DNA of 49,627 bases, taken from contig JBGQGY010000011.1 in the NCBI GenBank assembly GCA_041497675.1, positions 1-49,627 of the forward strand. Direction: 5' to 3'. The translations under genes were made by a program, and so were the position numbers. The notes below the pieces were generated by a model that saw nothing but the letters and a program-made list of their open reading frames with translations, was not told where the DNA came from and did no database searches. This document shows positions 1-49,627 of this stretch, piece after piece. The first letter of the stretch is position 1. Each line of letters begins with the position of its first letter. Source of the stretch: a bacterium (lineage in GTDB: Bacteria; Sysuimicrobiota; Sysuimicrobiia; Sysuimicrobiales; Humicultoraceae).

Positions 1-2
1 CG

Positions 3-11
3 TGGTATAAT
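3..11 (+). promoter_or_regulatory. Extended -10 promoter element (TGgTATAAT) upstream of ruvC
   Basis: Perfect TATAAT at 6-11 preceded by TGn, 14 nt upstream of the first ruvC start codon; -35 would lie outside the window. Confidence 0.6.
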
Positions 12-25
12 CGAACGCAGGTTCG

Positions 26-580
26 GTGATGCCGACGGCTTCCTCGACTCTGCGTCCTTCTCAGCCGACCGTGCAGGCGAACGCGCCCCTCATCGTCGGT
101 CTTGATCCCGGGCTTCAGCACACGGGGTACGGCGTGCTGAGGAGTGAGGGCCCTCGTCCACACGTCCTCGAGTGCGGCGTGGTGTCCACACACAACGGGA
201 GCGACCTCGGCGTCCGTCTTCGTCATATCCACCACGACATCGAGAGGCTGCTGCGTGAAGTGCGGCCGGATCTGGTTGTGCTCGAAGACCTCTTCACCCA
301 CAGCCGGTTTCCCCGCACGGCCATCATCCTCGGACACGTCCGGGGCGTGATCTGTCTGGCTGCCGCGTCGGCCGGTCTTCACGTCCTCGCGCTTGCGCCC
401 AGTGTGGTGAAGCGCGCGGTCACGGGATCGGGACGGGCGAGCAAGCCTCAGGTGCAGGCCGCGCTGTGCGGGTTGCTCGGGTTGCGAACCCTCACGAACT
501 CCCACGCTGCCGACGCCCTGGCCTTGGCGTATGCGGGGCTGGCGCGTCGCGCCGGTCTGCGCATCGAGGCGCGGCGATGA
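26..580 (+). CDS. ruvC: Crossover junction endodeoxyribonuclease RuvC (start uncertain, could be GTG 71)
   Basis: GLDPG, VVLEDLF, VKRAVTGSGRASKPQV and HAADALALA motifs; upstream of ruvA/ruvB. Confidence 0.95.
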   Translation: MMPTASSTLRPSQPTVQANAPLIVGLDPGLQHTGYGVLRSEGPRPHVLECGVVSTHNGSDLGVRLRHIHHDIERLLREVRPDLVVLEDLFTHSRFPRTAIILGHVRGVICLAAASAGLHVLALAPSVVKRAVTGSGRASKPQVQAALCGLLGLRTLTNSHAADALALAYAGLARRAGLRIEARR

Positions 581-1215
581 TCGGCTATCTCCGCGGTCGC
601 ATCCTGCGGCGCGGCGAGGGCGTGATCATCCTCGATGCCGGCGGCGTCGGGTACGAGGTGTGGCTGCCGCCGGTCGTTGAGGCGGCCCTGCCGGCCGGAG
701 ATGACGGCCAGCTCGAGCTCTTCATCTCGTACCACGTGTCGGCGAACCAGCCGCGGCCGGTGCTCGTGGGATTCCTGCGTGAAGTTGAACAAGAGTTTTT
801 CGACCGCTTCATTACGGTTGACGGCCTGGGACCTACCAAAGCGCTTCGCGCTATGGTGAAGTCGGTGCACGAGATCGCCGACGCGGTCGAGCGGCGTGAT
901 GTCGCCTTTCTGAGGCGCCTGCCGGGGATCGGCACTCGCACCGCGGAGAAGGTTGTGGCGGCGCTGCACGGGAAGATGGGCAAATACGCGCTGCTACGCG
1001 AGACGGCCGGGGCCGAGAAGACCGAACCGGCCGGTTTCAAAGAGGAGGTCATCGAGGTGTTGACGCGGCAGTTGGGCCACCGGGCCGCCGAAGCCCGCCG
1101 CATGGTTGATGAGGCCCTGGCCCGCGCGCCGCACGTCGATTCGGCCGAAGCGTTGTTTCAGGAAGTCTATCGATTACAGCGGGGCACGCCTGATGAACAG
1201 GGCATGCGCACATGA
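577..1215 (+). CDS. ruvA: Holliday junction branch migration protein RuvA
   Basis: MIGYLRG start overlapping ruvC stop (ATGA); GGVGYEV, HhH motifs VDGLGP and [11 protein letters not shown]. Confidence 0.95.
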
Positions 1216-2243
1216 CGCGGCAGCGTCTCGAGCCTGAGGCAGCGGCCGAAGAGGAGAAAGTTCTCCGCACGCTGCGCCCGCAGGCCCTCGATGAGTGCAT
1301 CGGGCAGGCGCGCGTGATCGAAGGCCTGCGCATCAGCATCCAGGCGGCGAAAGGGCGCAGCGAACCATTGGACCACGTCCTGTTGCACGGACCGCCCGGT
1401 CTCGGCAAGACTACCCTGGCCGGCGTCGTCGCCCACGAGATGGGCGCTGAGTTCGTGACCACGAGCGGACCGGCCCTCGAGCGCGGCGGCGATCTGATGG
1501 GCATTTTGACCAACCTGAACGGCGGCGACGTGCTGTTCATCGACGAGATCCACCGTTTGTCGAGGACCATCGAAGAGTTGCTCTACCCGGCGATGGAGGA
1601 TTTTTGCGTCAACTTCGTGCTCGACAAGGGTCAGCACGCGCGCACGCTGCGCTACCAACTCCGGCCCTTCACCCTGGTGGGCGCGACGACGCGCGCGGGG
1701 CTGCTCTCCTCGCCGTTGCGCGAGCGGTTTGGGATCTTTCACCATCTCGACTTCTTTTCGGTGGACGAACTGGTGCAGGTGGTCCAGCGATCGGCCGGCA
1801 TCCTGGGCGTGCCGATCCAACCCGACGGCGCGCCGGAGATCGCGCGCCGGTCCCGGGGCACGCCGCGCATCGCCAACCGGCTCCTGCGTCGCGTGCGTGA
1901 TTTTGCCGAGGTGCGGGCGGATGGCGTCATCACACACGATGTGGCGCGTCAGGCGCTCGAATTCGAGGGCGTGGATCACCTTGGGCTCGATGGTCTCGAC
2001 CGCGATCTCTTGAAGACGCTCATCCAGACCTACGGCGGCGGTCCCGCCGGTATCGAGGCGCTTGCCGCCTCGTTGCACGAAGAACCCGAAACGCTCGAAG
2101 AGGTCGTCGAGCCGTTTCTGCTCAAGGCCGGCCTGATCGCGCGGACGCCGACGGGCCGCCGGGCGACCGTCGCGGCCTACCAGCACCTCCGGATCACGCC
2201 GCCTGATGCCCCGAGGGGACAGGCGAGCCTGTTCAGTTCATGA
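1212..2243 (+). CDS. ruvB: Holliday junction branch migration helicase RuvB
   Basis: LRP..LDE..GQ, Walker A GPPGLGKT, Walker [29 protein letters not shown]. Confidence 0.97.
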
Positions 2244-2277
2244 CCCCGCTGGGCGTCCTGGTTCGACGGTAGCCCCA

Positions 2278-3414
2278 TTGCGCATCGCGACGCGTGTCCT
2301 CGCAGGGGTAGTCTGCGCGCTGATCGTGTCCGCCGCGGCGCCCCTGCGCGCGCAGGCGCCAGCCACGGTGCGCGTCGGACTCGTACTCGGGGCCGACTCG
2401 GCGGTCATCGGATCCGATGGGCCGATTGATGTGCTCGACGGGGATGGGAGCCGCCAGGACACGCTTGGCGGCGGGCGCCTGATGGCCCGGCCGGCGGCCA
2501 CCGGTATCGAGCTCGGCGGCACGATCTATGTCGGTGCCGTGCGATTGCAGCCGCGCGCCGGGTTGCTCCAACTCAACGCGAGACCCTATCGCGGCATGCT
2601 CGAACTCCGCCGGACGCCGCAGGGCCGGCTGACCGTCATCAACGCGCTCGATCTCGAAGAGTATCTCTACGGGGTCGTGCGCAGCGAGATGGATCCGCGC
2701 TGGCCCCCGGAAGTCCTCCGAGCGCAGGCCGTCGCGGCCCGGTCGCTCGGACTGTATTGGGCGGGGCGCTACGCGGCGGAGGGGTACGACGTGCGCGCCA
2801 CGACCGACAATCAGGTCTACGGCGGCGTCGCCGCCGAGGACCCGCGCAGCACTGCGGCGGTGGACGCGACGCGCGGCACCGTGATGACGTATGGTGGCCG
2901 GCCGGTGTTTGCGGCGTATCACACCGATTCCGGAGGCGCCACCGAGAATAGCGAGTTCGTGTGGGGATCGGTGACGCCGTACCTCCGCGGGGTCGACGAT
3001 CCGTACGCGAGGGATGCCGCCAACCAGGGGCACGAGTGGACGCTGCGTCTGTCGCTCGCCGATCTCGAGGGACGGCTGCAGCGCGCGGGCCGCCCGGTCG
3101 GTGGCATCCAGCGTCTCGACGTGGCCGCGACGAGCCCGACGGGCCGCGTGATCTCGCTCCGGGTGATCGGAGGGGCGGGCGTCATCGAGATCCGCGGGAC
3201 GGAGTTTCGCATCGCGATCGGCGCCAATGTGCTGCGGAGTACGATGTTTACGGTGCGCACCGCGGGTGACGCGGTAGAGTTCGCCGGCCGAGGGTTTGGT
3301 CACGGCGTCGGGATGAGCCAGTGGGGGGCGCGCGGCCAGGCGCTGGCGGGTCGTGACGCCGTCGCGATCCTCAGATACTACTACACGGGGGTTACCGTCG
3401 GCCCGCGGCCCTGA
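2278..3414 (+). CDS. SpoIID/LytB family peptidoglycan lytic transglycosylase, exported (start uncertain)
   Basis: Signal-peptide-like N-terminus; LEEYLYGVV.SEM, AQAVAARS, QVYGG, GRGFGHGVGMSQWGA and ILRYYY motifs; usual position between ruvB and queA. Confidence 0.9.
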   Translation: MRIATRVLAGVVCALIVSAAAPLRAQAPATVRVGLVLGADSAVIGSDGPIDVLDGDGSRQDTLGGGRLMARPAATGIELGGTIYVGAVRLQPRAGLLQLNARPYRGMLELRRTPQGRLTVINALDLEEYLYGVVRSEMDPRWPPEVLRAQAVAARSLGLYWAGRYAAEGYDVRATTDNQVYGGVAAEDPRSTAAVDATRGTVMTYGGRPVFAAYHTDSGGATENSEFVWGSVTPYLRGVDDPYARDAANQGHEWTLRLSLADLEGRLQRAGRPVGGIQRLDVAATSPTGRVISLRVIGGAGVIEIRGTEFRIAIGANVLRSTMFTVRTAGDAVEFAGRGFGHGVGMSQWGARGQALAGRDAVAILRYYYTGVTVGPRP

Positions 3415-3434
3415 GGCCGACTGCACGGCTCCGC

Positions 3435-4451
3435 ATGCGGCTCGCTGATTTCGACTATCGCCTTCCCGCCGAACTGGTCGCGCAGCGACCCGTCTCTCCC
3501 CGCGATGCGTCGCGCGTGCTCGTGGTGCACCGGGATACCGGTTCGCTCGAGCACCGTATCTTTCGCGAGATCGGCGACTATCTCACGGCGGGCGACGTGC
3601 TGGTCGTCAACGACACGCGCGTGCTGCCCGCGCGGTTGCGCGGCCGCCGCGTGCCCGGTGGGGGGACCGCCGAGGTCTTTCTGCTGCGACCGGCGGCGGG
3701 CGGATCGTGGGAAGCGCTGGTGCGACCGGGCCGCCGGCTGCACCAGGGGACCATCGTGGAAGTCGGCCGGCGGGCGGTCTGGCTGGAGATCGGTGAACGG
3801 TTGGCCGACGGCCGCCGGGTGGTGCGAGTGCTGGGCGGCGGGGACATGCTCGATGTGCTTCGCGAGGCCGGTGAGGTGCCGCTGCCACCCTACATTCACG
3901 CCCCGGTGCAGGATCCCGGCGAATACCAGACGGTCTACGCCCGCGCCGACGGCGCTGTCGCGGCGCCGACCGCGGGGCTCCACTTCACGCCCGAGCTCCT
4001 GGCCCGTCTGCGCGGGCAGGGTGTCGAGATCGTCACGCTGACGCTGCACATCGGTCTGGGCACCTTCCAGCGGGTGGCGGCCGACGACATCCGAGATCAC
4101 CGGATGGAGGTCGAGCACTATACGATCACGCCCGAGGCCGCAGCGGCGGTCAACGCGCGGCGCGGGCGTCTGGTCGCGGTCGGGACCTCCACGGTGCGCG
4201 CGCTCGAAACGGTCGCCGCCGGCGACGGTCGGATCGCCGCCGCGACCGGCTGGTCCGGTTTGTTCATCTATCCCGGATTCGCGTTTCGTTTGGTGGAGGG
4301 GCTGGTTACGAACTTTCATCTCCCCAAGACGACGTTGTTGATGCTCGTGTGCGCCTTCGCCGGGCGCGACCTGATCCTCCGCGCCTACGATGAAGCCATG
4401 CGGCAGCGATACCGGTTCTATTCGTTTGGCGACGCGATGCTGATTCTCTAA
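3435..4451 (+). CDS. queA: S-adenosylmethionine:tRNA ribosyltransferase-isomerase QueA
   Basis: DFDYRLP.ELVAQ, PLPPYI, YQTVYA, AAPTAGLHFT, TNFHLPK, YRFYSFGDAM. Confidence 0.97.
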   Translation: MRLADFDYRLPAELVAQRPVSPRDASRVLVVHRDTGSLEHRIFREIGDYLTAGDVLVVNDTRVLPARLRGRRVPGGGTAEVFLLRPAAGGSWEALVRPGRRLHQGTIVEVGRRAVWLEIGERLADGRRVVRVLGGGDMLDVLREAGEVPLPPYIHAPVQDPGEYQTVYARADGAVAAPTAGLHFTPELLARLRGQGVEIVTLTLHIGLGTFQRVAADDIRDHRMEVEHYTITPEAAAAVNARRGRLVAVGTSTVRALETVAAGDGRIAAATGWSGLFIYPGFAFRLVEGLVTNFHLPKTTLLMLVCAFAGRDLILRAYDEAMRQRYRFYSFGDAMLIL

Positions 4452-4487
4452 AGGAGTACGGCGTGGAGCGAGAGAAAGTGACGGGCC

Positions 4488-6644
4488 ATGAATGATCCGA
4501 TCGCCGGGGCGTCGCTGACTCCCGGCGCGCAGTTGCTCGTGCAGAACGCCCTCTCGAAACGGCAGCCCAATCAGGCGCACCTGGGCGTCCACCACTGGCT
4601 GCTGGCGCTGGTCGAGCGGCACGGTCCGATGGCCGAGTCGCTCGCGGTCGGCGTGAACGCCTCGGCCCTGCGGGGCTATCTCTACCAGAAGATCCAAACC
4701 GGCGATCTCGGCCCCGCCCTCAGCGCGGACGACGTCACCAAACAGGCGGCCGAGCGTGCCACGAAGCGCGGGCTCGCCAGCGCCGCCGAGCGCGACGTCG
4801 CCGCCGTGATTCTTGGTGCCGCCGGGTACACGCTGACGGCGCCGGGTCCGGCGGCTTCGCCCGCGGCCACCGTCCCCGATGCCGCCTACCGGCCTCGTGC
4901 CACGCGGCCCACGCCCATGCTCGAGCAGTTCGGGCGAGACCTGACGCGTGAGGCGCAGGACGGCAAACTCACCCCGGTCGTCGGCCGTCAAGACGAGGTG
5001 CAGCTGGTTATTGAGACGTTGTGCCGGCGCACCAAACGCAACCCCGTGTTGGTCGGGCCCGCGGGGGTCGGGAAGACCGCCATCGTCGAGGGACTGGCGC
5101 AGCGCGTCGTGCGCGGTGAGGCGCCGGCGCCGCTTGTGGGCGCGCGCGTGCTCGCCCTGTTGCCGTCGCTGCTGGTGGCCGGCGCAGGCGTCGTCGGCGA
5201 GCTGCAGACTCGCATGAAGGGCATCCTGGCCGAGGCGAGCCAGGACGGCGTCATCCTGTTTATTGACGAGGTGCACTCGGTCATCGGGGCAGGCGGGCGG
5301 CCGGGCTCCGACGACATCGCCAGCCTGTTGAAGCCGGCGCTGGCGCGGGGTGACCTGGCCTGCATCGCGGCGACGACCGACGACGAATACCGGCGATTTA
5401 TCGAGCCCGACGCCGCGCTCGAGCGGCGCTTCCAGCCGGTCCGGGTCCAGGAGTTGACGCCGGACCAAACGCTCGAGGTGATCAAGACACACCGCGATGT
5501 GCTCTCGCGTCTTCGCGGTGTGGCGGTGAGCGACGACGTCCTGCGCTGGCTGGTGGATTTTGCCCAGCAGTATCTGCGCAACCGGTACTTCCCCGACAAG
5601 GCGGTCGATCTGGTGGAGCAGTGCGTGGCCAACGCCGTGACCGACGGGAAGACCAGCGTCGATGAGGCCACCGCCCGGACGGTGGCCGAGCGCATGATCG
5701 GCATGCCGCTCGCCCTGGACGATCGGCTGAAGACTCTCAGCGACCGTCTCACCGCGCGCGCGCTGCTCGGTGAAGACGACATCCAGATGCTGGTGAACCG
5801 GCTGCAGGTCACGATGCGCGGGATGGACGTCCGCCCCGCCCGGCCAAACGCCGTGGTGTTGCTCGCGGGCGACGCGGCATCGCAGAGCGAGACGCTCTCC
5901 CATATCGTCGCGGAGGCGCTCTTCGGAGCGGCCACCCGTGAGATCATCATGGACCTAAGCCGGTGCGTCCATCCGGCCGACGTGACGATGTTGATCGGCG
6001 CGCCGCCCGGGTACGTCGGCTACGAGGACGCGGTGCCCCTGCACCGCTTGGCGCAGGCGCCCTGGTCGGTGCTCCGGTTCGAACACATCGACGCGTGTCA
6101 CCCGCAGGTGCGTGACGTCGTGACCCAGGCTATTTCCGAGGGCGCCATCACCGATGGCCGCGGGCGGAGGTTGTATCTTTCGGACACGGTCGTATTGATG
6201 ACGGCCGGTGTGGAAGTCCACACGACCCACCCCATCGGGTTTCAGCGCGGCGATGCGGCGCCTGCGCGGCCCGCGCACGTTGACGTCGCCGGCGGCGTGG
6301 GTGAAGCGCTGGCGGCGCAGGTCGATCTGGTGTGTACCGCCGTGCTGCAAACGGATGCCACGCGCCGGCGGTGGATCGAAGACTCGCTGCTCGCCGATCT
6401 CTCCGAACGCTACCGCAAACACGGCGTGAACCTCAAATGGGACGAAAGTTTCGTCCGGTGGCTGCTCGAGCGCCACGGCGCGTCGGCCAACCAGCGCGGC
6501 TGGGAGCGCGTGATGGACGAATCGCTGGGGCCACTGCTGATGCCGTACGTACCGGCGGCCACGATCGCGAAACCGGCGTCGCTGCTGATCACCTGCACGG
6601 ACGGGACGGTGCGCATCGAGCGCACTATAGAGGGAGGAGCCTAG
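4488..6644 (+). CDS. ClpA/ClpC-like AAA+ ATPase with degenerate second nucleotide-binding domain
   Basis: Clp N-domain-like start; NBD1 GPAGVGKT / FIDEVH / ALERRF / PDKAVDL; NBD2 region keeps GAPPGYVGY and IGF but lacks Walker A/B consensus. Confidence 0.85.
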   Translation: MNDPIAGASLTPGAQLLVQNALSKRQPNQAHLGVHHWLLALVERHGPMAESLAVGVNASALRGYLYQKIQTGDLGPALSADDVTKQAAERATKRGLASAAERDVAAVILGAAGYTLTAPGPAASPAATVPDAAYRPRATRPTPMLEQFGRDLTREAQDGKLTPVVGRQDEVQLVIETLCRRTKRNPVLVGPAGVGKTAIVEGLAQRVVRGEAPAPLVGARVLALLPSLLVAGAGVVGELQTRMKGILAEASQDGVILFIDEVHSVIGAGGRPGSDDIASLLKPALARGDLACIAATTDDEYRRFIEPDAALERRFQPVRVQELTPDQTLEVIKTHRDVLSRLRGVAVSDDVLRWLVDFAQQYLRNRYFPDKAVDLVEQCVANAVTDGKTSVDEATARTVAERMIGMPLALDDRLKTLSDRLTARALLGEDDIQMLVNRLQVTMRGMDVRPARPNAVVLLAGDAASQSETLSHIVAEALFGAATREIIMDLSRCVHPADVTMLIGAPPGYVGYEDAVPLHRLAQAPWSVLRFEHIDACHPQVRDVVTQAISEGAITDGRGRRLYLSDTVVLMTAGVEVHTTHPIGFQRGDAAPARPAHVDVAGGVGEALAAQVDLVCTAVLQTDATRRRWIEDSLLADLSERYRKHGVNLKWDESFVRWLLERHGASANQRGWERVMDESLGPLLMPYVPAATIAKPASLLITCTDGTVRIERTIEGGA

Positions 6645-6646
6645 AC

Positions 6647-7084
6647 GTGGAGTTCAAGAACGACACGCAGAAGGCGCACTTCGAGAAGATCGGTCAGTAC
6701 ATGAAGGATCTGTTCGGCGAGATGGCCAACGCGCGCGACGACATGCCCGCCCACTACCTGATGATGGGATCGGCCATGGTGCAGGTCTTCATTCTTCAAT
6801 GGGGCGACAAGGAGACGGTCATCAACTGCCGCGCCTACGTCGTCACCGGAGCCGAGCGGACGCCGGAGATGCTCGAGTACCTACTGCGCGAAAACTACGA
6901 TATGCGCTTTGGCGCCTTTGGACTCGATAAAGAGGGCGCGATCACCTTCGAACAAAACATCATCGGCTCGACCTGTGACAAAAACGAGCTGAAGGCATCG
7001 GTGATGGCGGTCTTGGGCACGGCCGACAAGTATGACGATGAGATCGTGGCCCGTTGGGGCGGCAAGCGGTCCTCGGATCGGTAG
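6647..7084 (+). CDS. YbjN-like (type III secretion chaperone fold) protein
   Basis: GTG start with GGAGG RBS, 2 nt after Clp stop; LLRENYDMRFGAFGLD...ADKYDDEIVARWGG resembles YbjN-family proteins. Confidence 0.7.
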   Translation: MEFKNDTQKAHFEKIGQYMKDLFGEMANARDDMPAHYLMMGSAMVQVFILQWGDKETVINCRAYVVTGAERTPEMLEYLLRENYDMRFGAFGLDKEGAITFEQNIIGSTCDKNELKASVMAVLGTADKYDDEIVARWGGKRSSDR

Positions 7085-7106
7085 CCAACCGGTCGGTGTG
7101 CGGCGA

Positions 7107-7595
7107 TCAGGACTGCGTGCGCGTCCAGCCGCGCGAGGTGGGACTCCAGTCTTTGATGGGCCGATTCAGATAGTCCTTTTCCGCAACCATGTAGCCCGCG
7201 GCTTCGAGCCGCCGGCGGGCCTCGGCGTAGTATCGATAGTCGATCTGCCACGCATTGCCGCGGACCGGGTTTTGATAGGCGCCCAGCCCGCCGAGAAGCT
7301 TCTTGATATTCTCTTCCTCAGTGGCCTCGCCACGGATCTCGACGCTGCTGTTGATGGTCCCGTGGGCGGTGACGGTGGGGGCCTTCGGTGGCGCGCCGGG
7401 CCGGCCGCCGGGGTTCAACGATGACACGGGCACCTCGAGGCCGCTCGACGGCGCGGCGGGTTTGGCCGCGGCCTGGGCCGTGGCGCCCGCGCCGCCGGTC
7501 TGAGCCGCGGTCCGGGCGGCTTTCATCGCCTCAGCCTTCGCTTTTAGCGCGGCAATCTTGTCGTCCCGCGACTGTTGTCCGGCCTCGTCTGCCAT
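7107..7595 (-). CDS. Hypothetical protein: Ala/Pro-rich N-terminus plus compact C-terminal domain
   Basis: ATG with GAGGGG RBS and TAGAAT upstream; fills the gap between convergent/divergent genes; protein-like C-terminal half. Confidence 0.7.
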   Translation of the reverse strand: MADEAGQQSRDDKIAALKAKAEAMKAARTAAQTGGAGATAQAAAKPAAPSSGLEVPVSSLNPGGRPGAPPKAPTVTAHGTINSSVEIRGEATEEENIKKLLGGLGAYQNPVRGNAWQIDYRYYAEARRRLEAAGYMVAEKDYLNRPIKDWSPTSRGWTRTQS

Positions 7596-7628
7596 ACGAT
7601 CCCCCTCAGTGGCGGCGCGTCCGCCGCC

Positions 7629-7634
7629 ATTCTA
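7629..7634 (-). promoter_or_regulatory. Probable -10 element (TAGAAT) for the minus-strand hypothetical gene
   Basis: ATTCTA on + = TAGAAT on -, 33 nt upstream of ATG 7595; adjacent 8-bp inverted repeat 7610-7629. Confidence 0.4.
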
Positions 7635-7683
7635 TCGTGTTGAACGGGACGGCGGCAACACCTGCACGGACGGCCGGGCCACG

Positions 7684-8940
7684 ATGACGCAGGTCGTCAG
7701 GGATGATCCCTGGGAGATGGCGTTGCGGCAGTTCGCGCAAGTCGCCCGCCGTCTGTCGCTGAAGCGGGGTATCGACGATCTTCTCCGGACCCCGCAGCGC
7801 GAGCTCACCGTGCGGTTTCCGGTCAACATGGACGATGGGACCGTCCGCGTGTTTACGGGCTACCGCGTCCACCACAGTGTGATCCTGGGCCCGACTAAGG
7901 GCGGCATCCGCTATCACCAGGACGTCACCTTGAACGAGGTCCGGGCGCTCGCGATGTGGATGACGTGGAAGTGCGCGCTGGTGAACCTGCCCTTCGGCGG
8001 CGCGAAGGGTGGGGTCATCGTCGACCCACGGACGTTGTCGCAGGGCGAACTCGAACGCCTGACGCGCCGCTACGCCCTGGAGATCACGCCGCTGGTGAGC
8101 CCGCACGGCGACATCCCGGCGCCGGACGTGGGGACCAACGCCCAGGTCATGGCCTGGATCATGGACACGTACAGCATGCACCACGGTCATTCGATCGCCG
8201 CGGTCGTCACCGGCAAACCCGTATCGATCGGCGGGTCGGTGGGTCGTGTTGAGGCCACCGGCCGCGGCGTGATGATCGCGGCCCGCGAGACCGCGCGCCT
8301 CCTGGGTCTGCCGTGGAAGGGCGCGCCGGTCGTCGTCCAGGGCTTTGGCAACGTCGGCTCCAACGCGGCGCGGCTCATGTGGCAGGACGGTTGCAAGGTG
8401 ATCGCCGTCTGCGACGTGGCGGGTGCCATCCACAACCCCGACGGATTCGATGTGGCCGCGCTGCAACAGCACGTCGCGCAGACCGGCAGCGTCGTCGGCT
8501 TTCCGGGGGCGACCCCGATCGCGCACCGCGATCTGCTCGAGGTCCCCTGCACGTATCTCGTGCCCGCCGCCCTCGAAGGGCAGATCACCGCCGACAACGC
8601 CGAGCGGATCCGCGCCCGCGTCATCGTGGAGGGCGCCAACGGCCCGACAACCCCGGAGGCCGACGAGATCCTCGGCGCGCGCGGTACGACGATCGTGCCG
8701 GACATCCTGGCCAACTCCGGAGGGGTCATCGTGTCGTACTTCGAGTGGGTGCAAGATTTACAAAGCCTGTTCTGGAGCGAGGACGACATCAACGAGCGGC
8801 TTGAACGCCTGATGATCCGCAGCGTGCGCGACGTGTTCGACGTGGCGCGCAAGCAGGGGATCGGGCTCCGGCTCGCCGCGCTCCAGCGCGCGGTCGACCG
8901 GGTCGCCGGCGCGCTGATGATCCGCGGTATCTATCCCTAA
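7684..8940 (+). CDS. gdhA: Glu/Leu/Phe/Val dehydrogenase (glutamate dehydrogenase-like)
   Basis: GPTKGGIRY, MTWKCA, GGAKGG, DIPAPD, GRVEATGRG, QGFGNVG, EGANGP, VSYFEW. Confidence 0.92.
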   Translation: MTQVVRDDPWEMALRQFAQVARRLSLKRGIDDLLRTPQRELTVRFPVNMDDGTVRVFTGYRVHHSVILGPTKGGIRYHQDVTLNEVRALAMWMTWKCALVNLPFGGAKGGVIVDPRTLSQGELERLTRRYALEITPLVSPHGDIPAPDVGTNAQVMAWIMDTYSMHHGHSIAAVVTGKPVSIGGSVGRVEATGRGVMIAARETARLLGLPWKGAPVVVQGFGNVGSNAARLMWQDGCKVIAVCDVAGAIHNPDGFDVAALQQHVAQTGSVVGFPGATPIAHRDLLEVPCTYLVPAALEGQITADNAERIRARVIVEGANGPTTPEADEILGARGTTIVPDILANSGGVIVSYFEWVQDLQSLFWSEDDINERLERLMIRSVRDVFDVARKQGIGLRLAALQRAVDRVAGALMIRGIYP

Positions 8941-8973
8941 CCTGTTGAACCCGCCGATCCTCCGCGACCTGTG

Positions 8974-10083
8974 ATGCGTTTTGAATTGATCTCGCAAGAC
9001 CCCGCCGGCGCGCGTCTGGGCCGGCTGCACACCTCGCGCGGCATCGTGGAGACACCGGCGTTCATGCCGGTCGGTACCAACGCCACGGTCAGGGCGATGA
9101 CGCCGGAGGAAGTTGCCGAGACCGGCGCGCAGATGATCCTGGCCAACGCGTTCCATCTCTACCTGCGCCCCGGCGCCGAGGTCATCGATCGCGCCGGAGG
9201 TCTGCACGCGTTCATGGGCTGGTCCGGCCCGATCCTGACCGACAGCGGAGGCTACCAGGTGCTCAGCCTGGCGAAGATCCGCACCCTGGACGAAGACGGG
9301 GTCACGTTTCGCTCGCCCGTCGACGGCAGTCTCCACCGGTTCACACCGGAGGGTGTGATCGATTTCCAGCGTGTCCTGGGATCGGATGTCGTGATGCCCC
9401 TCGATGTGTTGCTGGGATACCCGCACAGCGCGGAGCAAGCCCGGGGGGCGATGGAACACACATTGCGCTGGGCGGCGCGCGCCCGCGAGCATCACGCGCG
9501 CTCCGGCAGCGGTGCGCTCTTCGGCATCGTCCAGGGTGGGTTTGACGCAGATCTACGGGCCGAGGCCGCCCGGCGGACCGTGGCGATGGACTTCCCCGGG
9601 TACGCCATCGGCGGGCTGTCCGTCGGAGAGCCGCACGACCTGATGCACCGTTTGCTGGAAGTGGTGGACGCCGAACTGCCGCGCGACCGCCCCCGCTATC
9701 TGATGGGTGTGGGAAGCCCGCCCAGCCTGCTCGAAGGGATCGCCCGAGGGGTCGATCTGTTCGATTGCGCGCTGCCGACACGTGTCGCGCGGACGGGCGC
9801 CATTTTCACCACACAAGGCCGGATCAATATCCGCAACGCCGCCTTCCGCGATGACATGCGGCCGCCCGACCCCGACTGCTCGTGCCGTGTCTGCACGCGC
9901 ACGACGCGCGCGTATATGCGCCATCTGTTTGCCGCGGACGAGATGCTCGGGCCGCGGCTTGCGACGTATCACAACCTGGCATTCATGGGGCGGCTCGCAC
10001 GCGAGGCCCGTGGGGCGCTGGGCGACGGGCGCTACACCGCGTGGATGACGCGCACGCTGGGCGCGTATACGACACGGTGGTAG
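8974..10083 (+). CDS. tgt: tRNA-guanine transglycosylase
   Basis: TPAFMPVGT, LTDSGGYQ, GIVQGG, PRYLMGVG, Zn motif CSCRVC...HNL. Confidence 0.97.
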   Translation: MRFELISQDPAGARLGRLHTSRGIVETPAFMPVGTNATVRAMTPEEVAETGAQMILANAFHLYLRPGAEVIDRAGGLHAFMGWSGPILTDSGGYQVLSLAKIRTLDEDGVTFRSPVDGSLHRFTPEGVIDFQRVLGSDVVMPLDVLLGYPHSAEQARGAMEHTLRWAARAREHHARSGSGALFGIVQGGFDADLRAEAARRTVAMDFPGYAIGGLSVGEPHDLMHRLLEVVDAELPRDRPRYLMGVGSPPSLLEGIARGVDLFDCALPTRVARTGAIFTTQGRINIRNAAFRDDMRPPDPDCSCRVCTRTTRAYMRHLFAADEMLGPRLATYHNLAFMGRLAREARGALGDGRYTAWMTRTLGAYTTRW

Positions 10084-10144
10084 GCAGGAGATCATGTATC
10101 ATCGTGGAAAGTGAAGCGCCACCAGGTCGCCAGGAGGATATGTG

Positions 10145-10441
10145 ATGCAGACGGGTCAGCAGATGCCTTTGCCGTTTATTGCCACGCTCGTGGTGTTCTT
10201 TTTTGTCTGGTACTTTCTACTGATCCGGCCTCAGCGCAGCCAGGCGAAGAAGCGGCAGGAGATGCTCAACACATTGAAGCGCGGCGACCGCGTGGTGACG
10301 ATGGGCGGGATCCATGCCACCGTGGCCGACCTCAAGGAAGACGTGCTCGTGCTCGACCTGGCGCCCAACATACGGGTCAAAGCCGATCGCGGGTCGATTA
10401 GCTACGTCCGCGCGAAGGGCGAGGGCAAGGCCGAAGAGTGA
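10145..10441 (+). CDS. yajC: Preprotein translocase subunit YajC
   Basis: TM helix then YFLLIRPQ, LKRGDRVVTMGGIHATV; AGGAGG RBS; follows tgt. Confidence 0.93.
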   Translation: MQTGQQMPLPFIATLVVFFFVWYFLLIRPQRSQAKKRQEMLNTLKRGDRVVTMGGIHATVADLKEDVLVLDLAPNIRVKADRGSISYVRAKGEGKAEE

Positions 10442-11124
10442 CCGGCGTTCCCGTTCAACCCATCGTTCCGACCCTGGAGGACGTCAAGAGGGATCCCGAG
10501 GTCCAGGCCTTCATTACGAAGGCCAACGAGTACACCGGCGTGATCGGCTACACGGAACATGGCGCGCGCCACGCGAACCTGACGTCGAACATCGCGGGCA
10601 ACGTGCTGCGGAGGTTGGGCCACGACGAACGCGAGGCGCATCTGGCGGGAATCGCGGCCTACCTGCACGATATCGGTAACCTGGTGAGCCGGGCCAATCA
10701 CGAGCACACCGGCGCGGTGCTGGCCGATGGGATCCTCGTCCGGCTCGGCATGGTGGCCGACGAGCGCGCTGTGGTCATGGGCGCCATCGGGAACCACGAG
10801 GAGAGCCACGGTGAGCCGGTGAGCGCGGTCGGTGCGGCGGTGATCCTGGCCGACAAATCCGACGTGCATCGCAGCCGCGTCCGCAATCCCGACCCCGGGA
10901 CGTTTGACATCCACGACCGCGTGAACTACGCCGTTGAACACTCGTTCCTCCGCGTCGAGGAGAAGAGCAAGACGATCACTCTCGAGCTGACGATCGATAC
11001 GGCGATCTCGCAGGTGATGGAGTACTTTGAGATCTTCCTGGGACGGATGCTCATGTGCCGGCGGGCCGCCACTTTCCTCGGCTGCGACTTCAAGCTCCAG
11101 ATCAACGGCACCAAGCTCCTCTAG
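10438..11124 (+). CDS. HD-domain metal-dependent phosphohydrolase
   Basis: YTEHGARH, YLHDIGN, GNHEE, LADKSD; GTGA overlap with yajC. Confidence 0.88.
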   Translation: MTGVPVQPIVPTLEDVKRDPEVQAFITKANEYTGVIGYTEHGARHANLTSNIAGNVLRRLGHDEREAHLAGIAAYLHDIGNLVSRANHEHTGAVLADGILVRLGMVADERAVVMGAIGNHEESHGEPVSAVGAAVILADKSDVHRSRVRNPDPGTFDIHDRVNYAVEHSFLRVEEKSKTITLELTIDTAISQVMEYFEIFLGRMLMCRRAATFLGCDFKLQINGTKLL

Positions 11125-11178
11125 GCGCTGTGCGGGCATAGACGACCTTCGACGGGCGTTGGTGGTCGAGGTGGCTCT

Positions 11179-11889
11179 ATGCGTACCCTCATCGTGATGC
11201 CGCTGTTCAATGAGCGCCCGACCGTGGCGCGCGTGCTGGGCGAAGTGCGCCGCGCGGCCCCCGACGCGGATATGCTGGTGGTGGACGATGGCTCGACCGA
11301 CGGGTCATCCGAGATCATCAAGCGGGAGGCGGGCGTTATCGTGATCAGTCATCGTGAGAATCAAGGCTACGGACAGTCGCTCATCGATGGCTTCTCATAT
11401 GCGATCGAGAACAGTTATGAGGCGGTCGTCACCATCGACTGCGACGAGCAACACGAGCCGCGGCAGATCCCAGATTTTCTCGACGCGCTGCGGGACGCCG
11501 ACATCGTGTCGGGCAGCCGCTACCTCGATCCGAGCTCCGGCGGGGATCCTGCGCCGCCCGATCGCCGGCGTGTGAACGAAGAGATCAGCGCTACGGTGCG
11601 TGCGATCACGGGGTACCCGATCACCGATGCGTTCTGCGGTTTCAAGGCCTATCGTGGCGACGCGCTGCGCCTGATGCGGCTGACCGAGCCGTCGTATGGC
11701 ATGCCGCTCCAGGTCTGGGTGCAGGCGGCGCACTATCGCCTGCGGATCAAGGAACTGCCGACCGCGAGGATCTACAAGAACCCCGAGCGCCGGTTCTGGG
11801 GTGGTCTGGACGACGCCGAGGTCCGAAAGCGGTACTACGAAGGCGTTTTGGAGCGGGAGGTGCGGCAGTGGCTCGTGTCCTCGCCATAG
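11179..11889 (+). CDS. Glycosyltransferase family 2 (DPM1-like)
   Basis: MPLFNE, VVDDGSTDGS, NQGYG, DxD (IDCDEQH), GSRY, FCGFKAY. Confidence 0.9.
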   Translation: MRTLIVMPLFNERPTVARVLGEVRRAAPDADMLVVDDGSTDGSSEIIKREAGVIVISHRENQGYGQSLIDGFSYAIENSYEAVVTIDCDEQHEPRQIPDFLDALRDADIVSGSRYLDPSSGGDPAPPDRRRVNEEISATVRAITGYPITDAFCGFKAYRGDALRLMRLTEPSYGMPLQVWVQAAHYRLRIKELPTARIYKNPERRFWGGLDDAEVRKRYYEGVLEREVRQWLVSSP

Positions 11890-12551
11890 GCCCCCATCCC
11901 GACGATCTCGAGATCGCCATGGGCGGCACGATCGCGTTGCTCCTGTCGCAGGGGCACGAGGTCGTCATGTGCGATCTGACCAACGGCGAGCCGACGCCCA
12001 TGGGGACGCCGGAGCGGCGGGCCCGCGAAGCCGCGGAGGCCGCCCGCATCTTGAACGTGTCGCGGCGGATCACGCTCGATCTCCCGAACCGCTCGCTGGA
12101 GCCGACGCTGGAGGCCCGGCGCACAGTGGCCGAGGTCATCCGTGAGGTGCGGCCCGAGATCCTCTTCATTCCCTATTGGGTGGACGCGCACCCCGATCAC
12201 GTGGCGGCGGCCGCGTTGGGCGAGGCGGCGCGCTTCTGGGCCAAACTCACCAAGACCGACATGCGGGGCGAGCCGCACTACCCTCGACGCGTCTATCATT
12301 TCTTTAGCGATCACTACAACCTCCACATCGACCCGGCGTTCATCGTCGACATCTCGGCGCACTACGAGACCAAGATGGCCGCGATTCGCGCCTATGCCTC
12401 GCAGTTCAACGATGCGCGCGGGAACGCGTGGATCCTCGATGAGATCCGCGATTTCTGCCGCTACTTCGGTCGCCTGATCTCCCGCGAGTACGGAGAGCCC
12501 TTTGCCTGCCGCGAGGAAATTGGCATCGCGCGCTGGGATGGATTGATCTGA
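11868..12551 (+). CDS. bshB1: PIG-L/LmbE family deacetylase, BshB1-like
   Basis: GPHPDDLE, DLTNGE..GTPERRAREA, HPDH, KMAAIRAYASQF, YGEPF. Confidence 0.8.
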   Translation: MARVLAIGPHPDDLEIAMGGTIALLLSQGHEVVMCDLTNGEPTPMGTPERRAREAAEAARILNVSRRITLDLPNRSLEPTLEARRTVAEVIREVRPEILFIPYWVDAHPDHVAAAALGEAARFWAKLTKTDMRGEPHYPRRVYHFFSDHYNLHIDPAFIVDISAHYETKMAAIRAYASQFNDARGNAWILDEIRDFCRYFGRLISREYGEPFACREEIGIARWDGLI

Positions 12552-14149
12552 TGGGTCCGGCCCGCGGCGCGATCGAATGGCCCGAGTTCGAACTGGAGAT
12601 CCCGACCGCGTCGCCGTCGGCGGTCGAAGCCCCACCGTACGCGTCGTGGCTTGATCTGGCGCGGCGCAATCAGGCGGCGCTCGATGCGGCGGACGTGCAG
12701 ATCGGCGGTGTGCGTCTGGTCGATCTGCGGCGGCGCGCCCGCGCAGAAGCCCTGACGCTCGCGGCCGCCTACACCCGCGCGCTGGGCGTCGAGGTGGCGC
12801 CGGGACGCAGTGATCTCCTCCTGTGTACCGGTCACCAGCCGGTGCTGGTCCATCCCGGCATCTGGATCAAGTACCTGGCGATGGCGCGTCTGGTGCCGGC
12901 CGGGGGCGTCGGGCTAAACCTCATCGTCGACAGCGACGCGCTCGAAGAGGTGGCGGCGGATGTGCCGCGGAGCAACGGCCGGCTGAGCCGTGCCCGTGTA
13001 CCCCTGGCCGCCACCGGGACCGACGTGCCGGCCGAGGCGGTACCGGCGCCGTCGCACGAGCAGTGGGGCGCGTTTATCGCCGCAATCGACGCGCATCTCG
13101 CGACGTTGAGCGAGCCAGCGGTCACCGAGGCCTGGGGGCGGGCACGAACCCTGCTCGCGCCGCCGGCGCACCTGGGGCTGCCGGGCGCCCTGACCGCGGT
13201 CCGTCGCGCGCTCGAAGGCCCCAGACCGTATTTGGATCTGCCGGTGTCACACCTGGTGCGCAGCGGGGCCTTCCGCCAGTTCGCGCTGGCGATCTTGACC
13301 GACGCCCGGCGATTCGCCGAGGTATACAATGCCTGTCTCGCGTCCTACCGCGAACACTACGGCATCCGGACGAGCGCGCAGCCGTTCCCCGATCTGGCCG
13401 TCGACGGCGCGCGGATCGAAACGCCCTTCTGGTACGTTGCCGGCGGCCGGCGGGTGCCGCTGTCGGTTGACGTGAAGGCGGGCCGGCTGCTCGCCGACGG
13501 TGATGCGGTCGCCGCACTGCCGGCCGGTCCCAACGACCCGACGTTCGCCGCGGCGGCCATCCGGCCCCGGGCGCTCACGCTGACCGCCTACGCTCGCCTT
13601 GCGCTCGCCGATCTCTTTGTCCACGGCATCGGCGGCGGTCGCTACGACCGTGCGACCGACGCCATCGTGCGGGTGTTCTTCGGCATCGAGCCGCCCGCAT
13701 ACGCCACCGTGACCGCGACGCTCTTCCTCCCGTTCTCGGGTGGCGGCCGCGCCGATGAGGAACGCCGCCGCCTGCAGCGCCTGCTGCTCGACCTGCAGCA
13801 CAATCCCGATCGGTTCTTGCCCGCCGATGGGCCACACCACGAGCTCGTGAAGGAAAAGTGGGCGTTGATCCGGCGTCTGGACGAGGCCTCGAGCATGACC
13901 CGACGCGAGCGGCGGCAGGCCACCCAGCGGATTCGCGAGATCAATCTGATCCTGCAGGTGGCGGTGGTCGGTCAGGTCGCAGACGTGCAAGAAGCGATGC
14001 GGGCGATCGACGCGCGGCACCAGGACGCTGAGGCCACGGACTATCGTGGATATCCATTTCTCCTCTTTCCGGCCACGGCCGTCGATGGATTGGTCGATCT
14101 GCTGGCCGGCCGGCCTGTTGCGGTGCACCCGGATCGCGTGCGGGGGTGA
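12551..14149 (+). CDS. Uncharacterised protein, possibly divergent BshC-like ligase
   Basis: TGATG-coupled to deacetylase; TGHQP...HPGIWIK and DLFVHGIGGGRYD motifs; C-terminal coiled-coil-like region. Confidence 0.7.
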   Translation: MGPARGAIEWPEFELEIPTASPSAVEAPPYASWLDLARRNQAALDAADVQIGGVRLVDLRRRARAEALTLAAAYTRALGVEVAPGRSDLLLCTGHQPVLVHPGIWIKYLAMARLVPAGGVGLNLIVDSDALEEVAADVPRSNGRLSRARVPLAATGTDVPAEAVPAPSHEQWGAFIAAIDAHLATLSEPAVTEAWGRARTLLAPPAHLGLPGALTAVRRALEGPRPYLDLPVSHLVRSGAFRQFALAILTDARRFAEVYNACLASYREHYGIRTSAQPFPDLAVDGARIETPFWYVAGGRRVPLSVDVKAGRLLADGDAVAALPAGPNDPTFAAAAIRPRALTLTAYARLALADLFVHGIGGGRYDRATDAIVRVFFGIEPPAYATVTATLFLPFSGGGRADEERRRLQRLLLDLQHNPDRFLPADGPHHELVKEKWALIRRLDEASSMTRRERRQATQRIREINLILQVAVVGQVADVQEAMRAIDARHQDAEATDYRGYPFLLFPATAVDGLVDLLAGRPVAVHPDRVRG

Positions 14150-14209
14150 GCCCCGCGCGGGGCCGGGAGGAGTTGCCCGGAGCGCGTGGAAACGATACTC
14201 CCGTCGAGT

Positions 14210-15145
14210 ATGAAGAACGTCCGCCTGCGCGCTCTTGCCGCCCGGCTTGTTCCCTCGCTCGTTGTCGTCGTGCTCGTCGCCACCGGTTGCCAGCCAACCG
14301 TGCAGGTGCGGGGCGATGTCACGAGCCCGGGGGCCGGGTTTGTCCAGGCGCCGCCGCCGACCGCGTTGGTGCCGACGAACCCGCGCCCATCGGCGGTGCG
14401 GGGTCGTATGGTCTTCGAGCGCATCTGTTTCGCCTGCCACGGCAACGAGGGCATGGGGGACGGCCCCGCGGCGGCCGTCCTCACCGCACCGCACAAGGAT
14501 CCCATGGTCGACTTCTTCGCGATGCTGGGCATGCACCTGACCGGCGAGAAGTTGCCCAGCCGGCCGGCCAACTTCCACAACGTGATCGCCATGCGGCTGA
14601 ACGCGCCGTTTGCGCTGTTTGAAACGATCAAGCTGGGACGGCCGCACACCGCGATGCCCGCCTTTGGGGACAAGCCGGCCTACGGTGCGAACCGCGGCAG
14701 CCCGTCGCTGAAGGACAACGAGATCTGGGACGCCCTGTTCTACGCGTGGAGCTTCTCGACGACGCCGCAGACCATCGCGCTCGCGAAAGACATTTACAGC
14801 ACGCGGGCCATCGACCTCGACGAGCGGGCCGCCAAGGCGTACGGCCGTAAGTCTGCGACCTGCGCCGACTGCCACGGGACCGAGGGCAATGGGCGCGGCG
14901 GGGCGCTGTCCGCGCAGATGGGGGCCAGGGTGTGGGGGTGGGCGCAGGGGGTGGGGCCCGGGGTCTTCACCGATCACAACCTGCTGGCCCAACGCAAGCC
15001 GGCCGAACTCTTTCAACGTATCGCCGACGGGCACGGGTTGATGCCGCCGTACCGGAGCAAACTCAAGGAAGACGAGATCTGGGCGTTGGTCGACCTCGTG
15101 CGGGCGTTCATGTACGATTGGGCGCCTGCCAGGGGCCAGCGATGA
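14210..15145 (+). CDS. Dihaem c-type cytochrome lipoprotein
   Basis: Lipobox-like VATGC; two CxxCH (CFACH, CADCH), each followed by a distal Met motif (AMPAF, LMPPY). Confidence 0.9.
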   Translation: MKNVRLRALAARLVPSLVVVVLVATGCQPTVQVRGDVTSPGAGFVQAPPPTALVPTNPRPSAVRGRMVFERICFACHGNEGMGDGPAAAVLTAPHKDPMVDFFAMLGMHLTGEKLPSRPANFHNVIAMRLNAPFALFETIKLGRPHTAMPAFGDKPAYGANRGSPSLKDNEIWDALFYAWSFSTTPQTIALAKDIYSTRAIDLDERAAKAYGRKSATCADCHGTEGNGRGGALSAQMGARVWGWAQGVGPGVFTDHNLLAQRKPAELFQRIADGHGLMPPYRSKLKEDEIWALVDLVRAFMYDWAPARGQR

Positions 15146-15205
15146 TGTCCTGGGCCGGACTTCCCCTGTGGTGGCGGGCTGTGTATTCTGGACTGGGGAT
15201 GATGC

Positions 15206-15874
15206 ATGTCGAAGGATAACAAGACCGTCGATCGACGGCGGTTTCTCAAGATCGCAGCCGGTCTCCCGATCACGGCCGGGCTTGTGGCATTTGGATCGCC
15301 GCTGCTGCGGTTCCTCAAGCCCAACGTCGATCCATTCGCCCTGATCACGCCGACCGCGCGCGATGCGCCGACCGGCGAGCCCGTCGTAGCGGCCACGATG
15401 GCAGAACTCAAGAATCCCTGGGATTTCAAGTATTTCGTCTACACACAGAAGTACCCGCAGTACACGCCCGATGGCTTCAAGACCGCCGCCGTGCCCGGCG
15501 TGGTTATCCGACTGCCGAACAAGATCACGATGCCGTGGGACTGGGTGAAGAAGTCGTTCAACGAGACCCCAAAGGTAATCGAGACGGACATCATTGCGTT
15601 CTCGCGGATCTGCCCGCACCTGGGGTGCATCTACAACTTCGTCCGAGACTGGAAGGAAGTCACCGCCGGATACGGCGGCTACGTCCCGCCCCAGCCACGG
15701 CAGCACGCGCTCATGGCGTGCCCGTGCCACCTGAGCATCTATGACCCCGCGGACCCGGCGATGCCCGGTCGTGTGGTGTCCGGACCGGCCCCGCGACCCC
15801 CGCGGACGTTCTTTTACACCGTCGAAGGGGACCGCATCCTGGCGAAGTTCGTCGAACCCGGCGGGATTGCCTGA
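15206..15874 (+). CDS. Rieske [2Fe-2S] subunit of cytochrome bc complex, Tat signal
   Basis: DRRRFLK twin-arginine motif plus TM anchor; CPHLGC and CPCH boxes; GPAPRP. Confidence 0.93.
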   Translation: MSKDNKTVDRRRFLKIAAGLPITAGLVAFGSPLLRFLKPNVDPFALITPTARDAPTGEPVVAATMAELKNPWDFKYFVYTQKYPQYTPDGFKTAAVPGVVIRLPNKITMPWDWVKKSFNETPKVIETDIIAFSRICPHLGCIYNFVRDWKEVTAGYGGYVPPQPRQHALMACPCHLSIYDPADPAMPGRVVSGPAPRPPRTFFYTVEGDRILAKFVEPGGIA

Positions 15875-17034
15875 TGGCCGATCCGATGGGCGCCCTGCGC
15901 GAGTGGTACCGCGACCGGCGCGGGCGTCTCGACTTGTTCGACGAGACGATGGTGACGAAGCAGGACAACCCGTTCTTCTTACTCGGGCCAATGCTGTACT
16001 ACTTCTGGCTCGTGACCGTCGTCACCGGGGTCGTGCTGATGTTCTGGTACGAGCCGACGCCGATCGGCGCCTACAGTTCTATCCTTCATATCCAGCACGA
16101 GGTGCCGCTGGGCTGGTTGACCCGGGGCATGCACAAGTACGCGGCCGATGGCCTGATTATCTGTATTATCTTGCGCATCTACCGTCAGTACTTCCTCGGC
16201 GAATACAAGAAGCCGGGGGAACTGACCTGGATATGGTCGTTTCTCGGGCTGGTGCTCGCGATGATCTCGGGGATCACCGGCTACCTGCTGATCTGGAACC
16301 AGCGAGCATTCTGGGCCGCCAAGACGGTGCTGACGGTGCCGGTGTACTTCGACGAACTCACCGCCAAAATTCCGGTCATCGGCGAGCAGTTTCAGGTTGG
16401 GTCGATGATTGCCTATCTCTTCCTGGGCGGGCCGGCGGTCGGCGCGGCGACGCTCACGCGGTTCTACGCCCTGCACTTCGGCATCTCGCTCGTGCTGCTG
16501 ATCGTGATGGAACTGTTCGTCTATCGGACGCGGCGCGTGCGGCTGAACATGTCGCTGGTGCCCGTGGTCGTGTTTACGGCGATGCTGGTCTTGATCAGCT
16601 GGGCGCTCCCCGCCGAGCTCGGTCGCCGGGCCGACCCGAACCGCACGCCACTGCCGATCCTCTCGGACTGGTACTTCCTGGGTCTCTACCAGTACGTCAA
16701 GTACACACCGCCGTTGTGGGCAGGGTTGGGCCCCGGACTGCTCATCGGGTTTGGCATGATGGCGCCGTTCCTCGACCGGAGCAAGGGGCGCCGGCCGCTC
16801 GAGCGCCCGTTCTTCTTCGTCGCGGGGCTGCTGTCGCTGACGTACTGGATCGCGTTTACGATCCTGATCCTCTTCAACATCGCCGTCATCGAGCGTGAGC
16901 CGCCCATGGTGTTGTTGACGACGGCCATCGTGCTGGGTTTGGCGTTTATTTGGGAGATTAGCTACCGCCGGCGGCAGGCGCGGGCTCCGGCGTTGCCACC
17001 ACCGCCGAAGGCCGCAGCCCACGCGCACAGCTGA
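15874..17034 (+). CDS. Cytochrome b paralogue 1 (only bL-haem histidines retained)
   Basis: RGMHKYAAD (H87), TRFYALH (H201), GYLLIWNQRAFWA, SDWY in the PEWY position; multiple TM helices. Confidence 0.9.
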   Translation: MADPMGALREWYRDRRGRLDLFDETMVTKQDNPFFLLGPMLYYFWLVTVVTGVVLMFWYEPTPIGAYSSILHIQHEVPLGWLTRGMHKYAADGLIICIILRIYRQYFLGEYKKPGELTWIWSFLGLVLAMISGITGYLLIWNQRAFWAAKTVLTVPVYFDELTAKIPVIGEQFQVGSMIAYLFLGGPAVGAATLTRFYALHFGISLVLLIVMELFVYRTRRVRLNMSLVPVVVFTAMLVLISWALPAELGRRADPNRTPLPILSDWYFLGLYQYVKYTPPLWAGLGPGLLIGFGMMAPFLDRSKGRRPLERPFFFVAGLLSLTYWIAFTILILFNIAVIEREPPMVLLTTAIVLGLAFIWEISYRRRQARAPALPPPPKAAAHAHS

Positions 17035-17035
17035 G

Positions 17036-17317
17036 ATGCGAACACTGGCGTCGTGGGGCGCGTTTATCGTGGCGGTGGCGGCGTTTTCGCGGTTGTGGCA
17101 AGGTGTGCGTGCCGCGCTGGATGGCGACCATCTGTACGGGCCGCTGGAAGCGCTGGGGTGGATGGCGCTGTTCCTCAGCGCCATGGGGTACCTCGCCTTC
17201 GTGATCTATGCCGCCGACCGCGCATCCGGGCGAGCGACGCGCAGGATCCGTTTCTTTGACCGGGTGCTTGACCGCGCGCATCAGACGGCGCCGCGTAGAG
17301 CGGCGGGCGGCCTATGA
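17036..17317 (+). CDS. Small membrane protein (2 predicted TM)
   Basis: Starts 1 nt after cyt b stop; two hydrophobic segments; ATGA-coupled to next gene. Confidence 0.7.
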   Translation: MRTLASWGAFIVAVAAFSRLWQGVRAALDGDHLYGPLEALGWMALFLSAMGYLAFVIYAADRASGRATRRIRFFDRVLDRAHQTAPRRAAGGL

Positions 17318-17583
17318 ACGGTGGGAACAGTCATCAGTACATGATCGGCATCTTCGCATTGTCGCTGCTGGGCGTGACCTGCGCCGGGTTGATCCTGTTT
17401 GGCGAGCGGTTTGGGAGCACCGAGCACCGCGACCTGTGGCAGTTGGGTGGCGCTGCGCTTGGGGCGATCCTCGTCATCTACGGTCTGATCCTGCTGCTCC
17501 TGCGTAAGTTGGCCATGATCGAGCCGCGCCGGGCCGAGGCCGAGGACGACCTACGCGGGCGCTGGACCAAACCCGTGCCATGA
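17314..17583 (+). CDS. Small membrane protein (2 predicted TM)
   Basis: ATGA overlap; two hydrophobic segments (YMIGIFALSLLGVTCAGLILF; LGAILVIYGLILLLL). Confidence 0.72.
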   Translation: MNGGNSHQYMIGIFALSLLGVTCAGLILFGERFGSTEHRDLWQLGGAALGAILVIYGLILLLLRKLAMIEPRRAEAEDDLRGRWTKPVP

Positions 17584-17598
17584 GGCAGGAGGGCTGGC

Positions 17599-18756
17599 GT
17601 GTACCGTAGAGTCTTGACCTCGCTGTTGCGGGCGACCATCCGGCTCGACGTCGCCATCAACCGCGTCTATCCTACCGACCTCAACCCGCTGTACTATACC
17701 GGCGGGCTCGCCAACCTGTTCCTGTTTGTGCTCGTGGTGTCCGGCATCTTCATCTTCTTCTATTACGTGCCCAGCCTGGCCGGCGCGCACGAGTCGATCC
17801 GTTACCTCACGGAGCAGGTGCCGTACGGCGGGCTGATCCGTGGCATCCACCGGTACGCGGCCGACGCGTTCATCATCGCCGCGCTGCTGCACCTGTTCCG
17901 CAACTGGTTTACCGACCGCTACCTGTTCTCGCGCGATTCGCCCTGGATCTCCGGGATGTTCCTGCTCTTCTTCGGCGGCGTCGTCGGCGTCACCGGATAC
18001 ATCCTCGTCTGGGATGTTCGCGGGCTGACGATCCTGGGGATCTTCAATGACCTGCTCAAGTCGATCCCGTTGATGGGGCAGTTCCTGGCCGACCTGCTCA
18101 CGGGTGGGCAGGGGCTCAGCGAGGGGACGCTGCCGAGGATCCTGCTCCTCCACGTCGGACCCGCGTCGCTGCTGTACTTCCTGTTGTGGTGGCACTACGT
18201 GCGGTTGCGGCATCCGAAGGTGTGGCCGCCGGCCACCTGGGTCATGGTGTGTCTTGGGTTGGTGACGCTGGCGTCGGCCCTGCTCCCGGCTGTCAGCAGC
18301 ACGCCGGCCGAGCCCGGCGTCCGGCCCGCGGCGATCCCGCTGGACGTCTTCTTCCTGCTGCCATTTTGGCTCGCCGGGTATGTGCCGGCGCTGGCGGTGG
18401 TGCTGCTGGTCGCGGCGTTGATTGCCGTCGGCTACGTCATCCCGTACATCGCGCGCGAGACGCCGCAAGAGATGGGTCCGCGTCACGCGGGCATCGCGCA
18501 GGTCATCGACGGCAACTGCACGGGGTGCGAGCTCTGTTACTACGATTGTCCGTACAACGCGATTGTGATGGTTGCCTCCCCATACCCCGGGCTCAGCCGG
18601 GCGGCGGCGAGCCGGAAGCTGTTGGCCGTCGTGCTCGATTCACGGTGCGTCGAGTGCGGTATCTGCATCGGCGCCTGCCCCTTTGAGGCGCTCGAGCTTC
18701 CCGGGATGTTGGAGAGCGAGATCACCCAGCGCGCGGCCGCGGCGGTGCAGGCATGA
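17599..18756 (+). CDS. Cytochrome b paralogue 2 fused to C-terminal 2[4Fe-4S] ferredoxin domain
   Basis: H84/H98 and H185/H199 pairs 14 residues apart; CTGCELCYYDCP and CVECGICIGACP; AGGAGG RBS before GTG. Confidence 0.9.
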   Translation: MYRRVLTSLLRATIRLDVAINRVYPTDLNPLYYTGGLANLFLFVLVVSGIFIFFYYVPSLAGAHESIRYLTEQVPYGGLIRGIHRYAADAFIIAALLHLFRNWFTDRYLFSRDSPWISGMFLLFFGGVVGVTGYILVWDVRGLTILGIFNDLLKSIPLMGQFLADLLTGGQGLSEGTLPRILLLHVGPASLLYFLLWWHYVRLRHPKVWPPATWVMVCLGLVTLASALLPAVSSTPAEPGVRPAAIPLDVFFLLPFWLAGYVPALAVVLLVAALIAVGYVIPYIARETPQEMGPRHAGIAQVIDGNCTGCELCYYDCPYNAIVMVASPYPGLSRAAASRKLLAVVLDSRCVECGICIGACPFEALELPGMLESEITQRAAAAVQA

Positions 18757-19217
18757 GCACGACGCCAAAGGTCGTCGGGCTCGTGTGTGATTGGGCGGTG
18801 GTCACCGCCGAGATCGCGGACGCCGCGGGTCGGCTGCGCGCCCACCCGTCGGTGACGATTATCCGCGTGCCGTGCTCGGGGTTCATCCGTCCTGCCTGGT
18901 TGGAGGACACGTTGAAGGCCGGCGCCGACGGCGTCTTCGTGGTCGGCTGCCCGTACGGCGACTGCCTCAACCGCGAGGGCAACTACCTGATGCGCGAGCG
19001 CATGGATCAACTGCAGCGGCGGCTCGCACGGCGCAAGATCCCGGCCGAACGGCTGGGGATGCTGGCCTACGGCCTGCACGACGTCGAGGCCTTCCTGGCC
19101 GAAGTGGCCGCATTTCTCAAGCGGCTTGAGGCCCTCGGCCCGCCCGCACCTCCCGGCCGCCCGGCCCGGCCTGCCCAGGCCGCGTCGCAACCCGTCCAGA
19201 CGGAGGAGGGGGCATGA
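18753..19217 (+). CDS. MvhD/FlpD-family [2Fe-2S] protein (hydrogenase iron-sulfur subunit-like)
   Basis: VGLVCDW, IIRVPCSG, GADGVFVVGCPYGDC.NREGN, IPAERL; ATGA overlap. Confidence 0.88.
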   Translation: MSTTPKVVGLVCDWAVVTAEIADAAGRLRAHPSVTIIRVPCSGFIRPAWLEDTLKAGADGVFVVGCPYGDCLNREGNYLMRERMDQLQRRLARRKIPAERLGMLAYGLHDVEAFLAEVAAFLKRLEALGPPAPPGRPARPAQAASQPVQTEEGA

Positions 19218-19318
19218 AGCGACCGCTGAGGGTCTGGCTGGCATATCTGTTTTTCTACATCCTCTTCTTCTTGATCCTCACCTTCGTGGCATCGTTCGGC
19301 CTCATTGCGGAAGCCTGA
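19214..19318 (+). CDS. 34-aa single-TM microprotein (not in ORF track)
   Basis: MKRPLRVWLAYLFFYILFFLILTFVASFGLIAEA; GGAGGAGG RBS at 19202-19209; ATGA overlap with the MvhD-like gene. Confidence 0.75.
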   Translation: MKRPLRVWLAYLFFYILFFLILTFVASFGLIAEA

Positions 19319-19334
19319 CCAGGTCGACAACTCA

Positions 19335-20312
19335 ATGCCTGCCGACCTCGAGCAGATCTACAGGCCTGTCGCGTCCGACCTGAGCGCACTGGACGCGCTG
19401 CTCCGGCGCGAGCTCGCCACCGCCGATCCGTTTATTGGCGAACTGGTCGGACACGTCCTCACGACGCGCGGGAAGCTCATCAGGCCGGCCCTGGCGCTCT
19501 TGTCGGCTCAGGCCTGCGGCGGGGCGGATGAGCAGCGGATGTGGCTGGCCGGCACGGTCGAACTCATCCATATCGCGTCGCTGATCCACGACGATGTGAT
19601 CGACGCGTCCGACCTGCGCCGGGGGATCTCGACCGTCAACGTGCTGTGGGGCAATCAAGTGGCGGTGTTGCTTGGGGACTATCTCTTCGCGACGGCCTTC
19701 GACTTGGTCAGCCGGATCCGCCACCCGGAGGTGGCGCCGACGATTGCACAGGCGGCGGTGCGCATGAGCCACGCCGAGATCACGGCTGTCAAGACCGGCG
19801 GTGAGCCTCACGAAGACGAAGACACCTATTTCTCGATCATCGACGGCAAGACGTCGGCGCTCTTTTCCGCGGCGTGCCGCGCCGGTGCGCTGATTGCCGG
19901 CGCACCGCGCGAGGCCGTCGACGCCATGGCCGAGTTCGGCCGCCAGTGGGGGATGTCGTTCCAGATCACCGATGACACGCTCGATCTCACCGGCGACCCA
20001 CAGGCGTTGGGCAAACCGATTGGGAGCGACATCGACAGCGGCAAGATTACGCTGCCCGTGATCGCCGTGCTGCGTCAGGCCGGAGACGACGACCGCCAGC
20101 GGCTGCGGGCGCTCTTGCGCGGCGCCGACCGCGAGGGCAACCTGGCTGAACTGCGGGCACTGCTTCACCGGTATGGGGGGGTACGGTACGCCCTCGACGC
20201 GGCGCGGGCGTTCGCTGATCGCGCGACCGCCGCGTTGGAGGCAATCCCGGCCTCGCAGGCGAAGGAAAGCCTGCGCGACCTGGCGGCGTTCGTGCTGGTG
20301 CGGGCCCGGTAG
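19335..20312 (+). CDS. Polyprenyl (hepta/octaprenyl-type) diphosphate synthase
   Basis: GKLIRP, HDDVID..LRRG, LLGDYL, DGKT, FQITDDTLD, GKITLP. Confidence 0.93.
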   Translation: MPADLEQIYRPVASDLSALDALLRRELATADPFIGELVGHVLTTRGKLIRPALALLSAQACGGADEQRMWLAGTVELIHIASLIHDDVIDASDLRRGISTVNVLWGNQVAVLLGDYLFATAFDLVSRIRHPEVAPTIAQAAVRMSHAEITAVKTGGEPHEDEDTYFSIIDGKTSALFSAACRAGALIAGAPREAVDAMAEFGRQWGMSFQITDDTLDLTGDPQALGKPIGSDIDSGKITLPVIAVLRQAGDDDRQRLRALLRGADREGNLAELRALLHRYGGVRYALDAARAFADRATAALEAIPASQAKESLRDLAAFVLVRAR

Positions 20313-20340
20313 TGGTCGACGCGCGGTAGGGGGGACATCC

Positions 20341-21417
20341 ATGACCTTCGCGAGTTCGAGTGAACCGCGGACGCCCCAGCAGCGGTGGTTTGCTGATGGG
20401 CTGCGGCGCGTGTTGCTGGAGCACGGGCTCGAGGAGACGGCTGCCGATCGGGCTCCCCGCGTCGTGCTCCACTACGTCGATCGCGAGGCGCCCCGCCCGT
20501 TTCGCCGGAAGGCCCAGGCGATTTTTGTCGTGGCGATTGCCGAAGGCCCGCTGCCCGACGGCGAGCTGCTGCCCGCGTTGTATCCGGTGCTCGTGCGCGC
20601 GCTGGCGAATATGGAAGTCTTTTTGGTGCCCAAGGGCGACCGCGCCGACGCCTACGTCGTGACGTTGGAGCAGGGGTACTACAAGATCGACGACGCTGAC
20701 GACCAAACGTTTTTCACGCGGCTCTTCGAACGCCTCGAACCGCTGGCGGCGGCGCAGTTGGTGATCAACAATGAGTTCCAGACCGATCTCGAGCCCGACT
20801 TGTGGGACGGCGACGATCTGACGCGACAACTTGCCGACGCCGGCCGGAGGCTCGATGAGCTCCGCCTGCTGCCCGCCGCGTTTCCCATCGATCAAATCCT
20901 CTCGCCGCGCGATCTGGCGCACGTGAAGCGCCTGTTTGGCATCGGCGGTCTGTCCTACGGCAACCTGAGCATCCGCAAAGACAGCCGCCGTTACTGGATG
21001 AGCGCCAGCGGTGTGAACAAGGGCAACATGAAGATCATCGGACGCGACATGCTGATGGTCAAAGGATACGATGCCGCGCGCAACGTCATTCTGCTCAGCG
21101 TGCCGCCGGTTGTCGAGCCGCGGCGTGTCTCGGTCGACGCCATCGAGCATTGGATGATCTACACGGAACACCCCGGCGTCGGCGCCATCGTGCACGTCCA
21201 CGCCTGGATGGAGGGGATTCCCTCGACGCAGGTGCAATATCCCTGCGGCACGTTGCAGCTGGCCCAGGCCGTCTCCGAGCTCGTCCGCAACGCGCCCACT
21301 CCCACCCGCGCGGTCATCGGGTTGCGCAACCACGGGCTCACGATCACGGGCCCGAGTATGGCCGACATCCTTGAACGCATCGAGGGCCGCATTCTTCCAC
21401 GCGTACCGATGTCCTAA
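20341..21417 (+). CDS. Class II aldolase/adducin family protein with extended N-terminal region
   Basis: YGNLS, WMSASG, SVDAIEH, AIVHVH, LRNHG. Confidence 0.82.
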   Translation: MTFASSSEPRTPQQRWFADGLRRVLLEHGLEETAADRAPRVVLHYVDREAPRPFRRKAQAIFVVAIAEGPLPDGELLPALYPVLVRALANMEVFLVPKGDRADAYVVTLEQGYYKIDDADDQTFFTRLFERLEPLAAAQLVINNEFQTDLEPDLWDGDDLTRQLADAGRRLDELRLLPAAFPIDQILSPRDLAHVKRLFGIGGLSYGNLSIRKDSRRYWMSASGVNKGNMKIIGRDMLMVKGYDAARNVILLSVPPVVEPRRVSVDAIEHWMIYTEHPGVGAIVHVHAWMEGIPSTQVQYPCGTLQLAQAVSELVRNAPTPTRAVIGLRNHGLTITGPSMADILERIEGRILPRVPMS

Positions 21418-21427
21418 GGCTGGCGCG

Positions 21428-22792
21428 ATCACCTACCAGGACGCGCTCGCCTATCTCTTTGGCCTGCTGGAGGGCCGACCGCCCGGGCAGCCGTACGCTC
21501 CCGTGAAGCTGGAGCGCATGCGGCGTCTGGTGGCGCTCCTTGGCCATCCCGATCGCGCGTTTCCATCCGTCCTGGTGGCCGGCACGAAAGGCAAGGGTTC
21601 GACGGCGGTCATGCTCGCCGGGATCACGGAGGCCGCGGGGCTCCGCGTCGGGCTCTACAGCAAGCCGCACCTCGTCGATTTCCGTGAGCGGATGCGGATC
21701 AACGGCACGCTGATCACTCCCGATGAGCTGATCCCGCTGGTCGCCGAGCTTCGTCAGGCCGTGGAACACGGGCAGGACGAGCCCGGCTGGCCGCCCACGT
21801 TTTTTGAGGCGTCGGCCGCCCTGGCATTCCTGCACTTCGCACGCGGCCACGTCGACCTGGCGGTGGTGGAGGCGGGCATCGGAGGTCGTCTCGACGCCTG
21901 CAACGTGGTCGACCCGCTCGTCTCGATCATCACGACGATCGGCTACGATCACATGGAGATCGTCGGCGCGCGCCTATCGCAGATCGCCGCCGAGGACACG
22001 GGCGTCATGCGGCCGCAGCGCGTCGTGGTGACCGTACCCCAGCGGCCTGTGGCGGCGAGGGTCATCCGCGATGCCGCGGCGCGGTTGGGAGCGCAGGTGG
22101 TGCAGGTCGGCCGGCACGTGCGCTATCGAACGCTGGCGTCGACGCCGGCCGGTCTGCGGATCACGGTGCGTGGCCGGCAGCGCGTGTACACGGACGTACC
22201 GGTGCCGCTGATCGGGCGGCACCAGGCGCTCAACGCCACGGCGGCGATCGCCGCGGCCGAAGCCCTGGCGGAGGCGTGGCCAACGTCCTCGACCCCGTTC
22301 GCGCTCACCGACGACGCCGTGCGCCGCGCGTTGTCGACGCTGCGCTGGCCCGCGCGCATTGAGGTCGTGCACGAGCGCCCGACGGTGATCGTCGACGTCG
22401 CGCACAACCCGGTGTCGTTCCGGGCGCTGCGGGCGGCCCTCGACGACGTGTTTTCAGGCCGCCGCCTGATCTTGGTGCTTGGCGTGATCGGCACCAAGGA
22501 CATCGCGGGTATTGCCCGGGTGATTGCCCCGCGTGCGGCGGCCGTGATCGCCACGCGCCCCCACGACCCGCGCGCCCTCGCGCCCGAGCAGGTGGCGGAC
22601 TCCGTGCGGCGGTGGGTGCACGACGTACGCATCGTCGATGATCCGGTGGCCGCCATCGACGAAGCGCTGGGCATGGCCCGGCCCGATGACGTGGTGTGCG
22701 CCGCCGGATCGTTCCATGTCACCGGTCCCGTTCGCGCCCACCTGATGCCGCAGGACGATCCCGTGCTCGACCGGAGGACCCATGTACCCTGA
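21428..22792 (+). CDS. folC: Folylpolyglutamate synthase/dihydrofolate synthase (probable non-canonical ATC start)
   Basis: VAGTKGKGST, PHLVDFRER, TFFE, EAGIGGRLD, HQALN, DVAHNP, AGSF. Confidence 0.93.
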   Translation: MTYQDALAYLFGLLEGRPPGQPYAPVKLERMRRLVALLGHPDRAFPSVLVAGTKGKGSTAVMLAGITEAAGLRVGLYSKPHLVDFRERMRINGTLITPDELIPLVAELRQAVEHGQDEPGWPPTFFEASAALAFLHFARGHVDLAVVEAGIGGRLDACNVVDPLVSIITTIGYDHMEIVGARLSQIAAEDTGVMRPQRVVVTVPQRPVAARVIRDAAARLGAQVVQVGRHVRYRTLASTPAGLRITVRGRQRVYTDVPVPLIGRHQALNATAAIAAAEALAEAWPTSSTPFALTDDAVRRALSTLRWPARIEVVHERPTVIVDVAHNPVSFRALRAALDDVFSGRRLILVLGVIGTKDIAGIARVIAPRAAAVIATRPHDPRALAPEQVADSVRRWVHDVRIVDDPVAAIDEALGMARPDDVVCAAGSFHVTGPVRAHLMPQDDPVLDRRTHVP

Positions 22793-23408
22793 ACTCACCA
22801 TCGAGGCGTTTCTTGACAAGCTGGCATCGTCGGCGCCCGAGCCCGGCGGTGGCGCCGCGGCGGCGTTAGTCGGCGCCGCGGGCGCCGCGCTGGTGAGCAT
22901 GGTCGCAAACCTCACCGTCGGCCGCGAGAAGTTTGCCTCCGCGCAGGCCGAGATGGAACGCGCGCGCGCGCAGGCCGATGCGCTTCGCGCCGCGCTGCTC
23001 GCGGCCATCGACCGCGACGCCGAAGCCTTTCGCGGGGTCATGGCGGCGTACAAGATGCCGCGCGAGACCGACGAGCACAAGACCGCGCGCCGCCGGGCCA
23101 CGCAGGACGCGTTGCGCGCCGCGTCGAGGATCCCCGCCGAGGTGATCGCCCTCTGCGAGGATGTGGCCACGTGGAGCCGGGTCGCGGCGGAGCAAGGGAA
23201 TCCCCAGGTCATCAGCGACGCCGCGGTGGCGGCGCTGCTCGCCGATGCGGCGGCCCAGAGCGCTGCGTTGAACGTCAGGATCAACCTGGCCGGCATCAGC
23301 GACTCTGCATTCACGGGCCCATTGTGGGCGGACGTGCAGACCCGGCTGGATCGCATCCGGACGCAGCGCGACGGCGTGGTCCGGATGACATACGAGCGCA
23401 TCGGGTGA
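22782..23408 (+). CDS. fchA: Cyclodeaminase/cyclohydrolase family (FTCD_C; methenyl-THF cyclohydrolase FchA-like)
   Basis: FLDKLASSAPEPGGG, DRDAEAF, GNPQVISD, SAALNVRINL; directly upstream of folD. Confidence 0.85.
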   Translation: MYPELTIEAFLDKLASSAPEPGGGAAAALVGAAGAALVSMVANLTVGREKFASAQAEMERARAQADALRAALLAAIDRDAEAFRGVMAAYKMPRETDEHKTARRRATQDALRAASRIPAEVIALCEDVATWSRVAAEQGNPQVISDAAVAALLADAAAQSAALNVRINLAGISDSAFTGPLWADVQTRLDRIRTQRDGVVRMTYERIG

Positions 23409-24349
23409 GCGCAGTGGGAGAAGTCATCGACGGCGCAGCCGTCGCGGAGCAGTTGAAGGTCGAGCTCGCGGCCGACGCCGGGACGCTGACCGCGCGCGGC
23501 ATCCGGCCGGGGATTGCGACCGTGCTGGCCGGCGACGACTATGGCGCGCGCATGTACCGCCGGTCGATCGAACGTATCGCGGCCGAGCTTGGGCTGGCCT
23601 ATCGCGATCTCTCGCTGCCGGCCGACGTCGGGGCGTCCGCGGTGGCCGACGCCGTCCGGGCGCTCTCGGCCGATCATCAGATCCACGGCATCCTGCCGCT
23701 CCGGCCGTTTCCCTCGGGCGTCCCCGAAGGCGCGGTGCTCGAGGCGCTCGATCCCGCGAAGGACATCGACTGTCTCCACCCGGCCAACGCCGGCTTGCTG
23801 GCGCTTGGCCGGCCTGGCGTCTATCCCGCGACGGCGTGGGCCTGTTTCGAGCTGCTCGAGCGCTACTTCGCCGGCCGCGGGGTCGATCCTCAACGCGCCT
23901 TCGAGGGGAAAGACCTCGTGATCGTGGGCCGCAGCAACAACGTCGGCAAACCGGCATACTTCCTTGCGTTGGAGCGCAACGCCACGCCGACGACCGTGCA
24001 CTCATTTACGTCTCGTGCGGGAACGCTTGACGGCCATACGCGTCGCGCGGACATTTTGATCGTCGCGATGGGGAAGCCCGAGTTTGTCCGTGCGTCGATG
24101 GTCAAGCCCGGTGCGATCGTCGTGGACGTCGGCGTCAACTCGGTGCCGCTGCTCGACGGCTCGGGTCACCCTGTCGTCGATGAGCGCGGGCGGCCGAGGC
24201 GCCGGACCGTCGGCGACGTGGCGTTCGATGAGGTCCGGCAGGTCGCCGCCGCCATCACGCCGGTGCCGGGCGGGGTGGGCGCGGTGACCAACCTCCTGCT
24301 GATGAAAAACGTCATACGGGCGGCGGTGGCATCTGCCGGTCGCGGATGA
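23405..24349 (+). CDS. folD: Methylenetetrahydrofolate dehydrogenase FolD (likely monofunctional)
   Basis: KDIDC, PATA, GRSNNVGKP, VDVG, GDV, TPVPGGVG; GTGA overlap. Confidence 0.92.
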   Translation: MSAVGEVIDGAAVAEQLKVELAADAGTLTARGIRPGIATVLAGDDYGARMYRRSIERIAAELGLAYRDLSLPADVGASAVADAVRALSADHQIHGILPLRPFPSGVPEGAVLEALDPAKDIDCLHPANAGLLALGRPGVYPATAWACFELLERYFAGRGVDPQRAFEGKDLVIVGRSNNVGKPAYFLALERNATPTTVHSFTSRAGTLDGHTRRADILIVAMGKPEFVRASMVKPGAIVVDVGVNSVPLLDGSGHPVVDERGRPRRRTVGDVAFDEVRQVAAAITPVPGGVGAVTNLLLMKNVIRAAVASAGRG

Positions 24350-24367
24350 GGGTGGAGGAGGGGGCCC

Positions 24368-25372
24368 GTGACCAACACCAGACTCAGGCGTGACGGCATC
24401 GCGCTGCTGTTGACTGTGACACTGACCGTCGTGGCGCCGATCACGGGGCGAACGGCCGCCGCGCAGGCCGATCTCAAGATCGTCGAGCACGTCATTCCGA
24501 CGCCCGGGTCGATGCCGCACTCCATCGCGGCAGCCCCGGATGGCCGGATCTACTTCTCCGAACTCGCGGCGAACAAGATCGGCGTCTTCGATCCCCGCAC
24601 CGGGCAGTTCGCCGAAACGGTTGTCCCGACGCCCCGGTCCCAGCCGCACGGCGTGACGGTGGAGCCGCGCACCGGCATGGTCTACGTGACGCAGCTGGTC
24701 GGGGGCAAGCTCGTGCAGTATCGGGCGCCGTCGGAGGTTCGAGAGTTTGACATCCCCACCGCCAACTCAGCGCCGCACACGGCGTGGCCCGACCGTGAGG
24801 GTAATATCTACTTCACCGAGGCGCGCACCGGGAAGATCGGGCGGCTGAACCCACAGAGCGGCCAAATGACCGAGTGGCAGTTGCCGGCGCGCGCGGGCGT
24901 GCCCTACGGCATCGAGCTCGACCGGCAGGGGATCGCCTGGGTGGCGCAACTCAACGCGAGCCGTATCGCCCGTCTCGATCCGGTCACCGGCCACGTCCAG
25001 GAGTTTACGCCCCGCACGCCCAACTCGGGCACACGCCGGCTGTCCGTGGATTCGCGTGGACGGATCTGGATCACCTACAACCGCGCCCACAAGATCGGCA
25101 TGTTCGACCCCTCAGGCAACACGTTCACCGACATGGACACCGTGTCACCAGGGTCTGAGCCCTACGCGATCGTCGTCGATCGAGAAGACTACGTGTGGTA
25201 CAGCGAGTTCACGACCGATCAGATCGTGCGCTACGATCCGCGCACCAACCAGTCGATCGTTTTCAAGACGCCGGCAACCAAGGCGCAGGTACGCTTTCTG
25301 ACCGTCGCCCCCGATGGCAGCATCTGGTACGCGAACTTTGGCAACAGCCGCATTGGGCGGATCGGCCGCTAG
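24368..25372 (+). CDS. Exported virginiamycin B lyase-like (Vgb) beta-propeller protein
   Basis: Signal peptide (AAAQA); about seven repeats of P..I...DG.IW/YF.E...KIG.FDP.TG; GGAGGAGG RBS. Confidence 0.82.
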   Translation: MTNTRLRRDGIALLLTVTLTVVAPITGRTAAAQADLKIVEHVIPTPGSMPHSIAAAPDGRIYFSELAANKIGVFDPRTGQFAETVVPTPRSQPHGVTVEPRTGMVYVTQLVGGKLVQYRAPSEVREFDIPTANSAPHTAWPDREGNIYFTEARTGKIGRLNPQSGQMTEWQLPARAGVPYGIELDRQGIAWVAQLNASRIARLDPVTGHVQEFTPRTPNSGTRRLSVDSRGRIWITYNRAHKIGMFDPSGNTFTDMDTVSPGSEPYAIVVDREDYVWYSEFTTDQIVRYDPRTNQSIVFKTPATKAQVRFLTVAPDGSIWYANFGNSRIGRIGR

Positions 25373-26152
25373 TCTTTCCAGGCGAGGACCGCACGCAGGA
25401 TCACGTCGTCAACAAATGTTCCCGTGGGATTGATGTCGAACAAGGCGCGCCGCATCTCCGCTTCGACCCGCGGCCAGCGGGTCCCCAGTGCGGCCCGCGA
25501 CGCCGACGACGTCGACGCCGCAAAGCCGACAATGCGCTCAACGTCCGTCGGTCGCTGATACGGAAGGGCGAAGATCTCCACGCGTGCGAACGGGGAGCGC
25601 GCGATGACGACGTCGTCCGGTTCGCCTCTGAAGGAGCGATCGCCGGTCGTCGTCCAGCCACGGCGCGACGGCCGCGTGGATCGCCCTCCGCCACGCATTC
25701 GATGGCACGTCTGGGTGTTCTTCGTCCACCACCGCGATCCCGCCACCGGGCTCCACGAGTGGCGCCAGTGCCGCGAGGGTGGTCGCGGGGTCAACGAGGT
25801 GCAGGACCTGTCCCAGGGTGATCAGCCGGAAACGGCCAAGGTGCGGACCGAGATCGGACACGCCGCCCTCGATCCATGTCGTGTTGGAGACTCCCAACCG
25901 GCTCGCCTCGGCTGCAGCCTCGGCGAGCATTTCTGGTTCGGGATCCATCCCGACGACCTGCGCGAATGCGCCCGCCAGCGGCAGTGTCAACCGGCCCGTC
26001 CCGCACCCGAGATCGAGCAGGCGGCCGGAGCCATCCAGCCCAAACCGCGCCCGCAGGTGCGCGAACAACGGCGCAGGGTACGCCGGTCTGAACCGCGCGA
26101 AGTCCGCCGCGATCCCCCTGTAGAGTCCGCGCCGCTCACCCTGCGTGGCCAC
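25369..26152 (-). pseudogene. Class I SAM-dependent methyltransferase with apparent frameshift near 25620-25650
   Basis: N-part has FARFRPAYP, LLDLGCGTG, VVGMDPEPEM; family-like C-terminus (ARSPFARVE...ASTSSAS...LAWKD) continues in another frame to stop at 25369. Confidence 0.7.
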
Positions 26153-26158
26153 ACGACC

Positions 26159-26164
26159 ATTGTA
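26159..26164 (-). promoter_or_regulatory. -10 element TACAAT 6 nt upstream of the methyltransferase GTG (leaderless-type)
   Basis: ATTGTA on + = TACAAT on -; no SD between it and GTG 26152. Confidence 0.45.
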
Positions 26165-26223
26165 CCGAGCCCGCGACGAGCCAAGGGAGTCTTCTGCGAA
26201 CGTCGAACCGTTGGCAGCACGCC

Positions 26224-28368
26224 ATGGCTCCCGCCTCGCCCGATCTTGCGGCCATCGTGAGACCCTCGACCGTCGCGGTGATCGGCGCCTCCCGCGACCC
26301 GGCAAAGGTTGGGCACGCGCTTTTTCGCAACATCCTCGAGGCGGGATTTACCGGCGCGGTCCATCCCGTCAATCCCTCGGCCCGCGCGATCGGCGGCGTG
26401 CGGGCGTATCCGTCGGTCCGGGACATCCCAGACCCGGTGGATCTGGCCGTGATCGTGACGCCGGCGCGTCTGGTGCCGGACATCCTCGACGAGTGTGGTG
26501 AAAAGAAGGTTCGCGGGGTCATCGTCGTCTCGGGTGGCTTCCGCGAAGTGGGGGGCGACGGGCGCCAACGCGAGGACATGGTGCGTGAACGGGTGCGGCG
26601 GTGGGGCTTCGCGCTGATCGGGCCCAACTGCCTCGGCGTCATCAATACCGATCCGCAGGTGCGCTTGAATGCCACCTTTGCGGCGCAGATCCCTGAAGCC
26701 GGGAACATCGGCTTCGTCTCGCAGTCCGGCGCGCTCACGGCCGCAGCGCTCGACTACGCGTGGACCAAGCGGATCGGTTTCTCGAAGGTCGTCAACCTCG
26801 GCAACAAGGCCGACGTGAACGAACTCCACCTACTCGACATGCTCGCGGCCGACCCGGCGACACGGGTCATCCTGCTCTATCTCGAGGAACTCACCGACGG
26901 CCGTCGCTTCATCGAGGCGGCCCGCGCCATCAGTGATCAGCAGCCGTCAAAGCCGATCGTGGTGCTGAAGGCCGGCCGGACGGCGGCCGGCGCGCAGGCA
27001 GTCTCCAGCCACACCGGTTCGCTGGCCGGAAGCGACGAGTTGTACCAGGGGCTCTTCGCGCAGGCCGGCGTGATCCGCGTCGAGAGCATCGAGGAACTCT
27101 TCGATCTGGCGTCGGCGGTCTCGCGCCAGCCGCTGCCGCGCGGCCGCCGCGTGGCGATCGTGACCAACGCGGGCGGGCCGGGCATCCTCGCGACCGACGC
27201 CTCGATCCGGCAGGGCCTCGAACTGAGCCGTCTGTCCGACGCCACGACCCGCAGCCTCCGCGCTGTCGTGCCGGCCGAGGCCAGCGTCGCGAATCCCGTC
27301 GACCTGATCGGTGACGCGGACAGCCGCCGGTACGACGCTACCCTCAAAGCCGTGCTGGGGGACGCCGGGGTCGACGCCGCGATCGTCCTGGTGGTGCGCA
27401 CCGCGTCGCTCGATGTCGAAGCCACCGCCGATGCGGTGGTGCGCCGGGCGCGAGATGGCGGCAAACCCGTGCTGGCGTCCTTCGTCGGCGCGCTGACCGT
27501 CACGGCCGGCGTGGCGCGTCTGGAAGAAGGAGGCATCCCGCACTACGCGTTTCCTGAGGCGATCGCGCGCACGCTCGGCGCGATGGCCCGCTACACCGCG
27601 TGGATCTCTCGGCCCCGCACCGGGTTTCGAACCTTCGACGACGTCGATCGCACCAGGGCGCGCGCGATCATCGACGGCGCCGGCCCCGGGTTTCTGCCCG
27701 AGGCGCGGGCGCTCGAACTGCTCGACGCCTATCGATTTCCCGTGCTGCCGTGGGCGACCGCGGCCAACCGCCGCGAGGCGGTCGAACGTGCGGCGACGAT
27801 GGGGTTTCCGGTGGCGATGAAGATCCGATCGCCCCAGATCATTCACAAGTGGGACGTCGACGGCGTGCGCCTGGGGCTGAAATCGCGGGCCGACGTGGCG
27901 GCGGCGTACGACGTGATGGTGGAGACGGTGCGCGCGCGCCGTCCCGATGCCACAATCGAGGGCGTGATGCTTCAGGCGATGGCCGGCCGCGGGCGAGAGG
28001 TGATCCTGGGGCTCAGCCGCGATCCGCAGTTCGGGCCGGTGCTGCTGTTCGGTCTCGGGGGGATCTATGTCGAGGTCTTGCGCGACGTCACGTTCCGTCT
28101 GGCGCCCATCCGGGAGTTCAGCGCGCACCGCATGATCGAAGACACGCGCGCGTCGGCGATCCTGCGCGGCGTCCGCGGCGAGCCCGCGTCGGATGTCGAC
28201 GCGGTCGTCACCTCGCTTCTGCGTCTCTCGCAGTTGGCCATCGAATGTCCTGAAGTGGCTGAACTTGACATCAACCCCCTCTTTGTCTACGCGCACGGGC
28301 AGGGCGCGGCCGTGGCGGACGCGCGGATCCGTCTGGCGCCGCCGGACCCGCGGGGCGGACCCGCGTGA
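26224..28368 (+). CDS. Acetate--CoA ligase (ADP-forming) family, fused alpha/beta
   Basis: VIGAS, GPNCLG, SQSGA, SHTGSLAG (phospho-His), TNAGG, NPVD, HKWD, ELDINPL. Confidence 0.92.
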   Translation: MAPASPDLAAIVRPSTVAVIGASRDPAKVGHALFRNILEAGFTGAVHPVNPSARAIGGVRAYPSVRDIPDPVDLAVIVTPARLVPDILDECGEKKVRGVIVVSGGFREVGGDGRQREDMVRERVRRWGFALIGPNCLGVINTDPQVRLNATFAAQIPEAGNIGFVSQSGALTAAALDYAWTKRIGFSKVVNLGNKADVNELHLLDMLAADPATRVILLYLEELTDGRRFIEAARAISDQQPSKPIVVLKAGRTAAGAQAVSSHTGSLAGSDELYQGLFAQAGVIRVESIEELFDLASAVSRQPLPRGRRVAIVTNAGGPGILATDASIRQGLELSRLSDATTRSLRAVVPAEASVANPVDLIGDADSRRYDATLKAVLGDAGVDAAIVLVVRTASLDVEATADAVVRRARDGGKPVLASFVGALTVTAGVARLEEGGIPHYAFPEAIARTLGAMARYTAWISRPRTGFRTFDDVDRTRARAIIDGAGPGFLPEARALELLDAYRFPVLPWATAANRREAVERAATMGFPVAMKIRSPQIIHKWDVDGVRLGLKSRADVAAAYDVMVETVRARRPDATIEGVMLQAMAGRGREVILGLSRDPQFGPVLLFGLGGIYVEVLRDVTFRLAPIREFSAHRMIEDTRASAILRGVRGEPASDVDAVVTSLLRLSQLAIECPEVAELDINPLFVYAHGQGAAVADARIRLAPPDPRGGPA

Positions 28369-29585
28369 AGGGCGTCGTCGCCGATATTTCCATCCCCAGG
28401 TATCTGGCCACCCGCGCCGCCGGCATGCTCTGGCAACCCGCGTTCTGGAGCGCCCTCGCGCCGATCCACCTGACCGATCTGCCGGAGCCACGGCTGCCGG
28501 CACCGGACTGGGTCAAGGTGAAGGTCACGATGGGCGGTGTGTGTGGAAGCGATCTGCACCTGCTGCTGCTGGAAGCGAGCCCGTCGGCCTCGGTGTATGC
28601 GTCGATGCCGTTTGTCGTCGGTCACGAAAACGTCGGCACCGTGGTTGAGAGTGGCTCGGAGGCCGGGGTGGCGGTCGGGGCCCGCGTCGTGGTCGAGCCG
28701 TTGCTCCCCTGCGTGACCCGCGGGTTCGCGGATCTCTGCGCGGCCTGTGCGCGGGGCGACTACAACTTGTGCAGCCGATTCACGGAGGGCGCGCTGGCGC
28801 CGGGGATCGCCCACGGCGCCTGCCGTGACGTCGGCGGGTCGTGGGGCGAGGTGATGGTGGCGCACCGGTCGCGTCTTGTCCCGGTCCCGGCGGCCGTGTC
28901 CGACGAGCAGGCCGTGATGGTCGAGCCGCTCGCGATTGCCGTCCACGCCGTGGCGCGTTTCGTTCCTGATGACGCGCGCACCGTCCTGGTGCTGGGGGCC
29001 GGGACGATCGGCTTGTGCGCGGTCGCCGCGCTGCGCGTCCTGCGGCCGGCGGCCCGCTGTCTGGTGCTGGCGCGCTACGCGCATCAGGCTGATCTGGCGC
29101 GGACGCTCGGCGCATCGGAGGTGGTGATGCCGCTGCGCGGCGGTCCGTACCGCGCGATCGCGGAACTGACGGGCGCGCGCCTGCTGCAGCCGCTGCTGGG
29201 CCCGCCAGTGCTCACGAGTGGCGTCGACGCGACGTTGGAATGCGTGGGATCCGCCCGAAGCATCGACGACGCCCTGCGCGTCACACGCGCCGGCGGCACC
29301 GTCGTGGTGGTCGGGCTGGCCGCGCTGCCCCGGGGCGTGGATTGGACGCCGATCTGGTTGCGCGAGCTGCGGGTGCAGGGCACGGCGTACTACGCGCAGG
29401 AACGCGTGGGCGACCGTACCGTGCGCTCGATGGAACTGGCGATGGAGATGCTGGCCTCGGGCCGCGTCGATCTCCGGCCCCTGATCACCCACCGCTTCCC
29501 GCTCACCGAATGGCGACAGGCGGTCGCGGTGGCGCTTGACAAGCGGCGGCACCATGCGGTCAAAGTGCTGCTGAAGCCCGCCTGA
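28365..29585 (+). CDS. Zinc-dependent medium-chain alcohol dehydrogenase family protein
   Basis: GVCGSD, GHE.VG, structural Zn Cys cluster (C..CAAC..C), GAGTIG; GTGA overlap. Confidence 0.9.
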   Translation: MKGVVADISIPRYLATRAAGMLWQPAFWSALAPIHLTDLPEPRLPAPDWVKVKVTMGGVCGSDLHLLLLEASPSASVYASMPFVVGHENVGTVVESGSEAGVAVGARVVVEPLLPCVTRGFADLCAACARGDYNLCSRFTEGALAPGIAHGACRDVGGSWGEVMVAHRSRLVPVPAAVSDEQAVMVEPLAIAVHAVARFVPDDARTVLVLGAGTIGLCAVAALRVLRPAARCLVLARYAHQADLARTLGASEVVMPLRGGPYRAIAELTGARLLQPLLGPPVLTSGVDATLECVGSARSIDDALRVTRAGGTVVVVGLAALPRGVDWTPIWLRELRVQGTAYYAQERVGDRTVRSMELAMEMLASGRVDLRPLITHRFPLTEWRQAVAVALDKRRHHAVKVLLKPA

Positions 29586-29682
29586 AATCCGTCGAGCGAC
29601 CCTTGCCCGGCGCGAAACGACGCGCTACCCTTGTCGGGGTGGCCATCAGGCCACTACTTATGTGTAGGGAGGCAGCAGGCGA

Positions 29683-30108
29683 ATGCGAACAGCATGGTTG
29701 GGTGTGACTGTAGCGCTCGTGGCGATGCTCGCGGCGGGGTGCGGCGGGAAGACGGCGCAGCAACCGCAGCCGACGCAGTCTCCGGCGGGGCAGGCGTCTC
29801 CGGGGACGCAGCCGTCAGGTCCCGCGGGCAAGATCACGATCGTGGGTAAGGACAACGAGTACGTACCTCTTACAGTAACGATCAAGGCCGGTCAGGAAAC
29901 CGAAATCCTCTTTAAGAATGTGGGCACGAGCGTCCACAATCTGATTGTGCAGTCCAGGGACGCGGCGGGACAGGACTTCCAGACCGACGTGGTCGTGAAT
30001 GCGAACCAGGACAGCACGTTCAAGGTCAAGATCGACAAGCCCGGCACGTATGTCATGCAGTGTACGTATCACCCAGAGATGAAGGGTGAGCTGAAAGTCA
30101 CGCAGTAG
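29683..30108 (+). CDS. Cupredoxin-domain lipoprotein
   Basis: Lipobox LAAGC, Gln/Pro linker, HNL and C-T-Y-H-P-E-M type-1 copper ligand pattern. Confidence 0.82.
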   Translation: MRTAWLGVTVALVAMLAAGCGGKTAQQPQPTQSPAGQASPGTQPSGPAGKITIVGKDNEYVPLTVTIKAGQETEILFKNVGTSVHNLIVQSRDAAGQDFQTDVVVNANQDSTFKVKIDKPGTYVMQCTYHPEMKGELKVTQ

Positions 30109-30122
30109 GTCGTGAGGCGTCC

Positions 30123-30506
30123 ATGGAGCATGAGGACTCGACGGCAGAGGTCGTCAGACGGCTGATCGCGGACGTCGCGCGGCTGATCCAGACCTACGGC
30201 CGCGAGATCCGCGCTCACGCGCGTGGCTTCGGGCGCGACATCGCGGTCGCCGCCGCGATGGTCGGGGCGGCCCTGGTGCTCGGGATCTTTGCGCTCGGTC
30301 TTGCCGTCGCCGCCATGGTATTGGTGGCCGCCATCTGGCTGCCGGCGTGGTTGGCCGCGCTGGTCGTGCTGGCGGTCATGATGGCCGCCATGGCATTGCT
30401 CGTGGGGTTCGCCGTGCGCCGCGTGCGGCGCCGGCGGGCCGCCTGGTCGGCGCGCGTCGAGGAGGAAGTACGGTGGCTGAAGAGCCTGTTTCCCCGGGAG
30501 AGTTGA
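30123..30506 (+). CDS. YqjE/phage holin superfamily III-like membrane protein
   Basis: STAEVVRRLIADVARLI..E N-terminus, two TM helices, basic C-terminus. Confidence 0.7.
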   Translation: MEHEDSTAEVVRRLIADVARLIQTYGREIRAHARGFGRDIAVAAAMVGAALVLGIFALGLAVAAMVLVAAIWLPAWLAALVVLAVMMAAMALLVGFAVRRVRRRRAAWSARVEEEVRWLKSLFPRES

Positions 30507-30778
30507 CGGCGCTCCACGCGCGGATCGGTGTCGACCTGGCGGAACTGCGACGCCGGTTGCGTCCCCCGCGAGTCGCCGTCCGCGCTGCGGCCGTACGGAA
30601 TCCTGCGCGCGTCGCGCGCGCGGCGGTCGAGACGCTCCTGGCCGTCCGCACAGCGCCCAGCGTGGCCGCCCGAGTGGGCGTCGCGCTGCTGGTTGTCGCC
30701 GGCGTGGCGGCCTTGCTGGCGCGCGGCAGGCTATCGGGTCGCGGCGAGGGGGTCTATAATGGGGGGCGGAGGGACTAA
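30473..30778 (+). CDS. Small hypothetical protein with C-terminal TM (DUF3618-like partner of holin-like gene)
   Basis: GTG with [21 protein letters not shown] helix and C-terminal hydrophobic segment. Confidence 0.5.
30755..30760 (+). promoter_or_regulatory. Probable -10 (TATAAT) for tatAC
   Basis: Perfect TATAAT 20 nt upstream of tatA ATG with GGAGGG RBS between. Confidence 0.5.
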
Positions 30779-30780
30779 CG

Positions 30781-30966
30781 ATGCCTAACGTGGGGATTGG
30801 CGAGTGGCTGATCATTCTCCTGATCCTGCTGCTCCTGTTCGGTGCCAACCGGCTGGCCGGTCTTGGATCCGCGGCCGGGAAGACGATCCGGGAATTCCGC
30901 AAATCGATGGCCGACGTTGAGGACGACGTGAAGGACGCGAAACCGACGAACAAACCTAGCGCGTAG
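30781..30966 (+). CDS. tatA: Twin-arginine translocase TatA
   Basis: [22 protein letters not shown]...GKTIREFRK. Confidence 0.93.
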
Positions 30967-30982
30967 CGGCAGGTCACCAGGC

Positions 30983-31717
30983 ATGCACGACCGCCCGATG
31001 ACGATCGTCGAGCACCTTGAGGAGCTGCGCAGGCGGCTCCTCATCGTGTTTGCAGCTTTGGGCGTCGGGACGCTGCTCGGGTGGGCCGTGGCGCGCCGCG
31101 TGCTCGACTTTCTCATCGGGATGATGGGCATCGATCACGTCGTGTTCATGAGCCCGTCGGAAGGTCTCTTCGTACAAATGAAGGTGGCGTTTTTCCTCGG
31201 GGTCTTCATCGGTTTGCCCGTGATCCTGTATCAGTTCTGGTCCTTCATCGCGGTCGGGTTAACCCACACGGAGCGGCGCGGGGTGTTGATGCTTCTGCCG
31301 CCGTCCATCGTCCTGTTCCTGGCCGGCGCCTCTTTCGGGCTCTTCGTCATCATGCCGGTCGGGGTTCGGGTGCTGTTGTCCTACTCGACCGACCGGTTGC
31401 AGCCGCTGCTTGCCGTGGGCCCGACGCTATCGTTTCTGATGGCGTTTGTGCTGGCGTTTGGCTTTGTGTTCCAGCTCCCGATGGTCGTGGTATTCTTGGC
31501 GCAACTGGGCCTGGTCTCGCCCGCGACCCTGGCGGGCGGCCGGCGATACGCGATCGTGGGCATCGTGATCCTGTCGGCGTTTCTCACGCCGGGCACGGAT
31601 GTGGTGTCTCAGATGTTGATGGCCGTGCCGACGTATCTGCTGTACGAACTCAGCATCATCCTTGCACGATTCGTCGCCCCAAAGACCGTACCGCACGTTG
31701 AAGCCGCAGTCGAGTGA
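30983..31717 (+). CDS. tatC: Twin-arginine translocase TatC
   Basis: MTIVEHLEELRRRL, YQFWSFI..GL..E, FQLP, FLTPG.D, LYELSI. Confidence 0.95.
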   Translation: MHDRPMTIVEHLEELRRRLLIVFAALGVGTLLGWAVARRVLDFLIGMMGIDHVVFMSPSEGLFVQMKVAFFLGVFIGLPVILYQFWSFIAVGLTHTERRGVLMLLPPSIVLFLAGASFGLFVIMPVGVRVLLSYSTDRLQPLLAVGPTLSFLMAFVLAFGFVFQLPMVVVFLAQLGLVSPATLAGGRRYAIVGIVILSAFLTPGTDVVSQMLMAVPTYLLYELSIILARFVAPKTVPHVEAAVE

Positions 31718-31757
31718 ACGGCGGGTGCCGGCCCGCCTCTGGATCCGGGGGTGACAT

Positions 31758-32018
31758 GTGGCCCGTCGGGTGCGTAATCCCTGGTGGGTGTTGATCGGCG
31801 TCCTGCTGGCCGGCGGCATTCTTGGTCATTTGGTGGCGCAGGCGCTCGTCGGCTACCCGGCGTTGGGGCTTCTGACCCGCGAACTGCGGTTCGGTATCGA
31901 CCCGCCTTTCACGCTTGAGCTGCGTGTCGTCAGCGTCACCCTCGGCACGCTGGTCCGTCTCAACCTGGCCATGATCCTGGGCGTCGTGGTGGCGGTCTGG
32001 ATCTACCGCTTGTTGTAG
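31758..32018 (+). CDS. DUF4321-like small membrane protein
   Basis: GGILG...FGIDPPFTLEL.VVSVTLG..RLNLAMILG; typical position upstream of maf. Confidence 0.7.
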   Translation: MARRVRNPWWVLIGVLLAGGILGHLVAQALVGYPALGLLTRELRFGIDPPFTLELRVVSVTLGTLVRLNLAMILGVVVAVWIYRLL

Positions 32019-32032
32019 CGTCCAGGAGCGAC

Positions 32033-32041
32033 TGCTATACT
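32033..32041 (+). promoter_or_regulatory. Extended -10 (TGcTATACT) upstream of maf-radC-mre cluster
   Basis: TGnTATACT in the short intergenic gap before maf. Confidence 0.5.
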
Positions 32042-32080
32042 TTGCGCGATGTGGATGTTTCGGCTCCTGTAGGGGACCGG

Positions 32081-32698
32081 GTGCCGCATTTGGTGTTGGC
32101 TTCCGCCTCTCCCCGCCGGGCACAACTCCTCCGTCAGGTTGGCCTGTCGTTCGAGGTCTGGGCTGGCGCTCCTGAAGAGGAAACGCGGGGAGTCTTACCG
32201 GCTGGTCCGGACGGACTGGGTCCTGGGTGGACCCTTGAGGCCGTTCGGGCGCGCGCGCGAGAGGCGGCGCTGGGCAAAGCCCAGCCCGCAGCTGCCGCAC
32301 AACCGGACGCGGTGGTCATCGCCGCCGATACGGTGGTTGTCATCGACGGTGTCGTGCTGGGCAAACCCCGCACGCCGGCAGACGCGGAGGAGATGCTGCT
32401 GCGACTGTCCGGCCGCACGCACCACGTGACCACCGGTGTTGTCGTCGCCCACGGGCGCCGCGGGCTCACGCTTGCGGATGACTCCGTGACCGCCGTGCGA
32501 TTCCGGCCGCTGCGCCGGGATGAGATCCTCCGGTATATCGCCAGCGGCGAGCCGATGGATAAGGCGGGGGCGTACGGCATTCAAGGCCGTGCGGCACTGT
32601 TCGTCGAGAGGGTGGAGGGAGACTACTTCGGAGTGGTGGGTCTCCCCTTGGCGCCGCTCGCGCGGATGCTGGACGCTGCCGGCATCGCGGCGCTGTAA
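32081..32698 (+). CDS. maf: Maf/YhdE nucleotide pyrophosphatase (start uncertain)
   Basis: LASASPRR, AADTVV, LGKP, DKAGAYGIQG, VVGLPL. Confidence 0.93.
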   Translation: MPHLVLASASPRRAQLLRQVGLSFEVWAGAPEEETRGVLPAGPDGLGPGWTLEAVRARAREAALGKAQPAAAAQPDAVVIAADTVVVIDGVVLGKPRTPADAEEMLLRLSGRTHHVTTGVVVAHGRRGLTLADDSVTAVRFRPLRRDEILRYIASGEPMDKAGAYGIQGRAALFVERVEGDYFGVVGLPLAPLARMLDAAGIAAL

Positions 32699-32783
32699 GC
32701 GCCTTCCGCTCCGGTCCGACCGGCCGCCCCACGCGGGGCGGCGGCTCCTCGCAGGGCGCCGCGACAGGGTGATCGGACCCACG

Positions 32784-33476
32784 ATGATCAAGTGCCTTCC
32801 TCCCGAAGACCGACCCAGGGAACGCCTGTTGCGCGGCGGTCCCGATGGCCTCTCCTCGCCGGAACTGCTGGCCCTGCTGCTGCAGACGGGCACACCAACC
32901 GCTGACGTCTCCGATCTGGCCGGGCGGCTGCTCGCGTCGTTTGGATCGCTGGAAGCGTTGAGCCTGGCGCGCCCCGGGGAGTTGGTCCGCGAGAACGGGA
33001 TCGGGCCGGCCAAAGCCTGTGCCGTGCTGGCGGCGTTCGAACTCGGCCGCAGGGTCCGCCTGGCGCCGCCAGCCCGCCGGGCGGTCATTCGCACGCCGGC
33101 CGATGTCTCGGCGCTGGTGGGCGCGCAGATGCGTCACCTCGACCGCGAGCACTTTCGCGTGGTCTTGCTCAATACCCGGCACGAGGTCCTCGACGCGGTC
33201 ACGATCGCCGTGGGCGGGCTGGACAGCGCGCCGATCCATCCCCGGGAAGTCTTTAAGGAAGCGATCCGGCGGAGCGCCGCGGCTGTCATCCTGGTGCACA
33301 ACCACCCGTCCGGCAACCCTGAACCCAGTGGTGACGATCTACGGATCACGACCCGTCTTGCCGAGGCCGGACGGGTAGTGGGCATAGAAGTCCTTGACCA
33401 TCTAATTATCGGTGATGGACATTTCATCAGTTTGCGCGAGCGCGGCGCGTTGTCGGCCGGGGGACAGACCCCGTAG
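32784..33476 (+). CDS. radC: RadC (JAB domain) protein
   Basis: [37 protein letters not shown]. Confidence 0.95.
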
Positions 33477-33502
33477 CCGCAAGCCGCAGGGAGGATCTGG
33501 CA

Positions 33503-34546
33503 ATGCTGCTGGATGGGCTGCTGGGACGGTTCGGTCGGGATATGGGCGTCGACCTGGGCACCGCCAACACGCTGGTCTACGTGCGACGCGTAGGCATCGT
33601 CCTGCGTGAGCCGTCGGTCGTGGCCAAGCGTCTCGAGGACGGCCAGGTGCTCGCCGTGGGTGAGGCGGCCAAGCGGATGATCGGCCGGACGCCGGGCGAC
33701 ATCGTCGCCACGCGGCCGCTGCGCGACGGTGTGATTGCCGACTTCGACACGACCGCGCAAATGTTGCAGTACTTCATCAAGCGGGCCGCCAACGGCCGCA
33801 TGTGGATCCGGCCGCGTGTCGTCGTCGGCATCCCGTCGGGGTGCACCGAGGTCGAGAAGCGCGCGGTGATCGACGCCACGATTCAGGCCGGTGCCCGCGA
33901 CGCGTTCCTGATCGAGGAACCGATGGCGGCCGCCATCGGCGCGGGGCTGCCGGTGTCCGAGCCGATCGGCAGCATGGTCGTCGACATCGGGGGCGGCACC
34001 ACCGAGGTGGCCGTGATCGCGCTCGGCGGGATCGTGACCAGCAAATCGATCCGCGTGGCGGGCGATGAGTGCGACGAGGCGATCATCCAGTACGCGCGCC
34101 GCGCCTACAACCTGCTCATCGGTGAGCGCTCCGCCGAAGAGATCAAGATCGCGATCGGGTCTGCGTTCCCCGATCGGGAGGAGCGCTCGGTGGACGTGCG
34201 CGGGCGCGACCTGGTGTCGGGGCTGCCGCGAACCATCCGCATGACGAGCTCGGAGATCCGCGAGGCGATGGCCGAACCCGTGCAGGCCATCGTCGATGCC
34301 GTCAAACAAACGCTCGAGCGCACCCCCCCAGAACTGTCCGCCGATATCGTCGATCGGGGCATTATCTTGGCAGGCGGTGGCGCGCTGTTGCGAGGGATCG
34401 ATCGGCTGCTCGCGGAGGAGACCGGCATGCCGGTCTCACTGACGGAAGACCCGCTGGCGGCGGTCGTCATGGGCACCGGCCGTGTGCTCGAGGAGATCGA
34501 GACGCTGAAGAAGGTCCTGGTCACCTCGAAGCGGGGCCACGCGTGA
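33503..34546 (+). CDS. mreB: Rod shape-determining protein MreB
   Basis: [42 protein letters not shown]. Confidence 0.97.
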
Positions 34547-34561
34547 GGGCATTGTGACACG

Positions 34562-35377
34562 ATGAGAGGACGGATCGCGCTCGCGGGGCTCCTGCTGGCG
34601 GCGGCGTTGATGCTGCTGACGCTGCAGGTGCGCCAGCCCGAGCGGCGCGCGGTCGGCCCGGTCGGCGCGGCGCTCCTGGCCGTGCTCGGTCCGGCGCAGA
34701 CCGGCCTCGCACGTGTGAGTGACTCGGTCGCGCGCCTCTGGCGCCTGTACACGGATATCGGCCGGTTGCGCATCGAGAACACGCGCCTGCGCGAGGACGT
34801 CGAGCGACTCGGGCAAGAGATCGCCCGGCTGCGCGAACAGGCACAGGCCACCCAGCGGCTCGAGCGGCTGCTGGACTTCCGCACGGCGACCGGCGGCCGC
34901 GCGATCGGCGCGCGGGTCATCGGCCGCGACACCTCGCAGTGGTTCGCGGTCATCCTGGTCGATCGCGGGTCGCGCGACGGGGTGCGGCGCAACGACCCCG
35001 TGGTCGCCGCCGAGGGGCTGGTCGGGCGCGTGCTGACCGTGAGCCCAACCACGTCGCAGGTCTTGTTGATCACCGATGCGCGCAGCGCGGTGGGCGTCGT
35101 GCTCCAACAGTCTCGCGAGGCGGGCGTCGTCGAAGGGCAGGGCCAGGCCGTCGTGCGTCTCAAGTATCTGTCGCGCGCCCGCGAGGTGACGATCGGCGCA
35201 GTCGTCATCACCTCGGGGCTGACCGGGCTGTTCCCGCGCGGCCTACCGGTGGGCACCGTCGTCTCGCTCATCCGCGAGCAGGGCGCGATCTATCAGGAAG
35301 CGCTGGTCGCCCCCGCCGTCAACCTCGACCAACTGGAAGAAGTCCTGATCCTGGCCGAAGGTCGGAGCGACCGATAG
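34562..35377 (+). CDS. mreC: Rod shape-determining protein MreC
   Basis: N-terminal TM, coiled coil (EN.RLR), GLVGRV, TSGL.GLFPRGLPVG. Confidence 0.93.
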   Translation: MRGRIALAGLLLAAALMLLTLQVRQPERRAVGPVGAALLAVLGPAQTGLARVSDSVARLWRLYTDIGRLRIENTRLREDVERLGQEIARLREQAQATQRLERLLDFRTATGGRAIGARVIGRDTSQWFAVILVDRGSRDGVRRNDPVVAAEGLVGRVLTVSPTTSQVLLITDARSAVGVVLQQSREAGVVEGQGQAVVRLKYLSRAREVTIGAVVITSGLTGLFPRGLPVGTVVSLIREQGAIYQEALVAPAVNLDQLEEVLILAEGRSDR

Positions 35378-35901
35378 TGGTGCGGCCGTTGATGCTGTTT
35401 GGGTTGCTCTTCGCGGGGATCGCCGTCGACGGCGCGTGGCTCTCGCGCGTGCCGTGGGGGCTGGCGCCGGATCTTGTTGTCCTGGTGTTGATCTCGGCGG
35501 CGGTGCGCGGCGGGCTCCCAACGGGCGCCGTGCTCGGCGTGACGGCCGGCTACCTGCGCGATCTCGCCGGCGGCACGCCGCTCGGGGTCTACACGTTCGC
35601 GTACCTGGTCGTGGGGATCGCTGCGGGTTCGATGATGACGATGCTCGATTTCGAACAGCAGATGGTGCCGGCCGCCACAGCGGCCGTCGCGACGATGCTG
35701 GTGTCGCTGCTCACCGGCGTCGTGGTCGTTGTGACCGGTCTGGCGACGGTCGATTGGCTCGAACTGCTCAGGAGCGGCGCGATCGCCGCCGCCATCAACG
35801 CCGTGCTCGCCCGGCCGATGGACGCGCTCGTGCGGGGAGCGGAGCGCGCGGCACGCCGGCGGCACCCGGCCAAACCCATCGCCTACCGGGTGTTTCGGTG
35901 A
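35377..35901 (+). CDS. mreD: Rod shape-determining protein MreD
   Basis: Hydrophobic; PDLVVLV, GYLRD, PLGVY; between mreC and mrdA. Confidence 0.88.
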   Translation: MVRPLMLFGLLFAGIAVDGAWLSRVPWGLAPDLVVLVLISAAVRGGLPTGAVLGVTAGYLRDLAGGTPLGVYTFAYLVVGIAAGSMMTMLDFEQQMVPAATAAVATMLVSLLTGVVVVVTGLATVDWLELLRSGAIAAAINAVLARPMDALVRGAERAARRRHPAKPIAYRVFR

Positions 35902-35911
35902 GGACCGCCCG

Positions 35912-37675
35912 ATGATCCGCGCCCCCTGGACCTCGCGCGCCGCCGTGCTTGGCGTGGTGTTCCTCGCGCTGTTCGTCGTGCTGGAGGCGCGCCTCTGGTC
36001 CATGCAGGCGATCCAGGGCCCGCACTATCTGCGGCTGTCTGAGCAAAACCGCCTCCGCGACTACATCATCCCGGCGCCGCGCGGGGTGATCTACGACCGG
36101 CGCGGCCAGCCGATCGTGACCAACCGTGCGGCGTTTACCGTGAGCGTGCTGCCGATGGAAGTGAAGGATCCGGCGCACCTCGCCGAGGTCCTGGCCCCGG
36201 TTCTCAGCATGGATCGTGCGGAGATCCTCATGCGTCTTGAGTCGGGTCGCCAGCGGCGGTTCGAACCTGTGACGCTTCGCCGGGACGTTGACAAGACGAT
36301 CGTGATGACGCTCGAAGAGCACCGGCTCGATCTCCCCGGCGTGATCGTGCAGGCCGAGCCGGTCCGCGATCATCTCAAGGGTGAGGCGGGCGCGCACGCG
36401 TTGGGCTATCTCGGCGAGATCACCGAGGATGAGCTGCGCTCGAGGCCCGGCTACAGGGCCGGCGGTTTGATCGGCAAATCCGGCGTCGAGCGCGTGTATG
36501 ACAACGTGCTGCGTGGCATCGATGGCCGCCAGCGTGTGGAGGTCGACGCGGCAGGCCGCCCCATCCGGGTGCTCAGCCGCGAGGCTGCTCAGTCCGGACA
36601 GTCGTTGGTCCTCAACATCGATGCGGACCTCCAGGCGGTAGCCGAGACGGCGCTGGGAAACCGCACAGGGGCCGTGGTGGCCATGGACCCCCGAAATGGC
36701 GAGGTCCTGGTCATGGTCGCCCATCCGGCCTTCGACCCCAGCCAGTTCGCCGGCGGCATCAGCCCCGCCAACTGGAAGCGTCTGACCGGTGATCGGCGTA
36801 TCCCGCTGCTCAACCGGGCGACCGAGGGGACGTACGAACCGGGGTCGGTGTTCAAGGTCGTCACGGGTCTGGCGGCGCTCAACGAAGGCGTCGCGCGCCG
36901 CGATACGATGTTCAACTGTACGGGCCAGCTCGCACTCGGCCGCTGGATTTTCCACGACCTGCACGCCTACGGTCCGGTCAACTTCATGAAGGGCGTCGCC
37001 GTCTCGTGCAATATCGTCTTCTGGACCGTGGGCGGTCAGCTGGGTGATGAACGGCTCAACCGGTACGCGCGGATGCTGGGTCTGGCGCAACCCACCGGCA
37101 TCGATCTGCCGACGGAGGCGAGCGGCACGATTCCGTCCGCCGAGTGGAAGCGGCGCATCCACAAGGAACCGTGGTACCCGGGCGACACGCTCAACATGGC
37201 CATCGGTCAGGGCTACGTCGTCGTGACGCCGGTCCAGGTGGCGCGCATGCTGAGCGCGGTGGCCAACGGCGGCACCCTGTTCGCGCCGCGCCTGGCGCGG
37301 CGCGTCCTTGCCACCGACGGGTCTGAAGTGATGTCGTTTGCACCGGTGGTGTCGAGCAAACTCACCGTGTCACCCGAGGCGCTGGCGACGTTGCGCGAGG
37401 CGCTGCGGATGGCGGTGGAGTGGGGCACCGGGACGGCGGCCGCCGTCCCCGGTCTGGCGGTTGCCGGCAAGACGGGGAGCGCGGAGAATCCGCGTGGCAT
37501 CCCGCACGCCTGGTTCGCGGGGTACGCGCCCGCCGACCGTCCGGCGCTCGTCGTGGTCGCGTTCGTCGAGCACGGGTTTCGCGGCGGCGTGACCGCGGCC
37601 CCAATCGCCAAGGCGATCTTCGCGGCCGCGCAGCAGGCATTGCTCTCGGCGTCCACCGATCGAGCCCGGCCGTGA
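35912..37675 (+). CDS. mrdA: Penicillin-binding protein 2
   Basis: APRG.IYDR, SxxK (PGSVFK), SCN, KTG motifs. Confidence 0.95.
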   Translation: MIRAPWTSRAAVLGVVFLALFVVLEARLWSMQAIQGPHYLRLSEQNRLRDYIIPAPRGVIYDRRGQPIVTNRAAFTVSVLPMEVKDPAHLAEVLAPVLSMDRAEILMRLESGRQRRFEPVTLRRDVDKTIVMTLEEHRLDLPGVIVQAEPVRDHLKGEAGAHALGYLGEITEDELRSRPGYRAGGLIGKSGVERVYDNVLRGIDGRQRVEVDAAGRPIRVLSREAAQSGQSLVLNIDADLQAVAETALGNRTGAVVAMDPRNGEVLVMVAHPAFDPSQFAGGISPANWKRLTGDRRIPLLNRATEGTYEPGSVFKVVTGLAALNEGVARRDTMFNCTGQLALGRWIFHDLHAYGPVNFMKGVAVSCNIVFWTVGGQLGDERLNRYARMLGLAQPTGIDLPTEASGTIPSAEWKRRIHKEPWYPGDTLNMAIGQGYVVVTPVQVARMLSAVANGGTLFAPRLARRVLATDGSEVMSFAPVVSSKLTVSPEALATLREALRMAVEWGTGTAAAVPGLAVAGKTGSAENPRGIPHAWFAGYAPADRPALVVVAFVEHGFRGGVTAAPIAKAIFAAAQQALLSASTDRARP

Positions 37676-38781
37676 AGGTGCGTTGGGCCCGTGACGTCGA
37701 CTGGGTGCTCATCGGGGTGACGCTCGCCCTAATCGTCTACGGCGTGGTCGTGCTGGTGTCCGCGACCCACGGATCCGCTGAGGCGGGCGCCTTCATACGC
37801 GCGCGCATCCTCCACCTGCTGCTCGGCATCGGCGCGCTGGTTGTCATGGCAACCATCGACTACCGCCGCCTGGCCGCGCCGTGGCCGGCCATCTACGTGG
37901 GGACGCTCCTCCTGCTGGCCTCGGTCCTGGTGATGGGCGAGTCGCGTCTGGGTGCGCAGCGATGGATCGTGCTTGGACCCTTCGGGGGATTCCAGCCGTC
38001 GGAGGCCGCCAAACTCGCGATCGTGCTTACGCTCGCGCGACATCTCGACCCTGTGAAGACCGTGCGCCGCCTGCGGGAACTGGCGCCGTACATCCTCCAC
38101 GTCGGCGTGCCGATGCTGCTCATCGTCCGCCAGCCCGACTTGGGTACGGCCCTCGTGCTCGGCGCGATCCTCCTGGCGATGCTCTACGTTGCGGGCGCGC
38201 GCACGCGCGTGCTTGCCGGTCTCGCGGGCGCCGCCATGGCCATCGCCCCGCTCGCCTGGCACGTGCTGCACGACTATCAGCGCCGCCGTCTCGTCGCATT
38301 CCTCGATCCGTCCGCCGACCCCCTCGGCGCGGGGTATGCCCTCATCCAGGCCCGGATTGCGGTCGGCTCGGGGCAGTTGTTTGGGAAGGGACTCTTTGCG
38401 GGGACTCAGAACCTGCTGCGGTTCATTCCCGAGCAGCACACCGACTTTATCTTCACGGTGGTGGGAGAGGAGCTGGGCCTGATCGGCGCGACCCTGCTGC
38501 TCGCGCTGTACCTGATCTGGTTGTGGCGCGCGCTCGAGATCGCCGCCGGGGCGCGCGACCGGCTGGGGGCGCTGGTCGCCACCGGCATCGCGACCATGAT
38601 GGCATTTCATGTTGTGATCAACATAGGGATGACGATCGGCTTGATGCCGGTCACGGGCATCCCACTGCCGTTGATGAGTCACGGTGGGTCGTCCCTCCTG
38701 ACGACCCTGGCCGCCGTCGGGCTGCTGTTGAGCATCCGGGCGCGGTCGGGAGGTCAGTTCGGCAGCTCAGCGCCGGTCTGA
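37672..38781 (+). CDS. rodA: Rod shape-determining protein RodA
   Basis: GAQRWI, FQPSE, QPDLGT, PEQHTDFIF, GIPLPLMSHGGSS. Confidence 0.95.
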   Translation: MKVRWARDVDWVLIGVTLALIVYGVVVLVSATHGSAEAGAFIRARILHLLLGIGALVVMATIDYRRLAAPWPAIYVGTLLLLASVLVMGESRLGAQRWIVLGPFGGFQPSEAAKLAIVLTLARHLDPVKTVRRLRELAPYILHVGVPMLLIVRQPDLGTALVLGAILLAMLYVAGARTRVLAGLAGAAMAIAPLAWHVLHDYQRRRLVAFLDPSADPLGAGYALIQARIAVGSGQLFGKGLFAGTQNLLRFIPEQHTDFIFTVVGEELGLIGATLLLALYLIWLWRALEIAAGARDRLGALVATGIATMMAFHVVINIGMTIGLMPVTGIPLPLMSHGGSSLLTTLAAVGLLLSIRARSGGQFGSSAPV

Positions 38782-38823
38782 CCGCACTCCGGGCTCGAGA
38801 CGGCACCTCCAAGGAGCAACCGA

Positions 38824-40506
38824 ATGGGAAGAGAGATCATCGCCAACATCGAGGCCACGGAGACACGCGTGGCCGTGATGGAACACGAGACGCTCGTCAA
38901 CCTCTTCATCGAGCGATCCGAACCAGTGGCCGGCAATATCTGCAAAGCCCGCGTGAACAACGTCCTCCCCGGCATGGACGCTGCGTTTGTGGATATCGGC
39001 CTGGAACGCAATGCGTTTCTCCACGTCGAGGATATCCGCTCGCAACGTCTGGACGGCGAAGAGGTCGAGGAGTCGTTTGGGAAGGGGGCCATCGCCGAGC
39101 GCCTGCGGTCCGGTCAGGAGATCCTGGTGCAGGTCACCAAGGAGCCGATGGGCAGCAAGGGCGCGCGGGTCACCACCTACGTGGCGCTCCCGGCGCACTA
39201 CCTGGTCTTCATGCCGACGGTCAACTACGTTGGCGTGAGCCGGCGCATTACCAGCGAGCCCGAGCGCAAGCGTCTGCGGGAGATCGCCGACCGAATCCGG
39301 CCAGAGGGGATGGGGGTGATCGTCCGCACCGCCGCCGAGGGTGCCGCTGAGACGCTGCTCACCGACGACGTTGCCTTTCTCCAGCAGATGTGGCAGCGCG
39401 TGCTCGAACGGGCGCGCACGGCCAAAGCGCCGGCGCTCGTCTATCAGGATCTGAAGCTGATCCGGCGCGTCGTCCGCGATCTGTTCACCGAAGACGTCGA
39501 CCGATTCGTCATCGACTCGCCCGAAGAGCACGGCCGCGTCGCCGACCTGGTCGGGTCGTTTGCCCCGCAGTTGAAGGAGCGGCTCGTGTTGCACCGCGAC
39601 GCCGAGCCGGTGTTCGAGAAGTACGGGGTCGAACGCGAAATCGACCGGGCGCTGCGCCGCAAGGTCTGGCTGAAGTCCGGCGGGTACATCATGATCGACC
39701 GGACCGAGGCCCTGACCGTCATTGACGTGAACACCGGCAAGTATGTGGGCAAGACCGATCTCGCCAGCACCATTCTCAAGAACAACCTGGAGGCCGTGGG
39801 CGAGATCGTCCGGCAGATCACGCTGCGCGACATCGGCGGCATCATCCTGGCCGACTTTATCGACATGGAGAAGGAAGACCACCGCAAGAAAGTGCTCGAT
39901 GCCCTGCACGATGCCGTGCAGCGCGACCGCGCCAAGCTGCACGTGATCGACCTGACGGCGCTGGGCCTCGTCGAGATCACCCGCAAGCGCGTCTACCAAG
40001 ACCTCGAGGAGATCATGCGTGTCCCGTGCCCGTACTGTGAGGGGCGCGGACGCGTACTCTCACCCGACACGATGGCCATGCGCGTGCGCCGGGAATTGCG
40101 GAAGCTGACCCGGACTTCAAAGGCCCTGGCGATCCTCGTCGAAGTGCACCCTCAGGTGGCCAGTGCGCTCTTTCGCGAGGGCGCGGGATGGGTGCGGGCG
40201 CTCGAAGAGTCCTGCGACAAGCGTCTGCGCGTGCGGGGTCGGGAAGGGTTGCACATCGAGCGCGTCAACATCGCCGAGGCCGACAGTGCCGCGGAGCTCG
40301 ATGCGATGCCGGCGAGCGGCGGCAAGCGCCTGCAGTTCTGGATGGATCGTGAGCCCGGGGAGGTGCTGTCGCTGGCGGAGCCCGATCCGGCCTACGAAAC
40401 GGCGCTGGCCATGGTGGACGCGCAGAACGCCTCAGAACCGCCCCGGCCGAACGGTCTGGTGAGCCGCGTGCGCCGGCTGCTGCGCCGGGGTCGCGACGGG
40501 GCCTAG
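38824..40506 (+). CDS. Ribonuclease E/G family
   Basis: S1 domain (GMDAAFVDIG), QVTKEP..KGARV, IDVNTGK, GGIILADFIDM, CPYC. Confidence 0.95.
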   Translation: MGREIIANIEATETRVAVMEHETLVNLFIERSEPVAGNICKARVNNVLPGMDAAFVDIGLERNAFLHVEDIRSQRLDGEEVEESFGKGAIAERLRSGQEILVQVTKEPMGSKGARVTTYVALPAHYLVFMPTVNYVGVSRRITSEPERKRLREIADRIRPEGMGVIVRTAAEGAAETLLTDDVAFLQQMWQRVLERARTAKAPALVYQDLKLIRRVVRDLFTEDVDRFVIDSPEEHGRVADLVGSFAPQLKERLVLHRDAEPVFEKYGVEREIDRALRRKVWLKSGGYIMIDRTEALTVIDVNTGKYVGKTDLASTILKNNLEAVGEIVRQITLRDIGGIILADFIDMEKEDHRKKVLDALHDAVQRDRAKLHVIDLTALGLVEITRKRVYQDLEEIMRVPCPYCEGRGRVLSPDTMAMRVRRELRKLTRTSKALAILVEVHPQVASALFREGAGWVRALEESCDKRLRVRGREGLHIERVNIAEADSAAELDAMPASGGKRLQFWMDREPGEVLSLAEPDPAYETALAMVDAQNASEPPRPNGLVSRVRRLLRRGRDGA

Positions 40507-41274
40507 ATGTACGAAATCTACGCGCTGAGCCAGGGCGCGCGGACCGTCGACTGGTCCACCAGGATGTACCTGCATCCGGCCGGTGAGAGCACGACGTCTG
40601 CCTACTTCTTTTGGGTGTTGCGGGGCGCGGCGGGCATCATCCTCATCGATACGGGGTTCACCACCCGACTGGCCCGGGTGAAGGGGCTGGTGATGGAGGG
40701 TCTGCGCGAGCGTGAAACCCTCTTTGCAGGAGCGGGGATCGATCCGCGCGAGGTCTCCACGGTGATCCTCACACATCTGCACTGGGATCATTTCGATCTT
40801 GAAGGATTCCTCCCAGGTGCAGTGTTTTGGGTACAAAGACGTGAGGTGGAGTTTTGGAACGGATATGGGGCCCGTGAGCCGTGGCTACAGCGGTTCGTTG
40901 GCGACTGCTTCGCGCAGGATCTCGAGACGCTGCGCTCGAGCGGCCGGCTCAAGATGATCGACGGTACCGTTGAGCCTGCCGCCGGTGTCCGGCTCGAATG
41001 GGTGGGTGGGCATTCTCCGGGGATGCAGATCGTCGTGGTGCAGACGGCGCGCGGCCCGTTCGTGATCGCCAACGATGCGCTCACGACCTATCGGAACCTT
41101 CGGGATTGGGCGCCGCCCGCGATCCATGTCAACGGCATCGCCGAGTGTCTTGCGGCGATGGAGCGGATTCGCAGCCTGGCCGGCGGCGACGAGAGCCGCA
41201 TCTGCCCGGGGCACGACGGCGAAATCTTGACGAGATTTCCGCAGGTGAGCCCCAGCGTGTTCCGGCTGGCGTGA
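40507..41274 (+). CDS. Metallo-beta-lactamase fold hydrolase, N-acyl homoserine lactonase family
   Basis: LIDTG, THLHWDH, GGHSPG, NDA, CPGHD. Confidence 0.85.
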   Translation: MYEIYALSQGARTVDWSTRMYLHPAGESTTSAYFFWVLRGAAGIILIDTGFTTRLARVKGLVMEGLRERETLFAGAGIDPREVSTVILTHLHWDHFDLEGFLPGAVFWVQRREVEFWNGYGAREPWLQRFVGDCFAQDLETLRSSGRLKMIDGTVEPAAGVRLEWVGGHSPGMQIVVVQTARGPFVIANDALTTYRNLRDWAPPAIHVNGIAECLAAMERIRSLAGGDESRICPGHDGEILTRFPQVSPSVFRLA

Positions 41275-41288
41275 CGCTGGTTGTCGGA

Positions 41289-41317
41289 TTGAAAGCCCGG
41301 CCCGGTCGTGGTAGAAT
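41289..41317 (+). promoter_or_regulatory. Sigma70-type promoter for rplU-rpmA-obgE
   Basis: TTGAAA (41289-94), 17 nt spacer, TAGAAT (41312-17) with extended TG; GGAGG RBS downstream. Confidence 0.75.
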
Positions 41318-41341
41318 CCCCAAGGTTCCGGAGGTGCGGTC

Positions 41342-41650
41342 GTGTACGCGGTTATCGAGACAGGTGGTAAGCAATTGACCGTCCGCGAGGGCGATCTGGT
41401 CAAGGTCGAGAAACTCGGCGGGGCGGCGGGCGATCTGGTGACGCTCGATCGGGTCCTGTTGGTCGGCGGTGAGGCCACCACGATCGGGACCCCGACGGTG
41501 ACAGGCGCCTCGGTGCAGGCCCGGGTCGTCCGGCAGGGGCGCGCGCGCAAGATCATCGTGATGAAATACAAGGCCAAGGCCCACCAGCGGCGCAAGACCG
41601 GTCACCGGCAGTCGTTCACCGAGGTACGGATCGAACGGATCGGCGTGTAG
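41342..41650 (+). CDS. rplU: 50S ribosomal protein L21
   Basis: MYAVIETGGKQ...GHRQ.FT. Confidence 0.97.
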   Translation: MYAVIETGGKQLTVREGDLVKVEKLGGAAGDLVTLDRVLLVGGEATTIGTPTVTGASVQARVVRQGRARKIIVMKYKAKAHQRRKTGHRQSFTEVRIERIGV

Positions 41651-41662
41651 GGAGGAGAACAC

Positions 41663-41923
41663 ATGGCATCCAAGAAGGGCGTCGGCAGCAGCCGAAACGG
41701 TCGCGATTCGAGTAGCAAGCGGCTCGGCGTGAAGCTCTTCGCCGGTGAGTCCGTGCGCGCGGGCGGCATTATCATCCGGCAGCGGGGCACCAAGGTCTTC
41801 GCCGGCGCCAACGTGGGTCAGGGTCGAGATTTCACGCTGTTTGCGCTCATCGACGGTGTGGTTGCCTTCGAGCGGCGCGGCCGCGATGGCCGGCGGATCA
41901 GCGTCCACCCGGTGCCGGCGTAG
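41663..41923 (+). CDS. rpmA: 50S ribosomal protein L27
   Basis: [28 protein letters not shown]. Confidence 0.97.
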
Positions 41924-41946
41924 ACCGGCCGGGAGACACCCGTCGA

Positions 41947-41970
41947 GGCCCGGGTCAGCCGACCCGGGCC
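41947..41970 (+). terminator. GC-rich hairpin between rpmA and obgE (possible partial terminator or stabiliser)
   Basis: Perfect 10-bp stem GGCCCGGGTC-AGCC-GACCCGGGCC; only a weak pyrimidine tail. Confidence 0.4.
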
Positions 41971-41990
41971 GTTCGCTTCCCTCAACCACG

Positions 41991-43019
41991 ATGCTGATCG
42001 ATCAGGCGAAGGTCTACGTCAAAGGCGGGGACGGCGGCAACGGCTGCGTGGCCTTTCGCCGTGAGAAGTTCATCCCCAAAGGCGGGCCGAACGGCGGCGA
42101 TGGGGGCAACGGCGGCAGCGTGATCTTTGTCGGCGACGCCGGGATGTCCACGCTCATCGACTTCAAGTACCGACAGCACCTGCGCGCGGCGCGCGGGGGC
42201 CACGGCGAGGGCTCGAATCGCACCGGCCGCGGCGGTGAAGATCTCATCGTCCCGGTGCCGGTCGGCACGATCGTGCGCGACGCCGACACTGGTGACGTGA
42301 TCGCTGATTTCGCCGCCGGCGGTCAGCAGGCGACCATCGCGAAAGGCGGTCGCGGCGGGAAGGGCAACGCTCGGTTTGCCACCCCGACCCACCGCACGCC
42401 GCGCCGGGCCGATCCCGGACAGCCCGGTCAGGAGCTTCGGGTCGAACTCGAACTTCGGCTGCTCGCCGATGTCGGGCTGATCGGGTTGCCCAACGCCGGC
42501 AAGTCGACGCTGCTTGGGCGTATCTCCAGCGCACGGCCCAAGGTTGGCGACTATCCGTTTACGACGACCCAGGCGGTGCTTGGCGCGGTGACGTTACCCG
42601 ATGGGCGCAGCTTTGTGGCGGCCGACGTGCCCGGGTTGATCGAAGGGGCGCACGCGGGCGCCGGGCTGGGTCACGCGTTCCTGCGGCACATCGCGCGCAC
42701 CAGGGTCTTGATCCACCTGATCGATCTGGCCGCGCCCGACGACCCGCTGGCGGCCTACGCGGTCGTCCGGCGTGAGCTGGAACTCCATGACCCCGTCTTG
42801 CTCGGCCGCCCGGAGTTCGTGGCGCTGACCAAGATCGACCGGCCCGAAGCCCGCAGCCGGCTGGTGGCCACCCGCGCGGCGTTTACCGCGCGCGGGATCC
42901 GTGCATTTGGCGTATCGGCCGCGACCGGCGAAGGCGTGAACGAGGTCCTGACAGCCGCGGCGGACGCGCTCGAGACCTCCCGGGGGCGGGAGGAGAGCCC
43001 CGCGGCCGCCCAGAAATGA
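41991..43019 (+). CDS. obgE: GTPase ObgE/CgtA
   Basis: GGDGGNGC.AFRREK, GLPNAGKS, YPFTT, DVPG, TKID. Confidence 0.96.
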   Translation: MLIDQAKVYVKGGDGGNGCVAFRREKFIPKGGPNGGDGGNGGSVIFVGDAGMSTLIDFKYRQHLRAARGGHGEGSNRTGRGGEDLIVPVPVGTIVRDADTGDVIADFAAGGQQATIAKGGRGGKGNARFATPTHRTPRRADPGQPGQELRVELELRLLADVGLIGLPNAGKSTLLGRISSARPKVGDYPFTTTQAVLGAVTLPDGRSFVAADVPGLIEGAHAGAGLGHAFLRHIARTRVLIHLIDLAAPDDPLAAYAVVRRELELHDPVLLGRPEFVALTKIDRPEARSRLVATRAAFTARGIRAFGVSAATGEGVNEVLTAAADALETSRGREESPAAAQK

Positions 43020-43666
43020 GCCGAGTGACCAGGATTGGCGTCATGGGCGGAACCTTCGACCCGATCCACTACGGCCATTTGGTCACTGCCGAAGAAGCCC
43101 GCGTCCAATTCAGCCTCGACAGCGTCTTGTTCGTGCCAAACCGGCATCCGCCGCACAAGGATCCCGCGGACGTGACGAACCCCGAAGACCGGTACCTGAT
43201 GACGTTTCTGGCCACCGTGTCGAATCCGCGGCTCAGCGTATCGCGCGTCGAGATCGATCGCCCGGGCGCATCGTACACGATCGAGACGATCCTGGCGCTG
43301 TCGTCGAAATATCCCGACGCCGAGCTGCATTACATCACGGGAGCCGACGCGATTTTGCAGATCCTGCGCGGGGAGTGGGAGCGGGCGAAGGAACTCCTTG
43401 GCCTCTGCCAGTTCATTGCGGCCACACGGCCGGGGTTCACGCTCGATTTCGACACGCTGCGCCGCAGTAACTTCACGGGGCGCGCGCTCGACAACGTCCA
43501 CGTCATGGCGATCCCGGCCCTGGCGATCTCCTCGACTGAGATCCGCTCGCGGGTGCGCACGGGCCGGCCGATCAAGTACCTGGTACCCGAGCCGGTCGAA
43601 GCCTACATCGTCAAGCACCAGCTCTATGGGATGCCTGCGCCGAAAGCGAGTATGGCGGGTGGTTAG
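43016..43666 (+). CDS. nadD: Nicotinate-nucleotide adenylyltransferase
   Basis: GGTFDPIHYGH, PPHK, SYTIET, ITGAD, ISSTEIR. Confidence 0.95.
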   Translation: MSRVTRIGVMGGTFDPIHYGHLVTAEEARVQFSLDSVLFVPNRHPPHKDPADVTNPEDRYLMTFLATVSNPRLSVSRVEIDRPGASYTIETILALSSKYPDAELHYITGADAILQILRGEWERAKELLGLCQFIAATRPGFTLDFDTLRRSNFTGRALDNVHVMAIPALAISSTEIRSRVRTGRPIKYLVPEPVEAYIVKHQLYGMPAPKASMAGG

Positions 43667-44033
43667 AAAGGACGCGGGCAGGCGGGCCGCGTCCGGGGCT
43701 CCGCTGGACAGAGCGTGGCAAGTCGCCGACGCGGCCGAGGCGAAACACGCTGAAGACATCGTCGTGCTCGACCTGCGCGACCTGACACTGGTCACCGACT
43801 ACTTCGTGCTCTGCACGGGCACGAGCCGCGTGCAGATCCGCGCGATCACCAGCGGCATCCTCGAGAGCATGCGTGACGTCTCGTCCCGCGTTCTCCGCGA
43901 GGGCGATGAGGACGCCCAGTGGGTCTTGCTCGACTATGGAGACGTCGTGGTCCACGTATTTGGCCCCGAAGCCCGCACGTTCTACCGGCTCGAACGGTTG
44001 TGGGGCGACGCGCACGTTGTGACGCGCGAGTAG
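43659..44033 (+). CDS. rsfS: Ribosome silencing factor RsfS
   Basis: KHAEDIVVLDL, DYFVLCTG, WVLLDYGDVVVHVF, FYRLERLW. Confidence 0.93.
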   Translation: MVRKDAGRRAASGAPLDRAWQVADAAEAKHAEDIVVLDLRDLTLVTDYFVLCTGTSRVQIRAITSGILESMRDVSSRVLREGDEDAQWVLLDYGDVVVHVFGPEARTFYRLERLWGDAHVVTRE

Positions 44034-44054
44034 CCAGGTCCCGGTCGCCCCGTC

Positions 44055-44924
44055 ATGCACCTGGTCGTTCGCCCAGCAGCGCCGGACGACGGCACGTGGC
44101 TCGTCGGTCTGCTCGACGCGGCGAACCGGGGCGGATATTCACCGACCTTCGACCGCGACGGCCCGCTGCAGCCCACGGACATCTGGTGGGGGCAATCCGA
44201 GAAGGATGTCAGCGTCATCGAGGTGGATACACGTCCCGCGGGCGTCCTCGTGGTAGGACGCGCCGGGCAGTGGCTCGTGGAAGAGCTGCTGCTCAACGGG
44301 TTTGGCGAGGCGCCCGCGCGGACCCAGGCGTCGCTCGTCGACCGGGTGGGCGCGCACCTGACGCAGGTCTTTCAGCGTGGCCGTCAGCACGCGCTGTTGC
44401 TGCGCGTGGCCGAAACCAATGCCTTCGGTCTCGCGTTGGCGGCGGAAGCGCGGGCCAGGTTTGCAAACGCGCTATTGGTGTACCGTCATCACGGCCCGAA
44501 GCGGCCCGTGGCGCACGCGCCCGGCGGCTATCACGTGCGCAAGGTCACGCCGGCGGACGCGCGCGAGGTGGCCCGTCTGGCGCGCGAGGTCATCCCCGAA
44601 CGGGCCCGCGCGGACGAAGTGTCCCGGGTGCTGAACACCCGCGACGGCCGCGGATTCCTGGCCTTCAGGGACGCCATTCTGGCGGGATTTGCGGCCGTGG
44701 AGGTCCGTCCCGGCCGGGGTGACTGGATCGTCGGCGTCCGCGAATCACACCGGCGCCGCGGCGTGGGCCGCGCGCTGGGCGCATCGGTACTGGCGGCGTT
44801 CCGGGCCCGGGGGCGGGCGCCGTACTCGACGGCCTGGGCGCTCGATCCCGTGGCGGGGCCGTTTCTCTCATCGCTGGGCTTCGCCGTCGAGCGGACGTTT
44901 CTCTACCTCGAAAAGCCGCTCTGA
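44055..44924 (+). CDS. GNAT-family (tandem-like) acetyltransferase
   Basis: C-terminal VGVRESHRRRGVGRAL acetyl-CoA motif, FLSSLGF. Confidence 0.7.
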   Translation: MHLVVRPAAPDDGTWLVGLLDAANRGGYSPTFDRDGPLQPTDIWWGQSEKDVSVIEVDTRPAGVLVVGRAGQWLVEELLLNGFGEAPARTQASLVDRVGAHLTQVFQRGRQHALLLRVAETNAFGLALAAEARARFANALLVYRHHGPKRPVAHAPGGYHVRKVTPADAREVARLAREVIPERARADEVSRVLNTRDGRGFLAFRDAILAGFAAVEVRPGRGDWIVGVRESHRRRGVGRALGASVLAAFRARGRAPYSTAWALDPVAGPFLSSLGFAVERTFLYLEKPL

Positions 44925-44945
44925 TTTGCGGTATGCTGGTGAGCG

Positions 44946-45341
44946 ATGCGTGATGCGTCGTCGTGCTTTGTTTGCGGTCCCTCGAATCCCATTGGATTGC
45001 GGGTCCGCTTTTCCCGTGAGGGCCGGCGGGTGATTGGTGAATTTACACCTTCTGACCTGCACGTCGGGTTTGCCGGCGTCGTCCACGGCGGCATCCTGGC
45101 GGCGCTGCTGGACGACGCGCTGGCGGCGGTCGGCTACTATGAGGGCGAACCGACGGTGACCGCCCGGCTCGCCGTCCGCTACCGTCAGCCCGTGCGGCCG
45201 GGTCAGCGTCTCAGGGTCGAAGCCGCCGAGACGTCGCGGAAGGGCGCGCTGCGTCGGGGTCACGCGGTCGTGCGCGTCGATGACGGTACCGTCGTCGCCG
45301 AGGCCGACGCGACGATGATGCGGCTACCGGCCCATGTCTGA
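44946..45341 (+). CDS. PaaI family hotdog thioesterase
   Basis: CFVCG..NPIGL, VVHGGILAALLDD, VTARL.VRYRQPV. Confidence 0.88.
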   Translation: MRDASSCFVCGPSNPIGLRVRFSREGRRVIGEFTPSDLHVGFAGVVHGGILAALLDDALAAVGYYEGEPTVTARLAVRYRQPVRPGQRLRVEAAETSRKGALRRGHAVVRVDDGTVVAEADATMMRLPAHV

Positions 45342-45819
45342 CCCGCCGGCCGAGCGGCTGATTGCCACGAACCGGCGGGCCCGCTACGAGTACGACGTCG
45401 AAGAGACAGTCGAGGTCGGCATGGTCCTGACCGGCACCGAGGTCAAGTCGCTGCGCACGCGGCGGGCGTCGCTGGGCGAGGCCTACGCGCGCGTCGAGCG
45501 CGGCGAGGTGTGGCTGCACCACCTGCACATCCCGCCCTATGATGCCGGCAACATCTTCAACCATGAGCCACTGCGGCGCCGAAAGTTGCTGCTGCACCGC
45601 AGCCAGATCCAGCGCCTGGCCGCCCGGGTGACGCAGAAAGGCTATACCTTGATTCCCCTGCGCCTCTACTTCAGCCGCGGGAAAGCGAAGATCGAGCTCG
45701 GGATCGCGCGCGGCAAGAAACTCTACGACAAGCGCAGCGCCATCGGTGAGCGTGAGGCGAAACGCGCGGCTGAGCGTGCCGTCAAGCGCACGGTTGAAGC
45801 GGGGAGGGGGCGTGGATGA
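45334..45819 (+). CDS. smpB: SsrA-binding protein
   Basis: [30 protein letters not shown]. Confidence 0.97.
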
Positions 45820-46355
45820 GCGGCCGGGCGCGGCCGGCGCCGCAGGTCGGCATCATCATGGGCAGTACGTCGGACCGGCCGGTGCTCGACGCCGCGGCCG
45901 AGATGCTCACCCAACTGGAGATCCCCCACGAGGTGCGCATCGTCTCGGCCCACCGTACCCCGGACTGGATGTTCGAATACGCGACCGAGGCGGAGCGCCG
46001 CGGTATCAAGGTGATCATTGCCGGCGCGGGCGGCGCCGCGCATCTGCCGGGGATGACGGCCTCCAAAACGGTCTTGCCGGTGATCGGGGTGCCCGTGCCC
46101 AGCGAATATTTGAAAGGGATGGATTCGTTGCTGTCGATCGTGCAGATGCCCGGGGGCGTGCCCGTGGCGGCGGTCGCGATCGGCCGGGCCGGGGCGATCA
46201 ACGCGGCCCTGCTGGCCGCGCGCATCTTGGGCATCAGCGACGAGACGATCCGCGAACGCGTGCGCCGGCACCAGCAGGCGCAGACCGCGCAGGTCCGCGA
46301 GGCCGACCGCGCCGCGCAGGACCCGCCGGCCGGCGAGACACCCAGACGAGCATGA
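45816..46355 (+). CDS. purE: N5-carboxyaminoimidazole ribonucleotide mutase
   Basis: [30 protein letters not shown]. Confidence 0.96.
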
Positions 46356-47527
46356 GCGCGGACCGGCCGATCCTTCCCGGCTCGACCCTCGGCGTGATCG
46401 GGGGAGGGCAACTCGGTCGCATGCTGGCCCTGGATGCGAAGCGCATGGGCTATCGGGTGGCCGTGCTGGATCCTTCTCCCGACGCACCGGCCTTTCAGGT
46501 CGCCGACGCGCACATCGTGGCTCGGTGGGAGGACGTCGGGGCCGCCGCCCGGCTCGCCGGACAGGCGAATATCGTCACGTGTGAGGTCGAGCACGTCTCG
46601 CTCGAGGCCGCGCGGGCCGCCGAAGCCGTCCGGCCCGTCCGGCCCGGCGTCGCGGTCCTTGCCGTCTGCCAGCACCGTCTTCGCGAGAAGGCGTTTCTCG
46701 CAGAGCACGGATTTCCCGTGGCACCGTGGCGCGCGGCGGCATCGCCCGCCGCGCTGGAGGCAGCCGTGCGCGACGTGGGACTGCCCTGTGTCGTCAAGCG
46801 ATCGTTCCTCGGCTACGACGGGCGCGGTCAGGCCAGGGTCGCGGGCGTTCACGATTTGGCCGCCGCCGCCGCGCTGGGGTTCGATCGGGGCCCGCTGATT
46901 GTCGAGCGGCTCATCCCCTTTGCGGCTGAGCTCTCCGTGGTCGTCGCGCGGGGGCTCGACGGCGGGCGGCGAATGTATCCGGTTGTGCGAACGGTGCACG
47001 ACGAGGGCATCCTGATCGAAGCGGTCGCGCCGGCGCCGGTCGCCGCGAGTATCGCTGAGCGCGCCGTCGGGATCGCTGAATCGATCGCCACCGTACTCGA
47101 TCTCGTCGGCGTGCTCGCCGTCGAGATGTTCCTGTTGGACCGCGGCGAGATCCTGGTCAACGAACTCGCGCCGCGACCGCACAACTCTGCACACTACACG
47201 ATCAATGCGTGCCCGACGTCGCAGTTCGAGCAGCACGTCCGCGCGATCTGCGGCCTGCCGTTGGGCGCCACCGACCTGCTGCGCCCGGCCGCGATGGTGA
47301 ACCTGCTCGGGGACCGGCGGGGCCCGGTGCGGCTGCGCGGCGTCGATGATGCGCTTGCCGTGCCCGAGGTCTCGTTGCACCTCTACGGCAAAGGCGAATC
47401 GTGGCCGCGGCGAAAACTCGGCCACGTCACCGCGCTCGGCCCGACCCCGGACGAGGCGCTGGCCCGCGCGCGACGCGCCGCCGCCCACCTGCGCTGGGAC
47501 ACGGCCGCCGTGCCGGTCCGGTCCTGA
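46352..47527 (+). CDS. purK: N5-carboxyaminoimidazole ribonucleotide synthase
   Basis: [41 protein letters not shown]. Confidence 0.96.
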
Positions 47528-47535
47528 CGCTTCGC

Positions 47536-48615
<1,080 letters not shown>

Positions 48616-49627
48616 GTTCACGCGGAAGCGTACGAGGAGCACCAGCGACAGCAGCGCCAATCCTCCCGTTGTTGGATCGACGATCGCCGCACGGCCCAGC
48701 CGCCACGACACGCCCGCCATCAGTGCCAGCGAGGCGACGTTCACGCCGTCGAGCAGCGCACCCGCCCAGGCCGATCGCCGCAGACGCGGGATGAGCGGCT
48801 GGCTCAGCGCGACGAGGACAAATGACGGAAGGAATATCCCGACGGTGCCCAGCACGGCGCCGGGCAGCCCGCCGAGGATGTAGCCGATGAACGTCGCCGT
48901 CGTAAAGACCGGACCGGGCGTGAATTGACCGATCGCGATCGCGTCGAGCAGTTGCCGGTCGGTCAACCATCCCAGTCGCTGGACGAAGTCGGCGCGCAGG
49001 AAGGCGAGCAGCACGTACCCGCTCCCGTACAGCACTGAGCCGATCTTCAGGAAGATCAGAAACAGCCGTGAGAGGGAGAAGGGGATCGCGGCCGCCACGC
49101 TCACGGCCGCCGCCACGGCCAGCGCGACCGCGTACGCCGCCCGCCCGAAGTTCCGGCCGATGCTGACTGCCAGCCCCACACCGATCAACAGCGCGATCTC
49201 GTTTGCGCCCGCAAAGTACATCGCGAGCGCCGCGAGACCCGCGAGGCCCGTCAGGGCGTCCTTGATCGCCGTCCGCCCCAATCCCCACAAGGCCTGGACG
49301 ATGACGGCCATGATCACGGGTTTGACGCCATAGAGCAGCCAGGTGGCTTGGGGCGTGCTCCCGTAGCGCGCGTAGACCCACGCCAGCATCGTGACGATCA
49401 CCATCGCCGGCATGATGAATGCCGTCCCGGCAGCAAAGAGCCCCGGCCACCCCGCGCGCCGGTAGCCCAGGTGGATCGCCATCTCCGTGGAGTTCGGGCC
49501 GGGGATCAAATTGGTGGCGCCGACCAGATCGAGGAACTCCTGATCGCTCACCCACCGGCGGCGATGCACGAACTCGTCGCGCATCATCGCGATGTGCGCG
49601 GCCGGACCGCCGAACGCCGTGAGCCCA

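Follow-up and report, generated by a model that had tools for sequence, protein, structure and literature searches.

Two cytochromes b with complementary losses in one bacterial Rieske operon, and a possible route from them for electrons to the cytoplasm

The operon and its spread

The window, a 49,627-nucleotide stretch of bacterial DNA (GCA_041497675.1 JBGQGY010000011.1:1-49627), holds a run of eight co-oriented, partly overlapping ORFs picked out by the initial annotation, all of which are present, on the + strand (Table 1). At four of the junctions, neighbouring genes share 1 or 4 bases. The first ORF has its ATG start at 14210, with an in-frame GTG at 14186. Are the ORFs merely due to chance or artefact? 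That is ruled out by the family matches and by conserved synteny: the gene order, on which the annotation had staked its proposal, is retained in related loci, down to approximately 37% b2 identity. Both cytochrome b genes, b1 and b2, were found in 117 loci (from Sysuimicrobiota, Vampirovibrionia and others), and these are related rather than independent, reducing at 80% identity to 29 b1 and 36 b2 sequences. A class-level search found b1 in 136 of 251 Vampirovibrionia genomes; in a phylum-wide sample of Cyanobacteriota the count was 3 of 301.

Table 1. Genes of the operon, with positions counted from the first letter of the window
Feature	Position	Strand	Basis
Dihaem class I cytochrome c lipoprotein	14210-15145	+	Pfam Cytochrome_CBB3 and Cytochrom_C, two stretches
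Tat-type Rieske [2Fe-2S] protein	15206-15874	+	Pfam and NCBIfam Rieske matches
Cytochrome b1, ~8 TM helices	15874-17034	+	Pfam cytochrome b N and C domains
s1, 93-aa membrane protein, probable supernumerary subunit	17036-17317	+	No Pfam match
s2, 89-aa 2-TM protein, probable supernumerary subunit	17314-17583	+	No family above cut-off
Cytochrome b2-ferredoxin fusion, 6 TM helices (A-F)	17599-18756	+	Pfam cytochrome b and 2x[4Fe-4S]
MvhD/FlpD-like [2Fe-2S] protein	18753-19217	+	PF02662, E 4.5e-29
34-aa single-TM peptide, ending FGLIAEA	19214-19318	+	Motif-bearing short ORF in 78 loci

Rieske protein, cytochrome c and small subunits

As in the broad Rieske/cytochrome b family, the gene for the Tat-type Rieske protein, which has the two cluster boxes CPHLGC and CPCHLSIY, adjoins a cytochrome b gene and has the gene for a c-type acceptor upstream of it. 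The Pfam score of the Rieske protein is slightly below the cut-off; its twin Arg is present in 58 of 59 orthologues, and of the residues that raise the potential, Ser is found in 136/136 and Tyr in 125/136. The cytochrome c is CcoP-like, with two CxxCH motifs, distal Met ligands and a lipobox Cys, and its best NCBIfam matches are cbb3 subunits; among 51 orthologues, both CxxCH motifs are kept by all and the lipobox Cys by 49. Judged by its sequence, it would be the high-potential acceptor for electrons from the Rieske protein.

Both small proteins encoded between the two cytochromes b had been described as having two TM helices. For s2 that stands, while in s1 one helix exceeds a simple hydropathy threshold; s1 nevertheless likely has two, and its position in related loci is occupied by homologues or by an ORF of equal size. 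The 34-aa peptide is a real, conserved subunit, and in P0245, P0248, P0255 and L084 the peptide tail is fused onto the C-terminus of b1.

Two cytochromes b and what each has lost

That b1 has the bL pair of His only, together with a Qo-type motif, was borne out by sequence and alignments. Its haem ligand positions are H87, R101, H201 and F215, i.e., H87 and H201 serve bL and the bH positions are Arg and Phe, and its Qo motifs are WNQRAFW and SDWY. H87, H201 and SDWY are present in 142 of 142 b1 sequences, which in bL ligands and Qo motif are thereby typical of the broad family; E213 is invariant. An aromatic residue stands at H-3 of the helix-D bL ligand in 140 of the 142, a feature which presumably has a role in electron transfer within the dimer. 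When orthologues were checked for bH loss, the helix-B bH His was absent, and both bL His were kept, in b1 of all 117 two-gene loci. The gene is intact and under strong conservation, which rules out b1 as a decaying pseudogene.

In b2, all four His (H84, H98, H185 and H199) and two [4Fe-4S] motifs were correctly recognised, as Pfam and alignments confirm, but the claim that it is without a PEWY-like motif was wrong. The position is occupied by LDVF, and in orthologues it has an acid in 131/133 and Trp in 64/133, so the site is degenerate and not deleted. When paired with b1, b2 shows 21 variants of the Qo motif; xDWF occurs in 48 of the 133, never with Pro first, and b2 is thus not of the PDWF/PDWY type. 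Canonical Qi residues and the haem cn Cys are likewise lacking from b2, in that none of the 133 has an Asp or Glu where helix E begins and a [KRD][DE] test for Qi was positive in 0/133 as against 67/108 canonical rows. The D-E loop is indeed short in both b1 and b2, with a median of 50 residues between the bH position of helix D and the acid of the Qo motif, compared to a median of 73 in other cytochromes b (111 rows). After the bH ligand, b2 has R202 and P206 in 133/133, and His205 in 104; His205 is replaced in the other 29, which include Vampirovibrionia-type rows among those listed. The model of b2 has the fold of bc1 cytochrome b (VIA-align Z 25.8, rmsd 3.3, 275 aligned to 7q21_B).

In 117 of the 117 two-gene loci the split between b1 and b2 is complementary: four His and a Qo motif are not united in one cytochrome b but divided across two genes. 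The two proteins are 31% identical, with ligand positions in register and the stretch between helix D and the Qo motif aligning without a gap, and their His patterns are also in register when aligned to solved cytochrome b6. Conservation of the Qo-forming segment is higher in b1 (0.83-0.87) than in b2 (0.55-0.60), and the converse holds for the bH-side segment (0.69-0.76 in b2, 0.58-0.63 in b1). The b1 subtree agrees in broad outline with that of b2, and loss of the genes is joint.

Do the two proteins form a dimer with each other? By the logic of the Q-cycle, a b1 homodimer would have no exit route for the second electron. Structure prediction for b1 with b2 passed with a score of 0.38, the best of 3 controls scoring 0.00; runs share at least 52% of contacts and partner pLDDT is at least 74. 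The mark is reached by 116/157 solved pairs and 2/215 mismatched pairs, and among those reaching it at a score of 0.60 or under are 18 of the 157 solved pairs and both of the mismatches. The pass may be explained by likeness to solved bc1 dimers, and the prediction lends weak support to a b1/b2 heterodimer.

The iron-sulphur arm

From the helix count, the ferredoxin domain of b2 would be on the cytoplasmic side. Among the matches listed by fold searches with the b2 model there was no solved cytochrome b-ferredoxin fusion, a result that hardly bears on the Fe-S part of the model, which is of low confidence. Together with the adjacent MvhD gene, b2 provides a four-His cytochrome b, a 4Fe-4S domain and an MvhD module. 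The MvhD-like protein, sole FlpD-family match in its own genome, has Cys 12, 41, 66 and 71 aligning with the Cys of solved MvhD (5odc_D), and these are retained in 73, 72, 73 and 73 of 73 orthologues. The tail of b2 together with MvhD matches HdrA2 over positions 571-773, its C-terminal ferredoxin and MvhD part, and so resembles the HdrA arm of Hdr-Mvh/Fdh/Elp complexes, in which electrons leave [4Fe-4S] for [2Fe-2S] and from there reach a flavin partner (PMC12350162). Here, in contrast, a membrane cytochrome carries the arm, and neither the window's own genome nor the 40 Vampirovibrionia hosts yielded an HdrA flavin core.

Comparison with known systems

With canonical bc1/b6f the operon shares the order of Rieske protein, cytochrome b and c-type cytochrome, the cytochrome b fold, and an xDWY-type Qo motif in b1. 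Unlike them it has two unequal cytochrome b genes, three b-haem sites in each pair where those have four, neither Qi acid nor cn Cys, a short D-E segment and an added cytoplasmic Fe-S arm. A cytochrome b without bH ligands is not itself new, being known from cyanobacterial subfamily K, Pyrobaculum and Planctopirus, but those belong to other clades and have Q/E/K at the positions. No H-R-H-x SDWY row is in parts 1 and 2 (of 3) of the leaf list of Fig. S1 of Dibrova et al. 2017 (PMC5600118), and SDWY had no match in the searched supplements of PMC4122944 and PMC5600118. Kao and Hunte removed sequences from which any of the four His was missing (PMC4122944).

Closest to b2 in domain content is the PDWF-FeS clade of Kao and Hunte 2014 (PMC4122944), equivalent to subfamily H of Dibrova et al. 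2017 (PMC5600118), where Turneriella and Magnetospirillum entries fall in clade H of Fig. S1; its cytochrome b bears both 4Fe-4S and MvhD domains. However, the clade has a single fused protein with an intact Qo-like motif, and no bH-less partner is described for it. A tree built without those Magnetospirillum and Turneriella proteins has Bacteroidota fusions of this architecture as the sister group of b2 (SH-aLRT 99). The Melainabacteria III-IV operon, for which Soo et al. 2017 is said to be the primary paper, comprises a C-family oxygen reductase alongside a pair of cytochrome bc proteins, and is the same operon as here. Its order in Vampirovibrionia is ccoN, ccoO, ccoS-like, dihaem cytochrome c, Rieske, b1, two small proteins, b2-ferredoxin, MvhD and the peptide; the oxidase is linked there, whereas in the genome that harbours the window it is A-type and unlinked. 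Passages of bioRxiv 531145 and PMC6349859 speak of two cytochrome bc proteins or b6f-like subunits, and haem loss, Fe-S arm and heterodimer are unmentioned in them.

Anammox complexes (Kuste4569-74 and Kustd1480-85) share a proposed quinol bifurcation in which the low-potential electron enters a cytoplasmic Fe-S chain, and menaquinone with a high-potential Ser/Tyr Rieske protein (bioRxiv 2025.06.25.661457). They are modelled as homodimers whose b6-like cytochrome b has four His and haem cN, with an NAD(P) oxidoreductase subunit of their own, while the present operon would give a heterodimer and has no flavoprotein gene. Engineered Rhodobacter bc1 dimers, with H212N in one half and G158W in the other, have an equal pattern of loss, bH-less half with Qo-less half, and are functional in vivo, growth proceeding via bL-bL transfer (PMC4152375). 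Those are laboratory mutants with a normal Qi; b1/b2 is natural and ends in Fe-S clusters. The natural relevance of bL-bL transfer has so far been argued from engineered mutants, and b1/b2, which looks like their knockout pattern fixed by evolution, is directly testable. On sequence grounds, then, the pieces are known (PDWF-FeS cytochromes b, the Melainabacteria operon, the anammox NAD(P)H proposal and engineered heterodimers), and the pairing is apparently new: no description of a complementary b1/b2 pair was found in the literature searched, though earlier primary papers or supplements might mention one.

A complex III of aerobes

The operon encodes the aerobic complex III of its host bacteria, as it is often their sole cytochrome b pair and is lost with the oxidase: many oxidase-bearing genomes have no other such pair, and it is cleanly deleted in a genus without heme-copper oxidase. 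In Vampirovibrionia the complex is in the same operon as a cbb3 oxidase. One apparent oxidase-bearing genome without the operon, G010, is explained by a gap in the assembly; one of its contigs starts at the MvhD end and the peptide. Besides this operon, the genome from which the window comes encodes a canonical four-His PEWY complex as well as a complex I complete with NuoEFG, both of which count against the export reading set out below. Menaquinone genes are present there, menB being above cut-off and beside a UbiA-family gene; the futalosine pathway was not found in that genome. The respiratory chains of a phylum abundant in soils and hot springs, and of Cyanobacteria's non-photosynthetic sisters, would be reinterpreted; in those sisters the genes have been annotated as b6f subunits and invoked in debates over the origin of aerobic respiration.

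Where would the second electron go?

We tentatively put forward, at slightly less than an even chance, that menaquinol is bifurcated by a naturally cross-inactivated b1/b2 heterodimer, from which the low-potential electron passes to a carrier in the cytoplasm; the probable carrier is ferredoxin, with complex I re-oxidising it. Menaquinol would be oxidised solely at the b1 Qo site, the first electron going to the high-potential Rieske cluster, the dihaem cytochrome c and a heme-copper oxidase, and the second from bL of b1 to bL and then bH of b2, through the two [4Fe-4S] clusters to the MvhD [2Fe-2S] cluster and on to a soluble carrier in the cytoplasm, for which ferredoxin or flavodoxin is the likeliest candidate. 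The carrier could deliver to the quinone pool via complex I, or to NAD(P)H demand, and the Q-cycle would be closed outside the complex. Half of the electrons thus probably exit to the cytoplasm instead of returning to quinone inside the complex. Heterodimer, cofactor occupancy, direction and identity of the acceptor are all what we infer. Of the initial annotation's overall interpretation, synteny and b1 bH loss have held, export of the second electron into the cytoplasm is the likeliest reading, and the HdrA-type partner has fallen, no HdrA core having been found in the window's own genome or in 40/40 Vampirovibrionia hosts.

What, then, might the acceptor be? HdrA or an Mvh hydrogenase as the partner is rejected, as the searches found no HdrA core and a single FlpD match; HdrA2 matches in the 40 b1-bearing Vampirovibrionia genomes cover only the C-terminal ferredoxin/MvhD part. 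NuoF was found in 0/40 of these genomes and a NuoD-family gene in 38, and a NuoF/Hox-type NAD module is rejected as universal partner, though the window's own genome has two such genes. No acceptor gene travels with the operon among the loci inspected, nor was an NAD(P) oxidoreductase subunit of anammox type found in those loci or in the window. Two soluble ferredoxin candidates are encoded by the window's own genome.

Energy bookkeeping was at midpoint potentials, with the Rieske cluster at +300 mV and menaquinone at -70 mV. Ferredoxin is at -410 mV. Reduction of NAD+ is then favourable by 120 mV (+120 mV) and that of ferredoxin by +30 mV; subtracting 150 mV for one transmembrane charge leaves -30 mV and -120 mV. 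With the balance negative after charge crossing, ferredoxin reduction would need an oxidised high-potential chain or low proton-motive force, and against the proton-motive force it is thermodynamically marginal. In anammox bacteria, where Rieske proteins with the Ser/Tyr pair have been proposed to power the formation of NAD(P)H, the pair gave >+300 mV (bioRxiv 2025.06.25.661457). A fuller version, which we consider unlikely in its entirety, has an obligate heterodimer whose quinone bifurcation reduces ferredoxin for a NuoEF-less complex I, the Q-cycle being closed via a second proton pump and low-potential reductant gained without flavin bifurcation; Sysuimicrobiota and the non-photosynthetic Vampirovibrionia would have this as their principal complex III in aerobic respiration. 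If export is true, ordinary aerobes would have a quinone-bifurcating source of low-potential reductant, a generator otherwise proposed only for anammox bacteria.

Could b2 after all reduce menaquinone itself? The same heterodimer might run a Q-cycle with its halves cross-inactivated, b2 working at a non-canonical N-side site and the Fe-S arm storing the first electron or bringing the second from ferredoxin. Engineered dimers of that kind perform the full Q-cycle (PMC4152375), there is no thermodynamic strain, the operon lacks a dedicated acceptor gene, and the stretch after the b2 bH ligand, with R202, P206 and His205, is basic and conserved; a ferredoxin-fed haem cn as electron store in b6f is discussed in part of PMC5600118. 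Yet approximately 23 residues of the D-E segment are gone along with helix E acid and cn Cys, His205 is replaced in 29 of the 133, and a three-cluster wire with a docking protein is long for a simple buffer, so that this, although the main rival, is rather doubtful.

That the operon encodes two devices appears improbable. In it b1, Rieske protein and cytochrome c would oxidise quinol linearly without useful bifurcation, while b2-ferredoxin-MvhD would be an independent transmembrane wire, e.g., from ferredoxin to the quinone pool, or supplying reductant for oxidase assembly. Its appeal comes from the weak complex prediction for b1 with b2 and from two Bacteroidota loci where stand-alone cytochrome b-ferredoxin-MvhD fusions, with no Rieske or b1 match, adjoin heme-copper oxidase and SCO genes, so that a b2-type protein is able to work alone; 190 relatives of the Bacteroidota fusion were found. 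As it occurs in 1/33 genomes of its family, the fusion neighbourhood rests on those two loci. However, stand-alone fusions keep FDWY/FDWF in 10/10, whereas the variability of b1-paired b2 at this motif is what would be expected had b2 given up its own quinone site, and the retention of both bL His in b1 of 117/117 loci, the broadly congruent subtrees and the joint gene loss also speak against two separate devices. Least probable of all, indeed very unlikely, is a reverse (confurcating) mode in which reduced ferredoxin and reduced cytochrome c reduce menaquinone at Qo, driven by proton-motive force. It is downhill under proton-motive force in the bookkeeping, and CO dehydrogenase is reported from all CSP1-3 MAGs and hydrogenases from many (PMC11962464), but proton-motive force would be consumed, and the lone cytochrome b pair, the cbb3 operon linkage and the loss with the oxidase argue for forward flow toward oxygen.

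The operon and its haem ligands

The operon is genuine and conserved, and it represents an uncharacterised variant within the Rieske/cytochrome b family. Its eight genes are as the initial annotation described them, with four of their junctions overlapping, and family scans identify a dihaem class I cytochrome c, a Rieske protein, two cytochromes b (b1 and b2), the second carrying the 2x[4Fe-4S] domain, and an FlpD/MvhD protein; the small membrane proteins s1 and s2 and the 34-aa peptide gave no family above cut-off in these scans. The haem ligand positions, set by alignment to a solved cytochrome b6 and of b1 with b2, bear out the proposed asymmetry: b1 keeps just the bL pair, H87 and H201, with R101 and F215 at the bH ligand positions, and b2 has all four His (H84, H98, H185, H199). 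Across the 120 top-listed homologues of each subunit, R101 of b1 and the four His of b2 are invariant; Glu213 of b1 is invariant in 142/142 loci, and an Arg-Glu pair would occupy the vacant bH pocket of b1. MvhD Cys 12, 41, 66 and 71 align with Cys positions in solved MvhD.

How widespread is the arrangement? Among named relatives, Ca. Sysuimicrobiota (CSP1-3) are the closest, with b2 identity up to about 80%. The 78 genome loci comprise 68 of Sysuimicrobiota type, 8 Melainabacteria-like (37-39%) and 2 from Bacteroidota, and 80 more (the best 80 of 256 confirmed) came from metagenomes scanned using a distant b1 alignment; in these the gene order is unchanged as far as each contig extends. The total is 159 loci, with near-full b1 in 142, near-full b2 in 133 and both in 117, though these are related and the counts are not independent events (29 b1 and 36 b2 sequences at 80% identity). 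In every one of the 117, b2 has its four His and b1 carries Arg (115 loci) or Lys (2 loci) in place of the helix-B bH ligand. The helix-D position of b1 is His in 1/142 loci and in 5/14 distant b1-like proteins, so it is the helix-B ligand whose loss is universal. Four compared proteins (P0256, P0260, P0261, P0264) form a deeper sister group of bH-less cytochromes b, with Arg at the helix-B ligand position and PDWY or ADWY. Among Vampirovibrionia, b1 was detected in 136 of 251 genomes; one cluster bears the label Holophagaceae. The operons in loci titled Gammaproteobacteria (L068, L076) and Firmicutes (L039) cluster with those of Vampirovibrionia or Sysuimicrobiota; the class-level set of L073 includes the L068 and L076 genomes, and the titles are probably mislabels.

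Division of labour and the probable heterodimer

The Qo motif of b1 is SDWY in 142/142. That b2 has no PEWY-like motif held in part: the position is degenerate, with 21 variants, but the acid is kept in 131/133 and Trp in 64/133. The cd1, cd2 and ef segments have mean conservation values of 0.83-0.87 in b1 against 0.55-0.60 in b2, and the bH-side segments are more conserved in b2 than in b1. The D-E loop is indeed short: a median of 50 residues separates the helix-D bH position from the Qo acid in b1 and b2 (also in the Bacteroidota fusions described below), compared with 73 in other cytochromes b. All 133 b2 sequences lack an acidic residue where helix E begins, and a search of b2 orthologues for the haem cn Cys found none. 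Both the b2 model and its hydropathy profile show six membrane helices ahead of the Fe-S domain, which, by standard cytochrome b topology, would be cytoplasmic; the domain itself is modelled at low pLDDT. In a quick tree built on 97 rows (62 core plus 35 random picks from 107 canonical rows), canonical cytochrome b separates from b1, b2 and the fusions (SH-aLRT 97), b2 is sister to the Bacteroidota fusions (SH-aLRT 99) and the b1 and b2 subtrees are broadly congruent. Branches are long, and with the root placed in the canonical group this topology would point to an ancient duplication.

Since the second electron would have no exit from a b1-only dimer, and b2 is without a conserved Qo site, a b1/b2 heterodimer is favoured and, mainly on the sequence pattern, appears probable. 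Precisely this cross pattern has been engineered into Rhodobacter dimers, which allow growth through bL-bL transfer (PMC4152375). Structure prediction with b1, b2, three haems and one cluster lends weak support: the pair scored 0.38 and the best of three controls 0.00, runs shared at least 52% of their contacts, and partner pLDDT was at least 74. The mark used was passed in a benchmark by 116/157 solved and 2/215 mismatched pairs, of which only 18 of the 157 solved pairs and both mismatches scored 0.60 or under, and the score may be explained by likeness to solved bc1 dimers. In one locus an additional Rieske-like protein without cluster ligands might serve the Qo-less dimer half as a dummy partner.

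Fate of the second electron

With a heterodimer that bifurcates menaquinol, one electron would go to Rieske and cytochrome c, and export of the other, low-potential, electron to a cytoplasmic carrier is put at a little under even chances. The b2 tail and MvhD correspond to the C-terminal ferredoxin and MvhD part of HdrA2, in whose arm electrons pass from [4Fe-4S] via the MvhD [2Fe-2S] cluster to flavin (PMC12350162). The HdrA-type partner initially alluded to was not found: neither the window's own genome nor 40 b1-bearing Vampirovibrionia genomes hand-picked from the 136 yielded an HdrA core. NuoF was found in 0/40 of these and a NuoD-family gene, the family counted here together with its group 4 hydrogenases, in 38/40, in agreement with the report of Melainabacteria complex I without NuoEFG (PMC6349859). 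Together these results make ferredoxin the simplest common acceptor; the own genome has two candidate soluble ferredoxins.

The energetics are tight: calculated midpoint values are +120 mV for NAD+ and +30 mV for ferredoxin, becoming -30 and -120 mV, respectively, after one charge crosses 150 mV. This arithmetic keeps viable, if rather unlikely, the alternative that quinone is reduced on b2 at a non-canonical site, the Fe-S arm serving as a buffer or second donor. For anammox it has been proposed that NAD(P)H is formed from menaquinol, and Rieske proteins there with particular Ser and Tyr residues are at +303 and +335 mV (bioRxiv 2025.06.25.661457); in the operon Rieske protein that Ser is kept in 136/136 and the Tyr in 125/136, whereas Gly or Ala occupies the Ser position in the solved Rieske proteins of Thermus and 8hn2. 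Reverse operation of the complex is judged very improbable. That the b1 unit and the b2-ferredoxin-MvhD unit are separate devices is improbable too, and is kept viable by stand-alone cytochrome b-ferredoxin-MvhD fusions, beside oxidase and SCO genes, in the two Bacteroidota loci, where no Rieske match was found; that fusion has 190 relatives.

Relation to described complexes

Judged by its sequence features, the b1/b2 complex falls outside the canonical Q-cycle complexes. Cytochrome b joined to 4Fe-4S and MvhD domains was described in 2014 under the name PDWF-FeS clade, in work that left out cytochromes b lacking any one His (PMC4122944). The same named proteins are subfamily H, of function given as unknown (PMC5600118), bH-less cytochromes b are already known from other clades (PMC5600118, PMC4122944), and a Melainabacteria III-IV operon with two cytochromes bc is cited (bioRxiv 531145). 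No description of a complementary b1/b2 pair was found in the literature searched, which left out Dibrova 2013, Soo 2017 and ten Brink 2013.

Genomic setting

Coordinates of the operon, its flanks and related features in the window, in compared loci (L) and in the own genome (G000)
Feature	Location	Observation
Eight-gene operon	window 14210-19318	+ strand
GT2 glycosyltransferase and PIG-L deacetylase	window 11179-12551	precede the 532-aa gene; trio kept in relatives
532-aa protein	window 12551-14149	no Pfam or NCBIfam match
532-aa gene to operon	window 14149-14210	cytochrome c maturation block missing
Cytochrome c maturation block	L003:1457-6725	between 532-aa and cytochrome c genes; example of close relatives
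Polyprenyl diphosphate synthase	window 19305-20312	after operon; same in most Sysuimicrobiota loci
Bacteroidota fusions	L077:6378-11884; L078:6422-11857	extra membrane segment; after heme-copper oxidase and SCO
Rieske-like ORF	L141:8573-9268	ahead of Rieske gene
Canonical Rieske/cytochrome b complex	G000:C90:970-7949	four His, PEWY; operon with molybdopterin enzyme and multihaem cytochrome
CcoN-like gene	L029:11637-13139; L041:7577-8989; L024:2829-4280	directly 3' of 34-aa peptide; 16 more Sysuimicrobiota-type loci

The GT2/PIG-L/532-aa trio is suggestive of a bacillithiol-type thiol pathway, and the polyprenyl diphosphate synthase possibly makes the quinone side chain.

About 70 of 80 Sysuimicrobiota genomes have an operon-type MvhD match, as judged by score band and position. 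Exactly two weak-scoring cytochrome b matches occur in 30 of the 80, about 1.6-1.8 kb apart in 15 of those 30, from which the pair is often the sole Rieske/cytochrome b candidate of a genome. One genus (7 genomes) has neither a heme-copper oxidase match nor an operon-type match, the operon being deleted between intact flanks on a single contig in 3/3 genomes checked, and this co-loss is one evolutionary event; a fragmented genome, G017, has the operon without a match to an oxidase. In Vampirovibrionia the operon lies after ccoN, ccoO and a ccoS-like gene, and the co-occurrence of b1 and oxidase (both in 135 genomes, b1 only in 1, oxidase only in 6, neither in 109) mostly reflects that linkage.

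The own genome has a second, canonical, Rieske/cytochrome b complex, a full complex I, a single A-type oxidase whose subunit II is without CxxCH, and menB adjoining a UbiA-family gene. Further complex I-like genes (NuoD, H, I and L homologues), spread over small contigs (C27, C191, C219), are possibly a NuoEFG-less complex I. The CcoN-like proteins encoded beside the operon, whose genes are followed by CcoO-like and cytochrome c genes, lack all three metal-binding His motifs of Vampirovibrionia CcoN and, judged from their sequences, are apparently catalytically inactive homologues of cbb3 oxidase, retained next to the complex.

Follow-up and report, generated by a model that had tools for sequence, protein, structure and literature searches.

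Organization of the gene cluster

The window, by which we mean the whole analysed stretch of 49,627 nucleotides (contig JBGQGY010000011.1 of assembly GCA_041497675.1, from a bacterium of the phylum Sysuimicrobiota), carries on its forward strand the gene of a Rieske protein, followed by the gene of a cytochrome b (here called b1), small membrane open reading frames, the gene of a second cytochrome b (b2) and the gene of an MvhD/FlpD-type protein. All features described below lie on this (+) strand. The first gene of interest is found 5′ of the Rieske gene at positions 14186–15145 and encodes a membrane-anchored dihaem cytochrome c with one N-terminal hydrophobic segment, which matches Pfam Cytochrome_CBB3 (5.2e-16) and, in two stretches, Cytochrom_C. 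Related loci likewise have a homologue 5′ of their Rieske gene, and the cytochrome c of the window is likely the high-potential acceptor. The Rieske [2Fe-2S] protein (positions 15206–15874) has a twin-arginine leader (DRRRFLK) and the two cluster boxes CPHLGC and CPCHLS; its match to Pfam Rieske (7.1e-4, 19.9 bits) is slightly below the cut-off of 20.3 bits, and NCBIfam Rieske_proteo is matched with 8.5e-10.

Downstream of b1 (positions 15874–17034) two small membrane open reading frames are found. The first (positions 17036–17317, 93 amino acids) has at least one hydrophobic segment and gave no match in Pfam and NCBIfam searches, and its homologues hold the equivalent position in many CSP1-3 loci. 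The second (positions 17314–17583, 89 amino acids) has two hydrophobic segments. Both proteins are possibly small subunits; a small open reading frame is likewise located between b1 and b2 in the melainabacterial loci. The b2 gene follows at positions 17599–18756; its product is a four-histidine cytochrome b with about six helices, as judged from hydropathy and homology, and with a C-terminal 2x[4Fe-4S] ferredoxin domain (Pfam Cytochrome_B, 7.2e-30, and Fer4 families). Next to it lies the gene of the MvhD/FlpD-type iron–sulfur protein (positions 18753–19217, four cysteines, Pfam FlpD 4.5e-29), which in NCBIfam matches the C-terminal part of HdrA2 (646–773). A polyprenyl diphosphate synthase of the quinone side-chain type is encoded at positions 19305–20312; its NCBIfam matches (IdsA, HepT and solanesyl-PP synthase) are all below the cut-off, and its homologues are found downstream in most CSP1-3 loci.

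Cytochrome b1 and its haem ligands

The b1 gene encodes a full-length cytochrome b of 386 amino acids. The protein matches Pfam Cytochrome_B (PF00033, 3.7e-34, 118.6 bits at a cut-off of 27.2) and Cytochrom_B_C (PF00032, 2.7e-5, 24.8 bits at a cut-off of 20.7), and its top PDB matches are b6 chains (3e-34). An AF2 model (pLDDT 80.8, pTM 0.82) has eight helices and resembles the cytochrome b chains of bc1 with a TM score of ~0.65 (Foldseek). By sequence and by fold b1 is a cytochrome b of the Rieske/cytochrome b complex type, in which, unlike the split b6/subunit IV, one single chain spans the haem domain and the subunit IV-like domain.

The four histidines of cytochrome b are, to our knowledge, generally treated as invariant. 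For b1 we counted residues in a set of 121 close homologues and in a locus alignment of 81 rows (80 genome loci and the window), where each count refers to the rows that cover the position. Both ligands of haem bL are kept: H87 in helix B (CAC, positions 16132–16134) and H201 in helix D (CAC, positions 16474–16476) are conserved in all 121 close homologues and also in every covering row (80 of 80 for H87, 79 of 79 for H201). Both ligands of haem bH are gone. As the original prediction had stated, the residue 14 positions after H87 is R101 (CGC, positions 16174–16176), which phmmer aligns to the second helix-B histidine of b6, and no histidine stands 14 or 15 positions after H201, where F215 and V216 are found (positions 16516–16521); the second helix-D histidine of the solved b6 chains falls on V216. 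The translation contains only four further histidines (H72, H75, H383 and H385), and R104 is present. The reading of SDWY in place of the Qo-site motif PEWY or PDWY (residues 264–267, positions 16663–16674) was also correct; the motif is found in 78 of 78 covering rows, and all 121 close homologues have the S, the D and the W, 120 of them also the Y. The same is true of helix A, for which the lack of a haem ci cysteine had been noted: the column of Cys35 of b6 is occupied by L36, none of the 80 covering rows has a cysteine there, and haem ci in b1 is ruled out.

Since a single base separates CGC from CAC, the Arg codon could in principle stem from a base error at position 16175, or the gene could be a decaying pseudogene. 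The comparison with orthologues that the original prediction had proposed as a check speaks decisively against both. All 121 close homologues combine R101 with H87 and H201, and none of them has a histidine at 215 or 216 and none, consequently, the set of four; in the locus alignment position 101 is Arg in 78 rows, Lys in two and a gap in one. Over 63 orthologues Arg is specified by six different codons (CGC 31, CGG 18, AGG 5, CGT 3, CGA 2 and AGA 2), so that CGC is no miscalled CAC. In addition, the open reading frame is intact with a third-position GC content of 0.88, similar to the adjoining genes, and the b1 orthologues share 40–96% identity across phyla with many invariant columns. The chance of an artefact is thus negligible, and we regard sequencing error and pseudogene as ruled out by the orthologue and codon evidence. 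The earlier view that the ligand loss is real has stood, and the alignments support the description of b1 as a genuine cytochrome b without a bis-histidine bH site.

Conservation of the ligand loss

When the best 150 representatives of clusters at 50% identity are compared, the four histidines are complete in 113, and 22 combine R or K at position 101 with H87 and H201. The other exceptions are two full-length rows, one with Q at 101 and one without the second helix-D histidine, and fragments. Such a distribution is well beyond chance. In a quick tree of 104 rows the 34 R-type rows occupy one side of a branch with an SH-aLRT value of 95; the loss of the bH ligands thus defines one clade, in support of a single origin. 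Going by the titles of the locus records and two taxonomy look-ups, this clade ranges over Sysuimicrobiota/CSP1-3, Fimbriimonadaceae, Anaerolineae and Melainabacteria.

Several further residues set the clade apart from canonical proteins. E213 in helix D (positions 16510–16512) is a clade-specific gain: all 78 covering locus rows and 95% of the clade carry Glu, where 114 canonical representatives have G, A or V. Conversely, G122 is Gly in 99% of these 114 representatives and A or S in the b1 clade, and R115 is Arg in 96% of the canonical representatives and G, N or K in the b1 clade. From the general topology of cytochrome b we take the three positions to lie on the N-side, that is, the bH side of the protein.

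Such a pattern raises the question whether the old bH pocket of b1 houses a second cofactor, either a haem with ligands other than histidine or a quinone, for which the clade-specific R101 and E213 and the aromatic residues (Tyr/Phe) at 215–217 would provide the binding site. The strong selection on R101 and E213 would fit this idea, as would the retention of G38 (95–98% of b1 rows) and R104 (100%), which we presume to be near haem bH in canonical proteins and which indicate that the pocket may be incompletely collapsed. A minority of members also has a histidine at 215, namely 3 of 78 covering locus rows (L037, L063 and L064) and 5 of the 22 R/K-type rows among the representatives. Nevertheless, helices B and D lack a conserved His, Met, Cys or Lys at their N-side positions, residue 215 varies between F, Y, L, H and M, and G122 and R115 have been given up despite their 96–99% conservation in canonical proteins. 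M212, which had been named as a possible alternative ligand, is shared by only 6 of the 121 close homologues, so that it is ruled out as a substitute. We therefore consider a second cofactor in b1 quite improbable.

Cytochrome b2 and the conserved operon

The original prediction did not connect b1 with b2, whose gene begins only 565 bp downstream and which alters the meaning of the bH ligand loss. The four histidines of b2 (H84, H98, H185 and H199) and all eight of its cysteines are invariant in 63 rows, and many b2 orthologues have kept a partial ef-loop motif, xDW[FL][FY].

The two genes belong to a fixed operon. We surveyed 80 loci and counted for each gene only the loci with room for it: a Rieske gene precedes b1 in 73 of the 74 loci, the b2-ferredoxin gene follows b1 in all 57, which come from several phyla, and the FlpD gene is present in 56 of 56. 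In two loci (L024 and L058), where runs of N break the open reading frames, the surveyed genes were detected by tblastn alone. One locus, L013, has a b1 copy that no Rieske gene precedes, and the sequence downstream of this copy amounts to only ~900 bp. In the melainabacterial loci and in L064 the order is CcoN, CcoO-cytochrome c, cytochrome c, Rieske, b1, small open reading frame, b2-ferredoxin and FlpD.

In order to compare the fate of individual residues we used the columns with at least 80% conservation in 112 canonical representatives and scored them in 63 b1 rows and 63 b2 rows. The N-side columns P27, H101, R115, G122, L125 and H215 carry the canonical residue in 0–13% of the b1 rows versus 73–100% of the b2 rows. 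In contrast, the P-side and Qo columns L138, Q143, W147, F197 and W266 are canonical in 90–97% of the b1 rows versus 0–49% of the b2 rows. Thus, b1 and b2 have degenerated reciprocally: the residues of the Qo side stay in b1 and those of the bH side in b2.

A possible electron path through b1 and b2

We suggest that b1 is a single-haem subunit which provides the Qo site, and that the electron on its haem bL is passed to b2 and further to cytoplasmic iron–sulfur clusters; we would give this reading a probability of about 0.55. According to this model b1 would bind haem bL only and would oxidize quinol together with the adjacent Rieske protein and the dihaem cytochrome c. Without haem bH, b1 would lack its own Qi site, and the bL electron could not cross the membrane inside b1; the missing ligands make it unlikely that any Qi site receives its electrons from b1 itself. 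The electron would most likely move sideways to haem bL of b2 and from there via haem bH of b2 and its cytoplasmic 2x[4Fe-4S] domain to the MvhD-like protein. The core of the complex would therefore be asymmetric, with the Qo site contributed by b1 and the transmembrane wire by b2. The electron might finally be accepted by a carrier in the cytoplasm or, at b2, by a quinone.

In ordinary bc1 dimers, too, electrons pass between the monomers from bL to bL. That a b1:b2 route is feasible is suggested by engineered bc1 dimers, for which it is described that inter-monomer electron transfer sustains function in vivo (PMC4152375). We also co-folded b1, b2 and three haems. The median over the runs was 0.57 (0.59, 0.57 and 0.52) and the best of three controls reached 0.00, which is graded as ‘weak support’; the pLDDT of the partners was at least 76 and at least 81% of the contacts agreed between runs. 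In the calibration of this procedure the mark was reached by 116 of 157 solved complexes and by 2 of 215 mismatched pairs; with a score of 0.60 or less, it was reached by only 18 of the 157 solved complexes, but by both of these mismatched pairs. As structures of cytochrome b dimers have been solved, the pass may reflect likeness to these rather than binding, and we counted it neither for nor against the pairing. Among proteins of more than 676 amino acids no b1–b2 fusion was found, since the eight matches are cytochrome b–cytochrome c fusions of at most 35% identity; this blank carries little weight.

Some observations count against the b1:b2 model. They include the retention of G38 and R104, the occasional histidine at 215 and the b1 copy of L013 without a Rieske gene; moreover, none of the operon genes codes for an acceptor of the MvhD-like protein. 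In addition, the partial xDW[FL][FY] motif of b2 could mean that b2 acts separately, with its own quinone site. In another reading b1 forms an ordinary (b1)2 homodimer with the Rieske protein, and b2-ferredoxin and FlpD constitute a separate membrane oxidoreductase that merely shares the operon. The bL haem of b1 would then be a dead end or a buffer, both electrons of the quinol would leave via the Rieske protein, and the enzyme, a quinol:cytochrome c reductase, would not bifurcate and would gain energy only from scalar proton release. The motif retained in b2 and the L013 copy, with its short downstream sequence, are compatible with this arrangement, and cytochrome b-4Fe-4S-MvhD proteins are described which occur without a nearby Rieske gene (the ‘PDWF-FeS’ clade, PMC4122944). 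On the other hand, b1 and b2-ferredoxin are found together in every locus with room for both, and reciprocal degeneration is not predicted for unrelated enzymes that share an operon. Furthermore, the invariant bL ligands argue that haem bL is used and must hand its electron on, and bc1 enzymes in which bH has been knocked out stall. Thus, we consider the homodimer rather unlikely and prefer the pairing of b1 with b2.

On the basis of this pairing a more far-reaching scheme may be put forward, albeit tentatively and with considerably more doubt than the pairing itself. The core would be a natural heterodimer of a b1 lacking bH and a b2-ferredoxin with a degenerate Qo site; quinol would be bifurcated at the Rieske/b1 site, and one electron would pass to cytochrome c and on to oxygen and the other, after transfer from bL to bL, via b2 to the cytoplasmic iron–sulfur clusters and the MvhD-like protein. 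In place of a Q cycle, the quinone pool would thereby directly yield reductant of low potential or supply an Hdr-like enzyme. This mode might be common to the Sysuimicrobiota, some Armatimonadota and Chloroflexota, and the Melainabacteria.

Comparison with known systems

With the canonical bc1, b6f and menaquinol-type bc complexes b1 shares the fold, the bL ligand pair, the WxQxxFW sequence of the cd1 helix and the D-W-Y of the Qo motif, and the Rieske and cytochrome c genes adjoin b1 as in these systems. It differs in the replacement of the bH ligands (R101, and F/Y at 215–216), in the loss of G122 and R115 and the gain of E213, in the Ser instead of Pro that opens the Qo motif, and in the co-encoded second cytochrome b. 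The string SDWY does not occur in a survey of Qo motifs and is outside the six patterns listed there (PMC4122944). This large survey dropped every sequence missing any of the four histidines, with the argument that loss of a haem would break the Q cycle.

A literature search found no description of the b1 clade or of its histidine loss, and the main text of the CSP1-3 paper (PMC11604079) contains none of the terms ‘complex III’, ‘cytochrome b’, ‘Rieske’, ‘bc1’ and ‘menaquinone’. The b1 system thus appears to be an undescribed variant of the Rieske/cytochrome b complexes: a whole clade spanning several phyla has lost the bH ligand pair and kept the Qo side, and it is accompanied by a complementary b2 connected to cytoplasmic iron–sulfur clusters. 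Should b1 and b2 indeed pair, the genes annotated as ‘complex III’ or ‘b6f’ in Melainabacteria and CSP1-3 would have to be reread in metabolic reconstructions, and arguments on the origin of b6f would be affected. Soo et al. reportedly noted a melainabacterial complex III–IV operon in 2017 (in Science). A melainabacterial ‘complex III/IV’ operon with petB and petC, annotated as b6f subunits, beside oxygen reductases (C-type oxygen reductase) is described in PMC6349859. Its arrangement matches that of our melainabacterial loci and L064; its passages on these proteins are silent on the missing histidines, the second cytochrome b-ferredoxin and MvhD.

Natural loss of a bH or bn histidine has precedents. 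A cytochrome b of Pyrobaculum is described as lacking the second histidine ligand of bH (PMC4122944), and the short cytochrome b of the cyanobacterial ‘subfamily K’ has Glu or Gln in place of the helix-2 histidine (PMC5600118). Going by these descriptions, both cases differ from b1, as they concern other lineages and other substitutions, only a single ligand is lost, and no paired four-histidine b-ferredoxin is reported. The b2 side has a counterpart in the ‘PDWF-FeS’ clade, with Magnetospirillum and Turneriella (Kao and Hunte 2014, PMC4122944), which combines cytochrome b, 4Fe-4S and MvhD and, compared by its published description, resembles b2 plus FlpD. In that clade, as far as the description extends, MvhD is fused and the cluster is without a Rieske gene, whereas in the b2 loci MvhD is a separate gene and the Rieske gene and b1 are present.

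For the proposed fate of the electron a parallel exists in the Rieske/cytochrome b complexes of anammox bacteria (Kuenenia) with NAD(P) oxidoreductase subunits. There, as described in PMC12954380, the low-potential electron of quinol bifurcation is proposed to travel via the b haems to cytoplasmic [4Fe-4S] clusters and a soluble acceptor, without a Q cycle. The anammox cytochrome b has, by the same description, both bP and bN haems and forms homodimers, and a separate Fe-S/FAD subunit serves as NAD(P) oxidoreductase; in contrast, the Qo-bearing b1 would be without bN, and the iron–sulfur domain is fused to b2 with MvhD encoded next to it. If b1 and b2 pair, they would constitute a second independent architecture, beside anammox, for exporting the low-potential electron of bifurcation from the membrane.

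Finally, the proposed pairing would be a natural counterpart to the cross-dimer experiments with engineered bc1. In the cross-inactivated dimers (hybrid b–b fusions from the Osyczka laboratory; PMC4152375, PMC4330944) the Qo site and the N-side path are, according to the published descriptions, split in the way proposed here, with a bL-to-bL link between them. Those dimers are described as laboratory constructs of two near-identical, point-mutated subunits, whereas the asymmetry of the proposed b1:b2 pair would be natural, ancient and shared between two diverged genes.

Haem ligand positions of b1

The open reading frame at 15874–17034 on the forward strand translates into a protein of 386 amino acids, b1, which is a cytochrome b by sequence as well as by fold. 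Pfam returns matches to Cytochrome_B (3.7e-34) and to the C-terminal cytochrome b domain (2.7e-5), the closest solved relatives are cytochrome b6 chains (about 1e-34), and the AlphaFold2 model built from 63 orthologues (pLDDT 80.8, pTM 0.82) has eight long helices and resembles bc1 cytochrome b chains with a TM score of about 0.65. The translation contains H87 (CAC, 16132–16134), R101 (CGC, 16174–16176), R104, H201 (CAC, 16474–16476), F215/V216 (16516–16521) and the Qo motif SDWY at residues 264–267 (16663–16674); apart from H87 and H201 the only histidines are H72, H75, H383 and H385. In the alignment with solved b6 chains the second histidine of helix B falls on R101, that of helix D on V216 and the haem ci cysteine on L36. 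The residues and codons, the Pfam matches, the b6 alignment and the match of the fold thus confirm in every detail the original prediction that both ligands of haem bH and the haem ci cysteine are absent. Judged from its sequence, b1 has no capacity for bis-His ligation of haem bH, and the proposal of a single-haem cytochrome b is supported at this level.

Conservation of the ligand loss

The ligand loss is real and conserved. In an alignment of b1 with 120 listed homologues of 68–99% identity, all 121 rows have H87, R101, R104 and H201. Position 215 is occupied by F (88), L (30) or Y (3) and position 216 by F (86), Y (29) or V (6), so that none of these homologues has a histidine at either position. 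The Qo motif is equally constant (S264, D265 and W266 each 121/121, Y267 120/121). M212, which had been considered as a substitute ligand, drops out, as methionine is found there in only 6 of the 121 rows.

A locus scan with one genome per species yielded 80 loci. When these are aligned together with the window (81 rows), position 101 carries R in 78 rows and K in two (loci L068 and L071), with a gap in the remaining one. Among the covering rows H87 is found in 80/80, H201 in 79/79 and both E213 and SDWY in 78/78; histidine occurs at position 215 in only 3 of 78 (loci L037, L063 and L064) and never at 216. The codons of Arg101 in 63 full-length orthologues are CGC (31), CGG (18), AGG (5), CGT (3), CGA (2) and AGA (2), with lysine encoded by AAG in two. 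The use of six codons points to selection for arginine and not to a miscalled CAC. The base error at R101 that the original prediction had allowed for is therefore refuted, arginine being present in all 121 rows, and the same conservation and variety of codons refute a sequencing error or pseudogene for b1 as a whole.

Distribution and phylogeny

When 1.84 billion cluster representatives were searched exhaustively with HMMER, 63 proteins matched at E ≤1e-30. All four histidines are present in 113 of the best 150 representatives, and 22 combine R or K at position 101 with H87 and H201 (16 with R and no helix D histidine, five with R and histidine at 215, one with K). Four more of the best 150 are fragments of this R-type; otherwise only two full-length rows deviate from the four-His pattern, the remainder being fragments. 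A quick maximum-likelihood tree was computed from 104 haem-domain rows, with every second canonical row taken; its 34 R-type rows all fall to the same side of one branch (SH-aLRT 95), which does not contradict a single origin. The b2 proteins, the second cytochromes b, form a long-branched clade of their own (SH-aLRT 100), joined by two representatives in which cytochrome b is also fused to Fer4.

The nearest kin of the window are Sysuimicrobiota (CSP1-3) genomes. By their labels the loci come from Armatimonadota/Armatimonadetes MAGs, Candidatus Sysuimicrobiota genera (Fervidifonticultor, Sysuimicrobium and others), 'Bacillati bacterium ANGP1', one Bacillota-labelled MAG, Fimbriimonadaceae and Anaerolineae, and many are labelled Melainabacteria/Vampirovibrionaceae/Caenarcanales. 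In Melainabacteria, Fimbriimonadaceae and related loci (L059, L064, L078, L080 and others) b1 carries a C-terminal extension of 60–200 aa, giving proteins of 440–596 aa; no Pfam domain was found in the extension. The representatives P0144 and P0145 form a divergent R-type subgroup with a large charged insertion of roughly 100–300 aa in the A-B loop. Although LPDWY and LLPFDQ are retained, the bH position is already occupied by Arg and the E213 column by Glu, which hints that the change from His to Arg predates that from Pro to Ser in the Qo motif.

The gene cluster

The b1 gene is the third in a compact cluster transcribed in one direction. Upstream are genes for a membrane-anchored dihaem cytochrome c (14186–15145) and a Rieske protein with a twin-arginine leader and both cluster boxes (15206–15874, forward strand), and downstream are two small membrane ORFs (17036–17317 and 17314–17583), b2 (17599–18756), an MvhD/FlpD-type protein (18753–19217, Pfam 4.5e-29) and a polyprenyl diphosphate synthase (19305–20312). 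Elsewhere the window carries housekeeping genes (ruvAB, queA, tgt, gdh, bshB1, folC, folD and others). Rieske box II is usually CPCHGS; in the window it reads CPCHLSIY, with Leu at the place of Gly and with Ser and Tyr kept, and the Pfam score of 19.9 bits is slightly below the gathering cut-off of 20.3.

The haem domain of b2 has four histidines (H84, H98, H185, H199) and about six helices by hydropathy and homology, and its C-terminus is a 2x[4Fe-4S] ferredoxin domain; the four histidines and all eight cysteines are invariant in 63 orthologues. Given six helices and the usual topology with the N-terminus inside, the ferredoxin domain would be cytoplasmic. In NCBIfam this domain and the FlpD protein match consecutive parts of HdrA2 (571–641 and 646–773).

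Among the 80 loci b2 with its ferredoxin domain is found downstream of b1 in 57 of 57 with at least 2.5 kb of downstream sequence, FlpD in all 56 that extend 3.2 kb or more, and the Rieske gene upstream in 73 of 74 with room for it; in L024 and L058 the cluster genes were detected by tblastn alone because masked runs of N break the ORFs. A four-His cytochrome b joined to Fe-S domains is a constant companion of b1. The sole locus lacking the upstream Rieske gene, L013, carries at 8001–9224 an orphan second R-type b1 copy (78% identity) with neither Rieske nor cytochrome c upstream and with ChrB and chromate-transporter genes on its flanks; the complete operon of this MAG is found on a separate contig, L075.

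A C-type haem-copper oxidase precedes the cluster genes in L064 and four melainabacterial loci; its genes encode CcoN and a CcoO-cytochrome c fusion and, in all but L064, an additional cytochrome c. An ORF of 532 aa (12551–14149, forward strand) follows immediately on bshB1 (11868–12551) in the window. It has no Pfam or NCBIfam match, even at NCBIfam E values up to 1, and is conserved (37–77% identity) ahead of the operon in CSP1-3 loci. In relatives (L006, 361–6393) a cytochrome c maturation cluster (a CcmA-like ABC ATPase, CcmB, a CcmC-type protein and CcmF) is placed between its homologue and the dihaem cytochrome c gene; in the window ccm genes are absent from this interval, and the ORF lies directly against the cytochrome c gene (14186).

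Complementary residue losses in b1 and b2

We compared 114 canonical with 21 R-type representatives. Gly122 (99% of the canonical proteins) is replaced by A/S in the R-type clade, Arg115 (96%) by G/N/K, P140 by I, D142 by N and the first residue of the Qo motif, Pro, by Ser, and Glu is acquired at 213 (95%); G38, R104, G52, G136, the WxQxxFW of the cd1 helix and the D-W-Y of the Qo motif are kept. The conservation of R101, R104, E213 and G38 in b1 might be taken to indicate a cofactor bound in the former bH pocket by means other than histidine. We regard this as very improbable, since b1 has no conserved residue of ligand type and has lost G122 and R115.

Columns at least 80% conserved in 112 canonical representatives were then scored in 63 rows each of b1 and b2 and assigned to the N (bH) or P (Qo) side according to the known cytochrome b topology. 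On the N side the canonical residue is retained in b1 and b2 at 0% and 73% for P27, 0% and 100% for H101, 13% and 100% for R115, 10% and 100% for G122, 3% and 87% for L125 and 2% and 100% for H215. On the Qo side the respective values are 90% and 17% for L138, 95% and 13% for Q143, 95% and 0% for W147, 97% and 22% for F197 and 97% and 49% for W266. The bL ligands are retained in both proteins. Thus b1, adjoining the Rieske gene, has kept the predicted bL and Qo-side residues and lost the bH side, and b2 has done the reverse. The larger point is the obligate pairing of b1 with a complementary second cytochrome b.

Proposed mechanism

We infer that b1 together with the Rieske protein would oxidize a quinol, probably menaquinol as suggested by the Asp-type Qo motif, which correlates with menaquinol (PMC4122944). 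The first electron would pass via the Rieske protein to cytochrome c and, in Melainabacteria, on to the adjacent oxidase. The second would reduce bL of b1 and, as b1 has no bH, move laterally to bL of b2 and then through bH of b2 and the two [4Fe-4S] clusters to the MvhD-like protein. Lateral transfer between bL haems is established in bc1 dimers and sustains growth of engineered cross-inactivated bc1 enzymes (PMC4152375). The electron may end on a quinone at a site of b2 or, in line with the proposal for anammox Rieske/cytochrome b complexes (PMC12954380), on a soluble low-potential acceptor; the operon itself encodes no acceptor for the MvhD-like protein.

It is also conceivable that b1 forms homodimers and that b2 and FlpD constitute a separate enzyme, as cytochrome b-FeS-MvhD proteins without Rieske protein are known elsewhere (PMC4122944) and b2 retains the xDW[FL][FY] motif. 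We consider this unlikely in view of the perfect co-occurrence and the reciprocal degeneration of b1 and b2.

Co-folding of b1, b2 and three haems scored 0.57 (runs 0.59, 0.57 and 0.52; best of three controls 0.00) and was rated 'weak support', with partner pLDDT of at least 76, at least 81% agreement of contacts between runs and no interface returned. Of the 157 solved complexes used for calibration 116 reached the mark, only 18 of them with a score of 0.60 or less; of the 215 mismatched pairs two reached it, both at 0.60 or less. We do not lean on this score, as cytochrome b dimers are already solved and it may reflect mere likeness. Among proteins of more than 676 aa no b1-b2 fusion was found, a blank that is weak evidence; the eight matches are all cytochrome b-cytochrome c fusions of at most 35% identity.

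Comparison with known systems

As it lacks the full set of four histidines, b1 is not a canonical bc1/b6f cytochrome b, and with its unsplit chain and no Cys of a CxGG motif it is not of the b6 type. The R-type clade and the operon with two cytochromes b are undescribed in the literature searched, including the main text of the CSP1-3 genome paper; subscription papers and supplements may differ. Precedents for a naturally lost bH ligand have been described in the cyanobacterial 'subfamily K' (PMC5600118) and in Pyrobaculum (PMC4122944). The latter study, a survey of Qo motifs, purposely discarded all sequences in which one or more of the four histidines is missing, so that the R-type clade would have been hidden from it; the string 'SDWY' is absent from this survey. 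The gene order in the melainabacterial loci and L064 corresponds to the 'complex III/IV' arrangement described from Melainabacteria, the proteins of which are annotated as b6f subunits with, in the accessible text, no mention of the ligands or of a second cytochrome b (PMC6349859).
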